Origin: Octopus bimaculoides
Lineage: Eukaryota
DNA length: 64,000 nt
Assembly: GCF_001194135.2 (NCBI RefSeq)
Contig: NC_068996.1
Location: 37,264,031-37,328,030, forward strand
Reading direction: 5' to 3'
Shown piece after piece: positions 1-64,000 of this stretch. Under the pieces are notes generated by a model, which saw only the letters and a list, made by a program, of their open reading frames with translations, was not told the origin of the DNA and searched no databases. The translations under genes were made by a program, and so were the position numbers. Positions within the stretch are counted from its first letter, which is position 1. The number at the start of each line of letters is the position of its first letter.

Positions 1-44
1 TGTAACTGTTATTTTACAGACAACTCGATAAATTTCAATAATAG
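1..44 (-). CDS. SYNRG: SYNRG exon, truncated by window edge: (A)IIEIYRVVCKITVT
   Basis: Acceptor ttgttattttcag at 45-46, phase 1. Resembles vertebrate GVVEVYRV. Confidence 0.85.
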
Positions 45-619
45 CTGAAAATAACAATGAAAATATGTCAAGCTCATTGATGAACCAGGAGAAATATTTA
101 TTACATATCTGTTAATATAAAGCATAAGAGTGATCTTTACTTAATCTTTTATGTGTTTCAATTATTGGACTGCAGCTCAAAAGATATTAATTGAACAAAT
201 GGGCATCAGTACTTATTTTTTTAAAAGTCTGGTACTTATTCTGTCAGTCTTTTTTGCTAAACTACTATGACACAGGGATGTAAACAAACAAACACTGGTT
301 GTCAAGCAGTGGTGGGGGACAAACTCAAATACACAAATGACAGGCTTTTTTTCAGTTTCCATCTACCAAATTCACTTACAACGCTTTGGTCAGCTTTAGG
401 ATATAGCAGAAGACACTTGCCCACAGTATCACACAGTGGGACTGAACCCAAAACCAAGTGATTGGGAAGTAAACTTCTTGCTACACAGCTGCACTTGCAC
501 CTACAATGATAATTATGTTAAATATGTCTTCTTTGAACACTGAAAAGATGGATTAGAAATAATTGTTATAAGTAGGAATAATTTTTATTAATTTCTTATT
601 TTAAATTAAACAGAATCAA

Positions 620-950
620 CTCTTTTTATTCTTGTATTTGTTTCAGTCATTTGACTGTGGCCATGCTGGAGCACCACCTTTAGTCGAGCAAATCGTCCCC
701 AGGACTTATTCTTTGTAAGCTTAGTACTTATTCTATCGGTCTCTCTTGCCGAACCGCTAAGTTACGGGGGACGTAAACACACCAGCATCGGTTATCAAGC
801 GATGTTGAGGGGACAAACACAGACACACAAACATATACATACATACATATATACGACGGGCTTCTTTCAGTTTCCATCTACCAAATCCACTCACAAAGCT
901 TTGGTCGGCCTGAGGCTATAGTAGAAGACACTTGCCCAAGGTGCCACGCA
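620..950 (-). mobile_element. tRNA-derived SINE family A, head-truncated copy
   Basis: Near-identical to 33265-33645 and 37015-37505 (gactgcggccatgctggagcacc...aaggtgccacgca). Confidence 0.85.
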
Positions 951-1533
951 AATTGTTTCAATTTCCATTTTTGTTTTTTTGCACAAGGCCAACAATGCTA
1001 GGGAAAAAGGAGTCAGATACATCGATTCAAGTACTTGGCCGATATTTATCAACCATGAAGAGACAAAAGGGCAAAGTTGATCTTGGTGGGATTTTAAGCT
1101 CAGCATGTAACATCAACAAGATTCAATGGCAGTTTTTTTGTTTTTTTTTAGTAAGTTATTTACAAGAAAAAGAAGTGACCACACCGTTTCTAGGGCCACC
1201 TCTCAAACAGACAGGGTTGATGTGGGTGACAATGAAAAAGAAAAAAAAGTCTGAACATCTGCAGGTTAAAAAAAAACAGCTACCCTAATATGGAGGAAAT
1301 TGGAGGTGATCTGGTACAAGTGCTTGAAACAGTAAATCTTTCTCAATGTTTGTAAGGATGAATTAATGTTGTTAAACCGAGCTGTATATCAAAAGGCTTT
1401 GGTTACTTGTTGCATTTTCAGATCAACTTTATATTATGGCTGAGTGGACAGAAGTAAGATTCACATCTATTTGTCAAAACAATTACTCCAAGATAATGGC
1501 CATACAAGCATGAAAATGGTTTTAAAATTTTAA

Positions 1534-1755
1534 CCCTTTTTTTGTACCATATTTCTATTGAATTATGCTATCTTGTTTCAGTGAATTTTGAAAATAATGA
1601 AGAATTCAGTAAAATAATTTTGTCATTATTAAACTGATGTTTGGAATACAAAATTAACATGAGCTTCTGATAGGTTTTTAATTTAATTTAGATCACATTA
1701 AAATAGGAAGTGAATATCAGAGAATCTAGGGCTGTCTTTGTAGGTGTCAAAATGG
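1534..1755 (+). mobile_element. TTAA-flanked MITE family 2 (related copies 4915-5122 and, inverted, 24945-25090)
   Basis: ttaa|CCCTTTT start and shared core tgaaaataatgaagaa...aattaacatga. The 4915 copy ends ggcatcaaaaggtttaa; the 24945 copy starts ttaacctttttgatacc. Confidence 0.6.
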
Positions 1756-1762
1756 TTCAATT

Positions 1763-1949
1763 CAGTGTTTTTCAAACTTTTTTGTTGCGACCCTTTTTAT
1801 TTATTTCACAACCCACTGAAGAGTCAGGATCCACAGTTTGAAAAATGCTGGTTTATATTCTGCACTTTGCACCCACTTGCATTTTTTCTTTCCTTCTTTT
1901 TCATCACAACCCATTTTATTTATCTTGCGACCCAGTTTGAAAAACTCTG
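1763..1949. mobile_element. hAT-like MITE fragment
   Basis: CAGTGTTTTTCAAACT left end; two right-end-like AGTTTGAAAAA..CTG at 1850 and 1949; no clear TSD. Confidence 0.5.
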
Positions 1950-1987
1950 TTGTAACCCTTTAACAGTAATTACTCTTTCAAATTTAA

Positions 1988-2208
1988 CCTTTTAGCATTT
2001 AAACCAGCCTTATCTGACCCAAATATTCTACTTGTTTCATGTTCAAACTAGTCAGACCCAGCCTCTTACACCCACCCAAGGATATCATTCTAAAAAAACT
2101 ACTATCACATCATTGAAGTCTTGAAGCTGTGAGACAATCTATGGTTAATTCAAAACAGTGTGAATAAATAAGCATTATATTTGGCAGAATAATGTGAATG
2201 CTAAAGGG
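1988..2208 (+). mobile_element. piggyBac-type MITE family 1
   Basis: ttaa|CCTTTTAGCATT...AATGCTAAAGGG|ttaa; 221 bp. Confidence 0.85.
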
Positions 2209-2242
2209 TTAATGTTTATTTATTTACCTTGTTTTAAATTAG

Positions 2243-2392
2243 TAATGCATTATCTTATAGGCTTGACTTTCCGATGGTTGTTTAGTTTTTGAACAACGTT
2301 GTAGGGTAGGTGTGAAAGGCCAGATCTGGCCAGTTTGAACATAAAACAGGTAGAATTTTTAGGGGAATATGGCCAATTTAAATGCTAAAGGA
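2243..2392 (-). mobile_element. piggyBac-type MITE family 1, partial inverted copy
   Basis: Reverse complement of the left ~150 bp of the MITE; ends aatgctaaagga|ttaa. Confidence 0.8.
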
Positions 2393-2626
2393 TTAAACAG
2401 GTTAACATTTAAAGCAACTGGATGTCAACTAGATGAACCATTTCACCTGTCATTGTACACATGGAAAACTGAAGTAAAAACTTTAAAAGCCAATATCTAA
2501 CACTCAAAAATATGGGGGAAAAAAATGGATTTAAATTAAAAATACACAAAAAAAAAGCTAAGAGTTTTCAAGAGTTACCATGAAAGTTTGAAGAGTAAAG
2601 GGTTGCTGTGAGAAATTATAACTCAC

Positions 2627-2768
2627 CCATAATGTAGTCAGCTCCTTGGCATGACTTAATTACTTCATTGCACACACACGATGTACTNNNNNNNNNNNNN
2701 NNNNNNNTAATTCTCTGGTAACATTTATCCAAACATTTGGTCCATTCATGACAGTGATGTTCACTTCC
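2627..2768 (-). CDS. SYNRG: SYNRG exon spanning a 20-N gap: GSEHHCHEWTKCLDKCYQRI-gap-STSCVCNEVIKSCQGADYIM
   Basis: Acceptor after a (CT)n tract (ctctag), donor gtgagt. 142 nt, phase 0 to 1. Both sides of the gap match the conserved C-terminal domain. Confidence 0.88.
2688..2707. other. Assembly gap inside a coding exon; other gaps at 52043-52052, 54148-54418, 56227-57077 and 62713-63081
   Basis: Runs of N. Confidence 1.
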
Positions 2769-2772
2769 CTAG

Positions 2773-2818
<46 letters not shown>

Positions 2819-5386
2819 AAGAGAGAAGGAAATGAGAAAATGAAATCAAAACAAAAGGTTATCATCATCATCATCAACATTTAACGTTTGTTGTCCATGG
2901 GTTGGCTGGTTTGACCAGGGCTGTCAAGCTGGAAGGTTCTAGTTTAATTTGCCATGGTTTCTACGGCTGGAGTTCTACAGTATGGTTTCTGATTTGGCAT
3001 GAGGTTCTACAGCTGGATGCCCTTCCTAACACCAACCACTCTGAGAATGTAATGGGTGCTTTTACATGCCACTGGCACAGGAGCCATCTGTGTGACACCA
3101 GTATCTGCTAAGACTATGATTTCACTTGGTTTTCTGGATCTTCTTCTCAAGCATAGCCATTGCCTCAAAAAGGCACTTTTCATGTGACACCAGCATCAGC
3201 CACCTTTCCTCCATGAGGCCCAATGCTCAAAAGGTGCTTTTCACATGCTAGTTACGTGACACTAGCATCAGTCATGACTACAACTTCACTTGGCTTGACA
3301 GATCTTCTCAAGCATGGCATATCTCCAAAGGTCTCAGTCACTAGTAATTGCCTCCATGAGGCACAACTTCTCATAAAAGATGTAATTACAAACTGTTCCA
3401 ACTAAACAGAAGTACATAAAAATTATTTTGAAGTTGTTTAGTGTTTTATGTCAGCCTGATTGTGAAGTAGGCCTGTGACGAAAAGACATTCCACCCAGGA
3501 CCATCTTGTCATGGTTGCAGTAACTTTGATCATGGGTTTGATGAATTAGGTTTGACTTGGGATGAAATGATAACAACAATGAAGTCATTTACACACACAC
3601 ACTTATATGCATGCATACATATGTATGCATGCATACACACAAGTATGCATAGATGATGGCTGTAATTGAATTTTTCTCTCAAATTGCACCTGATCATCTT
3701 TAAAATGAAAAGTAAAGGTACATTGGATAATGTAGTCCTAGATATACAATGTCATGGCTAGAATGACTAATCATAGGTCTGCTCAGTCAGATCAGACTAA
3801 AGGCTATTCAACAACAGATTAGCCTGGGTTTACTAGATCAACAAAATAAAGAATATTGACTACAAACTGAAGCTAAAACCAAGCAATGTACTGAGACATT
3901 CTAGAAGCTTAACTCTATCCTTCAATACTTTCCATTATTTCTAGATATATTCCAACAAAAATTAAACATGAAAGTCAACATATATTTCATTAACTTCTAA
4001 AGTTCTTGGATATGATTTTTCACCATCATCATCTAATGTCTGTTTTCCATGCCAGCATGGGTTGGATGATTTGACAGGAGTAGGTAAGGCCAGTGGGTCA
4101 CACCAGGCCCCATTGTCTGTTTTGGCATGGTTTTCCTAGATGCCCTTCCTAATGCCAACTACTCCACAGGGTGTATTGGGTGCTTTTTATGTGGCATTAG
4201 CACCAGTGCTTTTAAAATGTGACACCAGCACCAGTATCAATTCTGCTGTGGTAGATGGGTTTTCTTGAGAAAAGCAAGGCGCCAGACATCTCAGTCCTTT
4301 CTCATCTCCTACATAAGCCGTAGTGTCTTGAGATCAGCCAGCATTTGATCTCAAGTTCAAGGTTTTAAAACTACTGACAACTTCAGCTTATCTCTTTCCT
4401 GACTATATTCCTACTGAAATATGAGTTGAAAACAATAATTTGCAAACATTTAGTAAAATAACAGACATTGTCATTTAATGGTTGTTGTTGTTTAACCCTT
4501 AGTCAGACTTTGTTCATCAGACCTATAAACAAAGGTGTTCAAGCTGTGATCATCTCATCATTAAGACAGAGTGTACCCAGGACAACGTTAACCTAGATAT
4601 CTTTCTTTTTAAGGGTATAACCTGAGGGATTATCTATTATATTAAAGTGCTAACAAAAGATTATTGCAGATCAGCAGTGTTAGACTGCCTCACACAAAGA
4701 GCCAGAACAAAAATCAGTCAAACTGATATAGTATAATGACCAAACAGCCAATGATGTCACAAAAAGCTGGTAAGCTCAACTATATTAGCTATATACAGTA
4801 GTCTAGGGCAATCAAAAATATACATCCAATTTAAGTTTGATATACTTATTATTAACTTCTAAATGAAACATTTAAAAAGCCATATTGATCTTTAAAGTAT
4901 GGTGGTTGTTTTTGATTCAACTTTTTGTTATATTTCTTTTGAAATACACTGCCTTTATTTCAAAATTAATTCTGAAAATAATGAAGAAGTATCAAGCTGG
5001 TGTTTTGAACATAAACTAACATGAAATTTTGATGGAGGGATTTACTTTCAATCACTTAAAAACAGACATTTGTATAGTAGACCCAGGAATAGCTTCAGGC
5101 AGATTGGCATCAAAAGGTTTAAACCATGAAATATCAATGGAGTCAGCTAGTTTCTATGGAACGAAGTCAAGTGACCACTGAATCAAGTCATATATTGGTA
5201 CATTAAGTCAATGTTTGGATCATAAATTAAACAAAAAGTTCTTAGATGAAATTATATTGTAAGGTGAATTTTGCAGCAAAGAAGTAGGGGTGGTCTGGTG
5301 AATTGGTAAATCAAAGGCATTAACAAACAATTAGATTGTGAATTCTAGGTAAACAAAGGCATTAAGCTGGAAATCCAGAAACTTAC

Positions 5387-5490
5387 TTGGACATCTTGAA
5401 TAACACTGCTGTATCTATCCCTTGCTATTAAGTTCTCTTTGTTTACAACTGTTTGAGGAGGCACAGGTTGAGGTAATGTTGGCATTGTTC
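5387..5490 (-). CDS. SYNRG: SYNRG exon GTMPTLPQPVPPQTVVNKENLIARDRYSSVIQDVQ
   Basis: Acceptor gtttatccag, donor gtaagt. 104 nt, phase 1 to 0. IARDRY resembles vertebrate VIRDKY. Confidence 0.9.
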
Positions 5491-5619
5491 CTGGATAAAC
5501 AAAACGACCATAACCATATAGCAACATAAAGAACATTTAAAAAAAGAAAAAAAAATCTCAGATAAAACAGCTCACAAGTTAATATTTGTATTTCTGATAA
5601 ATAATCCTTTCTAATATTG

Positions 5620-5960
5620 GCACAAGGCCCAAAGTTTTGTGGGAAGGGAACAGTCAAAATTTGAAGGCAAGTGGATACCCAATTGGTACTTTATTTTATC
5701 AACCCTGAAAGAATGACAGGCAGAGCCGATCTCGGTAAAAATTAAACTGAGAACATGAAAATGGACAAAATGACATTTAGCATTTTGTCGCACATGCTAA
5801 CAATTCTGCCTTTGTATTTCTAATAAATAATAATTCTTTCAAATTTTAGCACAAGGTCAGCAATTTCAGAGAGAGGGGTTAGTTGATACCACCAAGTCCA
5901 CAATTTGATTGTACTTATCTTAACCCTGAAAGGAGAAAAGGTGAAAATTGAAACTTGAAA
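5620..5960 (-). mobile_element. tRNA-derived SINE family C, two tandem copies
   Basis: Repeated ggcacaagg...ggtacttattttatcaaccctgaaag...gaact module with taataa tails. Confidence 0.7.
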
Positions 5961-6711
5961 CATAAGGAGTTGGGAGAATGAAGGTGGTGATGGTGGTGGC
6001 GTTGATAATGATGACAACGATGATATCTTACTTAAGCACAATATGACAACTTGGGGTGAAAGAGTGTAGTGGATTTAATCAACACCAGTTCATAATTGGT
6101 GCTTATTAATGTAATGAGGAATAAAGAGAAATCAGCTCAACTTTCATTCAGCTATACAGTACTGCAAGAGTACTGTGAGAGTTAATGGGTGGGGCACTAC
6201 TCATACTACTTCAGGATATAAAGCAGACTTGAGTGCATGCAATAACAAAAAAATATTCTCAAGAAAGTGTAGAACATAGCAGGTATGGACAAATCAATCT
6301 GTTGCACAGCCTAGAAAAGTTGAAAACAAAAATTTATATAAGTAAATATTATGTAGATAATTAGGGTAAATTCCAGCATGTATGTATGTGTATATTTTTC
6401 TTTTGTTATCTATGATATCATATTTGCTTTTCCTTCCCTCACCACAACAATCTATACTTCTCCTGATTACCAATGAAATATAAACACTTCACCGAAATGT
6501 AAAATCTGCATTATTTAATTTCTATGTCTGAAGAATTTCTAAAAGGAAATTCCTTACATGTCTATCTAACATGTAAAACTTTGTCATTCCTATTACCAAA
6601 TGAAACGTGTAATGGTGAATGAATAACAAAACTTTTTTCCTTCTTCCTCTTTCGTTAAATAAATAAATAAATAAGAAAATAAATTTCTGAAGAAATAGCA
6701 TGGAAACTTAC

Positions 6712-7890
6712 CAACAGGAGTTTCAGCAGTAAGGTTTTGAACACACCTATTTTTATTATCATCCGGCACATTCTCTCCGTTATTATCACAAATTTCACCC
6801 CATCCCTGGTCATCATTTCTAAATTCAAGACTGTCAAGAGATTTAGATTCAAGAGTGGTTTCTTGTTTCTGTAAAGTTTCAAAAGCTGGAAATTCTGAAC
6901 TAGACACCGATTGGCTGTCAGCGGCCATGTCAGGATCTCTTTGATTTTGTCGTCCAGCCGAATTGTAACTGAGTTCAAGACTTGACACAGACTGCGAATC
7001 TTCTTTCTGGAACTTGTTGTTATCCTGCCAGCTCAGACTATCAGTGTCCTTTGAAGAATGACTATCTTCATCAGCAAAATCAAAGTTACCAGGTTGGCAT
7101 GTGGACTGGTTTTCACTTGAGTAAGCTTCAACATTTCGACCTTTCGGCATGTGCACCGGTCCTGGTCGTAAGTTCGAACATGGGACAGAAGCTGGGAAAC
7201 CAGTTCTTTCAGTGAAATCAAAACTATCAATACCACGAGAGAAACCACCAAACTCATCTTCTCCTTCAACGGAATCATCAAGTGGAGGTGGCTCATGGAA
7301 TAAATCGATTTCAGATGAAAGATTCAGACTGACATTAGATGCAGAAATTGCTGAAGGCTGTTGTTGAAAGTTTTGAGAAGAGCCAGCTGAATTGTCTAGT
7401 TTCACTTTTGCTTTTTCCTTCTTTGAGGCATTTCTTTTAGTGCCTTCGACACCATCATTTCTAGTTAATGTGTCTTCATGGCTTATAGTATTTTCTCGAG
7501 GCACGTTCTCCCGCACTTTGAAGAGACTCAATATTTCTCTTCTCTGTAAATTATCTTTCACAATAGTCACAAGAGAAGATCCATTGCTGTTAGCTGAATT
7601 ACCAGACTCAACATCAAAATTGCTTCCATCAGATTCAACTGATTGCTTTTTTTCTGAGAAAGAATTTGTTGACGAACCAACTTTTGGTGGATGAATCGAA
7701 GTGTTTTCACCCGAATTTGGTGCCATTTGAGTGAAATCCGCCCAGTTATTCAGACTGCTGTTGGATGATACTTGAAATTCTGCCCAGCCAGGATCATCAT
7801 CATCAACAGGATTTACGTTTGATGCCAAAACACTGTTCTTCACTGCAATGTCATAGGGAGGAGGAATATTGGACTGGGGGTCATGACCGG
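6712..7890 (-). CDS. SYNRG: SYNRG large acidic disordered exon (393 codons; WAEF, WADF, FGGF motifs)
   Basis: Core of ORF 6593..7843, extended to acceptor attattacag (7891-7892). Donor gtaagt at 6710-6711. 1179 nt, phase 1 to 1. Confidence 0.9.
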
Positions 7891-8549
7891 CTGTAATAAT
7901 AAAACGAAATAAAGAAAAGGAATAAACTAACTTGTCTGATAATCACAATAACAACAGGATAATATTTAAAATAATACTACATACTTTGGTTAATTCATGT
8001 GTAAGCTTTCCTGATTTTTTTTTTTTTTTGCAAGGCAAAAAAGAAAAGAAAAACAAAGAACTGTTATATTTAAACAACAACAAGGTTACATAACAAAATG
8101 CCAAAATAAAAAAGAATCATTTCATTAAATATAACAGATATTAATGAAGTTGTAAACTGTTATTAAATTAATAAGGTTACAGCATAAAATGGATAAAAGT
8201 CAGCTTGTGCTGAACACATGCAATTTGAGTTCAATAAATAACTGAAAAGAAAAGAAAAATTACTTTCAGTATACTGATCAAGTGGAATATGAATCTAATA
8301 ACAGGTTTTCTGGGGTTTTATTATCGATTTCAAATAATTTTTTAAAAATCATGCACAAAAAATACTTACTTTAGGAGGCAACATTCCTAATACTGTACCA
8401 ACTAAATATGTTTTTCCTTGTTATAATAATTTCTTTATTTAATAATGTTTTTTTTATCATTAATTTTCATTCTTAAAAAAAAAACACTCTGTTCAACTTG
8501 TTAGGGTGGTTGGACAGAAGTTATATGAATGATCAAATAAATTGCTTTT

Positions 8550-8740
8550 AACAATGACACAAGGTCAGAAATTTAAAGGAGAAATTAAATCGATAAAATC
8601 ATACCACTTGGTACTTTTATTTTATCAACCTCTGAAGAATGAAAAACAATGTTGACCTTGGCAGGAATTGAACTCAGAATGTAAAGACGTGGAAGAAATA
8701 CCACAAGGCATTTTGTCTGAAGCACCAACAGTTCTACCAA
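8550..8740 (-). mobile_element. SINE family C copy
   Basis: acacaagg...ggtactttttattttatcaacc...gttgaccttggcaggaattgaactcagaa. Confidence 0.7.
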
Positions 8741-9219
8741 TCCATTTGATTTTTAATTTAAATTTCAGAGCTGTCTCTCTTAATTTAATCATGATGCCAG
8801 GACGTTGGGTCATTTTTTTTTTTTTACTTTTTTCTCATCACTAAAGGTGAAATTTTGATCAATTTAAATTTCTAGGTTCACCACATTCATTATGTTAACA
8901 CTCATTAATCTATTTATAGCATAGTGATTAACAGTATAAAATATATTTTAATGGATTTCCAAAGTTTATAAATTATTATATTTCTTAGTATGCATACAAA
9001 AGCTTCTGTTCTATCATGACAGCTACAACCTAATCATACCAACTAGCAATCCAGTTTTTTTAGGGTCACACCGTGCTGTGCCAATATAATGTTAGATAAA
9101 TATAGTGGTAGTAGTAGTAGCAGTAGTAGTAGTAATGATGATGATGATGATGATGATGATAATAATAATAAATTCCATCCGAGGATTATTAATGTTATTA
9201 TTATATATAAATCATCATC

Positions 9220-9670
9220 ATCATCGTTTAACATTGACTTTCCATGCTAGCAGGGGTTGGACGATTTGACTGAGGACTGGCGAACCAGATGGCTGCACCA
9301 AGTTCCAATCTGATTTGGCAGAGTTTCTACAGCTGGATGTCCTTCCTAATGCCAACCACTCAGAGTGTAGTGGATGCTTTTACGTGCCACCGGCATGAGG
9401 GCCAATCTGGTGGTACTGGCAACGGCCACATTCAAATGGTGTTTTTACGTGCCACCTGCACAGGAGTCAGTCCAGCAGCGCTGGCACGACCTCACTTGAA
9501 TGTTTTGTTCACATGTCACCAGCACAAGTGCCAGTAAGGCGACGCTGTTAACGATCACACTCAAATGTTGCTTTTTTACATGCCACCAGCACGGAAGTCA
9601 GACCGCTGCTCTGGCAGTGATCCCGCTTGGATGGTGCTGTTAGCGCTCCACTGGCATGGGTGCCAGTCAT
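9220..9670 (-). mobile_element. Family B: (GAT)n-tailed retroposon / RTE 3' end
   Basis: catcatcatcgtttaac...gagtttctacagctggatgtccttcc... plus modular gtgccacc/accattcgag units. Confidence 0.8.
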
Positions 9671-12119
9671 TAAATATATATACATATATACACGGACACA
9701 TATAAATATATACATATATACACGGACACATGCACTGTCTACTTTGATGCTTATGTATCAGTACATAGTACCGAACTTGAGTGTGTTCAATGCATACATT
9801 CAAACATAAGACACCTGATTGTGACTGGAGATCAAACTTATTGAAACATAATGTAGATGTAAATATTGAAAAAATAATCATTGTAGGGTTTATAGACAGT
9901 CTCGTCTCAGACATTGAATTTTAATGCTAAAATTTAAATATAAGAAATTAATAGATAACAACAAAAACAACAAAAATTATGAGAAATGAAACTATAAGAT
10001 TGAAAAATAATACTGTTTCTAGAATCATCATTTAATGTCAATTTTAATTTAAAATAATTTTTTAGTTTCACAGTAAGGTGAAAATAGAGCTGAATATACA
10101 CTTCTTGAAAATTAGTGAGTGTCAACTCTTAAGAGCTGACACACTCATTCACATACACCTACACATTCATATCAAGTTCTTAAGGAATAGATGAGTTCTG
10201 TAGGTAAGATCTTGGCCAACTTCATCCTTAACCTTCAAAGCAAGTGTCCTGCTACTGAATAAACTCCAAGCACTACAGAAACTATTTAAACAGGCCTAGA
10301 CTACTAGACACACAATAATAGTAATTTCTTTTGAGGGTAGTTGGCTGTTATTTCTATCAAGTCAATCAACTACAAATATTTTGCTCATTCAATGGCTCAG
10401 AAGTCTTCATTTAGATGTATAGTGCCATCTATATAATAAAAAATATTTTAAGTACAAATTTGTCCTATTATTTCTTTGTTTAATTTCAGGCCTCAATGGA
10501 ACAAATGTGATGTGTTATGGGACTGAATTCTGTTTAGAGGAGGCTAGATAGGCACTACTTATTCAGTGAGAAAGTATGGGATGTAACATAGATATGATAT
10601 TCTTGATGCAAATACAAGTTTTTTTTATAATAATTTTAGTCTTTTAAAATTGGCTTCACATTTTGGCCAACAATTCTGAGGTAGGAAGGGGTAATAAGTC
10701 AATTATATCAATGCCAGTGTTTGACTGATATTTATTTTATCAACCCTGAAAGGATGAAAGGCAAAGTTGACCTTGCAGCATCTGAAAATTTTGTTTAATA
10801 TCACAATTAGATGCAAGCTTTTTAGTTTATTCTAAGACTATTCCATATTTTAATAAATACCACCAACAAAAATTTAGTTGCTATTACTGTCAATTTGGTA
10901 AATAAATGTAAATAAAAACCAAGACAAGTGTTACTAAAAAACTATGTTAAACATGTTTTACAAAGGTATTTTACAAGTAATTGCTGACAATGAAATTACT
11001 TAAGTAAATATCTATGTAGACAATAGTTTACATTTAATATTGGTTCAGTTAAGGTAATTACATTTTTTTAATTTAAGAATCAACATTGATTTATGATCAA
11101 ATTAAACATTTACTTTATAAATTATGTTGTTTAATTAAGAATTATCTATCAACAATAATAACAAAATAAAGAGAAAAGATTTTTACAAACAACATATATA
11201 ACATACATAGATCATAAGTGCAATCAGAAATTTACAACAACAGAATAATAGATAAATTGGTAAAAATATACAAAAAAAAAAAGAAGATAAAATAGTTAGC
11301 CAGCCACCCCAAACCCACACAAAAAAATTAAAATTTCATACAAAATGCAACAGGAAATAAGCCAGATGTCAAAGCGCAGTTCCCTGTGATTTAATTCACA
11401 TATTGAAAGAATGGTAAGGGGGAAAGGATTCTTGGAAGGAGTTTCTCAAAAAAACGGTGATTTTGAGAATATTGTTGGCAAAACTTTCTTAACAACTGTA
11501 GCATTTATCAATATATGTTTTATTCGGTAGACGGTGAGTAAAGCAGCTAAGAAACAGTCTTATATCAATAACCAAGTGGCCTCAAAACATCTTTGTGGAC
11601 AAAGGATTGACGGATTACTTTCCAAAGGTGTCACAGCTAGTTTGTTAACTTCAAAAAAAATTTATATATATATATATATATATATAATGAAGGTGAGGCA
11701 GGAGAAGGTTCATTTTTTTTTAATTGTATAAATTCAGCAACCGTCAACAATAATAACTTTAAATTCAGTTTTACCCAGCCAGATATGTCTGAATATTGTG
11801 AGCATAGTAAAAGTAAGAGCAGAGGCTAAAGAGAATAATGGTGATGATTAAAAGAACAAATGAATAATATATTCGTATAGTAAGTAAAAAGATGTTAATT
11901 TAAAAGATAGATGAAATGCCATCATTAGCCAGATCCTAAAACAAGACCCAGCTTAATGAAGTTTATGAATCGCAGATAAAATAATTAAAGACCCATCATA
12001 ACAGGGAAGAATGATAAACAAATTAATAAGAAGGAATAAATTAGCTATGAATGATGATGAGATAAAAGATGAATGTAACAATGAAAGTCCTTATAGAGAG
12101 TTCCGAAGCTGATAGGATT

Positions 12120-12770
12120 ATTTCTTAATGTTTAGCTAACAACTATGACAATGTGGTATTTAGTTATTTACTATATTGACTATTGTAGTGTTTAGCTGTC
12201 AACAATAGTAATTAGATAGTGTTTAGCTTAATACAATGAAGTGTTATCTATCTACAATACTAATTAAGTAATATTTTGCCATCTACTACAAATTTGATAA
12301 AAGTTCTCACTTTTATGCTAGTTTTGATCTAGTATTTAGATATCTAATAAAGTGTTTAGTTATTTTCTAATTTGGCATTGTTGTGCTTAGCTATCTAGTA
12401 TGGTGATAAAGTGTTTACTTATTATTCAGAACTTGAGTGATGTAGTGTTTAGCTATCTATTCCTGTGATAAATTGTTTAATTAAACTCTTCTTTGGTGGT
12501 ACTGTGATTAGCTATTTTTGTTGTGATAATAAAATCTTTAGTTATTTTCTACATTGGTGATGTTGTGCTCAGCTATTTCCTCCAATGATAAAGTGTTTAG
12601 TTATTTTCTACCTTTGATGATGTAGTGTTTAGCTTGCTTCTATAGTGATAAAGTGTTTAGTTATTTTCTACATAGGTGATGTTGTGTTTACCAAAAAAAA
12701 CCACAGTGATGAAATGTTTAACAATGAACTAGAGTGACAATGAAGGAAATGTTTAACAATCAACTGTAGT
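12120..12770. repeat. Degenerate minisatellite, ~30-bp monomers in ~60-bp dimers
   Basis: Recurring gataaagtgtttagttattttcta alternating with gatgt(a/t)gtg(t/c)ttagcta. Confidence 0.85.
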
Positions 12771-13329
12771 GATGACATTAAGAACAATAGAAACATTAAT
12801 ATGTAAGACAAACTACAATAAATATATCCAAATGTATGTTGTGAGAGAATACAAAAAAAAAAAACTAACTATAACATCAACATATCAAAAAAAACAACCC
12901 AACATAAAGCAGACACCACATGCATTCTCTCTTTCACACAAAACCTTAGTTAAAATGTACAGTTGTCATTATGCATGTGAATTATTTACTGTTGCATTCT
13001 GCAAGGTGACAGGCATTAGACTGTGAGTTTGAAGACAACAAAGATTTACTGACAGCTCTGGTTACTCAAGTTAAAAGGCAACACCAATAGCAATATCTAA
13101 AAAAAAAAACCCATGTATATGTGTTGCACTTCCAGCAAAATGTAATAAAAAATATAGAACCAAAAATAAAACAAAATGAAAAGATACAAAAATCATTTAG
13201 AGTAAATTAGAATGAAATATACTAATTTAAGATAATCTTATTTCTCTCCAGTAAAGCAAAGCTGCTAAATGAATTGCCTTAACATTTAAAAACTAAATTT
13301 ATATTCTTTAGTATTATTGTTTATGGCTT

Positions 13330-13815
13330 TTTGGAAGAGGATGACCCAGGAACGCATTGGAGGAAACTGAAGGAAAATGATCTCCAGATGTTGAGCCTTC
13401 ACTTATATACACCACCCTGTAACTTAAGTGTACCCCCACCATCACATCTTCACCTTTTCTGCCCTCTCTCTCCTCTCTCTTTCCTATTGAGGTAACCATG
13501 TATCTCCTTTACTGCAAGACACCTGCTTCTGTCCATCTATTCATACTCTATCCTCTCATCACCAGGCACAAGGCTACTTCCCTCAACACTACTCCTCACT
13601 CATTTGAGGGGTTTTGTCTTGTAAGTTATTTGGTGACCTCACTGGTGCTGGTGCCACATAAAAAGCACCCAGTCCACTCAGTAAAGTGGTTGGCATTAGG
13701 AACGATGCCAAAGCTGATAGAGCTTGGCACAGTCTTCTGACTTGCTAGCTCCTATCAAACTGCTCAACCCATGCCAGCATGGAAACCGGATGTAAAATGA
13801 TGCTGATGATGATAA
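13330..13815 (+). mobile_element. RTE ORF end followed by family B tail
   Basis: ggaagaggatgacccaggaacgc (GRGRPR-like), then ...gcatggaaaccggatgtaaaatgatgctgatgatg. Confidence 0.6.
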
Positions 13816-15554
13816 AGATGATAAAGGCTCAATGACCAAATTAAACGAGTTGGGGTTGGCCAAGAATGACCAACCACTGATTCATCAATCTTCCTTTTTA
13901 ATTCTGGAAGGTTCCAAGCTTTTTAATTCTGGAAGGTTCGAAGTTTCAGTTGTCAGGAATATAATCTTTGAATAAAAAGCTGTTGTTTAAAGCTAGGTCT
14001 AATTTAGAGTAATTTGTGATCAAACACATTCCAGCTTTGATTATCCCATCTTTATTACAGGCAAAAAGATGTGATTTGAGTGATATTTGATTATTATTTC
14101 TAGCAAGCTGAGTGCTCATATTAAGGCTCCTCATGGATCAAAAGGTGTTTTAGATTGGTATCGTTAATAGTTAAACTTAGACATTATTAGACTAGAAAAC
14201 AGTGAATTCTTTTTAATATAACAATAGAATAAGCACAGAGTAATTATGTCAGTGAAAGAGTGTTGAATTAATAAACCTACATGAAGGGGTACCCATACAC
14301 ATCAATGACTGGGAGTAAGAAGTAATGTGGCACATGATAAACTACAGTTCCCTACAGAAAATAACATCTCATCTACCATTCCTAAAACATCATATTTATC
14401 AAAAGGTAGGTAGCAGGGATATTTTGTAGGTATTTGTAATATAATACAGAGCAGAAATATTCTTAGATGTCTAAACTGATAACATGAAAAAACTGATTCT
14501 TTTAATTCTATTAGTACAAAGAGAAAAAAAGGGATAGGTGTATATTCATAAACGTACATCTATCTCACTTTTGGAAGTTAAACAAAATCGATAGCATCAT
14601 CAAGATTTTCTCAGATGCTATGGACATCACACTTCTTTGAATTAAGAACAAGGACAAAAAAAAAAAATTATGACTAAAAATGGAAACTAATTAATAAGCT
14701 AATTACTAATTAGTATAGCTGAATATTATTTTAATAAACGAACAAATAATGAAAAATATTTCTTAAATAACATGAAATAAATTAATGATTAATAAGAGAA
14801 AACTAATTAAAAAATTTATAAACGAAACAAAATAACACAAAACTGATAAATAAGAATGACTGGAAGCACACATCTGTACAGGGTGAGTGAAAGCAATTAC
14901 AGTGAATTGTGCTAGAAGAAAAGTAGAATTTTAATTTTATGAAGCAGAAGAAGAATGATACACTGAGGAAAGTGAAAAAGGGAGAGAAAGGAAAGCGGAG
15001 AAATTTTAGATTTTAAATCTAGGAGCAAGTGAACTATTTCTTTGCTTTCTCTAATTATAGCTAATAAGAACCTAACAAGTTTTTTTGTCTTTTTGGTTTT
15101 TCCGTTGTTGCTGTTCCTTGCCAAAGATAAGGACGGAGAACATTAGTGGAAGAAGTGGAGATGAACAATAGCCCAAGTGGAAAAGGAATAGAAAAAAAAC
15201 AGATTTTTTTTTAAAAAATCATATCATGAAATGAAAATAGAGGAAGAAATTAAAAGAAGTAAAAAGAGAAATTTTAAGAAAATTGTGAAAATTAAATAAA
15301 AAGAAAGAAAAAAATGTTATGGTGTAAGTAAAAGAGAAAGATTTTCGAAAATGGTAAAAAAAGATTTAAATAAATCACAAAGAATGTTGTAAGAAAATGA
15401 TTAAAGCAAATGATGAGATTAATGAAGAAAGTAAAGCAAGAGTAAAATAAATAAATGTGAGGCAAAAGACTAAACTGAAGCAAATACTACATTTAGGGAG
15501 AAGGTAGACTTAATGTGAAGTAAGTTAAAAAGAAATGAACTGAGTAAGAAGATC

Positions 15555-15603
<49 letters not shown>

Positions 15604-15783
15604 TAGCAGATACAATATATATATATACAGAAAGAGAGAGAGAGAGAGAGAGATGGAAGTAGAGATATGAAAAGAAAAAGGTCTAAGTAGTGAGCCGTGG
15701 GAGAAGGGACTATGCAAGTAGTGACAGTTATGACAGCAAAGTAAGTTAGTCCTACAAAGACCTTTGTGCTGACCAATGTTTAC

Positions 15784-16488
15784 CTGGCTGTAGAGCTGAT
15801 TGAAAATCTGCCCAATTCTCAGTGGTGTTCTGGTCACCCGATTGTCTACTATCATTTGATGTGCTATCAGACTTCTGGTTCAAGGTAGATGATGCACTCG
15901 AGAGAGACATGGATTGTAAATCGTCCTCGATGTAGTTTAATTGCCTGAAGACTGCATATTTGTCTAACTGGTTGGTGGCCATTTCAATCTCCTTCTTCAT
16001 AGAATGTATTATTGGCGCGGCTTTGAAGTCAGAATATTCATCTTCCACTGCGTTAAGATCTGCCGTTTTGAACTCGGTGCATCCCTCTGCTTTCTGTGCC
16101 TTTATTGAACTTAAGTTGGCAAATGAGCCAACGTTTACAGTGCTGGCTAAATTATTTGCTCCTGGGGGTTTACTTAATAAAGGAGGAACTATTTCTCCAG
16201 AAGGAAGTGGGGTAGTGGTTGGAATTGGGCTTTTGGGAGGGGTTTGGGGATTGTTTGGAAATAAGGTATCCCCTAAATGAAAAGATCTGCGCGTGGAAGA
16301 TAAATTTGGGGAGGGAACCTGCTGCATATTTCGGCGGCTCTTAAAATCGTCAACATAAAGATCGAGGGCTTTAAAGTCCTCACCCTCGGACTGCTCAGAA
16401 GTACTGAACTGGCTGGTGTCATCACTTGGTTTACTGTCAGCAGACTTGAAGTCATCGTAATCATCATCAAAGCTATTTGTTGAGGTAC
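15784..16488 (-). CDS. SYNRG: SYNRG exon (235 codons; DDYDDF, DEYSDF, LDKYAVFRQL, NWADF)
   Basis: Core of ORF 15752..16516. Acceptor tttctttttcag, donor gtaaac. 705 nt, phase 1 to 1. DKYAVFRQL is a synergin-type motif. Confidence 0.92.
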
Positions 16489-17099
16489 CTGAAAAAGAAA
16501 TTATAGTTTCATGCAAATACTTGTAAGTAATTTTTACTATTTCAAAGCTATCTAAAAATTACAAAAAAATAAATAAAAATTAAAAAATTACAAAAATGAA
16601 ATTATAAATACGTTTAGAAAATTTTTCAGAAAAATAACTTATGAAAAAAAGAAACTATATTTAAAAAAATAAATTAACAATCTACCTATTAAAAATAAAT
16701 TAACAATTAAGACAAAAATAATTTTAAGTGATTCTGTTGCCCAGGAGCAGATCTATAATCAATATTATGACCATTAACCCTTTTCTTAGACACCAGCACA
16801 ATCAAGATCACATCTATCTGTTGTTATTGTAATTTCCTAAGACAACAGGGTGTTATTTGAGGAATAATAAGCTGATGTTTCTAGCTAGATGAATAAATGT
16901 TCAGAGGTTTCCTCATACATTTCCAAACAAGCAACATACTGAGAGAATCCTGATTTCCTGCTCCAGCAAGGCCCCAGGACCAGATCTGATATGTATTTCT
17001 TCAACTAAGACAAACGACTTGTACATATTTAAGAGTCCTACTTAGAAACACTACAGAGTATTCAAAGATTTAAACTAACAAACTTATAATAATGGTTTC

Positions 17100-17400
17100 A
17101 AATTTTAGCACAGGCCAGCAGTTTTTGAAGGATAGGGGGGAAATTGATTACATCAACCAGCGACTTGACTGGTACTTATTTTATTCTTTTCTACTCAAGG
17201 CACAAGGCCTGAAATTTTGGAGGAGGGGGCCAGTCAATTAGATCAACCCTAGTATGCAGCTTGTACTTATTTTATTGACCTGAAAAGGATGAAAGGCAAA
17301 GCTGATCTCAACAGAATTTGAACACAGAATGAAAACAATGGATGAATTGCTGCCAAGTATTTTGTTTGGCATGCTAAAGGTTCTGCTGCCTTAAACATAC
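17100..17400 (-). mobile_element. SINE family C, partial plus full copy
   Basis: aaggcacaaggcctgaaattttgg...gatgaaaggcaaagctgatctc...gaacacagaa. Confidence 0.75.
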
Positions 17401-17846
17401 TTATAATAATAACCACAACCATTGTATTGCAGAAAAAGGTATTAGGATAACGAAACATTATTTTAATTTTTTGAAACAAGTCACATGAATATTTCCATAG
17501 GTAAATATATTACGAAATAATTATTTGGCATTTATTGAAGTATTTAAACATTCACACACACATTCACAAACACCATAATCAATTTTACATCCATTCTCCA
17601 TGCTGGCATGGGTTACACATTTTAACCTAATCCAACAGATTGGAGGAACACATCTTGCCTTTCCTAATATCAACCACACTACATAGTACCCGGGGTACAG
17701 TCATAGCATCAGTACTAGAGAGGTTGCCTATAGCTTGCAAGAATAAAGAGCCCTCTCAAATGATGGAAGAATAGGAGAGAGAGGGATTACTATGAGTTGG
17801 TTGGTAATACTTTAATCATTGATTTCTATAGTTTAGATAGGTTTAA

Positions 17847-18041
17847 CCCTTCAGCATTCAGATCATTCAGTCAAATGTAATGCTCATTTATTCACATTAA
17901 TTTAAAATAATCATACATTATCTTGAGGTTTTGAGATCATAATGATGTGATTGATTATTTTTAAAATGACATTGAAGAGCAGGAGTGAGAGGCTAGATAT
18001 GGCTAGTTTGGGCCTGATATGACCAGTTTAATACTAAAGGG
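17847..18041 (-). mobile_element. piggyBac-type MITE family 1
   Basis: ttaa|CCCTTCAGCATT...AATACTAAAGGG|ttaa. Confidence 0.8.
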
Positions 18042-18676
18042 TTAATAAATGAAAACTTAACCACCACAGGATTAACAACTTAACCTACTAGTTTGTCTTA
18101 GATTATTCCTCACAATTTGTCTTTCAATTTTCACTGATTTCAATGGCAATGTTTCACAAGATGTTTCCTTAAACTATTCGAACCTAACTGAAATTCTTGA
18201 CACCTCTCATTTGCAATGTATTCTTCACATTTGAACATCTAAATATAAAACCTTTGTTTTACAATCAAAAAATCTGATAATCTTGATGGTCTGTTAATTC
18301 CTATCAAGCCTAAACGAAAGGTTTGACAAGAATTAACAGACTCTTAAAAAATGGCACTGATGTAAACCAAGGAAACTTTGGTGATACAAATATGCAAATA
18401 GAAATATTAGGGATTTCAAATTTTGGTGCAAAGCCAGCAATTTCAGTAGGGTGAGTTGATTACATCTACTCCAGTGCTCAGAATAATCAAAAGTATAAGT
18501 TGAGAATACATTCATGTTTGGCCCTTTTACACATCTTTACGGGAATCCTTCAACAACCTTAAACTTCTATTGTTTCCTTTCTGACAGTTTATATTTTACA
18601 TGAACATTATTTATTAAATTACAAAATTATGACTAAATCATTAGAGAAGGAGAAAGATAATGGTAAAGATTTTTAC

Positions 18677-18783
18677 CTGAAGAATCATCACTGCAGAAAA
18701 AATTTCTTACATTCGAATATTTATCCTCAGCACTTAGCTCTGGTAATGCTTCAAATGCAACTTTAGTTACAGGTGTGATAGAA
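18677..18783 (-). CDS. SYNRG: SYNRG exon SITPVTKVAFEALPELSAEDKYSNVRNFFCSDDSS
   Basis: Acceptor atattttacag, donor gtaaaa. 107 nt, phase 2 to 1. DKY motif. Confidence 0.85.
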
Positions 18784-19849
18784 CTGTAAAATATTAAAAA
18801 TGCAACTTAAAAAAAAAAAAAAACATATAACTGCAATTTTTTAGGAATTCTGTTAAAAAATTTATTTGGAGAAAAGACAAAAGAAATGTAAACAAAAACA
18901 GTTTTTGTTTACAACCACTTTTGTTTTCAGTGCTTGCATGGATGGGATAAATTTCTGTTTCATATTTTGTTGGAGCTTTTATTATTGTTGTTGTTGCTTA
19001 AGAACAGGTCAACCCTGATCAGATAAATGTTGCAGTCAGGACCATCCTGTTTTTTTTTTATTTCAGAAATAGTAAATCAATCCCATCTCAGTACACTAAT
19101 AGGCAATATAAATGTTGGTTGATTGGTTTGTTCAGTCATTCCTTATATCACATACACAGGAGGAGGGAGAGCAAAAAAAGAAAAAGAGGAAGAAAGAGAG
19201 ATACAGAGGGAGTTATCTTAACAGTTGCAGGATGAGTGCACATAGGTTTGATGGGAGGAGGAGGAGGAGAGGGAGTTAATGACAGAGTAGTTGCAGGGGA
19301 TTTTATACAAATGAGGAATTTGTATTTATTTAATTTTTACTTGAAGGAAATAAATATTTTTCTTTTGAAAATTAGTATTCATTTCATCATTTTGTATAGT
19401 GCCACATAAAATGCACTCAGCACACACTGCAGAGTGGCTGGCACGAAGAAAGGCATCCAGTACTAGAAGCCAAGCCAAATCAGACTGGTACTTGGTGCAG
19501 TTCTCCAGCTTGCTACCTTTAGCACTCAGCACACACAATAAAGTGGTTGGTGTTAGGAAGGGCATCCAGCTGTAGAAACCAGGCCAAGTCAGACTGGAAA
19601 ATGGAAGTTAAATGATGATGATGACACTGGTGACCAAGAAACTTGATAAAAGTTAAATTATAGTTATTGTGTGTATGCCATCATCAACATTATCATAATA
19701 ACTTCCCTGATATTTCTCCTGGTGGCAACAGTATCCTTCCAAAATTACCTATCATATGATGGATAAAAAATCCAGTTATCTAATAGTCTATGAGGCTACT
19801 AACTCTGTTGTCAACAAAGAGGTTCTCTTGCTAAGCAAAGAGTAGATTA

Positions 19850-20250
19850 TTCAATGCATGTGTACAAATTGTGATGTTGCATACAATAGTGAGATGTAGG
19901 TACTGAATGTAAAAGATGTGCAAAAGTCAGAAAGAAACAAAACAAGCATGACCCACAGAGTGAGTAATGTTAATGTGCAGGAGCAATGAGGCACAGATGA
20001 GCTGAGAGAAAAACTGCATATAAGAGAAATCAGGTGTAGCATACAACAGAGACAACTATACTGGTATGGACGCATAATGTGAGCAGATGATGACATTTGG
20101 AGGGAAAAGTACCGTAAGATTCATGTGGAACATGAAAAACCAAGGAAGAGACACAAGCAGAAGAGGTGAAAGCTGATTTCTGAAAGTTCGATTTCATGAA
20201 AGAGATGACAAAGGAATATAACTAGTGATGGAACGATGTGTTGGAGGAGA
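19850..20250 (+). mobile_element. Decayed RTE LINE, ORF 3' region
   Basis: Translates with stops and frameshifts to ACV..VML..SE.W.../ELREKLHIREIRCSIQQRQLYWYGRI. Confidence 0.65.
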
Positions 20251-20929
20251 TTTGTTAAATCCAGGAAATAAAAATTATCATCATCTGTAGAGGTTCACAT
20301 CTACTAAAGCAACTGTTTTCTAGTTGGAAACCCTTCTTACTATTAACTGACTGCTCAACTACAAAGTATGAGTAGAACTGGTGTGAGAGTTAAGGGTTGA
20401 TGGAAAGCAACGGTCACAGTGTAACAAACGGGAGTCAGTTGCTGAGATTTATGTATCCTGATCAGAAACACAAGATACTAAGTGAAATAATATATATCAG
20501 AGCAGTAATGTCAGAAACTCAATGCTTACAAAAGTGTTCATTACAAGCATAGAGTGTAGTTGTTTATCAAGGGCTTAATAAACTACATGTGATTATATAA
20601 AGAGAGAGAGAGAGAGTGAGCGGGTAGAGAAAGAGAATAACTGCAGAGGATGTGTTAGAGAATGGGAACAAATGAGGTAAGCTTGCTCTGCTGAATGTGT
20701 AATGTCAAGCATGCATGTTGAATGATGGACAGGTCAAAAAGTGTCGTGTTATCCAAGTAGAAGGAACCTGCAGAAGAGGACAACAAAAATATGTGAGAAT
20801 AGGTAGGGACTGATCACAGAATTCTAGGTATTTTGGAAGGGACAACTAAGGGCTGCAACAAGTAGTGAGAGACTGTGCTGAAAACAAACTGACTCAACAC
20901 AATCCAAAATCAAAGACAGACATATGATA

Positions 20930-21070
20930 CAATAGTTGATTGAATGGCAATTAATTGACTGAATGAAGAGTAATTGAATAATGATTGACTGAATAACAAT
21001 TGATTGAATGATGATGATTGATTGAATGCTGATGATAGACTGAAAATTGATTGATTGACTGAATGATGAT
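20930..21070. repeat. Degenerate (GATT/GAAT)n low-complexity tract
   Basis: gattgactgaatgatgattgattgaatg repeats. Confidence 0.7.
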
Positions 21071-21210
21071 TTCTAATTTAAGCAGAAAAGCAAAATTTCA
21101 GATAATGATATATCTATATTGCTCAGTGAAAGCCTTTCATACACAACATACTGCACAGTTTGAATTTACTAAATAAGCAGAATAGATTTTTTAAAAAGTC
21201 TCAAACTCAC

Positions 21211-21268
21211 TTGCAATTTACTTGGGTTACATCAGTCACAGGTGACATATTAAATTGGTCCAAAGAAT
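21211..21268 (-). CDS. SYNRG: SYNRG small exon DSLDQFNMSPVTDVTQVNCN
   Basis: Acceptor gttattttag, donor gtgagt. 58 nt, phase 1 to 2, which is exactly the bridge the flanking exons require. Confidence 0.8.
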
Positions 21269-21599
21269 CTAAAATAACAAGAATATATTGTTTTTTTTTT
21301 AAATTCTCAAATCATAATATAACAAATGATATTAGACATTACAATTTCCAATATGACCCACATTTCTGCTGATACGCAAGAGTTCTGGTGAGTTATCTTG
21401 TGGGAGATAAAATGTTGCAGTCTAAATAGAGAGACATTTATTTCAAAACAGAACAGCAAGCATATTTGTGGTGTAATCATTAATGATAACAAGCAACAAG
21501 CTAGAGATACATGGTCCGGGACTGTCCGTCACATCACTAGTACTTATTTCTGATCATGTGACATAAAATCATGTGACACTACGAATGCTAAATCTCCTT

Positions 21600-21990
21600 C
21601 ACTGCATTCCAAGACGTAATGAAGCTTTCTGTGTTTTGAGAAGACCTTAGTGTTGGAGCTTGCATTGTAGGGCATTGTTTTATTTGATCATCATCATCTG
21701 GTCAAGCTTGCTCAGACATTTTTCACCTGCACACACACCATCCATGTCAGTCCTGCATTAGTTGAGGGAGGTCTTCAGGGAGGTGACCAGTGTCCTCTGG
21801 AGAGATGACCTACATACATTGTATTTGGATGACCTGCTTCAATACAGCCATGCTTTGGCATCCATAGCAGTAGGTCACTTGCCAGCAATGTCCTGCAAAG
21901 CACGAGTGCCTTTCCCTTATAAAACTTGGAAATAAGCAGGAGGTTGCTGTACAGCTTTTTTTGGTGGGATGAAATCTCCAAGATATATTA
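21600..21990 (-). mobile_element. Decayed RTE (Expander-type) LINE 3' end
   Basis: LLASDLLLWMPKHG...AGHPNTMYV resembles the SDVLLWTPxHG..GRP..TY C-terminus of RTE-clade ORFs. Confidence 0.65.
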
Positions 21991-22019
21991 TCAATATTTG
22001 ATATTGATATATTATAGCT

Positions 22020-22530
22020 ACTAAACTCTGCTTGCGAAGACCTGTTGAGGAAAGTGAATTTGAAATTGAAATCGAACCAAATCCGACGACTGGCACTCAT
22101 GCCAACCTCTCCTTCATTGGACACTATACTCTGCTTGCGAAGACCTGTTGGGGCAAGTGAAATCGAAATCGTAATTGAACCATATTCGATGACTGGCACC
22201 TGTGCCAGTGGAGCACTAACGGCACTGTCCGAGTGTGATCATTGCCAGAGCAGCTGTCTGGCTTCCGTGCTAGTCGCACGTAAAACAGCACCATTTGAGC
22301 ATGATCGTTACCAGCGTCGCCTTACTGGCACTTGTGCAGGTGGCACGTAAAAAGCACCCACTACACTCTCAGAGTGGTTGGTGTTAGGAAGGGCACCCAG
22401 CTGTAGAAACTCTGCCAGATCAGATTGGAGCCTGGTGCAGCCATCCGGTTCACCAGTCCTCAGTCAAATCGTCCAACCCATGCTAGCATGGAAAGCGGAC
22501 GTTAAACGATTATGATGATGATGATGATTA
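22020..22530 (+). mobile_element. Family B long form
   Basis: Duplicated ctctgcttgcgaagacctgtt units, modular body, ggaagggcacccagctgtagaaac core, (gat)n tail. Confidence 0.85.
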
Positions 22531-23184
22531 ATTGTAGTAACAATATGCCTAGTACCACAATTAATCAAACTACTTCTAAATGACTTTAATTCTGTCTTCA
22601 TTTTTCTATCTAGAAAACACTGAGAAAGGGTTTGATATTTAAATTAAAAACATAACATTTAATTTGTAGTTAGTTTAGCTAATTTAGAAAATAGCTCAAC
22701 AAAACACAATAGCATATAATTAAAAAGAAAACAGATTTCTAAACCTGAATAAGGACTGCTGGCTTGTTTAATTGTCAAAAACCTGTTTTAATTTCTGAGG
22801 TTTAAATAATAATGAAAGATATTGGAAGTTGATGAAAATATGAAGATAAAGTTTGTTGTATATCAAGGGTCATATAAATTTAAAATATTACTGTAAACAA
22901 CTGTTAAAATACCAGTCATATATTCAGGTTGATTCAGTTAACAACATTTCGCTGATATACATTTGTGGCTTTTGCTTCTGTGCAAGAAATCTGCTTGTGA
23001 ATATATCGATCTATACTGAAAGAACATCATTACTGAAATCTCCATCATTATCATAATTTCATTTTCTTCAATGCTTGCATGGGCTGGACAGAATTCTTTT
23101 GTTAGAGTAGATTTTCTATGGTCAGATGTTCTTGATGCCAAGTCTCACTTGTTTCCAAGCAAGGTAATATTCTCCATTTTTATC

Positions 23185-23580
23185 TTTATCTTTTACTTGT
23201 TTGAGTCATTAGATTGCGGCCATGTTGGGGCACCACCTTGAGGAACTTTACTCAAATGAATCGATCCCAATACTTATTCTCTGTCTAACCCTGGTATCTA
23301 TTCTATCAGTATCTTTTGCCAAATCACTAAGTTACAGAGATGTAAACACATCAACAACAGTTGTCAAGTGGTGGTGGAGGACAAACATAGACACAAAGAC
23401 ACACACACACACACACACAACGAGCTTCTTTCAGTTTCCATCTACTAAATCCACTCACAAGGCTTTGGTTGGCCTGGCGTTGTATTAGAAGACACTTGCC
23501 CAACATGCCATGCAGTGGGAGTGAACCCAGAACCATGTGATTAGGAAGCAAACTTTATACCACACAGCCACGCTTGTGCC
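23185..23580 (-). mobile_element. SINE family A copy
   Basis: Full head-body-tail similarity to the other family A copies; internal (CA)n. Confidence 0.8.
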
Positions 23581-25483
23581 TATAAGATGAAAGGCAAAGT
23601 TCAACTTGGCAGAATTCGAACTCAAAATATAGAGACAGACAAAATGCTGCTAAGTATTTTGTCTGGCATGATAACGATTCTGCCAGATCACCACCCTAGG
23701 GCAGGCATATTTTTCGTCGAAGGCAAGAAATGGACATCATTTGATTGACGGTGATGTTTGTTTACAACCATCACATGAAGTTAAAACAAGGGTACAATTA
23801 CACACACACACACACATATTATATTGGCACAGCTCAGTGTGACTCCAAAAAACAGGTATTGCCAATTGGCATCATTAGGCTGTAGCCGGCATAGTAGTAT
23901 AGGCACTTTTATATGCATATTCAAAACGTTTCCTGTAAATGAACTTAAAGAATAGATACATACACACACATATATGTATCATCTACATTTAACATCTGTT
24001 TTCTATGCCAGTATGGGTTAGACTACATATATATAGCAGGCTCTTTCTAGTTTCTGTCTATCAAATCCACTGAATATAGTAGGGCTATAGTAGAAGACAT
24101 TTGTACAAAGTGCTGTAGTTGTACAGTGGGATTGAACCCATGTTTGGAAAACAAGCTTCTTAACACACAGCCACACCTAGACACACTAATTAAAACATAG
24201 CAATTAAAATATTCCCAACATGAAAACATTTTCAGTGCATGTTTATACTCAATTTTTTTTCCTTTATTAGAATCATGTTTCTTTGATGTTTGTTTGTAAC
24301 TGGATGCCCTTTCTATTGCAATGTACTCAACCAAAAATCAAGAAGCAAGCAGAGTTATGTCTCCAATAACTCCACATAACTGGCTAATGATGAAATACAA
24401 TAATGTTTGAACAAAAGCCATTATGCTTTTATGTTGGGCCATTCAAAATATTTACAATAAGAAACTTTACACGGTTCTTAATCGGCTAGTTTTAGTGAAA
24501 ACAGCTTTAACCAGTTTTTGAAATTGAGCAAATAATCCTTTTGACTATAGGTAGAAGGCTTGAAATTCTGGTGGAGACAATCAATTACATCAGCCCCAGT
24601 GTTTAATTGATACTTTATTTTATTGACCCTGAAAAGTTTTAAAGTAAAGTTGATCTCAGTGGAATTTGAATTCAGAACATAAAGCTGGAAGAAAAGCTGC
24701 TAAGCATTTTGTCCAAGCATGCCAATGATTCTGACAGTTTAATGAAAATAAATATTAAAAATCTGGAATCAAATTGTATTCTCAAGTTTTGGTCCCTATT
24801 CTTTTTCATCTCTGCCCCAAAATTAGTTCAAATAATTTCTAGAAAACTTTTGTTAAGTTAAAAGAAAACATATTTAGATTGCTTAAAGTAATATTGATTT
24901 TGTGATGTTGGCACAAGACACAAATTTGGAGTAAAGAGTCTATTAACCTTTTTGATACCAACCCACTTGAAACTGCCCTTGTTTTAAGGTATTCTAAATA
25001 AACACCACCACTATGAAAATTTCATGTTAATTTATGTCCCAAGCATCAAAATTATTTTACTAACTTCTTTATAATTTTCAAAATGAATTCATGGAAAGGC
25101 ATTGTATTTTATCAGAAATATGGTTAAAAAAACAAAACAAAACAAACAAAACAAAAAAGTTAAATCAAACCCAGTTCATGATTGTTCTTATTTTATTCAT
25201 CTCAGTAAGGATGAAAGACAAGTTTGACCCCAGACAGAATTTTTCAGAATTTAAACTCACAACACAGAAAAACATAACTAAATACTGCAGTGCATTTCAT
25301 TCAACAGTTTACTAATTCTCCTAATCCCCACACTCGGAAGAGTAACATTAAAACTGAAATTTCCAAAATAACAAAACTATAAAATCAAAATAATAAAGCA
25401 TAGAAAAAGTTCAAACACAATCTACAGAGAAATCAGTAAAAATTACAAGAAAGGAATTTAAAAAAAAAAAAAAAAATTTATAC

Positions 25484-25633
25484 CTGACGTTATTTTAGGA
25501 GCAACCTGAAAATCAGCGAAATCCTCATCTCCATATAAATTCTCTGTCGGGGCTGTCTGTGTAACTTCTTTAGAGAACGTTCCAAAAACAGGAGCACTCT
25601 GAGATGTGCTAAGCTGAGTGGAAGCATTTAACC
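25484..25633 (-). CDS. SYNRG: SYNRG exon GLNASTQ...GDEDFADFQVAPKITS
   Basis: Acceptor ttatctcttag, donor gtataa. 150 nt, phase 1 to 1. DFADF motif. Confidence 0.9.
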
Positions 25634-25714
25634 CTAAGAGATAAATATATTATTAATTTTATGAAATGAATACATTAACCAAAGCCCCAAATAGTGTTAA
25701 TGCTAAATACATAC

Positions 25715-25985
25715 CAAACGTGGTTTCTAGTAAAGATGTCGGGGTACTTTCAAAAGGAACTGAAGTGGGTGGTCTAACGGTAGATGAAGAATTTGGTAGC
25801 AATGTCCCACCGCTGGCTAAAGATGCATCTTGGGTGGCAAAAGATGGTGGTGAAGATGCTCCAAAACTTGTGACAGCATTCTGCTGTGTTGGTGTTATTT
25901 GAGTGGCTGAGGCTTGGTTGAAAAATGGCACCGGAGGAGAAGGTAGCTGATGAAGAATCTCCATTGATGGAATGCCTTGGTTATT
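25715..25985 (-). CDS. SYNRG: SYNRG exon NNQGIPSMEILHQLPSPPVPFF...ETTF
   Basis: Acceptor ttttgcag, donor gtatgt. 271 nt, phase 0 to 1. Follows the EH domain, as in vertebrate GVPAMSPDALNQFPAAPIP. Confidence 0.9.
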
Positions 25986-26274
25986 CTGCAAAAATTATCA
26001 ATTTTAGTTATTTGGATTTTTCAGTATTAATATAAGAATTATAATTATTAAAATTGTTGTAAATAAAACACTGTAGAGAGAATATTTTGTTTAATTCAAA
26101 ATATGGTCTAATGGATTTAAAAACAATAACATTGTCACAGCAGTTGTCATAAATACATATCCTTATTTCAACCTTATTACATTCCATCAGCCATAAAAAA
26201 GACAACACTATCATATTGTATGAGTCACAAAAAACAGGACACTATACGACATTAGTCTAAGAGGATAGAATATC

Positions 26275-26590
26275 ATCATCATGATTGTTTAATGTCCGCT
26301 TTCCATGCTGGCATGTGTTGGACGGTTTGACTGAGGACTGGTGAGCCAGATGGCTGCACTAGGCTCCAATCTGATCTGGCAGAGTTTCTACAGCTGGATG
26401 CCCTTCCTAACACCAACCACTCCGAGAGTGTAGTGGATGCTTTTACGTGCCACTGGCATGAGGGAAACAGCCATGCTCAAATGGTGTTTTTTATGTGCAC
26501 TGCCAACGACCTCGCTCGAATGTTACAAGTGCCAGTAAGCGACGCTGGTAACGATCGCACTCGAATGGTGCTTTTTACATGCCACCAACT
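26275..26590 (-). mobile_element. Family B copy
   Basis: Reverse complement of the 22200-22530 type sequence. Confidence 0.8.
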
Positions 26591-26719
26591 ATATTATTAG
26601 TCATAAAGAGATACAACACTATCAAATGATGTTAGTCATAAATGGATACATTACAGACCTACTGTGTAACAAATGAGAAAATTAAGAGTAATCCTACAAA
26701 CCCTGCACTACAGAAATAC

Positions 26720-27055
26720 AAAATACATAGGCACAGGTATGACTAAAACAAGAAATCAGTCCATTACCTCAGGCCGACCAAAGCCTTGTAAGTGGATTTG
26801 GTAGACAGAAACTGAAAGAAGCCCACCACACGTGTGTGTGTGTTTCTTTGTTTGTTCCTCACCACTACATGACAACCAGTGTTGGTGAGTTTATGTCCCC
26901 ATAACTTAGAGGTTTGGCAAAAGAGATCAACAGAATAAATACCAGGCTTAAAAAAGAAATAAGTATCGGGGTCAATTCATTTGACTAAAAATTCTTCAAG
27001 GCACTACCCAGCATGGCCACAATCTAATGATTGAAACGGGGAAAAGAATAAAAGA
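26720..27055 (+). mobile_element. SINE family A copy, the only one antisense to SYNRG within the coding span
   Basis: Reads ggcacaggtatgact...ccaaagccttgtaagtggatttggtagacagaaactgaaagaagccc...gcatggccac on +. Confidence 0.8.
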
Positions 27056-27147
27056 AAAAAGATATGAGTGACAACTGCCAAATTCCCTGTCTCTGGTCAA
27101 TAGAGTAAGTGAAAAAATGCATCAGAACAAAAAAAAACAGGACATAC

Positions 27148-27310
27148 CTGTGCTACTGCAATAAGAGATAACAGAAGATAGAGTTCTTGTTTGCTGAGTT
27201 GCCCTGGTGTCGTCATATTACATACTTCCCAAATCTCTCTCAAAGTCTGTCGAGGAAGATCACTTAAGAGAAGAATTGGATATAGTCTGTCTGTGATTAT
27301 ACAATCATTC
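27148..27310 (-). CDS. SYNRG: SYNRG EH-like domain exon
   Basis: Acceptor tttttttttcccccag, donor gtatgt. 163 nt, phase 2 to 0. LYPIL..S.LPR.TL..IW..N.TTPG.L.K.EL pattern. Confidence 0.95.
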
Positions 27311-27959
27311 CTGGGGGAAAAAAAAAGATCATTTTTCAATGTAAAACAATCTGCTGCCAAAATATTGATGTAGAATGGCCATGAGATTAAAGTGCTGGAC
27401 TACACCATGTTATTCAGGTTCAAATTTCACAACTATTACAATTGTTTTGTGATCCTGGATCAAGATATGTTAAACTATGTACTTCAGTTTATTAGAAATG
27501 ATAAGAACAGAAAACAATCAAGCAGGTTTTCTCCAGTTAACTGATTAGCAGTAGGGACAGCAGTGATACAGTGTGGGTTTTGGCTGCACTGTGTAGTAGT
27601 CAAATTGCACTCACCACCCTTCCTTAAATATATGTTTGACTACAGCAAAAACATGTACATGAAGTGGTTAGCTGGTGAGGTCCACACACTTTGTACACCC
27701 TACATTGCACCATCAAGAAACACCATCCATTTATAATATCAAGAGTTTCGATTGAGGTAAAAAAAAAAATTATGAAAAAAAAAAGAAAGAAAAACCAAGA
27801 AACCCAAATGCGAAAATGGAAACAGGAATTTAAATAGCAAAAAGAAAATAAAAGTTATGGAAAAAGAAAAATCAATATTTCTACATTTTTCATCAACTTG
27901 GAGCAGCAGAGAAGCAAGGAGCAAAAAAAACAAAAAAACAGCAACATAAAGGAGAGTAA

Positions 27960-28200
27960 TATATAGAACAGGAACAATATTAGAACTGATCAATATGTTA
28001 GTCTTTCATATGCTACGCTTTTGTACATTACTAATATGTGGTACAGTTCTGTGTTCTACCTTATTCTGTTCTTTGCTACCATTCTATATTGATCCAGAAC
28101 AGTAGTGCAGACCAATAATAAGAACTATATTAATATAGAACAAAATAACATCGAACAGAATGCTGCAGAAGAGCAACATAGAGCAGAGAAACATACAATA
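27960..28200. repeat. Degenerate AGAAC-based repeat (also 28960-29110)
   Basis: atagaac/cagaac units, with a short inverted portion at 28040-28095. Confidence 0.55.
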
Positions 28201-28494
28201 GTAACACAGATAATCATCATCATTGCTATCATCATTTTAATGTCCATATTTCAATGCATGCATGGGCTGGACAATGTTTACTGAGATAGATTTTTCTATG
28301 GCCAGAAGCCTTTCCTGTCACCTACCCTCACCTGTTTCCAAGTAAGACAATATTTTCACTATGGCCAGACATGCTTATGCAGAATACCAGAAAAAAATGA
28401 CACTGCTTGCATGACTGGGACACTCGTTTAGAACTATAACATGATGTCAAAACTAGGGGATGCACACACACACTTGCATGTGTGTGTGTGAGAG

Positions 28495-28760
28495 TGCATG
28501 GCTTAATGGTTAGGCTGTTGCACTCAAGATTGCAAGATCATAGTTTCAATTCCTGGACTGGATGGTGCATTGTGTTCTCAAGCAAAACACTCCATATCAC
28601 ACAATCACTTTAACACCTGACGCATGGAACACTGTGTACCTGTCCAGGCAATGTCGATTTCATGGAGGGAGCGAGCTAATGTACAACACATTTAATTTCT
28701 ATAAAACAAATAATTTGTGCAGGTTGTTCAGCAAGAAATTGCAAAACCATTTTCCTTTGA
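28495..28760 (+). mobile_element. tRNA-derived SINE family F copy
   Basis: Head TGGCTTAATGG ... GTTTCAATTCC. Related copies at 31425-31660 (+) and 45400-45720 (-). Confidence 0.65.
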
Positions 28761-30091
28761 CTATGAGAGACTACTCTCATCATCATCATCATATATACAT
28801 GACAAGCTTTCTTTCTGCCTATCAAATCCACTCAGGGTTTTGGTAGGCACAAGGCTATAGAAGAAAACACTTGCCTAAGGTGCCATGCAATGGGACTGAA
28901 CTCACAACTAGGTAGTTGGGAAACAAACTTCTTGACTACACAGCCACGAACAGCATAAATAATCCATAACATAGAACATAGCAATATAAAAGAGACACAT
29001 AGAAGAGTAAGCATAGAGCAAGGATAACTTAGAACAGAGAAACTAATACATAGAATAGTAACACAGAACTTAGCAACATACATATTAGAACTTGATTACT
29101 GAACCATCAGCCCCAATGCTACCCAATCTATAATATCAATATTGGAAAGTCTAAGGAAGTCAATATTAAGAATAGTTAAAATATTGCTACTATTGTTCCT
29201 ACCATTTGGTAACAGTTATATCAAAGAAACATACCAACAGATTCTTCCTTTATTACTACAACACTCCAAGACAGACTATAGGTATGGTACTGAAACATCA
29301 GTAACATAAGAATGGTTAAGTGGCCTTCCTCCTGCATTAGGGTGTGGCTAACTATGCATACAGGCAAGTCCTTTATGGCCCATACCAGTGCCATGTAAAA
29401 AGAACTTGTGCCAGCACCATGTAAAATGCACTTGTGTCAGTGCCATGGTATAAGCACTCGTGCTGCTGCCACATGTACAGAATATTTGTGACAGCACCAT
29501 GTAAGAGTACTCATGCCCCAATGCCACATAAAAAGCGCCCAGCACACTCTGTAATGAGTTGGTGTTAGGAAGGGCATCTAGTCATACAAACCATGCCAAA
29601 ACAGACATGGAGCTGGGCAGCTCTCCAGCTGGCCAGTTCCTATCAAGCCATCCAACCCAAGCTAGCATGGAAAATGGTTGTTAAATGATGATGAAAATGA
29701 TGAATCGTCTCAAATACCATATCAGATATGGTCTGGTGTTCACCATAGTAACAGTGGCCAGCAAAGCCAACCCTACTTTGAACAATAACAGTAGTGATTT
29801 AAGGTAATTTTGCTGTTATTTCTAGTAGGTTGAGCAATCATACAGAGACTCCATTGCTAGAATGGAACCTAAGTTCAAGAAATCAGTTCAATGAAAAGTG
29901 AGTGTGATTCCATTATGTCTACATATTGTTAATGTAAGGGATTAATGTTTATAAAATACCTAATTAAACAATTAACTTTCCATTCGTTAAAGTTTCAGTT
30001 TAATGAATATCATTTTTAAAATTGGAAAATGTCACCTTTTGAGAATTTTTAAGAACTAAGAAATGTTAAAGTTGTTTTTTTTATAACTTAC

Positions 30092-30281
30092 GCTGAAGAA
30101 GCTTCATAAACTTGTCTATAGACATGTGGAATTTGGTCATCATCCAAATAACACCATGAAGGAAGTGTCTGGAATGGTCCCATTGGATACTGAGAAACTG
30201 TTGGTGTTGTACTTCCGCTATCTGGTGTTGTACACTGAGGTTGCATGTTGGAACTAACATCAGGTGTTACAGGTGGCTGAT
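30092..30281 (-). CDS. SYNRG: SYNRG exon DQPPVTP...LPSWCYLDDDQIPHVYRQVYEASS (EH domain N-flank)
   Basis: Acceptor tgtatttgcag, donor gtaagt. 190 nt, phase 1 to 2. Resembles vertebrate MPPWIYNESLVPDAYKKILE. Confidence 0.9.
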
Positions 30282-31353
30282 CTGCAAATACAAGTAAAAA
30301 CTAACAAAATGAAACATGTAACTGAATAATTTATATGAAATTTTAACAAAAGAAGGCAATTTCAATTAAATTTTCTTCATTTAACAATGTCAGAATTATA
30401 AAACCATGATGAATATTTTTCTTAAAATGAAATCTGAATGGGGAGAAAAAAACAGAATAAGTTTCCAAATTTGAAATCAGTTTAAACCTGCATTAAAAAA
30501 AAAAAAAAAAAAAAAAAAAAACGCTTTGTTTTCAAAAGAAGGCACTAAGAAAGAAATACACTAAAAAAGTTTCTCATGGACTTAAATTGAAGTTTGAATT
30601 TTAAAATGGAATATTTTTCTTCCAAATTTTGAATGATGAAAATATCTATTCTATTATTTTAAAACTTCAAATTAGAAAGGGGACGAGAAACTAAACTGGA
30701 ATATTTACCTTCAATTCTAATTGCTGAAATACTGACCTACTTCTTTGTCTACTTCTTTATCTATCCACCTACCTACCTTTCTATCTACCTACTATTCTAT
30801 CTTCACAAACATGTATATATTCCAATGATGGATGTTTTGAAATAAAATGGATGAGGTGGGTGAGTCAAGTTGGTGAAGAGAGATGTAGAGGATAAGGCAA
30901 AATGGAGAAAACTGTAATGGGGATTGCAAGTTTTACTTCTGCTGTAAAAACACCTATTATCATCATTATTTCAACTTTTTCACATGGACCAGAGGAAATT
31001 TGTTGAAGTACTTTTTCTATGATTAGATATCCTCCATGTTGGCAAACCTCACCTGTTCCCAAGTAAAATACTATTCCCACAGGACTGGACATGTTTCCAT
31101 GGGAATCTGGACCGAAGGACATTGCTTGTGCAATGAGGATGCTTGTTTGCAACTTTCATGCACTGTCAAGACAGGAAGCACTAACACACACGAGAGGTTT
31201 CTTTCAGTTTCCATCTAGCAAATTCACTCGTAAGGCTTTGATTGGCCCAGGGTAGAAGACCAAAGTGACATGCTGTGGACTGAACCTGAAACCATGTGGC
31301 TGAAAGAAAACATCTTAATCACAGAGCTACACAGAGCACTTGTGTGTGTGTGT

Positions 31354-31424
<71 letters not shown>

Positions 31425-31425
<1 letters not shown>

Positions 31426-31660
31426 GCACATGGCTTAGTGGTTAAGGTGTTGCACTCACGATTGCGAGATCATGGGTTTGATTTTCAGACCGGCATTGCA
31501 TTGTATTCTTGAGCAAACTACTTCATTTCATGTTGCTCTGTGATCATCTGACATGTGGCACCTGTATTGTTCACAATAAACAAATCATCTGTGTGGTTGT
31601 TCGGTAAGAAACTGTTGAACTCTCATATGTCATCTAACAACAGGAGAGTCTATCATGTGT
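31425..31660 (+). mobile_element. SINE family F copy
   Basis: tggcttagtggttaaggtgttgcactcacg...ttgagcaaactacttcatttc. Confidence 0.65.
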
Positions 31661-31686
31661 GTATGTATATACATATATATATATAT

Positions 31687-31729
<43 letters not shown>

Positions 31730-32023
31730 AAACTGGCACTGTCAGTTACAGAAATGAGTGTTCCAGTTGATCCAATTAATAGAACAGTATGCTCGTGAAA
31801 TTAACACACAAGTGGTTGAGCACTCCACAGACACACATAACCTTAATGTAGTTCTCAGGGAGATTCAACATGACATAATGTGACACGGTTAGCCCTTTTT
31901 TTGAATTACAGGTACAACTCATTTTTGCTAGTTGAGTGAAACAAAGTGACTTGCTCAAGGACACAATGCCCCTAACCGCTAAGCCATAAAAAATATAAAT
32001 TGAGAAAAATAACTATGACCTAC

Positions 32024-32221
32024 CTTCTACTTTAAATAGGCCTGACAAACTTTCATCGCCGTCTTGCCACTTACGAGATCGCTCACTGCTGGTATATGAG
32101 GCACTCTTCGAGGTTATAACATTGGTTGGGTTTGTTTCCCTCAAAGTCTTTTTGTTCTGGAATGTTTTGGCTTTCTGAGAAACATTTAGGTCAGAATACT
32201 GTAGCATCATCGCCATTAAAT
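32024..32221 (-). CDS. SYNRG: SYNRG exon DLMAMMLQYSDLNV...LSGLFKVE
   Basis: Acceptor aattttcag, donor gtaggt. 198 nt, phase 1 to 1. Confidence 0.85.
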
Positions 32222-33264
32222 CTGAAAATTAATCAGCAAAATTATTGTTCCTCAATAAAAGTTTGTGAGTATTTTGAGTTCATCATCATCAATATGATTG
32301 ATGAGGTGGCAAGCTGGCAAAATTATTAGAAAACTGGAAAAATCCTTAGTGATATCCATCCCAGGTCTTTTACATTCCAAGTTCAAATCCCAGCCGAAAT
32401 AAGCTTCGCATTTCATTCCTCAGGGATCAATAAAATAAAGTACCACTCAAATACTGGCATTAATGCAATCAACAATTAACTTACCCCTCCCTTCAAAAGT
32501 GCAGGCTTTCTACAAACATTTGAAAGCATTATTATTACGATCCATATTAATACTACAACTGAATGAATTTTTGCTAAAAATTCTTTCCAGAGATATCTCC
32601 AAATGCAACCAAATCTTTCAGGAGTAAAAACCGAATTTCTTCTTCTTCGATGTGGTGCCACATAAAAGCACTCAGTACATTCTGTAAAGTGGTTGGCATT
32701 TGGAAGGGCAAAACAGAATGGAGTCTGGTGCATCTCCCCCAGCTTGCCAGCTCTGGTCATACCATCCAACTGATGCCAGCATGGACAATACACGTTAAAT
32801 GATGATGAACTGGGTCTTTCAGTTTCCACCAACAAAATCTAAAATCTGCTCAGAGGGCTTTGGTTGGACTGAAACTATATCAGCAGACACTTGTCCAAGG
32901 TGCCACACAGTGGGACTGAACCCAAATAATTTCTAATTGAATAGTGCTGCAGATAACCTGGTCAAGATATTACGTAATTCAGCGACTCACTGCATTGTTA
33001 TGAATTCAAATCAGACTGAAGTCATTTTACTTATACTTGGCATTTGGAAAGGATAAACACTAGTAATATACTGGGGCTGCAAGTGAAATAAAGTAGACAG
33101 AAACTGTATAGGAGCCCATCAGGTAGATCACATACACTGAGTAACACCAATTGGTGCTCCATTGGTGTATGATCTACAACTTCAACGGCAATTACTTTAG
33201 GTTAGTTTTTAGTTTCTTTACATTGCAAAACTCACAGCTGCCAAACTTGTATGATCTCTTACTC

Positions 33265-33645
33265 TTTTACTTGTTTCAGTCCTTTGACTGCGGTCATGCT
33301 GGAGCACCACCTTTAGTCGAGCAAATCGACCCTAGGACTTATTCTTTATAAACCTAGTACTTATTCTAGCAATCTCTTTTGCCAAACTGCTAAGTTACTG
33401 GGACGTAAACAGACTAGCATCAGTTGTCAAGCGATGTTAGGGGGACAAACATATACACACACATACATATATACATATATACAAAAGGCTTCTTTCAGTT
33501 TCCGTCTACCAAATCCACTCACAAGGCTTTGGTCGTCCCGAGGCTATAGTAGAAGACACTTGCCCAAGGTGCCACACAGTGGGACTGAACCCAGAACCAT
33601 GTGGTTGGTAAGCAAGCTACTTACCACACAGCCACTCCTGCGCAT
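33265..33645 (-). mobile_element. SINE family A, full-length
   Basis: Minus-strand head gcgcaggagTGGCTGTGTGGtaag (A box) ... GGGTTCAGTCCC (B box); tail gactgaaacaagtaaaagagtaa. Confidence 0.9.
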
Positions 33646-34063
33646 ATTTTAAATATTATATTGTTTATTCTTGATTTCTTATTTACTTAGACATAAATGG
33701 TTTTATAACTATTAAAATAATAAGAACTTTGAAAATAATCCATTTACAATGCTAAGTATGTACTAAAGTATTTATTGTAAAAAATCTTTAGCCAACAACT
33801 TGAGGGTCTTTAGAGATTGAAAAGTAAACTAAAAAATAACCTAAAGTAATCGTCCTTTAAGTTGTAGATCACACGCCAAAGCAACACCCACTGATACTAC
33901 CTAATAATTACGTCGAGGATACACATGGAATGCTCAGCCAACTAAATGATAATTCAAGGACAGATAATTCAGTTAATGGAACAACTGAATCCTTATCAAA
34001 CAACAGAAATCCACAACATTCTTTTAATAATACGTCAATAAATGCTATTCTACTGCCTTTTAC

Positions 34064-34231
34064 CTTTGGTTTCTTCTTCTTCTTCTTCATTGACAGGGGG
34101 AGGAGCTTTAGCTGGATTATTTTCAGATGAGGATGAAGAAAAGCCTAAAGAACCCATCCAAGATTTCTCAGACTGTTCAGAACTTGGTCCTTGCATAAAG
34201 TCTCCAAAACTATCAGGATCACTGTCAATTG
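34064..34231 (-). CDS. SYNRG: SYNRG exon AIDSDPDSFGDFMQGP...NEEEEEETK
   Basis: Acceptor after (tttta)n ending tttcag, donor gtaaaa. 168 nt, phase 1 to 1. DSFGDF motif. Confidence 0.87.
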
Positions 34232-34644
34232 CTGAAATAAAATAAAATAAAATAAAATAAACTACAATAGAAGGGTACATGAAGGTGAAGATAGTTACTA
34301 GAGTTGATAACATTAATTACTGCCGCTACTATTATCACCAATATCATTACTAATAATTCTTTCTAATTTTTTATTGACCCCTGAAAGCCAAGTTGACCTC
34401 ACTGCAGTTAGAACTCAGAGTGCAGAGAATTGAAACAAATACTGTTAAGCAGTCTGCATGATGCTCTAACAACTTTGCCAATTAACCATGTATGTTGTCA
34501 TCATTTTAATATGCACTTTTCTATGCATACATGCTTCACACATTTAGTTTATTGAGATAGATTTGCTACAACAGGATACCCTTCCTGTCACCAACCCTCA
34601 CCTACAAATGAGGTAATATTTCTCCTATAGCCAGGCATGTTTAT

Positions 34645-35230
34645 ACATCATCATCATCGTTTAACGTCCGCTTTCCATGCTAGCATGGGTTTGACAATTT
34701 GACTGAGGACTGGTGAACCGGATGGCTACACCAGGCTCCAATCTGATCTGGCAGAGTTTCTACAGATGGATGCCCTTCCTAATGCCAACCACTCCGAGAG
34801 TGTAGTGGGTGCTTTTAAGTGCCAGCAGCACGAAGGCCAGTCAGGAGGTACTGGCAACAGTCACGCTCGAAATGGTGTTTTTTACATGCCACCTGCACAG
34901 GAGCCAGTCCAGCAGCACTGGCAACGACCTTGCTAGAATGTTTTTCATGCCACTGGCACAAGTGCCAGTAAGGCAACGCTGGTAACGATCACACTCAAAT
35001 GGTGCTTTTCACGTGCCATCGGCACGGGAGCCAGACAGCTGCTCTGGCAATGATCACACTCGGATGGTGCTGTTAGCACTCCACTGGCACGGGTGCCAGT
35101 CATCAAATTTGGTTCAATTTCGATTTCACTTGCCCCAACAGGTCTTCGCAAGCAGAGTTTAGTGTCCAATGAAGGAAAGGTTGGCATGGGTGCCAGTCGT
35201 CGAATTTGGATCGATTATGATTTCGATTTT
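34645..35230 (-). mobile_element. Family B long form
   Basis: Closely matches the reverse complement of 22020-22530. Confidence 0.85.
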
Positions 35231-35799
35231 GCAGAAAAGAACAACACTACATATATGATAGTGACACTCGTTTACAACTATCATGTGGGTTATCAAGACA
35301 AGCAGACTCAAAGATACACATATAGTTATATATCACCACACCCATCATAGATCCAACAGTTTTCTTTCAGTTTCCATCTAACAAATCCATTTACTAGGCT
35401 TTAGTCAGCCTTAGACTAGAGTAGAAGTCGTGCTTAAGGTGCCACTTGGTGGGGACCAAACTCAAAACCATATGGCTGGGAAGCAAACTAACCCACACAA
35501 CCATGCCTACACACACACACACAAATTTCTTTAACACATTGTTGACTAATGGATTATCTGGCAGACAAAGATTTAATATCAAACAGATACATTGACAGAA
35601 ATAAACTTGTCTTCTATTTTTATTATCAAATTCTAAAATAATACGTCCCAAGATCATATTAAATATGATAAGATCCAAATTCAGGTAGAAGAGAACACAC
35701 TCACCCTTCACCCTTGTGCCCAAAACATTTGTATATCATCTGTCAGATGAATATTTTACTTCTTGCTCAGTACCACTTTCTCTTTCATCCACTTATATT

Positions 35800-36185
35800 T
35801 TATCCTATAGCTTTTATCATTTATATCAGCTGGAGTACCACCTCGAAGGATTTAGTTGAAATAATCAACCCCTTTTTAAGCCTGGTACTTATTCTTTTAT
35901 ATATTTTTCTTTTACTTTTGCCAAACTGTCAAGTTATGGGGGGATACAAACAAACCAATGCCAGTTGTCAAGTGATGGTGGTGGTGGTGGTGGACAAATA
36001 CACAGATACACATACACACACATGACAAGCTTTTTTCAGTTTCTGTCTCTCAAATCTTGTCACAAGGCTTTTGGTAAACTTTGGACTATAGTAGAAGACA
36101 CTTGCCCAAGATGCCATGCAGGGATACTGAACCCAGAACCATGTGGTTGGAAAGCACGCTTCTTACCATACAGTTATGCCTGCAC
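35800..36185 (-). mobile_element. SINE family A, diverged copy
   Basis: Same module order as 33265-33645. Confidence 0.75.
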
Positions 36186-36495
36186 CAATGAAACTATGTT
36201 TGTACCTATAATTAGGTACAATACAGTAAATTTTCCCTAACACTAACAGGGTAAACTCAAACTTGGGATGTGTTATTATCTGCAAGAAATAATCCAAACA
36301 AGATATGACAGCAATAAAATACAAATGTAGTGTCACAAGGAAAGGAAAACATACTAGAGTTTCAAAACTGAAGCTTCTATCAATAAAGAACCTATCACTG
36401 TTATTCCTTTCCTCAATGCAGCTACCATTTCATAGCATTTACTATACTAGTCTCTCTAACAGAAGGCAGTGAAATGTACAGATGAGTCTACATAC

Positions 36496-36788
36496 CTGTT
36501 GTCGTTGTCGTATTAGTAGTTGTAACAGTTTGAGATGTTTGTGGAATGTGAACTTTAGGTTTTGATTTTGGAACTTTACCAAACATGGACTCAATCATGC
36601 GGTCGGGATCGGAAGATACCACGCCTAATCGACCAAATAGTTTCAGTTTCATTTGTTGTTCATGAAAATGCTTCCCTTTTCTTTGATCTTCAACAATGTG
36701 AGCATTGACAGGGACACCAGCTATCATTTGACCAGGGAGTACACCGTGGACAATACCAGGAACCATTGTTGCATGAAACTGTTGGTTG
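36496..36788 (-). CDS. SYNRG: SYNRG exon NQQFHATM...EDQRKGKHFHEQQMKLKLF...TTTT
   Basis: Acceptor tttgtcatcag, donor gtatgt. 293 nt, phase 2 to 1. Resembles vertebrate EEERKRRQFEEQKQKLRLL. Confidence 0.9.
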
Positions 36789-37014
36789 CTGATGACAAAT
36801 AAAAATATATAAATACATAAAATGTCAAAAATAAAATGTACTACTAATTTTTTTTTTACCAATATTACTAATAAATCTAATTCTTCTACAACACCAAATA
36901 AAAAAGAAAAAAACTGAGCATGAGTCACATGAGTAATATTCTTTCTAATTTTAGCACAAGGCCATTAATTTTGAGAAGAGACAGTCAATTGACTCCAGTG
37001 CTCAATTGGTACTC

Positions 37015-37304
37015 TTTACTCTTTTACTTGTTTCAGTCATTTGACTGTGGCCATGCTGGAGCACCACCTTTAGTCAAGCAAATCAACTTCAGGGCTTATT
37101 CTTTGCAAGCCTAGTACTTATTCTATCGGTCTTTTTTGCTGAATTGCTAAGATACAGGGACGTAAACACACCAGCATCAGTTGTCAAGCGATGTTGGGGG
37201 GACAAACACAGACACACAAACACACACAGGCGGAAGTTACTGCCGTGTGTGTATATGTCTGTGTATGTGCTTGTGCCTCTCTCCCAAAGAGAGAGAGAGG
37301 GAAA

Positions 37305-37342
<38 letters not shown>

Positions 37343-37505
37343 GACAGGCTTCTTTCAGTTTCAGTCTACAAAATCCACTCACAAGGCTTTGGTCGGCCTG
37401 AGGCTATAGTAGAAGACACTTGCCCAAGGTGTCAAGCAGTGGGACTGAACCTGGAATCATGTGGTTCGTAAGCAAGCTACTTACCACATAGCCACTCCTG
37501 CGCCT
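37015..37505 (-). mobile_element. SINE family A, full-length with internal (TA)n expansion
   Basis: Head aggcgcaggagtggctatgtggtaagtagcttgc on minus; same tail. Confidence 0.9.
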
Positions 37506-37509
37506 GTGG

Positions 37510-38105
37510 ACTTTATTTTTTGATTCTGTAAGGATGAAAGGCAAAGTCAATCTCAGCAGAACTTGAGCTCAGAATGTAAAGATCGAAGAAATGACACAAA
37601 GTATTTTGTCCAGTATTTTGACAATTCAGCTAGCATACCAACTTAATAATAATGATATTAAGAATAATTATTTCTACACTAGGCACAAGGCCTTGAAAAT
37701 TTTGGGGGCAAGAGGGCTAATCGATTACATCTACCCCAGTGTGTAACTGGTACTTGTTTCATTGACCCCAAAAGGATGTAAGGCAAAGTCAACGCCTGCA
37801 GAATTTGAACTCAAAACGTAGCAGCAGACGAAATGCAAGTAAGCATTTTGCCCATCATACTAATGATTCTGCCAACTTGCCACCTTAATAATAATAATAA
37901 TAATAATGGTTTCAAATCTTACCACAAGGGCAGCCATTTTGGGGGAGGGGATAAGTTGATTACATCAATTCCAGTGCTCAACTGGTAATTATTTTATTGA
38001 CCCCCCAAAAAAGGCAAAGTCGACCACAGTGGAATTTAAACACAGAACATAAAATGCCACTAAGCATTTTGCCTGGTGTGCTAACAATTCTGCCAGCTTG
38101 CTGCC

Positions 38106-38158
<53 letters not shown>

Positions 38159-38290
38159 CTCTTGCACAATAGACATAAGATCTGAAATTTTGAGGGTGGG
38201 TGCTTGTTGATTACATTAACCCCAGTGCTCAGCTGGTACTTATTAATGCAAAAGGATGAAAAACAAAGTTGACCACAGTGGAATTTAACT
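37510..38290 (-). mobile_element. Chain of about four SINE family C copies linked by (AAT)n
   Basis: Repeated gaaaggcaaagtc...gaactcag modules; (taa)n runs at about 37645, 37888 and 38107-38158. Confidence 0.8.
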
Positions 38291-38464
38291 TAACCTTTCA
38301 TCCTTTCAAGGATTTAGTTTAACAATGAAAGTATTAATTAATTGATTAAATCCCTTTGAGATTTGATTATTATTTTCAAACCACAGGCAAAGTGTTTCTT
38401 TAGAAGCAGATTCATGCAAGAGTTAAATAAAAAATTTAAATTTAAAATGTAATGGAAAACTTAC

Positions 38465-38580
38465 GCTTGTTGAGCATGGAAACTCTGAGCCATTTGTGGT
38501 GTGTATGGTGGCGGAGGAGGAATGTTGCCAGCACTCATCATGGTGGTAGGAATAGCCATTGGTGTGGCTATGTACGTTCC
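38465..38580 (-). CDS. SYNRG: SYNRG exon GTYIATPM...PPPPPYTPQMAQSFHAQQ
   Basis: Acceptor aactgtag, donor gtaagt. 116 nt, phase 0 to 2. Resembles vertebrate PQYTPDMQKQF. Confidence 0.9.
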
Positions 38581-38679
38581 CTACAGTTTACAAGATAAAA
38601 TTCTGATAAACACTAAAACAAAGGTAAGAGCATAAAGAAACTTCCGACATGTGTCTATGTGTTACATAATGCATCGTTG

Positions 38680-39195
38680 TTTGCTTGGAAAATATATCAG
38701 ATGATGTAATTTTTCTGATAAGATTACATGTTGTGATTATAAAATATTATATGTAATTTCTCAGGCAATACTGCATGTTGAGATTTCTAAGGTACTGCTA
38801 CTACGTTTAGATTTCTCTGGTAATATTACATATCATTTCTCTGTACAGTATGTGAATTCTATGGTGATGTATGTGTGCTTTCTATGGAATATTAGGTGCA
38901 ATTTTATTGGTAGAGCCACTTGTTGGGATTTGTTTGATAACACTACATGTTGAAATTTCTTTGGTAATACCACATGTAGGTATTTTTAAAGTCACGCTAC
39001 ATGTGATTTCCATAGGAATTCTGCCAGTCGTTTCTCTTGTAATACATGTAGTGATTTCACTGGTAACACCATGTTACTTCTGGTAATAACCACATGTTAT
39101 ATTTCTGTGGAAATACTACATGTGAGTTATCTAGTCATACTACATGTGAGTTCTATGGTAATACTGCATGTGATTTCTATGGTAATAATGCATGA
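38680..39195. repeat. Degenerate ~24-28-bp minisatellite
   Basis: Consensus approx. tacatgtgatttctatggtaatac, about 20 units. Confidence 0.85.
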
Positions 39196-39570
39196 TGGGA
39201 TATCTCTGACTTAGAATATTCAAAATCATTAACAACCCATTCTAACTATTATAATTATTAAAAAGCCATTCCGATACAACAGTGAGTCATCCACAATAAT
39301 TATTGTAATTAAAAGATATTTCTCTATAGCTTGTGGTAATTGTGGAATTTGCTGTATTAACTTCTTAACTAATTAATCTGTGAAACAATGAAGTATGACA
39401 TTTGCGAAGATAGAAAATATCTCTCTTACTGTAGGAGACAAATTAATAGAAGTGAGGGGGTATTCTCTTTAACAATGATTATTAATTATTACAGTAAAAT
39501 GACTTGTCTACATTTCAAGCAATAAATGACAGAAGATTTAGAGGATAAATACTCTGTACATGTAACTTGA

Positions 39571-40000
39571 CCCCTTAGCATTTGAACTGACTGACTATAT
39601 CCAGCCCAAATATTCTACCTGTATTATCAACTGTTCAAATCCAGTCTCTCACACCTACTCTACAATGTCATTCTAAAAATAAACAGTTACATCATTAAAA
39701 TCTCAAAACTGAGATAATGCTTCATTAATTCAAAACAATGTGAATAAATAAGTATTACATTTGAGAGCAGAGTAATCTGAATGCTGAAGTGTTAAGCCAG
39801 CCATAATTAGCCCAAATATTATACCTGTTTAATGTTCAAACTGGCTAGAACCAGCCCCTCATACCTACCCTACAATGTCAATCTAAAAATAAACAATCAC
39901 ATCATTAAAATCTCAAAGCTATGAGATAATGCATGATTAATTCAAAACAATGTGAATAATTAAAAATTACATTTGACAAAGTAATCTGAATGCTAAAGGG
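39571..40000 (+). mobile_element. piggyBac-type MITE family 1, tandem dimer
   Basis: Two head-to-tail units joined at the ttaa at 39792-39795. Confidence 0.8.
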
Positions 40001-40319
40001 TCAGGATATTTAAATAAGAAACTGAATAATGATTAGAAATATTTTACAAATTTTCCCCACAGAAAAAAAAAGAACACATTTTTGTATTTATATGAATTTG
40101 ATACAAAATATTTAAAACAAATTACATCTTTAAAACAGGAAAAGGAGGGAAGTAACATGAATGGAAACAAAATTTAGAAGCAAAAAAATAAATAATAAAA
40201 AACCAGGACAAGAAGGGAACAATGAATTGTAAGCATAAAAGGGTATCACAGGGGCACGGAAAAACATGTCATTCAAAAATTAGTCATACTACTACTACTA
40301 CTGATAATAATAAAGGTTT

Positions 40320-40520
40320 CCAATTTTGGCACATCGTCAGTAATTACAGAGGGAATAAGTTGATTATATCAAATCCCAGTGTTCAACCAGTATTTATTTT
40401 ATCAACCCTGAAAGGATGAAAGGCAAAGTTGACCTTGGTGGAATTTGAACTCAGAACGTTAAGAAATGTCGCTAAGTATTTTGTCTAGCATGCTAACAAT
40501 TCTACAAGATTGCGACCTTA
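40320..40520 (-). mobile_element. SINE family C copy
   Basis: tggcaca...accctgaaaggatgaaaggcaaagttgaccttggtggaatttgaactcagaacg...gcgacctt. Confidence 0.8.
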
Positions 40521-40609
40521 GTATATATTAATGGTGCATTAAATTCAATAGCTTTTAAAAATTTTTTATTGTCAATAATTACACTACAGTTACATCTCAT
40601 TGTAAATTA

Positions 40610-40905
40610 TGCTGGTGGCATGTGAACAAAACGTTGGACTGACTCCTGTGCAGGTGAAATGTAAAAAAGCACCATTTGAGCGTGGCTGTTGCCAGTACCG
40701 CAGGACTGGCCCTCATGCCAGTGGCACGTAAAAAGCACCCACTACACTCTCGGAGTGGTTGGTGTTAGGAAGGGCATCCAGCTGTAGAAACTCTGCCAGA
40801 TCAAATTGGAGTCTGGTGTAAGCCATCCGCTTTGCCAGTCCCCAGTCAAATCGTCCAACCCATGCTAGCATGGAAAGCAGACTTTAAATGATGATGATGA
40901 TCATC
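40610..40905 (+). mobile_element. Family B copy
   Basis: ggcacgtaaaaagcacccactacactctcggagtggttggtgttaggaagggcatccagctgtagaaac...(gat)n. Confidence 0.85.
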
Positions 40906-41059
40906 ATCATCATCATCATCATCAAATATTTTAATATTTGATTCAGTGGATTTTACTCACATATTACAGACCCAAATTTTTTGGGTTTTTTTGTGTTTCC
41001 CAATGAAACTTTTTTGAGGTAAGTTCATTTTATTATATTTATTCATCTGTTATCATTTA

Positions 41060-41390
41060 TTTGTTTGTCATTAGACTGCAGCCAAGCTGGAGCACTGCCG
41101 TGAAGAATTTTTAGTCGAATGTATTGACCTCAGTATCTATTTTTGCTGAACCGCTAAGTTATAGGAACATAAACAAATCAACACAATTTGCCAAGCAGTG
41201 TTGGGGGACAAACAGACACACACACACATACATATATGGTGGGCTTCTTTCAATTTCCATCTTCCAGACCCACTCACAAGGCTTTGGTTGACTCATGGCT
41301 ATAGTGGAAGACACCTGCTCAAGGTGCCATGCAGTGGGACTGAACCTGGAACCATGTGGTTTGGAAAGTTCTTACTACACAGCCATTCAT
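41060..41390 (-). mobile_element. SINE family A copy
   Basis: Similarity to the other copies. Confidence 0.75.
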
Positions 41391-41520
41391 TAAAATTTTA
41401 AATACAGGAAGAATATGGATAAGAAGTGACAGGGATTATTAATTAAGTGTAAAATCAACCAATGGAGGAATAAAATGGTAGGCAGAAGAAAAAAAAAAAA
41501 ACCGAACATAGATGAAATAC

Positions 41521-41556
41521 CTCTTCATCATCACCAGAATCATGAGCGTCGTCAGA
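41521..41556 (-). CDS. SYNRG: Candidate 36-nt in-frame cassette exon SDDAHDSGDDEE
   Basis: Acceptor tttctttattccttcatctaacag, donor GAG|gtattt. Phase 0 to 0, matching both neighbours; no stop codon. Confidence 0.55.
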
Positions 41557-42679
41557 CTGTTAGATGAAGGAATAAAGAAATTTTATTTCAAATCAATTAT
41601 CTATAATTGTGTTTCCAGAATCATATAAGAAGACCACTTAAGAAGTTGTTATATTTTCAGAAAGAGAAAAAAAATACATACATATTTAAGATTATCTTTC
41701 TTGCTATCATTTTCATTCTGTTATTGTTTGAACAGGTCAGCAGGACAATTGATTTTTTTCCCCAAAAAACATTTTTATCTCAACCGATTGAGTTTGTTAT
41801 TGATCAGTTCAGCTGAATGTTCAGAAAATCTAATTCATCTCATACAGATCCATTTAATTCATACATTTTTCCTGTCACCAACTTCGAATGCATCCATCAT
41901 CAGTACACGTCATCTATTCACAACACACTGCATGCATGCACACACACACACACACACACACACAACACCATGTGCATGTGTGTGATTACCCTGAACTCTC
42001 AACTCCTGATGACATGTGGCATGTCTTGGGCATATAAACGTGGTGGATCTCATGCCTTTTCCAATCTAATTGCCACCAATTCCTTCTTGAGAGAGAAAAG
42101 AATAGAGAAATGTCCTTCATGTTTCCAAACATGGTAATATTTCCCCATGACTGGACATGTTTTCTGGGAAAACTAAAAAAAATAACACGTATGATGACGA
42201 CACACATTTACAACTGTCATACATTGTCAACACACACACACGACAAGCTTTCTTCAGCTTTTGTACATGAAATCCGCTCACAAGGCTTTGATTGGCATGG
42301 AGCTATGGTAGAAGACATTTGTCTAAGGTGCCACACAGTGGGACTGAACCTGGAACATGTGATTGCGAAGCAAACTTCATAGCTATACAGCCATGGCTAT
42401 CCTTAATCACTGATAAAAATAGCACATAATATGGCAACTATTATTACTTGAAGTGAGGTAAAGTGATGGGCTTTTAAAGTAAATTTCCTATCTAGAAATT
42501 ACATTCAAGTATAGTTCACTCGAACCATGAGATCATATTAAATATCTTGTTTGTTCAACCTTAACAACCACTTGAAGAATTCCTTTTACTTGTAATAGCA
42601 GAAATGGCTTGATAGAATCCACAGGACAGACAAATTAAAGACGAAAAAAAATATAAATATATACTTAATGAATGTTTAC

Positions 42680-42828
42680 CTGGACAGGGTATATGCCCTG
42701 GGCTATCATTGGATTTCCAGCCAACATTCCAGGAGCCATCATTCCATATTGAGCACTACTGGCAGGAACAGGATAAAACTGGGCAGTTGCTGCAGATGCT
42801 GCAGGAGGCCCCTGGAGTGGATTAAACC
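42680..42828 (-). CDS. SYNRG: SYNRG exon GFNPLQGPP...IAQGIYPVQ
   Basis: Acceptor cttcctttttag, donor gtaaac. 149 nt, phase 1 to 0. Pro/Ala/Met-rich, like the synergin N-terminus. Confidence 0.85.
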
Positions 42829-43859
42829 CTAAAAAGGAAGATGAAGAAAAAAGTAACAAAATTAGGGTTTTGAGTTTTAGAGATCACCCAGAATAAAATA
42901 TTCCCTTCACTATCAATGTTGTCATTACTACTACTATCACCACCCCAGCCACTACTGCTTGTGTTGGGAGTTATGAAAAACAGGTAACTCTAATAAAGGG
43001 GGTGAAGTGTAACTTGTATAGATTATATTTTATGCTTTAATCTAATCGTATACTAAAATAATCCTTTAAGATTTATTTCATACTTTTACTTGGTTTTCAT
43101 ATCTGCTTTACAAGATTCTTTATGTGAATTTATGTGTTGAAGCAAATTTTGTTGTGTCTGGGGAGTCATACTGCTTCAATGTCAATCACCAGTTCAATTT
43201 CCACCCATTATTCATATCATTTTTTTAATTCCAAAATTTTTATTGCTTTTGCAACCTTGTCAATGGATGTTTACTATGTTATTGGAGCTGCATTCCTTTT
43301 GTCTTTTTATGCACGTGTGTGCACCAGTGTGCATGTGTACTTGAGTATGCATATATGTGTGTATGCATGTTTGTATGTATGCACATGTGTAAGTTTGTAT
43401 GTATTCTGCATGTTCATCTGACTGTGTGTGTATGCTTGCATGTGTGTATTTGTGTGTGTACCTCTGTCTCCTTGTGTGCGTGTGCTTGAATGTGTCTATG
43501 TGCATGAATTTGTGTGACTATGTACACACATATATGCATACACAAGCACACATGCAAAGAGGTTGCACAAAAAGACAACAGGAACACAGCTCCAATATCA
43601 GACAGAGTCAACATCCATTGACAAGGTTGCAAAAGTGACAAAAATTTTGGAAGAAAAAAAAAAACGATAAATGAGTGGAAATTGAACTGGTGAGTGTGTT
43701 ATTAAGGCATTAAGGCAGTATGACTCTCCCCAGACACAGCAAAATTCATACTTTTAGTCTCTTGAAATTATTTGCGATATTAAAAAAAAAATTATGAGCT
43801 TAATTGATACTTTTAAAAGCATTAAATCTAAAAGTATTTAAAAAGACGAAAGCACAGAC

Positions 43860-43888
43860 CTGTTTGCATTTGGGAGAAATCCACATTT
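43860..43888 (-). CDS. SYNRG: SYNRG 29-nt exon NVDFSQMQT(G)
   Basis: Strong acceptor ttttttccttcttattttcag, weaker donor gtctgt. Phase 2 to 1, fits both sides. Confidence 0.68.
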
Positions 43889-44399
43889 CTGAAAATAAGA
43901 AGGAAAAAATGGTAAAATAAAATTAAACTTGGTCATGTAAAATGAGATACAGTTAATTAACATTAATGGTATATCAAAAAGTAGTACAGTTGTGCTTTCA
44001 TCATTGATAATTATTAGAAACTATTTTTTTTATTACATAAACTCTGTATCCCTATAATCAATCACTTATCCATCACCCAACAATTAGGTACCACTACTTT
44101 TTATCATGCCTGTTTGCTTGATTGATCTATTAGCTTCAGGATTTCACTCTGATCAATCAGAACGTAACAAAGTTAAGTCCAAAGCTCCTTTTGGTAAAGA
44201 TTTTCTAAACAAAATAATTCATCTTTTTTGATGCCTCTTAAAATATTTTTGATTCTGTTTTTGATAGATTATATTATATAATTTACATCAAATTGCTATA
44301 ATACGAAGTAATACAAAAATCTATTTACATACTGCATTTACATATATAAAGAAATACACTTCCACGCACACAAGAACAAAGCAATATAATATTCACTCT

Positions 44400-44620
44400 T
44401 TACTCATTTACTTGTTTCAGTCATTTGACTGCGGCCATGCTGGAGCACCGCCTTTAGTGGAGCAAATCAACCCCAGGACTTATTCTATGTAAGCCTAGTA
44501 CTTATTCTATCAGTCTCTTTTGCCAAACCGCAAATTTACGGGGATGTAAACACACCAGCATCAGTTGTCAAGTGATGTTTGGGGGGACAAACACAGACAC
44601 ACAAACACATACACATATAT
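44400..44620 (-). mobile_element. SINE family A, 3' half
   Basis: ttacttgtttcagtcatttgactgcggccatgctggagcaccgcc...ggggacaaacacagac. Confidence 0.85.
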
Positions 44621-44739
44621 ATATATATATAATAATACAAAGAATATGTATGCATGTATACCCACATATATGTACATACTTACATCTACATGTGTATATA
44701 GATGCATATCAGGGTACAGGATGTTAGAAAAATGAACTA

Positions 44740-44827
44740 CAGACAATGGAACGAACACATAGGAAAACAGATAGCCACTTGGAATTAATCCTTCGTCAGC
44801 TGCCTCTATTCTAACTCGACGTTTCGA

Positions 44828-44865
<38 letters not shown>

Positions 44866-45200
44866 AGGTTGAGGAGGGTATTGGATTTAACCAAACCCAG
44901 GAGGATACAGGTAATACCGAGTAAGTGCTGTATACCGATTAGTTTGCCCCAATCGTTGTATGAACAGGATTGGGTATTATAAGTCGTGTATTAGCGTGTG
45001 TATATGTAAATATATAAAAATAAAAAGATAAAGAGAGCAATGGTAAGGTTGGAGAAGTATTTTATGGATAGAGTCTTACAGCTGTTTCTGGGAAGATCCA
45101 GTACTTCCCTTCATCGGAGACAGAAAAAATAAAGTAATCTATTATTATATCCATAGGCGGATATTTTTAGTATGAAGTGGTAAAGAGTAGTGTGTAATCT
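44740..45200 (-). mobile_element. Penelope-like element terminal-repeat relic
   Basis: Carries cgacgtttcg / cttcgtcag and cttcatcgg motifs (hammerhead cores on minus). No ORF seen, so the class assignment is inferred. Confidence 0.5.
45073..45121 (-). ncRNA. Minimal type I hammerhead ribozyme (U4C variant)
   Basis: Minus strand: GTCT-CCGATGA-A-GGGAAG(TACTGGAT)CTTCCC-A-GAAA-C-AGCT-G-TA-AGAC. Stem I 4 bp, stem II 6 bp, palindromic stem III ACAGCTGT, GUA triplet. Confidence 0.7.
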
Positions 45201-46203
45201 TACACACACTGTCATACTGATTCTGCCTGAAAATTATGGTAATGGTACAATTAATGCCAATGTAATAATCAGTTGTTTACATATTAATTCATGAACAAGT
45301 AATGGAGTTGAATGAAGAAGTGAATCTTCATCACTGAATGGCAGACATCCACCAACAGTCTGGAGAAAAGGTTCATACCTAAAGCCTTAGCAGACCCTCC
45401 AAAACCAGTGTTGCTGAATTGAAATACAAGTGGTTGAGTATTTTATACAAGTGTAATATAAAAAGGATGAAGTTCTTCTCCAAGTCATATACATTCATAG
45501 GGCCGGTTTCCAAATTTACTGGTGTATATATTCCTTTTTCCCTGGACAAGATGCCGGACTGTTGCAGGATTGCTCATTTTTGCCAGTTGAGGGGACTGGA
45601 ACAACAGGAAATGAAGTGTTTTGCTTAGGAACATGACACATCACTTGGACCAGGAATCAAAACCACGATCTTATGATCATGAGTTCAACATCCTAACTAC
45701 TAAGCCACATGCCTCCACAGACACATGTGCCCTTAATGTAATTCTCAGGCAGAATCAGTATGACACAGTATGTGAGAAGGCTGCATCTTTTTAAATTACA
45801 AGAACAAACCATGCAACAGGCTTCTGTACAGTTTCCATGTGCCCAATTTCATTCACAAGGCCTTGGGTCAACTTGAAGTTATTGAAAATTACATTTGCCC
45901 ATGATTCCACATCCAGTGGAATTGAATCTGAAATCTCAGTGGCAAAACAAATTTATTGACCATTTGGCCATTTTGGTTTAATGGTCCTCTTGAACAGTTG
46001 CAAGTTAATAATTATATCATCATTTCTGGCAATAAGACAGCATATTCTTCGAGAGTTTACTCAAGGGATATAAAAACACAGAAACAGTCAAAATATATGT
46101 GTTTATCAATACATTATTGATAATACGTACACACTGTCCATGTTGAATTATCAACTTCCAATGCAATAGTAGTTTTTCTTTCACATTCAGCTTAAACTTT
46201 TAA

Positions 46204-46415
46204 CCCTTTAGCATTTAAACTTGCCATATCTGGCCCAAATATTCTGCCTGTTTTATGTTCAAACTAGTTAGAACTAGCCTCTCACATTTATCTTACAATA
46301 TCATTCTAAAGATAAACAATCACATCATTGAAATCTCAAGATAATGCATGATTAATTCAAAAGTATGTAAATAAATAAGCATTGTATTTGACAGAATACT
46401 GTGAATGCTAAAGGG
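46204..46415 (+). mobile_element. piggyBac-type MITE family 1
   Basis: ttaa|CCCTTTAGCATT...AATGCTAAAGGG|ctaa. Confidence 0.85.
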
Positions 46416-46489
46416 CTAAACATATATTTATCATCACCACTACCACCATCATTATCATCATCATCATCATTAATGATAATCCTTTCTAT

Positions 46490-46915
46490 TACAGGCACAA
46501 GGCCTGAAATTTTGGGGGAGGGGGCTAGTCCATTACATTGACCCCAGTGCATAGCTGGTACTTATTTCATAGACCCCAAAAGGATCAAAGGCAAGTTGAC
46601 CTTGGTAGAATTTGAATTCAAAATATAAAGATGGATGAAATGCCACTTAACAGTTTGCCTGGTTGAACCAGTTCGCTGCCTTATCATCAATAATAACAGT
46701 TTCAAATTTTGGCACAAGATCTGCAACTTCGGGGGAGTGGATAAGTTGATTACATTGACCCCAACATTTCACTGGTACTTATTTTATCAGCTCCAAAAGG
46801 ATGAAAGGCAAAGTCAACCTCAGCGGAATTTGAACTCAGAACACAAAGACGGATAAAACACTACAAAGCATTTCACCTGGCATGCTAACGATTCTGCCAG
46901 CGCGCTGCTTTAATC
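46490..46915 (-). mobile_element. SINE family C, two tandem copies
   Basis: Two aggcacaag...gaactcagaa...ctgccagc units separated by aataataac. Confidence 0.8.
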
Positions 46916-48242
46916 AATAATAATAATAACAACAAAAAAGCCTTTTAAAACACCTGTCTGAACCATAAATATGGATTAAATAATTTATACTGAAAGATAC
47001 GAAATATGAGTCCAATTATTGGAATATGGCTAAGCAAGGGTATCACTTTAAATTATATTGAGCCCTGTTGCTTGTAGACAGATACTATTTTATCAATTCC
47101 AAAAACACTCTTGTCTGCCCCATGCAAGCATGGAAAAGCAGACATTAAAACGATGACAAGGATGATGATGATGATATGCTGTGCTACATGAATATTCATT
47201 GTTCTTTTTTAGCAACTATAGAGTTTGTTCAAGCTATTTTAGGATCAATAAGTGTTAACAGGTTATCTGTATATATGTTCTATCCACCATATCAAAAAAC
47301 AAGCATACTACTTAGGCATTGATAAAGAAATCTAGAACAAATTAGTGATCTACATCTCTAAAAGCACAATAAAATTGTTAATCTATTTATAAGTTCTGTT
47401 TTAGAGTAACAGCTGGCCATGTTGATTACATGGCAACAGTCTGTTATACAGTTTGCAGAACCTTGTCTCTCACCCATATAACACTTTACCACCAGGGTCA
47501 TCTAATTGGTTATAACCCCACCCATAAAAATTTCTCACTGTGTACCAAATGTAGAAACAATTATTTTTTATCAAAAAGAATGAAGGACTGGCAAAATACA
47601 GTCGTTAACAATGTCCCTTTATTTTCAGAATTAAAATCATACTTAGGTCAACTTTGCTTGTGGCTTTGTGCCTATGTTAATAATAATAACAAGAACACCC
47701 AGAGAGTGCAAACCTCCACCAAGTCAACACCAATGTCCCCTCAACGATTAGCTGGAGATGATTTTTAAAATGAGAATATCTGAAATAAACTCGACTGCTC
47801 TCACAAACGAGAATGCTAAAAATGGGCCAATTAAGGTCTATAGTGAAAAATTTATCCATGCATGAAAGAAAATGGAAAGGACCTGCATACGGTGCTGTTA
47901 ACAGAGGTTTAACAACAACATTGTGCACAAAAACGTGAGTCCAAGAAGTAAAGCTTCCTTCAAGACAGAGCTAGAAATGCAATTGTCAAGTAGGTAAGAG
48001 GTTTTAAACAGGAGTGATATATTAAAAAATTGGTAAAACTAAAAATTGTCAAGGATAAATTAAATTTATTACTGTTACTGAATATGTTAGTGTTATTTAA
48101 TTACTGAATGGTTTTGCTGTCATTTGTTTGTGCAGTTTGATTTCTTTATCAATCAGTTTCTACTAAGATAGAGATGCAAATAAAATTAATAATAGAAAAA
48201 TGAAAATAAAACTTTAGAAACAGCAACACCATCATAACTTAC

Positions 48243-48253
48243 GTGGAAACCAT
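48243..48253 (-). CDS. SYNRG: Probable start exon coding part (MVST); exon with UTR approx. 48243-48286
   Basis: ATG GTT TCC AC|gtaagt gives phase 2, matching the 29-nt exon. In-frame TGA 12 nt upstream of the ATG; acceptor gactttcaag at 48287-48288. Confidence 0.6.
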
Positions 48254-48791
48254 GAGGTACTTTCACGGGAGATAATCAGAGAAAGACTTGAAAGTCAACG
48301 TAAGATTGAAATACTTCATGTAAAGTAAAGTAAATATAACAAATAATCCAGAATCCTTGTCCTGTAGTAGTGTTAGGAAGGGCATCCAGCTGTAGAAAAC
48401 AGGCATTGGAGTTCAATACAGTTTTCCAGCTCAAATCCTGCCAAATCATCTAACCTATGTCAGCATGGATGTTATCTGATGAACATGGTCTTCAGAACCT
48501 TCCTTTCACAGTTGTTAAGCCAACCTCATTAAGCTGGATTATGAGGAAGAGACACATTAACTGCCAAAACAAACTACAAGTAAATAATGAAGAAAGCTGA
48601 CCCAAATGAAAATCCTATCTATAAAAAAATCTTTTTTTTTTTAAATTAAGCTCAGAAAATAAATTATTGCTGTACCTTCTGCCTTTCATCACTATAAAAA
48701 TAGTGTGAAGTTACAGAAATAAGGGCAAAGGTTAAATCGTTGTGGGTTTAAGAGAAACTATCAAAATGAAACAAATGAGGAGTAAACATGA

Positions 48792-48839
<48 letters not shown>

Positions 48840-49200
48840 ACATCTATATATATCAGTGTGTATGAACAGGAATATGTAGCAATACAACTGTGTATATAAA
48901 CCTGTATATGTATGAGAGAGAAAGAAGAGAACATCTATGCATATTTCATGTACATAGGAAAACGGAGGGGTATAGGATACATATCCACACGTTTTTTTTT
49001 GTATATGAATGTGATTGCAGACATGTGTTTTGCTGAATTACATCAACAATGCATGTGCAATGAGTTTTTAAAGGAGTGGTGGGTGGAATAAAGAGTAAGG
49101 AAAAAAACCAAAACAAGTGGGTAGGTGTACTGAGGCAGGAAGAGAGAACAATTCAAGAACGACAAAGCATACCTACTTTCTCTCTCTCTCTCACTCTCTC

Positions 49201-49235
<35 letters not shown>

Positions 49236-50522
49236 CAGTACATGTAGCAAAGAAATTATGATCATTACCATGATGATGATTTCATTTAAAATAGTTTTTT
49301 CCTTTTTTAAGACGACATGGAACAATGACCTTTTCTTTATAAAAAGAGAAACCGGAATAGTAGTCTTTATAAAAAAAAAAAAGACTAAAATAGTAGCCAA
49401 ATCTCTCTGAAATTGCACTTTATCAACTTAAATAAGTAAAGGTCACTTTAAAATAACATAGTCCTATTACATTGTTCAGTGGTGTGGTCACTGCTGGAAG
49501 ACTTTTGATTCTAGGTATACTGGATGACAGATGGCCTAGAGCTAAACAGCAATGACAATTTCTCTTGTTGCTTTCAGCTACATGTTGTGGCCATGCTGGA
49601 GCACTACCATTGTAGTCACTTATATATATGACAGGCTTCTTTCAGTTTCCATCTACCAAATCTACTCACAGGACTTTGGTCAGCCCAAGGCTATAGTAGA
49701 AAAAATACTTAACCAAGGTGTTATGCAGTGGGACTGAACCCAGAATCATGTGGTTGGGAAGCAAACTTCTTATCACACAGCTACACCTGTGCCTACACAC
49801 AGTCATGCCTAGGCTATATGGGCAAGACTCCTGTCAATATGATGTTAGTGCTTAACTATGGGAAGGCTGCTGACTTTGAGCTGATACACCTTGATATCGG
49901 AGTCATAAGATGAAATGCTGGAACAGGTACCAAATGTCTTTTTACCCAACCTTCTATCAGTTTTTATTAACTCTTTGCCTGTCTAAAGCATTTTCATGTG
50001 AATTTGTCCTAAATGTTCACATCTGTTTTCAGACTTAGTGATTCCTTGCTTCTTACATTCTGAGTAATGTAAAATTTTCTTGTCATCAGTCCCAAGTTAC
50101 TCGTCTGGCTGAAAAAACACAGGGAATGTATATCATATATGATGCATGGACACCAGGGAAATTTCTCCTGTGTCTCAAATGTGATACAGAGGAGCAGCAA
50201 AAGGAGTGGTGTAACAGATATCTGTAGATATCTTACATTTAATTTTCCATCCTTCTATCATCTGAGTTCAAATATTGCTTGAGATCAATTTTTACCCATC
50301 ATCTTTTTGGAGGTCATAAAATAAGTACGAAGTTGTAATCATTGTTGTTTAACTCTGAGTCAACCCCAACTGAATAAACATCTGACCAGAAGATGTTCTA
50401 GCAATGAACATTATTTCTTTTTATATATATATATATATATCTAAAACTATACTATCTAATGTGTCTTTCTCTTATTTTAAGCAGTAGGGGATAATTTAAG
50501 GGAAACTTTGACTGCTATTTAA

Positions 50523-50733
50523 CCTTTTAGCATTTAAACTTATCATATCCAGCCCAAATATTCAACCTGTTTTATATTCAAACCAGCCATATCCAGCCTC
50601 TCACACCTCCTTTACAATGCCATTCTAAAAAATAAACAATCACATCATTGAAGTCTCAAGCTATGAGATAACCTCAAAACAACGTGAATAAATAAGCATT
50701 ATATTTGATAAGAGTTATCTGAATGCTAAAGGG
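50523..50733 (+). mobile_element. piggyBac-type MITE family 1
   Basis: ttaa|CCTTTTAGCATT...AATGCTAAAGGG|ttaa. Confidence 0.85.
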
Positions 50734-51549
50734 TTAAGACAACTAAAATATTAAAAATTACATAAAAAGAAAATAAAAATATTTTGTGTATTGTAGAAAT
50801 ATAATCAATTTCATTGCACATAAATTTTAACAAAATCTTATATGGACCTCTCCTGCCCCCAAGGGCCATATGGACCCTGGTTGAGAGCCACTGCTATAGA
50901 TATTCTTTTATAGGCCTGGTAAGCACTAAGGTGTGCCCTTCTAGAATTGTGATGAAGTTAAAAGTCATCAAAAGAAATCCCAAACACTATCTGAAGCAAA
51001 ATTATTTTTCCCCTTCTTCCCGCTCTGGAAAATGAGGGCAACTACAGTTTTTCGTTATCTTTGTCATTCAATAAAGTAGATATACCGCACCCACTGCACC
51101 TTTTTATAGTGAGTCAATGTATTCTTGTCATAATGAAGCTTATGTAAGTACATCAACATATGTAAATGAAACACTCCTATCACCTAACACATTCTCCTTA
51201 AGTAACTCATGCCTCACACCAACTCCTAGACTAACTACTTCATTATAAATATTAACCTTACTCAATAATTTAATTGCAAATTTAATGGAAAACTTTTGTT
51301 ATACCACTACTTGAAGTTTGGTGGAACTGGGTGTGGCAGCACACCCAATACAACAACCACCATATGCCACTGGTGAGTATGTATGTGTGTATACACACAC
51401 ATATACACAGAATAATGTGCAGACACAGCTGTGTGGTTAAGAAGTTGGCTTCCCAGCCACACAGTTTAGAGTTCTGTCCCATCGATTGGCACCATGGTCA
51501 AGTACCTTCCACTGAGTTGTCAGATAAAATCTTTCATTTCTTTCCAAAG

Positions 51550-52845
51550 ATATTTGAAATGAGAAAAATATTTTTATCATAGTGTTTTCTACAGCCTTTG
51601 TTTATCATTTTTGAAACTTGAAAAAATTTTACCTCCTTTCAGACAAATGATGATAAAGTGCCAAGTAGAAAGAAAAATGTAGCATTTTTGACATCTGCAT
51701 TCTTTTGCTTTCAATCAAGGCAATTGAAAAAGCAGCCAAAAGCTGCTTGAGACATTTGTGCTGTGTGTAGACTAAGTGCTATTACTGAAAGGACTGCACA
51801 GAAATAGTTTTCACACTTCAAACAGGGGAATTCAACCTCTCTGGTCAACCAGTTCTGTTAAGAGAGGATAGATTGAACCAGCTTATTCACAATCCATAGG
51901 GAACTGACACAGCAGATGAAGTGCTCTCACGATACCATCATCTGACACCATCACTCTATGGGTCAGGTTCAAAAACTCAGTGCATTGATTCCCTACATTC
52001 TGAATGAATGAGATGAACTCTGGCACTCCTCTATGGCCACCANNNNNNNNNNTTCTGTTAAGAGAGGATAGATTGAACCAGCTTATTCACAATCCATAGG
52101 GAACTGACACAGCAGATGAAGTGCTCTCACGATACCATCATCTGACACCATCACTCTATGGGTCAGGTTCAAAAACTCAGTGCATTGATTCCCTACATTC
52201 TGAATGAATGAGATGAACTCTGGCACTCCTCTATGGCCACCAGTTTGGTCTCTCAACACCAGTCTTCTGGGATACAAACAGAGATTTCTTTACTGTATCG
52301 TTACAGGCGATGAAAGATGGTGTCTTTGCATCAATATGAAACAGAAAAAAGAATGGGTAAGTCCCAACAAGCAAATAACACCTCCAGACAAACCAGAGGT
52401 GCATCTTCATAAAACTATGATCTGCATTTGGTGGCTAATCCACTACAAAATGCTTGGAAACAGCTGGATATTTAATGCAGAGATTTACATTCAGTGATTA
52501 AGTGATAATCTATTTGAAACTCAACCATTGTTGACATCAATGTCAACCAAGTGACATTGATGTGCTTCTTCAACATGGTAATGCTTACCCCTATGTTGCT
52601 AATTTGACCAAGAATGTCATTCAAGAGCTCAGGTTGGGAAGTTCTACACACTCACCATATTCTCCTCATATAACACTTTCTGATTATCACCTTTTTCAGT
52701 CTTTCTGCAACAATCTGCAAAGCATTTTATTCAACAACATAGAATGGAAAATGTGGCTTGATGAATTCTATCATCAAGGCATTGACAAGTTAGTGAAACA
52801 TAGGCAAGAAATGAACAATGAAAGAGAATACATTATTGACTGATT
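51550..52845 (+). mobile_element. Decayed mariner (DD34D) transposase
   Basis: RFLYCIVTGDERW...KKEWVSP...KTMICIWW, and LLQHGNAYPY...HSPYSPHITLSDYHLF; many stops and frameshifts. Confidence 0.9.
51853..52242. repeat. Exact 190-bp duplication around a 10-N gap (likely assembly overlap)
   Basis: 51853-52042 is repeated at 52053-52242. Confidence 0.85.
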
Positions 52846-52859
52846 TGTAAATCTGTTGG

Positions 52860-53035
52860 TTAAAGAGCCAACAAAAACCTTGTGAGTGGATTTTGTGGAC
52901 AGAAACTTTAAAAGACCAACAGAATAAGTACTAGGCTTACAAAGAATAAGTCCTGGGATTGATTTGTTCAACTAAAGGCAGTGCTCCAGCATGGCTATAG
53001 TCAAATGACTGAAACAAGTAAAAGAATAAAAGAAT
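52860..53035 (+). mobile_element. SINE family A, internally deleted
   Basis: ccttgtgagtggattttg...gcatggctatagtcaaatgactgaaacaagtaaaag. Confidence 0.8.
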
Positions 53036-53112
53036 ATATATATAAATGTACATTTACATGTGTTCATGCATTTTCCTGTTTATAATCTCATTTACATACC
53101 TCTCCCATTCTC

Positions 53113-53159
<47 letters not shown>

Positions 53160-53215
53160 TAAAGAAGTATTATACACACACACACATATATATAAGCTGT
53201 GAGAACAGCTTAGAG

Positions 53216-53510
53216 CAGTGCTACTCAAAGTGGTGAAGTCCACGGACCAGTGCCGGTCCGCGAGCCATCAGCTGCCAGTGCGTGGTGAGTTTCCAGAAAA
53301 GAAAGAAACATTATAATAAAATGCTTATGTAATATTGTATTATTTGTTTACAAAATAAATATAAATTTAAAAAAATTGTCGACTCTTATTATATTCATTA
53401 TATATATTGTTTCCGGTATAAATTGATATTATTAAGAAATATTACTGGTCCCTGGCACATTGGAGAAAAAAACTACTAGTACGCCATATCAGATAGTTTG
53501 AGAAGTACTG
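53216..53510. mobile_element. hAT (Charlie-like) MITE with perfect 8-bp TSD
   Basis: TSD gcttagag at 53208-53215 and 53511-53518. TIRs CAGTGCTACTCAAA / TTTGAGAAGTACTG (12/14). Confidence 0.92.
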
Positions 53511-54418
53511 GCTTAGAGAATCAGATAAATACTCTTCAGAAGATGGAAATTGATCCTTTTCCTGTCTTCTAAAGGGTATTTACCCTATTCTTAAAGCTAT
53601 CCTCACAGTCTTACTACATTCGCGAATTCTTTTATTTTCTGTGTATGTATAGTATAGGCTTGAAACATCAAAGACTTTTCCATTCTTCCTGAGCATCAAA
53701 CTAATACACCTGTTTTTTGTTCCATCACCTGCCTTCATCTTTTATTTTCTGTAAATTTGAACTATATATATATATTTGCAGTTGTACAGGCATTGTCAAT
53801 TCAAAGGAGTGTACAGCACATACATTTGATCACTATAAACATATATCAAAATAAGCAACAAGGATATCCAGAGGTAATGCAGTACGATCGTTTCAAGCGA
53901 CTCCATTTGATTGAACAATGCAACCATTACATCAATTTAAAAACAGAGCAATGCTTAGCCTGCATAAAGACATAGAATTTCATTAAATTAAAACAGATGG
54001 ACACATTAGTATAATTTTACCTAAAAACTCCAAGAAGGTAAGGAGATACACAAAGAACATGTTGTCTTCACTTCAGCTTATTTTGAAATTGTATGGATAA
54101 TACCGCACTAAATTCTGGTGCCTCAACTTAAGTACCATATTCATCTGNNNNNNNNNNNNNNNNNNNNNNNNNNNNNNNNNNNNNNNNNNNNNNNNNNNNN
54201 NNNNNNNNNNNNNNNNNNNNNNNNNNNNNNNNNNNNNNNNNNNNNNNNNNNNNNNNNNNNNNNNNNNNNNNNNNNNNNNNNNNNNNNNNNNNNNNNNNNN
54301 NNNNNNNNNNNNNNNNNNNNNNNNNNNNNNNNNNNNNNNNNNNNNNNNNNNNNNNNNNNNNNNNNNNNNNNNNNNNNNNNNNNNNNNNNNNNNNNNNNNN
54401 NNNNNNNNNNNNNNNNNN

Positions 54419-54940
54419 TGTGACAGTCCCATGAAGGGAATAATACTACTGCTATTTCGCATTAGGAAGCTTCACCGCTTCCTGTTAGCCTTGACACATT
54501 TCCTGTGTCCTTATGTTTACAAAGGGGAGACAAGCACCTCCACCCAGCTAAGCCTGCATCCAGAGACATGTTTCTGAGTCTTTGCTCATCATCATTCTGG
54601 AGTAGCAATGGCCTGCTAGTTGGAGATGCCTGTCAAGCTCTTGTAAACATATAATAATTCTACTGAAACACATTCACTAATTTCAAAAATAGAAATAATA
54701 CATTTCTAAATCTCAGAGAGATTTAAGCAGTAGTTATGCGATAAAGTAGTTGTATGCTGTCAAAGGACACAGGAAATGTGTCAAGGCCAACAGGAAGCGG
54801 TGCAGCTTCCTAGGGCTAAATAACAGTAGTATTATTCCCTTCATGGGACTGTCACATTAAGTTGACAGCATACAACTACTTTATCGCATCACTACTGCTT
54901 AAATGTATCTGAGAGATTTAGAAATGTATTATTTCTATTT
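54419..54940. repeat. Nested inverted repeats A-spacer-B-A'-B'
   Basis: A 54419-54512 vs A' 54763-54856 (6 mismatches in 93 nt); B ~54678-54762 vs B' 54861-54940. Confidence 0.9.
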
Positions 54941-55440
54941 ATATATATATATATATACACACACATAGTGTGTGTGTGTGTGTAAGATAGTACCTCCTTG
55001 TCTTAACATCACATGATAGTTGTAAATAAGAGTCACTATCATACAAGTAGTATCATTCATTTCTGGTATTCAGGGAAAATATGTCTGGCTATAGGAAAAT
55101 ATTACTTTGCTTGGAAATAGGTGAAGGCTGACAACAGGAAGGGCATCTGGTTATAGAAAGTCTATCCCAATAAATTTTGTCCAACTAATGCAAGCATGGA
55201 AAGGTGGACATTAAAACAATAACACTCATCGTCATTATCATTATTTAATATCTGTTCTCCATGCTGGCATGGCTTGGATGGTTTGACAGGAGCCAGCCAA
55301 CTGGAGCGCTGCCCAGGTTTCATTTGTATGTTTTGGCATGGTTTCTATAGTTGAATATCCTTCCCCATGCCTACAACATCACAGAGTGTGCTGGCTGCTT
55401 TTAAGCAGCAAGCTGGCAAAATGTTAGCATCTTAAACAAT

Positions 55441-55473
<33 letters not shown>

Positions 55474-55665
55474 AAAGGAAGGCAGAGTAAAGTGTGACAC
55501 ACAACCAAAATTGGGTTCAATAGAGGGCTCCACAATCCACTACAGTAAGATGCGGGGCATTTTGCTGAAACACATGCATGTTCTATAAAGCTTTGAATAC
55601 CACACCCGTTTTCTGCTTTTATATATATATATATATATATATATAGCAACGTACGTACACTTTGG

Positions 55666-55746
<81 letters not shown>

Positions 55747-55854
55747 AAATTAATAATTACATATATATGTATATATTTATATTAAGGAAGCAGACATATA
55801 CAGAAACACAAGAAGAAATGCAATGTTTTTCCTAGTATGTATCATGTTTTGATA

Positions 55855-57266
55855 TTATCAGGTGTGGAAGCAAGGTCTAGAATTGAAGGGCCTTAGAGTC
55901 AACCTAGCTAAAACCAAAATCCTAATAAGTAGGAAGGTAGATAAAACACAAACCCCTTCAGGTAGATGGCCCTGCTCAGTATGTAGAAAAGGAGTAGGTA
56001 GTAACTCTATAAGATGTACCCGGTGCAAGCTATGGACACATAAGAGGTGCAGCAACATCAAAGGCAGGTTAACTAGCAAGTTAGTTTTTGTTTGTGGCAG
56101 ATGTTCAGGTGCAATAAAGACTGCAAACAAACAGGAAACAACTTCTATCTCATTCCAGGGTGAAAAACTAGAGGTAGTCGATAGCTTCCGCTATCTGGGC
56201 GACCAAGTTAGTAGTGGGGGTGGGTGNNNNNNNNNNNNNNNNNNNNNNNNNNNNNNNNNNNNNNNNNNNNNNNNNNNNNNNNNNNNNNNNNNNNNNNNNN
56301 NNNNNNNNNNNNNNNNNNNNNNNNNNNNNNNNNNNNNNNNNNNNNNNNNNNNNNNNNNNNNNNNNNNNNNNNNNNNNNNNNNNNNNNNNNNNNNNNNNNN
56401 NNNNNNNNNNNNNNNNNNNNNNNNNNNNNNNNNNNNNNNNNNNNNNNNNNNNNNNNNNNNNNNNNNNNNNNNNNNNNNNNNNNNNNNNNNNNNNNNNNNN
56501 NNNNNNNNNNNNNNNNNNNNNNNNNNNNNNNNNNNNNNNNNNNNNNNNNNNNNNNNNNNNNNNNNNNNNNNNNNNNNNNNNNNNNNNNNNNNNNNNNNNN
56601 NNNNNNNNNNNNNNNNNNNNNNNNNNNNNNNNNNNNNNNNNNNNNNNNNNNNNNNNNNNNNNNNNNNNNNNNNNNNNNNNNNNNNNNNNNNNNNNNNNNN
56701 NNNNNNNNNNNNNNNNNNNNNNNNNNNNNNNNNNNNNNNNNNNNNNNNNNNNNNNNNNNNNNNNNNNNNNNNNNNNNNNNNNNNNNNNNNNNNNNNNNNN
56801 NNNNNNNNNNNNNNNNNNNNNNNNNNNNNNNNNNNNNNNNNNNNNNNNNNNNNNNNNNNNNNNNNNNNNNNNNNNNNNNNNNNNNNNNNNNNNNNNNNNN
56901 NNNNNNNNNNNNNNNNNNNNNNNNNNNNNNNNNNNNNNNNNNNNNNNNNNNNNNNNNNNNNNNNNNNNNNNNNNNNNNNNNNNNNNNNNNNNNNNNNNNN
57001 NNNNNNNNNNNNNNNNNNNNNNNNNNNNNNNNNNNNNNNNNNNNNNNNNNNNNNNNNNNNNNNNNNNNNNNNNNNNGACACGTAAAAGCACCCACTACAC
57101 TCTCTGAGTGGTTGGCGTTAGGAAGGGCATCCAGCTGTAGAAACTCTGCCAAATCAGACTGGAGCCTGGTGTTGCCATCCGGTTTCACCAGTCCTCAGTC
57201 AAATCGTCCAACCCATGCTAGCATGGAAAGCGGACGTTAAACGATGATGATGATGATGATGATCAT
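55855..57266 (+). mobile_element. 5'-truncated RTE LINE spanning an 851-N gap, ending in a family B tail
   Basis: 121 uninterrupted codons GLRVNLAKTKIL...[PHD]...EKLEVVDSFRYLGDQVSSGGG; the (gat)n tail follows the gap. Confidence 0.85.
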
Positions 57267-58339
57267 CACCATCATTTAACGTCCACTTTCCATGCTGGCC
57301 AGACTTCTGTGTCTGTTTTAAGTTATATGTATGTATATATACATATATATCTATATAGTATCCATACTTTACATGTTACATTTATTAGAAACTGTAAAGT
57401 GACAAAGCAGCAGAGCTGTTGGAGCATCAAACAGAATGCATTGTGGTAATCATTCTCACCTTCTGTACTCCGAGATCAACTTTACCTTTCATCTTTTTGG
57501 GTAATTCAATAAATAAAACACCAGTCAAAGTGGTGGGTTGGTGGCATTGTTAGGCTACTGGAGAAGATATCTTATACTATTCATTCTGAATCCAAATTCT
57601 CCCTCCTATCACAAACCTATTTATAGAAGGAAATGTGCCCTTCAAGACCCAGAATATGATGACAGATATCCTAGACTGGGACTATATAGTTGAAAGTGCC
57701 CCTCCTATTTCTCGATTTGTACCCTGGGCAGAGATTGTTGGTACTCAAAGGTCAGCACTCAATGAACAGACCAATGATAAACAGTATTCCAGCCATGACA
57801 TTCTCATCTTATTGTATATCAGAAAGATTATTATCAGATATTTCCTTCTTTTCTGTAATGTGGTAAGATGTTTGAGATTGTTTTCACTGCTAATTCTAAC
57901 AGGTCAAGTAACCATTTGTAAGTACCTTTAAACAATAACATTCAATTAATGCTATATTATAGCACTAATATCAATGCTTATTTCTCTAATCATAATTAAT
58001 ATTCTTTATATTCTCAGTATTCAATTTTGAGGTTCTGGTACTCTGTTATATTTTATTCCAAGAGGCCAACAGTAATATATTCTTTCTTTGCAATATTCTT
58101 ATAGCCATCTAAGTAAATACACCCCAAAATATTGCGGTTGTATTGTTGTCATATAACAAATCAGGGTTAATACCACTTATATTTTTTATGGTAGAGGTAT
58201 AGCTGTTGGAAGAAGACGAAGTCTACTTCACAAACCAGGTGGTTCCAGGTTTGGTCCCACTGCACAGCACCTTGGGTTAAAGTGTTCTACCATGGACTCA
58301 GGATGGCTAGTGCCTTGTGATTGAAATTTGATAAATAGT

Positions 58340-58830
58340 AACTATATGGAATCCCACTGAAGATGTGTGTGTGCGCATATGCACAATAACACAAAGGGCC
58401 TCTCCTTCAGAGTGAAAGGTAGACTATATGATGCTTGTGTATGAACAGCAATGTTACAGGATAATGAAATGTGGGCTGTAGATGCAAGCGACATGTGAAG
58501 GCTCAAAAGAAATGAAGCAGGCATACTCTGCTGGATGTGCAATGGCAGTGCGCATGTAAGACAAAGTGTAAATGCATGTGAAAGATTAGGCATAAGAGGC
58601 AGCAGATGTAGTGTGTGAGAGAGAAGACTGCACTGGAATGGTCATGTGAGACATATGGATAAGGACAGGTTCATAAAGACGTTTTATTCCCTTAATGTGG
58701 ACGGAACCTGTGGAAGAAGGAGAACAAGGAGGATGTGGAATAAAGTGGTGAAAAATGACATTCTGATGTTGAGCCTCACAGAGATGACAAAGGACTAACA
58801 TGATTGGCCATCTGTTGTGCTTGAGGAGAC
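58340..58830 (+). mobile_element. Decayed RTE LINE, ORF 3' region
   Basis: RVKGRLYDACV*TAML..E.W / RLKRNEAGIL.WMC / RRLHWNGHVRHM / GTCGRRRTRRMW. Confidence 0.85.
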
Positions 58831-59029
58831 TGATCTAAGTAAAAAAGAGACACTAAAGGCATGTGATTCATGTCTATGCCCCTCTCCCACACAATTCATC
58901 TTTCTAATCACCCCCTCCCTCCAGTGTTCACTCACTACATTCCTCTCCCCACCACCTCCCACTCTCCGTTCACACTATCACAAACTTACCTGCCTGTTCA
59001 CCCTATCCAATTTTTGTCACCAGAAGATT

Positions 59030-59320
59030 GCTTCAAAACCACATGATTCCAGGTTCAGTTCCACTATGTGGCACCTTGAACTTGGGCAGACCAAAGCCTC
59101 ATGAGTGGATTTGGTAGGCAGAAACGGAAAGAAGCCCATCATATATATTATATGGTGTGTTTACATCCCTATAACTTAGCAGTTTGGCAAAAGTGACCAA
59201 TAGAATAAGTATCAGGCTTTAAAAAAATCAGCACTGGGTTGATTCATTCGACTTAAAAATTCTTCAAGGCAGTGCCCCAGCATGGCCACAGTCTAATGAC
59301 TGAAACAAGTAAAAGATAAA
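59030..59320 (+). mobile_element. SINE family A copy
   Basis: ccaggttcagttccac...gactgaaacaagtaaaag on +. Confidence 0.8.
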
Positions 59321-59329
59321 AGGTATACA

Positions 59330-59720
59330 ACACCTGCAATTTGAGGGCGTGTCCAGCCACATCTTCACCATCTTTCTCTCCCCTCTCACCTTTTCCAACT
59401 GGAATAGCCATGTATCTCCTATGCAAGGCACCTGTTGCTATCCATCTATCAAACTCTGATCATCTGGCACAAAGCCCCCTTCCTCAATACTACCCCTCCT
59501 CTCTGTTAAAGGGTCTTGTCTTACAAGTTACTTGGTAACCTCACTAGTGCTGGTACACTATAAAAAGCATCAAATACACTGTAAAGTGGTGGGCATTAGG
59601 AAGGGCATCCAGTAGTAGAAACCAAGCCGAAACAGACAGTAAAGCTTGGTGCAGTTCACTGGCTTGCCTGTCAAACCATGCGATCCATGCCAGCATGGAA
59701 GGCAGACATCAAATAATGAT
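59330..59720 (+). mobile_element. Family B variant with alternative 5' module (shared with 13420-13815)
   Basis: catgtatctcct...cacctg...gtcttgtcttacaagttacttggtaacctcactagtgctgg, then the ggaagggcatcc core. Confidence 0.7.
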
Positions 59721-59920
59721 GGTGGTGGTGGTGGTGGTGTGTGTATCATCATTTAAGGTCTTCCTTCTATGTTGTCATGGGTTGGACTGCTTGATAGGAG
59801 CCGGTCAGGTAGAAGACTACACTAGGCTACTGTGTCTGTTTTAGCAGGGTTTCTACAGCTGGATGCCCTTCCAAATGCCAACCACTTCAGTGTGGACTGG
59901 ATGCTTTTTATGTGGCATGA

Positions 59921-59982
<62 letters not shown>

Positions 59983-62019
59983 GAGACTTACAAACAGATT
60001 ATCTGTGCAATTGAAAGCTCTACATACTGTATACCAGTAGGTTTCAAAGGTCATCAGGAGAGAATGTGTATGGTTTAGGGGTATTCCTCTCAATGGATTT
60101 ATTGCATACCAGACTCCACCTGGCAGTTGTGAGGCCCTGACTAGAATTTAAACTTTTAATCTTAAGTACATCATTTGGATTCATCAGTTTTATTTGTTCT
60201 GGTTCTTTATGTTCAGAGTTCAAATCCCACCAAAATCAACGTTGCTTTTAATCCTTTAGAGGTGGATATTCTAAAGCAATGGTTCTCAAACTTTTTCAGG
60301 CTGCCACCCCCTTGACACTAGATCCATGTTCCTAGCGCCACCCCCTCCACTCAGCACCACAAACATTGACAAATGCAGCAAATTCAAAGCAACAGTATTT
60401 CATGAATAAAACTAAACCTAATCAACCCATTATTTTTTAGGGGGTCGGGGGTTACATCCATTGCCCCCCTTTTGGTCACCCTATTTATTATTGCTCTACT
60501 TTTCATCAACGCCTCTCTTGATCTTTCCACCGTCCACAGGGAAGGGGGTGTAGTACTGCCCAATTTTATAAAGTACTAGTCAAGTATTGTTGTCGATGGT
60601 ACCCCACAAATACCTACCCCTCAAAATTGCTGGCCTTGTGCCTTAGAAACAACCATTATAAAACTGATGTTGTTTAACCCAGACTTATGATGGATGAAAT
60701 ACGTTTCACCCATCTCTTCTTTCATTCAGACAATGTAGCTAAGATTACCTTAGCCAATATATCCTTCCCTCACATTCTTCTTTTTCCCAAAAATTGAAAT
60801 GGTGTGGTTTGTGGGACAGTTGGTTGCTATTTCTAGCATACCAAAAACTCAGACAAGCCTTCCACTAATGAAACTTGTTATAACTCAAATATAAAGTGTA
60901 TTAATACATATTTCTGGCACTAATTCAGTTATTGTTTAATAATTAATCCAACTTTTCTATAATACATTTTCTAATTATCCCCTTCATTTATCTAATGTTG
61001 TATTAAGTTTTCACATATTGCTAATTATTTGTGGGTAAGTTCTTGTTCTGGTTCTTTGATTTCTTCATATAACTTCATATTCAGAAGTTGTGCCAAATTT
61101 TACAATAGACTCGTATGTTTATCTCATCCCTTTTACATCTTTGCTGAACATATAAACTGTTTGTAGCAGATTTACATTTGATTACATCCTATTAATACAG
61201 AGTTTTACATCATGCATATATACTGGAAAATACACACATTATATATATATAAGCACATACACCACAGGACCTCCCATCCACCCAAAATGTACTATATACT
61301 AATATCTAAGCGTTATCTAAGCTCAACAAGATTATCTATAAAGAAATACGACCAATATCAAAGTACGAAACCGAGGCTATCGTAGAAGACACTTGTTTAC
61401 AGTTCCAAGCAGTGGAACTGAACCCAGAACCATGTGGTGGGAAGGAAACTTCTTCCAGTACATACTTATAAACAGACAGATGGATATGAATCTATGTGTT
61501 GTTTCTGTGAACCTCATTGAGCAAAAGCAATGATGTTTACATGAGTTAATAAACAAAAGTCCAAAAGATTCATCAGTTTTTACTTGTGGGGACGAGAGAA
61601 AAGAAAAACATGAGAAACAAATAAAAACTGATGAAAAGAGCTTCTCGGGCTGGAGAAAATCTTTATCATCATGGCTAGGCTATTTCATGCTTGCGTGGGA
61701 AAACGACGTAAAAACGATGGAGATAATTATACACATACGTACATGTATATATCGTTGACTTTCTCTTGCATCATTTAATACCGTCTGAAAGGACAATAAA
61801 CGTTATATTTCCCTCTTTTCTGTTACCAAAACTATATCAACCTTCATGATTATTTAACAATTATTAATTAATTAAAAGAACAGTTGTGTTGGAACAGACA
61901 GAAATATAAACATACAAACACCTTCATAATATCATTTGTGATAAACTACTTTTTGTTATCGTGTCCTTTTTTTTCCCGGCTAATAAATATATATTTTTGT
62001 TTATTTTATTCTTTTAGAT

Positions 62020-62281
62020 CAGTGGTTTTCAACCAGGGTCCATAACCCTTGAGGGAGGGGGAAGGTTCATATAAGATTCTGTGGTTAAAGTTTATGAGCA
62101 ATAAATTGGTTATATTTCCTGCAATACACAAAATATTTCAACATTTTTAAATATAATTCCTAATATTTGATTATAAAAATATAATGGGATTTTATTTAAA
62201 CATTGAATGGGTGTGAGGATCCAGTAGAGAAAAAATAGGAATCCAAAGGATCCATAGATAATAAATGGTTGAGAAACATTG
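62020..62281. mobile_element. hAT (MER5-like) MITE
   Basis: TSD ttttagat/ttttatat (7/8). TIRs CAGTGGTTTTCAACCA / TGGTTGAGAAACATTG. Partial inverted relative at about 50770-50896. Confidence 0.85.
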
Positions 62282-63531
62282 TTTTATATGAAGGTGTGGT
62301 GATAATTGCCTACCTGTGATAATGCATATAAAGTCGCTGGTAGTAACGACTTGTGAGGATAATGATGCTGTTGATGGTGGTTGTAATGATTACGATAAAG
62401 AAAAAAAAAGCTACCTATTGATGAGTTTGCTTGGTTGCTTTTTTTTTGTTTTTGTTTTATTTATTTATAGAAAAGCAAGTGAGGACATTAATCGATAACG
62501 TGAAAATAGTATCAGAAAATACAGTGAAGGGTCCCCGTTAATGTTAAACTAGCAAAAAAACAAACAATTATACTTAATATTCTAGAAACTACAGTTTTAT
62601 ATACATGTGATTAACTGAAGACAAAGGTATGCGGGTATTTATGTGGAGATGTATATGGGAAAAGAGAGCGAGGCAGACAGGCAGAGAGGGATACACACAC
62701 ACACACACACACNNNNNNNNNNNNNNNNNNNNNNNNNNNNNNNNNNNNNNNNNNNNNNNNNNNNNNNNNNNNNNNNNNNNNNNNNNNNNNNNNNNNNNNN
62801 NNNNNNNNNNNNNNNNNNNNNNNNNNNNNNNNNNNNNNNNNNNNNNNNNNNNNNNNNNNNNNNNNNNNNNNNNNNNNNNNNNNNNNNNNNNNNNNNNNNN
62901 NNNNNNNNNNNNNNNNNNNNNNNNNNNNNNNNNNNNNNNNNNNNNNNNNNNNNNNNNNNNNNNNNNNNNNNNNNNNNNNNNNNNNNNNNNNNNNNNNNNN
63001 NNNNNNNNNNNNNNNNNNNNNNNNNNNNNNNNNNNNNNNNNNNNNNNNNNNNNNNNNNNNNNNNNNNNNNNNNNNNNNNNNATATATATATATATATATA
63101 TACTGTTACGTGTGCATGGTGATGAAGTGCACATATGTACAGGCAGGACAGAGAGGATGAAAGAAACATTTTATTCCACAAAACAGAGTCCTGAGCAAAA
63201 TAACAGGTAACTGCCAAGGATTTGCGAAAATGACAGCAAAGAACTAGTTTTCGGCTGCTATACTGTAATGGCAAGAGAAATAACAACAGCAGTAGCAGTA
63301 ATTGTAGTAGTGTTAAAAACATAGGTAGGACACGGAAATTATTGTCGTCGATCGTTTGCACCGTTGAGAAATGGTAATAGCTGACAGAAGGGTACTTTAT
63401 GAAGTGCAGGTTCCTGTATAACTTCTGAACAGGCAAAAACAAACAAAAAAAAAGTTTACAAGCTACACGAAAAAATGAAACTGAACTCATCAATGCCTGT
63501 GTGTAACACACATCAAGTTTCAATTTTTGAT

Positions 63532-63588
63532 GAAAATTTCCTTAGTCGTTTCTCCGTGAAACTCTGAGTAACGACTGGGGAAGTTTCC
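63532..63588 (+). ncRNA. Pre-miRNA-like hairpin (candidate)
   Basis: About 23-bp stem (2 mismatches, 3 G-U pairs) with an 11-nt loop; not part of any repeat family I can see in the window. Confidence 0.35.
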
Positions 63589-63719
63589 AACTGCTAACGT
63601 AATATTTATGTTATTCTGCTTTTAAGTATTGAGTACAAACCTTCTTCCTCCTTGTTCTCATCCCCACCACATACATACATATATGCAAATATTTACAGTG
63701 TTAGGTGTGTGAAGAGGCT

Positions 63720-64000
63720 ATTATCTTCATCTTTTCCTTGTTTCAGTCACTGAATGCGGCCATGCTGGGGTAACGTCCTGAGGGGTTTAGTTGAACAAAT
63801 CGACTCCAGTACTGTTTTTTTTTTTTGTTTATTAAAAGTCTGACGCTTATTTTATAGATCTCTATTTACTGAACCGTTAATGTTACGGGGAAGGAAACAA
63901 ACCAACACCGGTTGACAAGCGGTGGCTGTGAGACAAAGACAGACATATACACAACGGGCTTCTTTCAGTTTCCGTCCCCTGAATCCACTCACAAGGCTTT
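63720..64000 (-). mobile_element. SINE family A, runs off window
   Basis: ccttgtttcagtcactgaatgcggccatgc...atccactcacaaggcttt. Confidence 0.8.

What the first reader, a model, noticed from the sequence alone, without database searches (positions are those of the whole stretch)
55973..56104. PHD finger inserted inside an RTE reverse transcriptase, before the thumb
Seen: between the last RT palm motif (GLRVNLAKTKIL) and the thumb motif (LEVVDSFRYLG) sits C-x2-C-x10-C-x2-C-x4-H-x2-C-x14-C-x2-C with the PHD-typical W before the His, in 121 stop-free codons. Established: this linker is normally about 20 aa, and PHD fingers in LINEs are best known from ORF1 of CR1/L2-type elements. Inference: this lineage has a possible histone-reader module fused into ORF2, which could steer integration by chromatin state. 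The intact frame suggests a young family. The architecture may already exist in repeat libraries.
Basis: partly seen in the sequence, partly recalled or inferred. Interest (0 to 1): 0.7.

Follow-up and report, generated by a model that had tools for sequence, protein, structure and literature searches.

The report
PHD zinc finger inside RTE transposon
A dead octopus copy of an RTE-type jumping gene carries a PHD zinc finger inside its reverse transcriptase. The finger belongs to a widespread, strongly conserved animal lineage of such elements and may dock the enzyme onto chromatin, which is untested.

Summary
Window 55973-56104 encodes C-x2-C-x10-C-x2-C-x4-H-x2-C-x14-C-x2-C. It passes Pfam's PHD threshold, and its AlphaFold model matches only PHD fingers in the PDB.

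The finger lies between RT motif 6 (GLRVNLAKTK) and motif 7, the primer grip (FRYLG), just before the thumb.

It is not peculiar to this copy. More than 70 intact proteins of about 1000 aa have the layout APE endonuclease, RT, PHD, thumb. All carry the insert, with 93-104 aa between the two motifs, against 33-41 aa in the nearest relatives without a PHD. They form one clade. The finger is as conserved as the RT core (pN/pS about 0.1).

Full-length relatives show RTE hallmarks: a single ORF, no C-terminal CCHC, and a tiny 3' UTR ending in pentanucleotide repeats. Named hosts include octopus, krill and hagfish.

The window copy is dead. It is 5'-truncated, broken by an assembly gap and unrelated DNA, and has three in-frame stops downstream, so "young family" is not supported here.

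Function is inferred. The hydrophobic half of a Pygopus/TAF3-type H3K4me pocket is conserved. The acidic residues are missing and the finger is strongly basic, so DNA or RNA binding next to the primer grip is a serious rival. I rate it a new variant of a known kind.

The parts
55853..56226 (+). 5'-truncated ORF fragment of an RTE-type LINE: end of the RT palm, the PHD insert and motif 7. Homology to other copies starts just after a stop at 55850-55852.
   Evidence: Translation. tblastn of octopus copies and full-length relatives: P0185 residues 759-878 match here.
55889..55924 (+). RT motif 6 region, GLRVNLAKTKIL
   Evidence: Aligned with GLxVNxxKTK of all full-length relatives.
55967..55972 (+). 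Conserved aromatic-Pro (W36-P37) just before Cys1. It aligns with Y341-P342 of Pygopus and W868 of TAF3.
   Evidence: Y, F or W in 162 of 181 sequences and P in 171 of 181. HMM alignments. Pocket role from PMC2726290.
55973..56104 (+). PHD finger core, C4HC3 (C38, C41, C52, C55, H60, C63, C78, C81), with W58 before the His.
   Evidence: Pfam PF00628 at 28.3 bits, above the cut-off of 24. AlphaFold model pLDDT 87. The Foldseek top 50 are all PHD fingers.
56168..56200 (+). LEVVDSFRYLG: beta strands leading into RT motif 7 (primer grip, FxYLG).
   Evidence: F109, Y111, L112 and G113 are invariant in A6. Primer grip and thumb order from PMC10830420.
56227..57076 (.). Assembly gap of 850 N. About 23 codons of the element (P0185 residues 879-901) are missing here.
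57077..58387 (.). Sequence unrelated to the LINE, lying between its two halves. It includes a dispersed SINE-like repeat with a 41-nt hairpin (57120-57306). This is either an insertion into the element or a scaffold join.
   Evidence: No tblastn match. Repeat copies at 55136-55275 and 57120-57306.
58388..58798 (+). Thumb and C-terminal tail of the same element (...VDGTCGRRRTRRMW...). It has three in-frame stops (58442-58444, 58496-58498, 58616-58618) before the natural stop at 58796-58798.
   Evidence: tblastn: P0197 residues 944-1086 and P0007 residues 146-196. Translation.

Best explanation
Shown: the finding is a decayed, 5'-truncated copy of an RTE-clade LINE. Its single ORF belongs to a large monophyletic sublineage in which a PHD-type zinc finger of about 45 aa, with two variable linkers (about 62-65 aa in all), was inserted once. 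The insertion point is the hairpin loop between RT motif 6 and motif 7 (the primer grip), and the finger has since been kept under purifying selection as strong as that on the RT core. Inferred: the finger is a target-docking module. The primer grip holds the nicked target-DNA 3' end during target-primed reverse transcription. A finger next to it would tether the ribonucleoprotein to the chromatin being invaded, most likely through a Pygopus/TAF3-like pocket for the histone H3 tail (methylated K4), probably helped by its basic surface touching nucleosomal DNA. This would bias or stabilise integration. I put identity and architecture at about 0.95 and the chromatin-docking mechanism at about 0.4-0.45.
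For: PHD identity:
- Pfam score above the cut-off, and 40 of 40 diverse family members hit PF00628.
- AlphaFold model of the window fragment has pLDDT 87. All top 50 Foldseek PDB matches are PHD fingers, and TAF3 superposes at 1.9-2.0 A over 47 columns.

Family-wide presence and single gain:
- A profile search found 8105 clusters at E<1e-3 and 2427 at E<1e-10.
- Every full-length member has the C4HC3 pattern and 93-104 aa between motifs 6 and 7. Relatives without a PHD have 33-41 aa.
- The 71 PHD-bearing proteins form one clade in an NJ tree built on 928 non-PHD columns.

Selection:
- PHD core mean pairwise identity is 0.55, against 0.56 for the RT core and 0.46 for APE. The flanking linkers are at 0.26 and 0.12.
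- pN 0.072 and pS 0.75 in the PHD, similar to the RT.

RTE assignment:
- Single ORF with APE and RVT_1 and no other domain.
- The full-length model is closest to L1 ORF2p and R2.
- The 3' UTRs are a few tens of nt and end in (AAGTA)n or (ACTAA)n.
- The nearest relatives without a PHD come from a nematode and plants.

Reader signature:
- The best PDB sequence matches are H3K4me readers: Pygo1/2 at 1e-8, then PHF23, PHF13, BPTF, TAF3.
- Pygo pocket residues Y341, W366, V350 and A356 (PMC2726290) align with the conserved aromatic, W, V and S. TAF3 W868 and W891 align with W36 and W58.

Position:
- The primer grip anchors the primer and is followed by the thumb (PMC10830420).
Against: - No binding or insertion-site data exist. 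The fold and the full-length structure are predictions, and I could not inspect coordinates, so I do not know whether the H3-binding groove is exposed or packed against the RT.
- The acidic residues that hold H3 K4/R2/A1 in Pygo (D352, E360) and the position aligned with an acidic TAF3 residue are S/V/R/A and T/S/N here.
- The finger is strongly basic, net +1 to +11 with a mean of +5.7, against -6 for TAF3 and Pygo. That is unusual for a reader of the very basic H3 tail.
- A Trp before the His is common in PHD fingers generally.
- The sequence neighbours that lack the finger include full-length ORFs in several genomes, so the finger appears to be an accessory, not a necessity.
- The RTE assignment was not tested against named reference RTs.
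Confidence: 0.45

Rival explanations
1. The finger is a nucleic-acid clamp or structural zinc module with no role in reading chromatin. Being basic and next to the primer grip, it would grip the target-DNA primer strand, the RNA template or the cDNA/RNA duplex. It might do the job of the C-terminal CCHC/zinc-knuckle region that other LINE clades have and RTE lacks.
For: - Net charge +1 to +11 in all 40 diverse members.
- The acidic H3-gripping residues are absent.
- The insertion point is directly before the primer grip.
- No C-terminal Cys-rich domain appears in the family.
- The finger is confidently modelled within the full-length model (pLDDT 91-95, pTM 0.84), which is compatible with a fixed position on the RT.
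Against: - Its closest sequence and structure relatives are histone-tail readers, not nucleic-acid-binding fingers.
- The hydrophobic pocket residues (aromatic, W, V, S) are conserved beyond what zinc binding alone would require.
- The linkers on both sides are highly variable, which suits a tethered module better than a precisely placed clamp.
Confidence: 0.3
2. The finger is a protein-protein adaptor. It would recruit a host factor such as a replication, repair or import factor, or mediate self-association of the ORF protein, as Pygopus PHD also binds BCL9 on its other face.
For: - The best PDB profile match is Pygopus PHD, which uses a second surface for BCL9 HD1 (PMC2726290).
- PHD fingers are versatile interaction modules (general knowledge).
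Against: - The Pygo-specific EVND motif and loop are absent.
- Nothing in the data points to a partner.
Confidence: 0.12
3. The finger is a passenger: a captured host exon or a relic with no current function. Alternatively it is a chimera or assembly artefact peculiar to this locus.
For: - The window copy is dead and lies next to an assembly gap.
Against: - The same insert sits at the same position in thousands of sequences from several phyla.
- All zinc ligands are kept.
- Conservation equals that of the RT core, and pN/pS is about 0.1.
Confidence: 0.03

Closest known systems
RTE-clade LINEs (RTE-1 of C. elegans, BovB, Rex3; octopus RTE-2_OV of PMC9115989)
   Same: - Single ORF of about 1000 aa with an N-terminal APE endonuclease and an RT.
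- No C-terminal CCHC or RNase H.
- C-terminal ...RLRWFGHV...GRPxKTW... tail.
- 3' UTR of a few tens of nt ending in short tandem repeats.
- 5'-truncated copies.
   Different: - A PHD insert of about 65 aa lies between RT motifs 6 and 7.
- The nearest relatives found here that lack it have only 33-41 aa between the motifs.
- The RTE-2_OV paper reports a 'C2H2 zinc finger, relatively rare in RTE elements'. I could not obtain that sequence, so whether it is the same finger is unknown.
PHD fingers of CR1/L2/Crack LINEs (ORF1p types II and III, or the N-terminus of ORF2p)
   Same: - A PHD finger carried by an APE-type LINE.
- Its function has never been tested experimentally (PMC4120745; PMC3708506).
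   Different: - Those fingers lie in ORF1 or upstream of the APE domain as terminal modules.
- This one is internal to the RT palm, in a different LINE group (RTE rather than Jockey/CR1/L2).
Pygopus and TAF3 PHD fingers (H3K4me2/3 readers)
   Same: - C4HC3 fold.
- YPCGxC-type start.
- Trp before the His.
- Val and a small residue at the pocket floor.
- An [A/S]-I-x-C beta strand that pairs with the H3 tail.
   Different: - No EVND motif or Pygo loop.
- No acidic lip residues (D352, E360).
- Net charge +1 to +11 instead of -6.
- Embedded in an enzyme rather than in a chromatin cofactor.
Chromodomain of chromovirus (Ty3/gypsy) integrases
   Same: This is a functional analogy only. It is a histone-mark reader fused to a retroelement's integration enzyme that directs insertion to particular chromatin (my own knowledge, not tested here).
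   Different: - Different fold, different element class (LTR) and different enzyme (integrase).
- Targeting has been shown experimentally for chromoviruses, not for this element.

Membership tests
PHD finger (Pfam PF00628) | C4HC3 ligand pattern with canonical spacing | tested here: met
   C-x2-C-x10-C-x2-C-x4-H-x2-C-x14-C-x2-C at 55973-56104. All eight ligands are at least 90% conserved in 93 sequences.
PHD finger (Pfam PF00628) | Score above Pfam's gathering threshold | tested here: met
   28.3 bits against a cut-off of 24. 40 of 40 diverse family members match at E up to 0.01, best 8e-9. Several full-length relatives score just below the cut-off (18-25 bits).
PHD finger (Pfam PF00628) | PHD fold (interleaved zinc sites, small beta sheet) | tested here: met
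   Prediction only. AlphaFold pLDDT 87. Top 50 Foldseek PDB matches are all PHD fingers. TAF3 rmsd 1.9-2.0 A, TM normalised to target 0.63. E-values are weak (at least 0.04), as expected for a domain of about 50 aa.
PHD finger (Pfam PF00628) | Binds two zinc ions | not testable with these tools
   Needs metal analysis of purified protein.
H3K4me-reading PHD fingers (Pygo, TAF3, BPTF, ING class) | Aromatic or hydrophobic pocket for methyl-lysine | tested here: met
   The aromatic two residues before Cys1 (162 of 181) aligns with Pygo Y341 and TAF3 W868. The Trp before His (177 of 181) aligns with Pygo W366 and TAF3 W891. Val (175 of 181) and Ser (170 of 181) align with V350 and A356. These are alignment-based equivalences.
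H3K4me-reading PHD fingers (Pygo, TAF3, BPTF, ING class) | Acidic residues or surface that hold H3 K4/R2/A1 | tested here: not met
   Positions aligned with Pygo D352 and E360 are S/V/R/A and T/S/N. Net charge is +1 to +11, against -6 for the readers.
H3K4me-reading PHD fingers (Pygo, TAF3, BPTF, ING class) | Measured binding to H3 tail peptides | not testable with these tools
   Needs a peptide array, ITC or NMR.
RTE-clade LINE | Single ORF with an N-terminal APE endonuclease followed by an RT | tested here: met
   Met in full-length relatives: Exo_endo_phos plus RVT_1 in proteins of 1004-1042 aa, with one called gene per contig of 3.3-3.9 kb. The window copy itself is truncated and shows only the last 300 aa or so.
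RTE-clade LINE | No C-terminal CCHC zinc knuckle and no RNase H | tested here: met
   No further Pfam domain. The family consensus after the thumb has no Cys-rich motif.
RTE-clade LINE | Very short 3' UTR ending in short tandem repeats rather than poly(A) | tested here: met
   In seven relatives' contigs the shared sequence ends a few tens of nt after the stop codon in (AAGTA)n or (ACTAA)n, after which the sequences diverge. The 3' end of the window copy was not defined.
RTE-clade LINE | RT groups with reference RTE elements in a phylogeny | tested here: inconclusive
   No named reference RTs were available. The nearest neighbours without a PHD are from Necator americanus and plants, which is compatible with RTE but not proof. 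RTclass1 or Repbase classification is needed.
CR1/L2-type LINE PHD (ORF1p or N-terminus of ORF2p) | PHD located in ORF1 or upstream of the APE domain | tested here: not met
   The PHD lies between RT motifs 6 and 7, about 700-850 aa into the single ORF.

The most novel reading that the evidence does not exclude
The finger is a working histone-H3-tail (K4-methyl) reader built into the polymerase itself, next to the primer grip. This RTE sublineage would then choose or stabilise its integration sites by chromatin state. That would be the first LINE with a reader domain inside its RT, possibly captured from a Pygopus-like host gene, and a natural template for chromatin-directed retrotransposon tools.
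Probability: 0.3. Interest if true: 0.75.

Novelty: new variant of a known kind. Interest (0 to 1): 0.5.

Why it matters
How APE-type LINEs pick insertion sites beyond a short nicking motif is largely unknown, and no LINE PHD finger has been studied functionally (PMC4120745). This case offers a clean system:
- an accessory reader-type domain sits inside the RT of an otherwise minimal, single-ORF element;
- it has been conserved as tightly as the catalytic core across molluscs, crustaceans and jawless vertebrates;
- intact ORFs are available to clone.

If the finger reads histone marks, it links retrotransposition directly to chromatin state. If it binds nucleic acid, it shows how a minimal RTE makes up for lacking the C-terminal zinc domain of other LINEs. 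For the octopus, where RTE activity in the brain has been proposed (PMC9115989), it bears on where new copies can land. The window locus itself is only a dead fragment. The value lies in the family.

Tried and rejected
- Literature: nine searches, seven of which looked for a PHD finger inside an RTE ORF2, and found none. One of those seven (RTEX plus PHD) returned only irrelevant papers. This is absence in the open-access set, not proof of novelty.
- Octopus RTE-2_OV: I searched the paper's supplements for its protein sequence to see whether its 'C2H2 zinc finger' is this PHD. The sequence is not held.
- Shrimp non-LTR paper (PMC3849965): its only 'PHD' hit was a grant number.
- Other zinc-finger families: C1, RING, ZZ and MYND all scored below their Pfam cut-offs and below PHD, and the structure search returned only PHD fingers. 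Rejected.
- Chance pattern or locus-specific chimera: rejected by family-wide conservation.
- Organism names: I tried to get them for the intact full-length proteins. Nearly all come from unnamed marine metagenome contigs such as Tara Oceans PRJEB4352.
- dN/dS: synonymous sites in the six-sequence set are close to saturation (pS 0.56-0.75, and dS defined for only 6 of 15 pairs in the PHD). I therefore report pN/pS and treat the ratio as rough.
- Geometry: the structure tool returns no coordinates, so the position of the finger relative to the nucleic-acid cleft could not be measured.

Full report
**1. What is in the window**

The + strand frame starting at 55862 is open for 121 codons. It ends only because an assembly gap of 850 N begins at 56227. 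It reads ...GLRVNLAKTKIL-ISRKVDKTQTPSGRWP-CSVCRKGVGSNSIRCTRCKLWTHKRCSNIKGRLTSKLVFVCGRC-SGAIKTANKQETTSISFQGEK-LEVVDSFRYLG...

Pfam's PHD model scores 28.3 bits (cut-off 24, E = 1.8e-6). C1, RING, ZZ and MYND models all score below their cut-offs.

The window is cephalopod DNA. The closest proteins are UniRef entries from Octopus bimaculoides, one of them already auto-labelled 'Zinc finger PHD-type domain-containing protein' with PF00078 plus PF00628.

**2. State of this copy**

- Homology to other copies begins at about 55853, right after a stop codon and a (TA)n/(CA)n microsatellite block. The copy is therefore 5'-truncated at about residue 757 of an ORF of about 1060 aa.
- After the gap come 1.3 kb with no similarity to the element. 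This stretch includes a dispersed SINE-like repeat with a 41-nt hairpin, which also occurs upstream at 55136-55275.
- The element resumes at 58388 and runs to its natural stop at 58796-58798, in one frame but with three premature stops.
- The copy is dead. The short open stretch says nothing about the age of the family.
- Other octopus copies that cover the whole fragment are 72-87% identical at the protein level. One partial copy is 95% identical.

**3. The insert is a family feature**

- A profile of 14 fragments found 8105 clusters at 50% identity with E<1e-3, 2427 with E<1e-10 and 276 with E<1e-30.
- Full-length members are 1000-1120 aa and have Exo_endo_phos (APE), RVT_1 and PHD, in that order.
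- In every one of more than 70 full-length members the distance from GLxVN (motif 6) to FxYLG (motif 7) is 93-104 aa and contains a C4HC3 pattern.
- The next-best hits come after a clear score drop (857 to 692 bits). They include proteins of the nematode Necator americanus and of plants. They have 33-41 aa between the motifs and no Cys pattern.
- The alignment shows a clean insertion into the loop of the hairpin that follows motif 6.
- In a neighbour-joining tree built on 928 columns that exclude the insert, the 71 PHD-bearing proteins form one clade with no PHD-less sequence inside it. There is no bootstrap support for this tree. A single gain is the simplest reading.
- Named sources of PHD-bearing fragments are Octopus bimaculoides, the hagfish Myxine glutinosa, the krill Meganyctiphanes norvegica and an Acanthocheilonema viteae assembly. 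Most intact ORFs come from unnamed marine metagenome contigs such as Tara Oceans.

**4. Selection on the finger**

- In an alignment that was not selected for the Cys pattern (93 sequences, including decayed octopus fragments), all eight ligands are at least 90% conserved. So are P37, G44, V45, G46, N48, S49, W58 and S64.
- Among the full-length members the PHD core has a mean pairwise identity of 0.55. The RT fingers/palm has 0.56, the APE 0.46, and the two flanking linkers 0.26 and 0.12. This is the pattern of an independently folding module on variable tethers.
- In six related elements with DNA in hand, pN is 0.072 and pS 0.75 in the finger (0.084 and 0.69 in the RT). Synonymous sites are near saturation, so the ratio of about 0.1 is rough, but purifying selection is clear.

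**5. Fold**

- AlphaFold2 on the window's own 122 residues, with 93 aligned sequences, gives pLDDT 87.
- Foldseek against the PDB returns only PHD fingers in the top 50: ARID5, AIRE, BAZ2A, TAF3, BPTF, ING4/5, BHC80 and others. TAF3 superposes at 1.9-2.0 A over 47 columns. The E-values are weak (at least 0.04), as expected for such a small domain.
- The closest full-length relative (P0185, 1060 aa) is modelled with pLDDT 89.7 and pTM 0.84, including the finger at 91-95.
- Its best PDB matches are human LINE-1 ORF2p (E = 2.8e-38) and R2 proteins.
- The secondary structure places the finger after the long strand of motif 6 and before four short strands that lead to FxYLG and the thumb helices.

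**6. Which LINE clade**

Full-length relatives have these features:
- one ORF, with the APE domain at the very N-terminus;
- no C-terminal Cys-rich or RNase H domain;
- a tail ...RLRWFGHV...GxRxRGRPxKTW...DRxxWR, which from my own knowledge resembles the BovB/RTE tail;
- shared sequence that ends a few tens of nt after the stop codon in (AAGTA)n or (ACTAA)n, after which the contigs diverge.

These are RTE hallmarks. I could not place the RT in a tree with named reference elements, so the clade call rests on architecture and neighbours.

**7. How it may work**

FxYLG is RT motif 7, the primer grip. In LINE-1 ORF2p the primer grip anchors the proximal primer and is followed by the thumb (PMC10830420). 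During target-primed reverse transcription the primer is the nicked target DNA. The finger is therefore placed, in sequence terms, next to the part of the enzyme that holds the target.

Evidence for reading the histone H3 tail:
- The best solved relatives by sequence are H3K4me readers: Pygopus 1/2 at E about 1e-8 with the family profile, then PHF23, PHF13, BPTF, PHF2, KDM5B and TAF3.
- In human Pygo1 the K4me2 pocket has walls W366, Y341 and D352 and floor V350 and A356. Strand A356-L358 pairs with the H3 tail, and W366E abolishes binding (PMC2726290).
- In the HMM alignment these positions correspond to the family's conserved Trp (177 of 181), aromatic (Y/F/W, 162 of 181), Val (175 of 181), Ser (170 of 181) and the S-I-x strand. 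D352 and E360 correspond to non-acidic, variable residues.
- The two TAF3 tryptophans (positions 19 and 42 of chain 2k16_A; W868 and W891 by my recollection of the published numbering) align with W36 and W58 of the window sequence.

Evidence against:
- The finger carries a net charge of +1 to +11 (mean +5.7, and +11 in the window copy), against -6 for TAF3 and Pygo and +3 for PHF13.
- This is odd for a module that binds a very basic peptide. It fits DNA or RNA binding.

My best reading is a target-chromatin docking module (H3 tail pocket plus a basic surface), at about 0.4-0.45. A pure nucleic-acid clamp or structural role is at about 0.3, a protein adaptor at about 0.1, and a functionless passenger is essentially excluded.

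**8. Comparison with what is known**

- PHD fingers are well documented in ORF1p, or at the N-terminus of ORF2p, of CR1, L2 and Crack elements. They have not been tested functionally (PMC4120745, PMC3708506).
- I found no paper describing a PHD inside the RT of an RTE element.
- The octopus RTE-2_OV paper mentions a 'C2H2 zinc finger, relatively rare in RTE elements' without giving a position I could check.
- The domain pair is already visible in automatic annotations. Given how abundant the family is, it is very likely present in repeat libraries.
- I therefore rate it a new variant of a known kind: a real, old and conserved architecture that seems not to have been examined, seen here through a dead copy.

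**9. Verdict**

- Observation: confirmed.
- Interpretation: partly supported. The architecture and conservation hold, the 'young family' inference does not, and the histone-reader function is plausible but unproven.
- Interest: moderate, 0.5.

Noticed in passing
window 52204-52497 (+), probably extending to about 52843: Fragment of a mariner-type transposase. Pfam Transposase_1 (PF01359) scores 32.4 bits against a cut-off of 24. The neighbouring ORF at 52562-52843 reads ...SPYSPHITLSDYHLF..., which looks like the mariner C-terminal region in another frame but gave no Pfam hit.
   Followed up: partly
window 55136-55275 and 57120-57306: Two direct copies (73-88% identical in pieces) of a dispersed SINE-like repeat. 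The second has a near-perfect 41-nt inverted repeat (57217-57299) around a (GAT)n run and sits between the two halves of the LINE copy.
   Followed up: partly
window 19796-20139 (+): Weak tblastn matches (25-38% identity) to the thumb and C-terminal region of the same kind of RTE-type ORF. Probably another, older LINE fragment.
   Followed up: no
window 51883-52026 and 52083-52277 (-): Two adjacent minus-strand ORFs end in the same 45-aa sequence (PEFISFIQNVGNQCTEFLNLTHRVMVSDDGIVRALHLLCQFPMDCE). This indicates a local tandem duplication of about 200 bp next to the mariner fragment.
   Followed up: no
window about 54150-54420 and 56227-57076: Two runs of N (assembly gaps) lie within 3 kb of each other. 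The local assembly around the finding is fragmented, so the order of the two LINE halves and the intervening 1.3 kb may not be reliable.
   Followed up: no
loci L003-L008 (relatives' contigs), first 20-40 nt after the stop codon: Six related elements share a 3' end ...ATGGAAAAGTAAAGTAAAGTAAGT, that is (AAGTA)n, and L002 ends in (ACTAA)n. L005 also has an upstream 122-aa ORF that overlaps the start of the main ORF, possibly a short ORF1.
   Followed up: partly
family-wide (alignment A5): The family's PHD profile matches Pygopus PHD fingers best (E about 1e-8, with a shared YPCG[VI]C start), and many members carry precomputed weak PHD_Pygo (PF27108) hits. This may hint that the finger was captured from a Pygopus-like host gene.
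   Followed up: no
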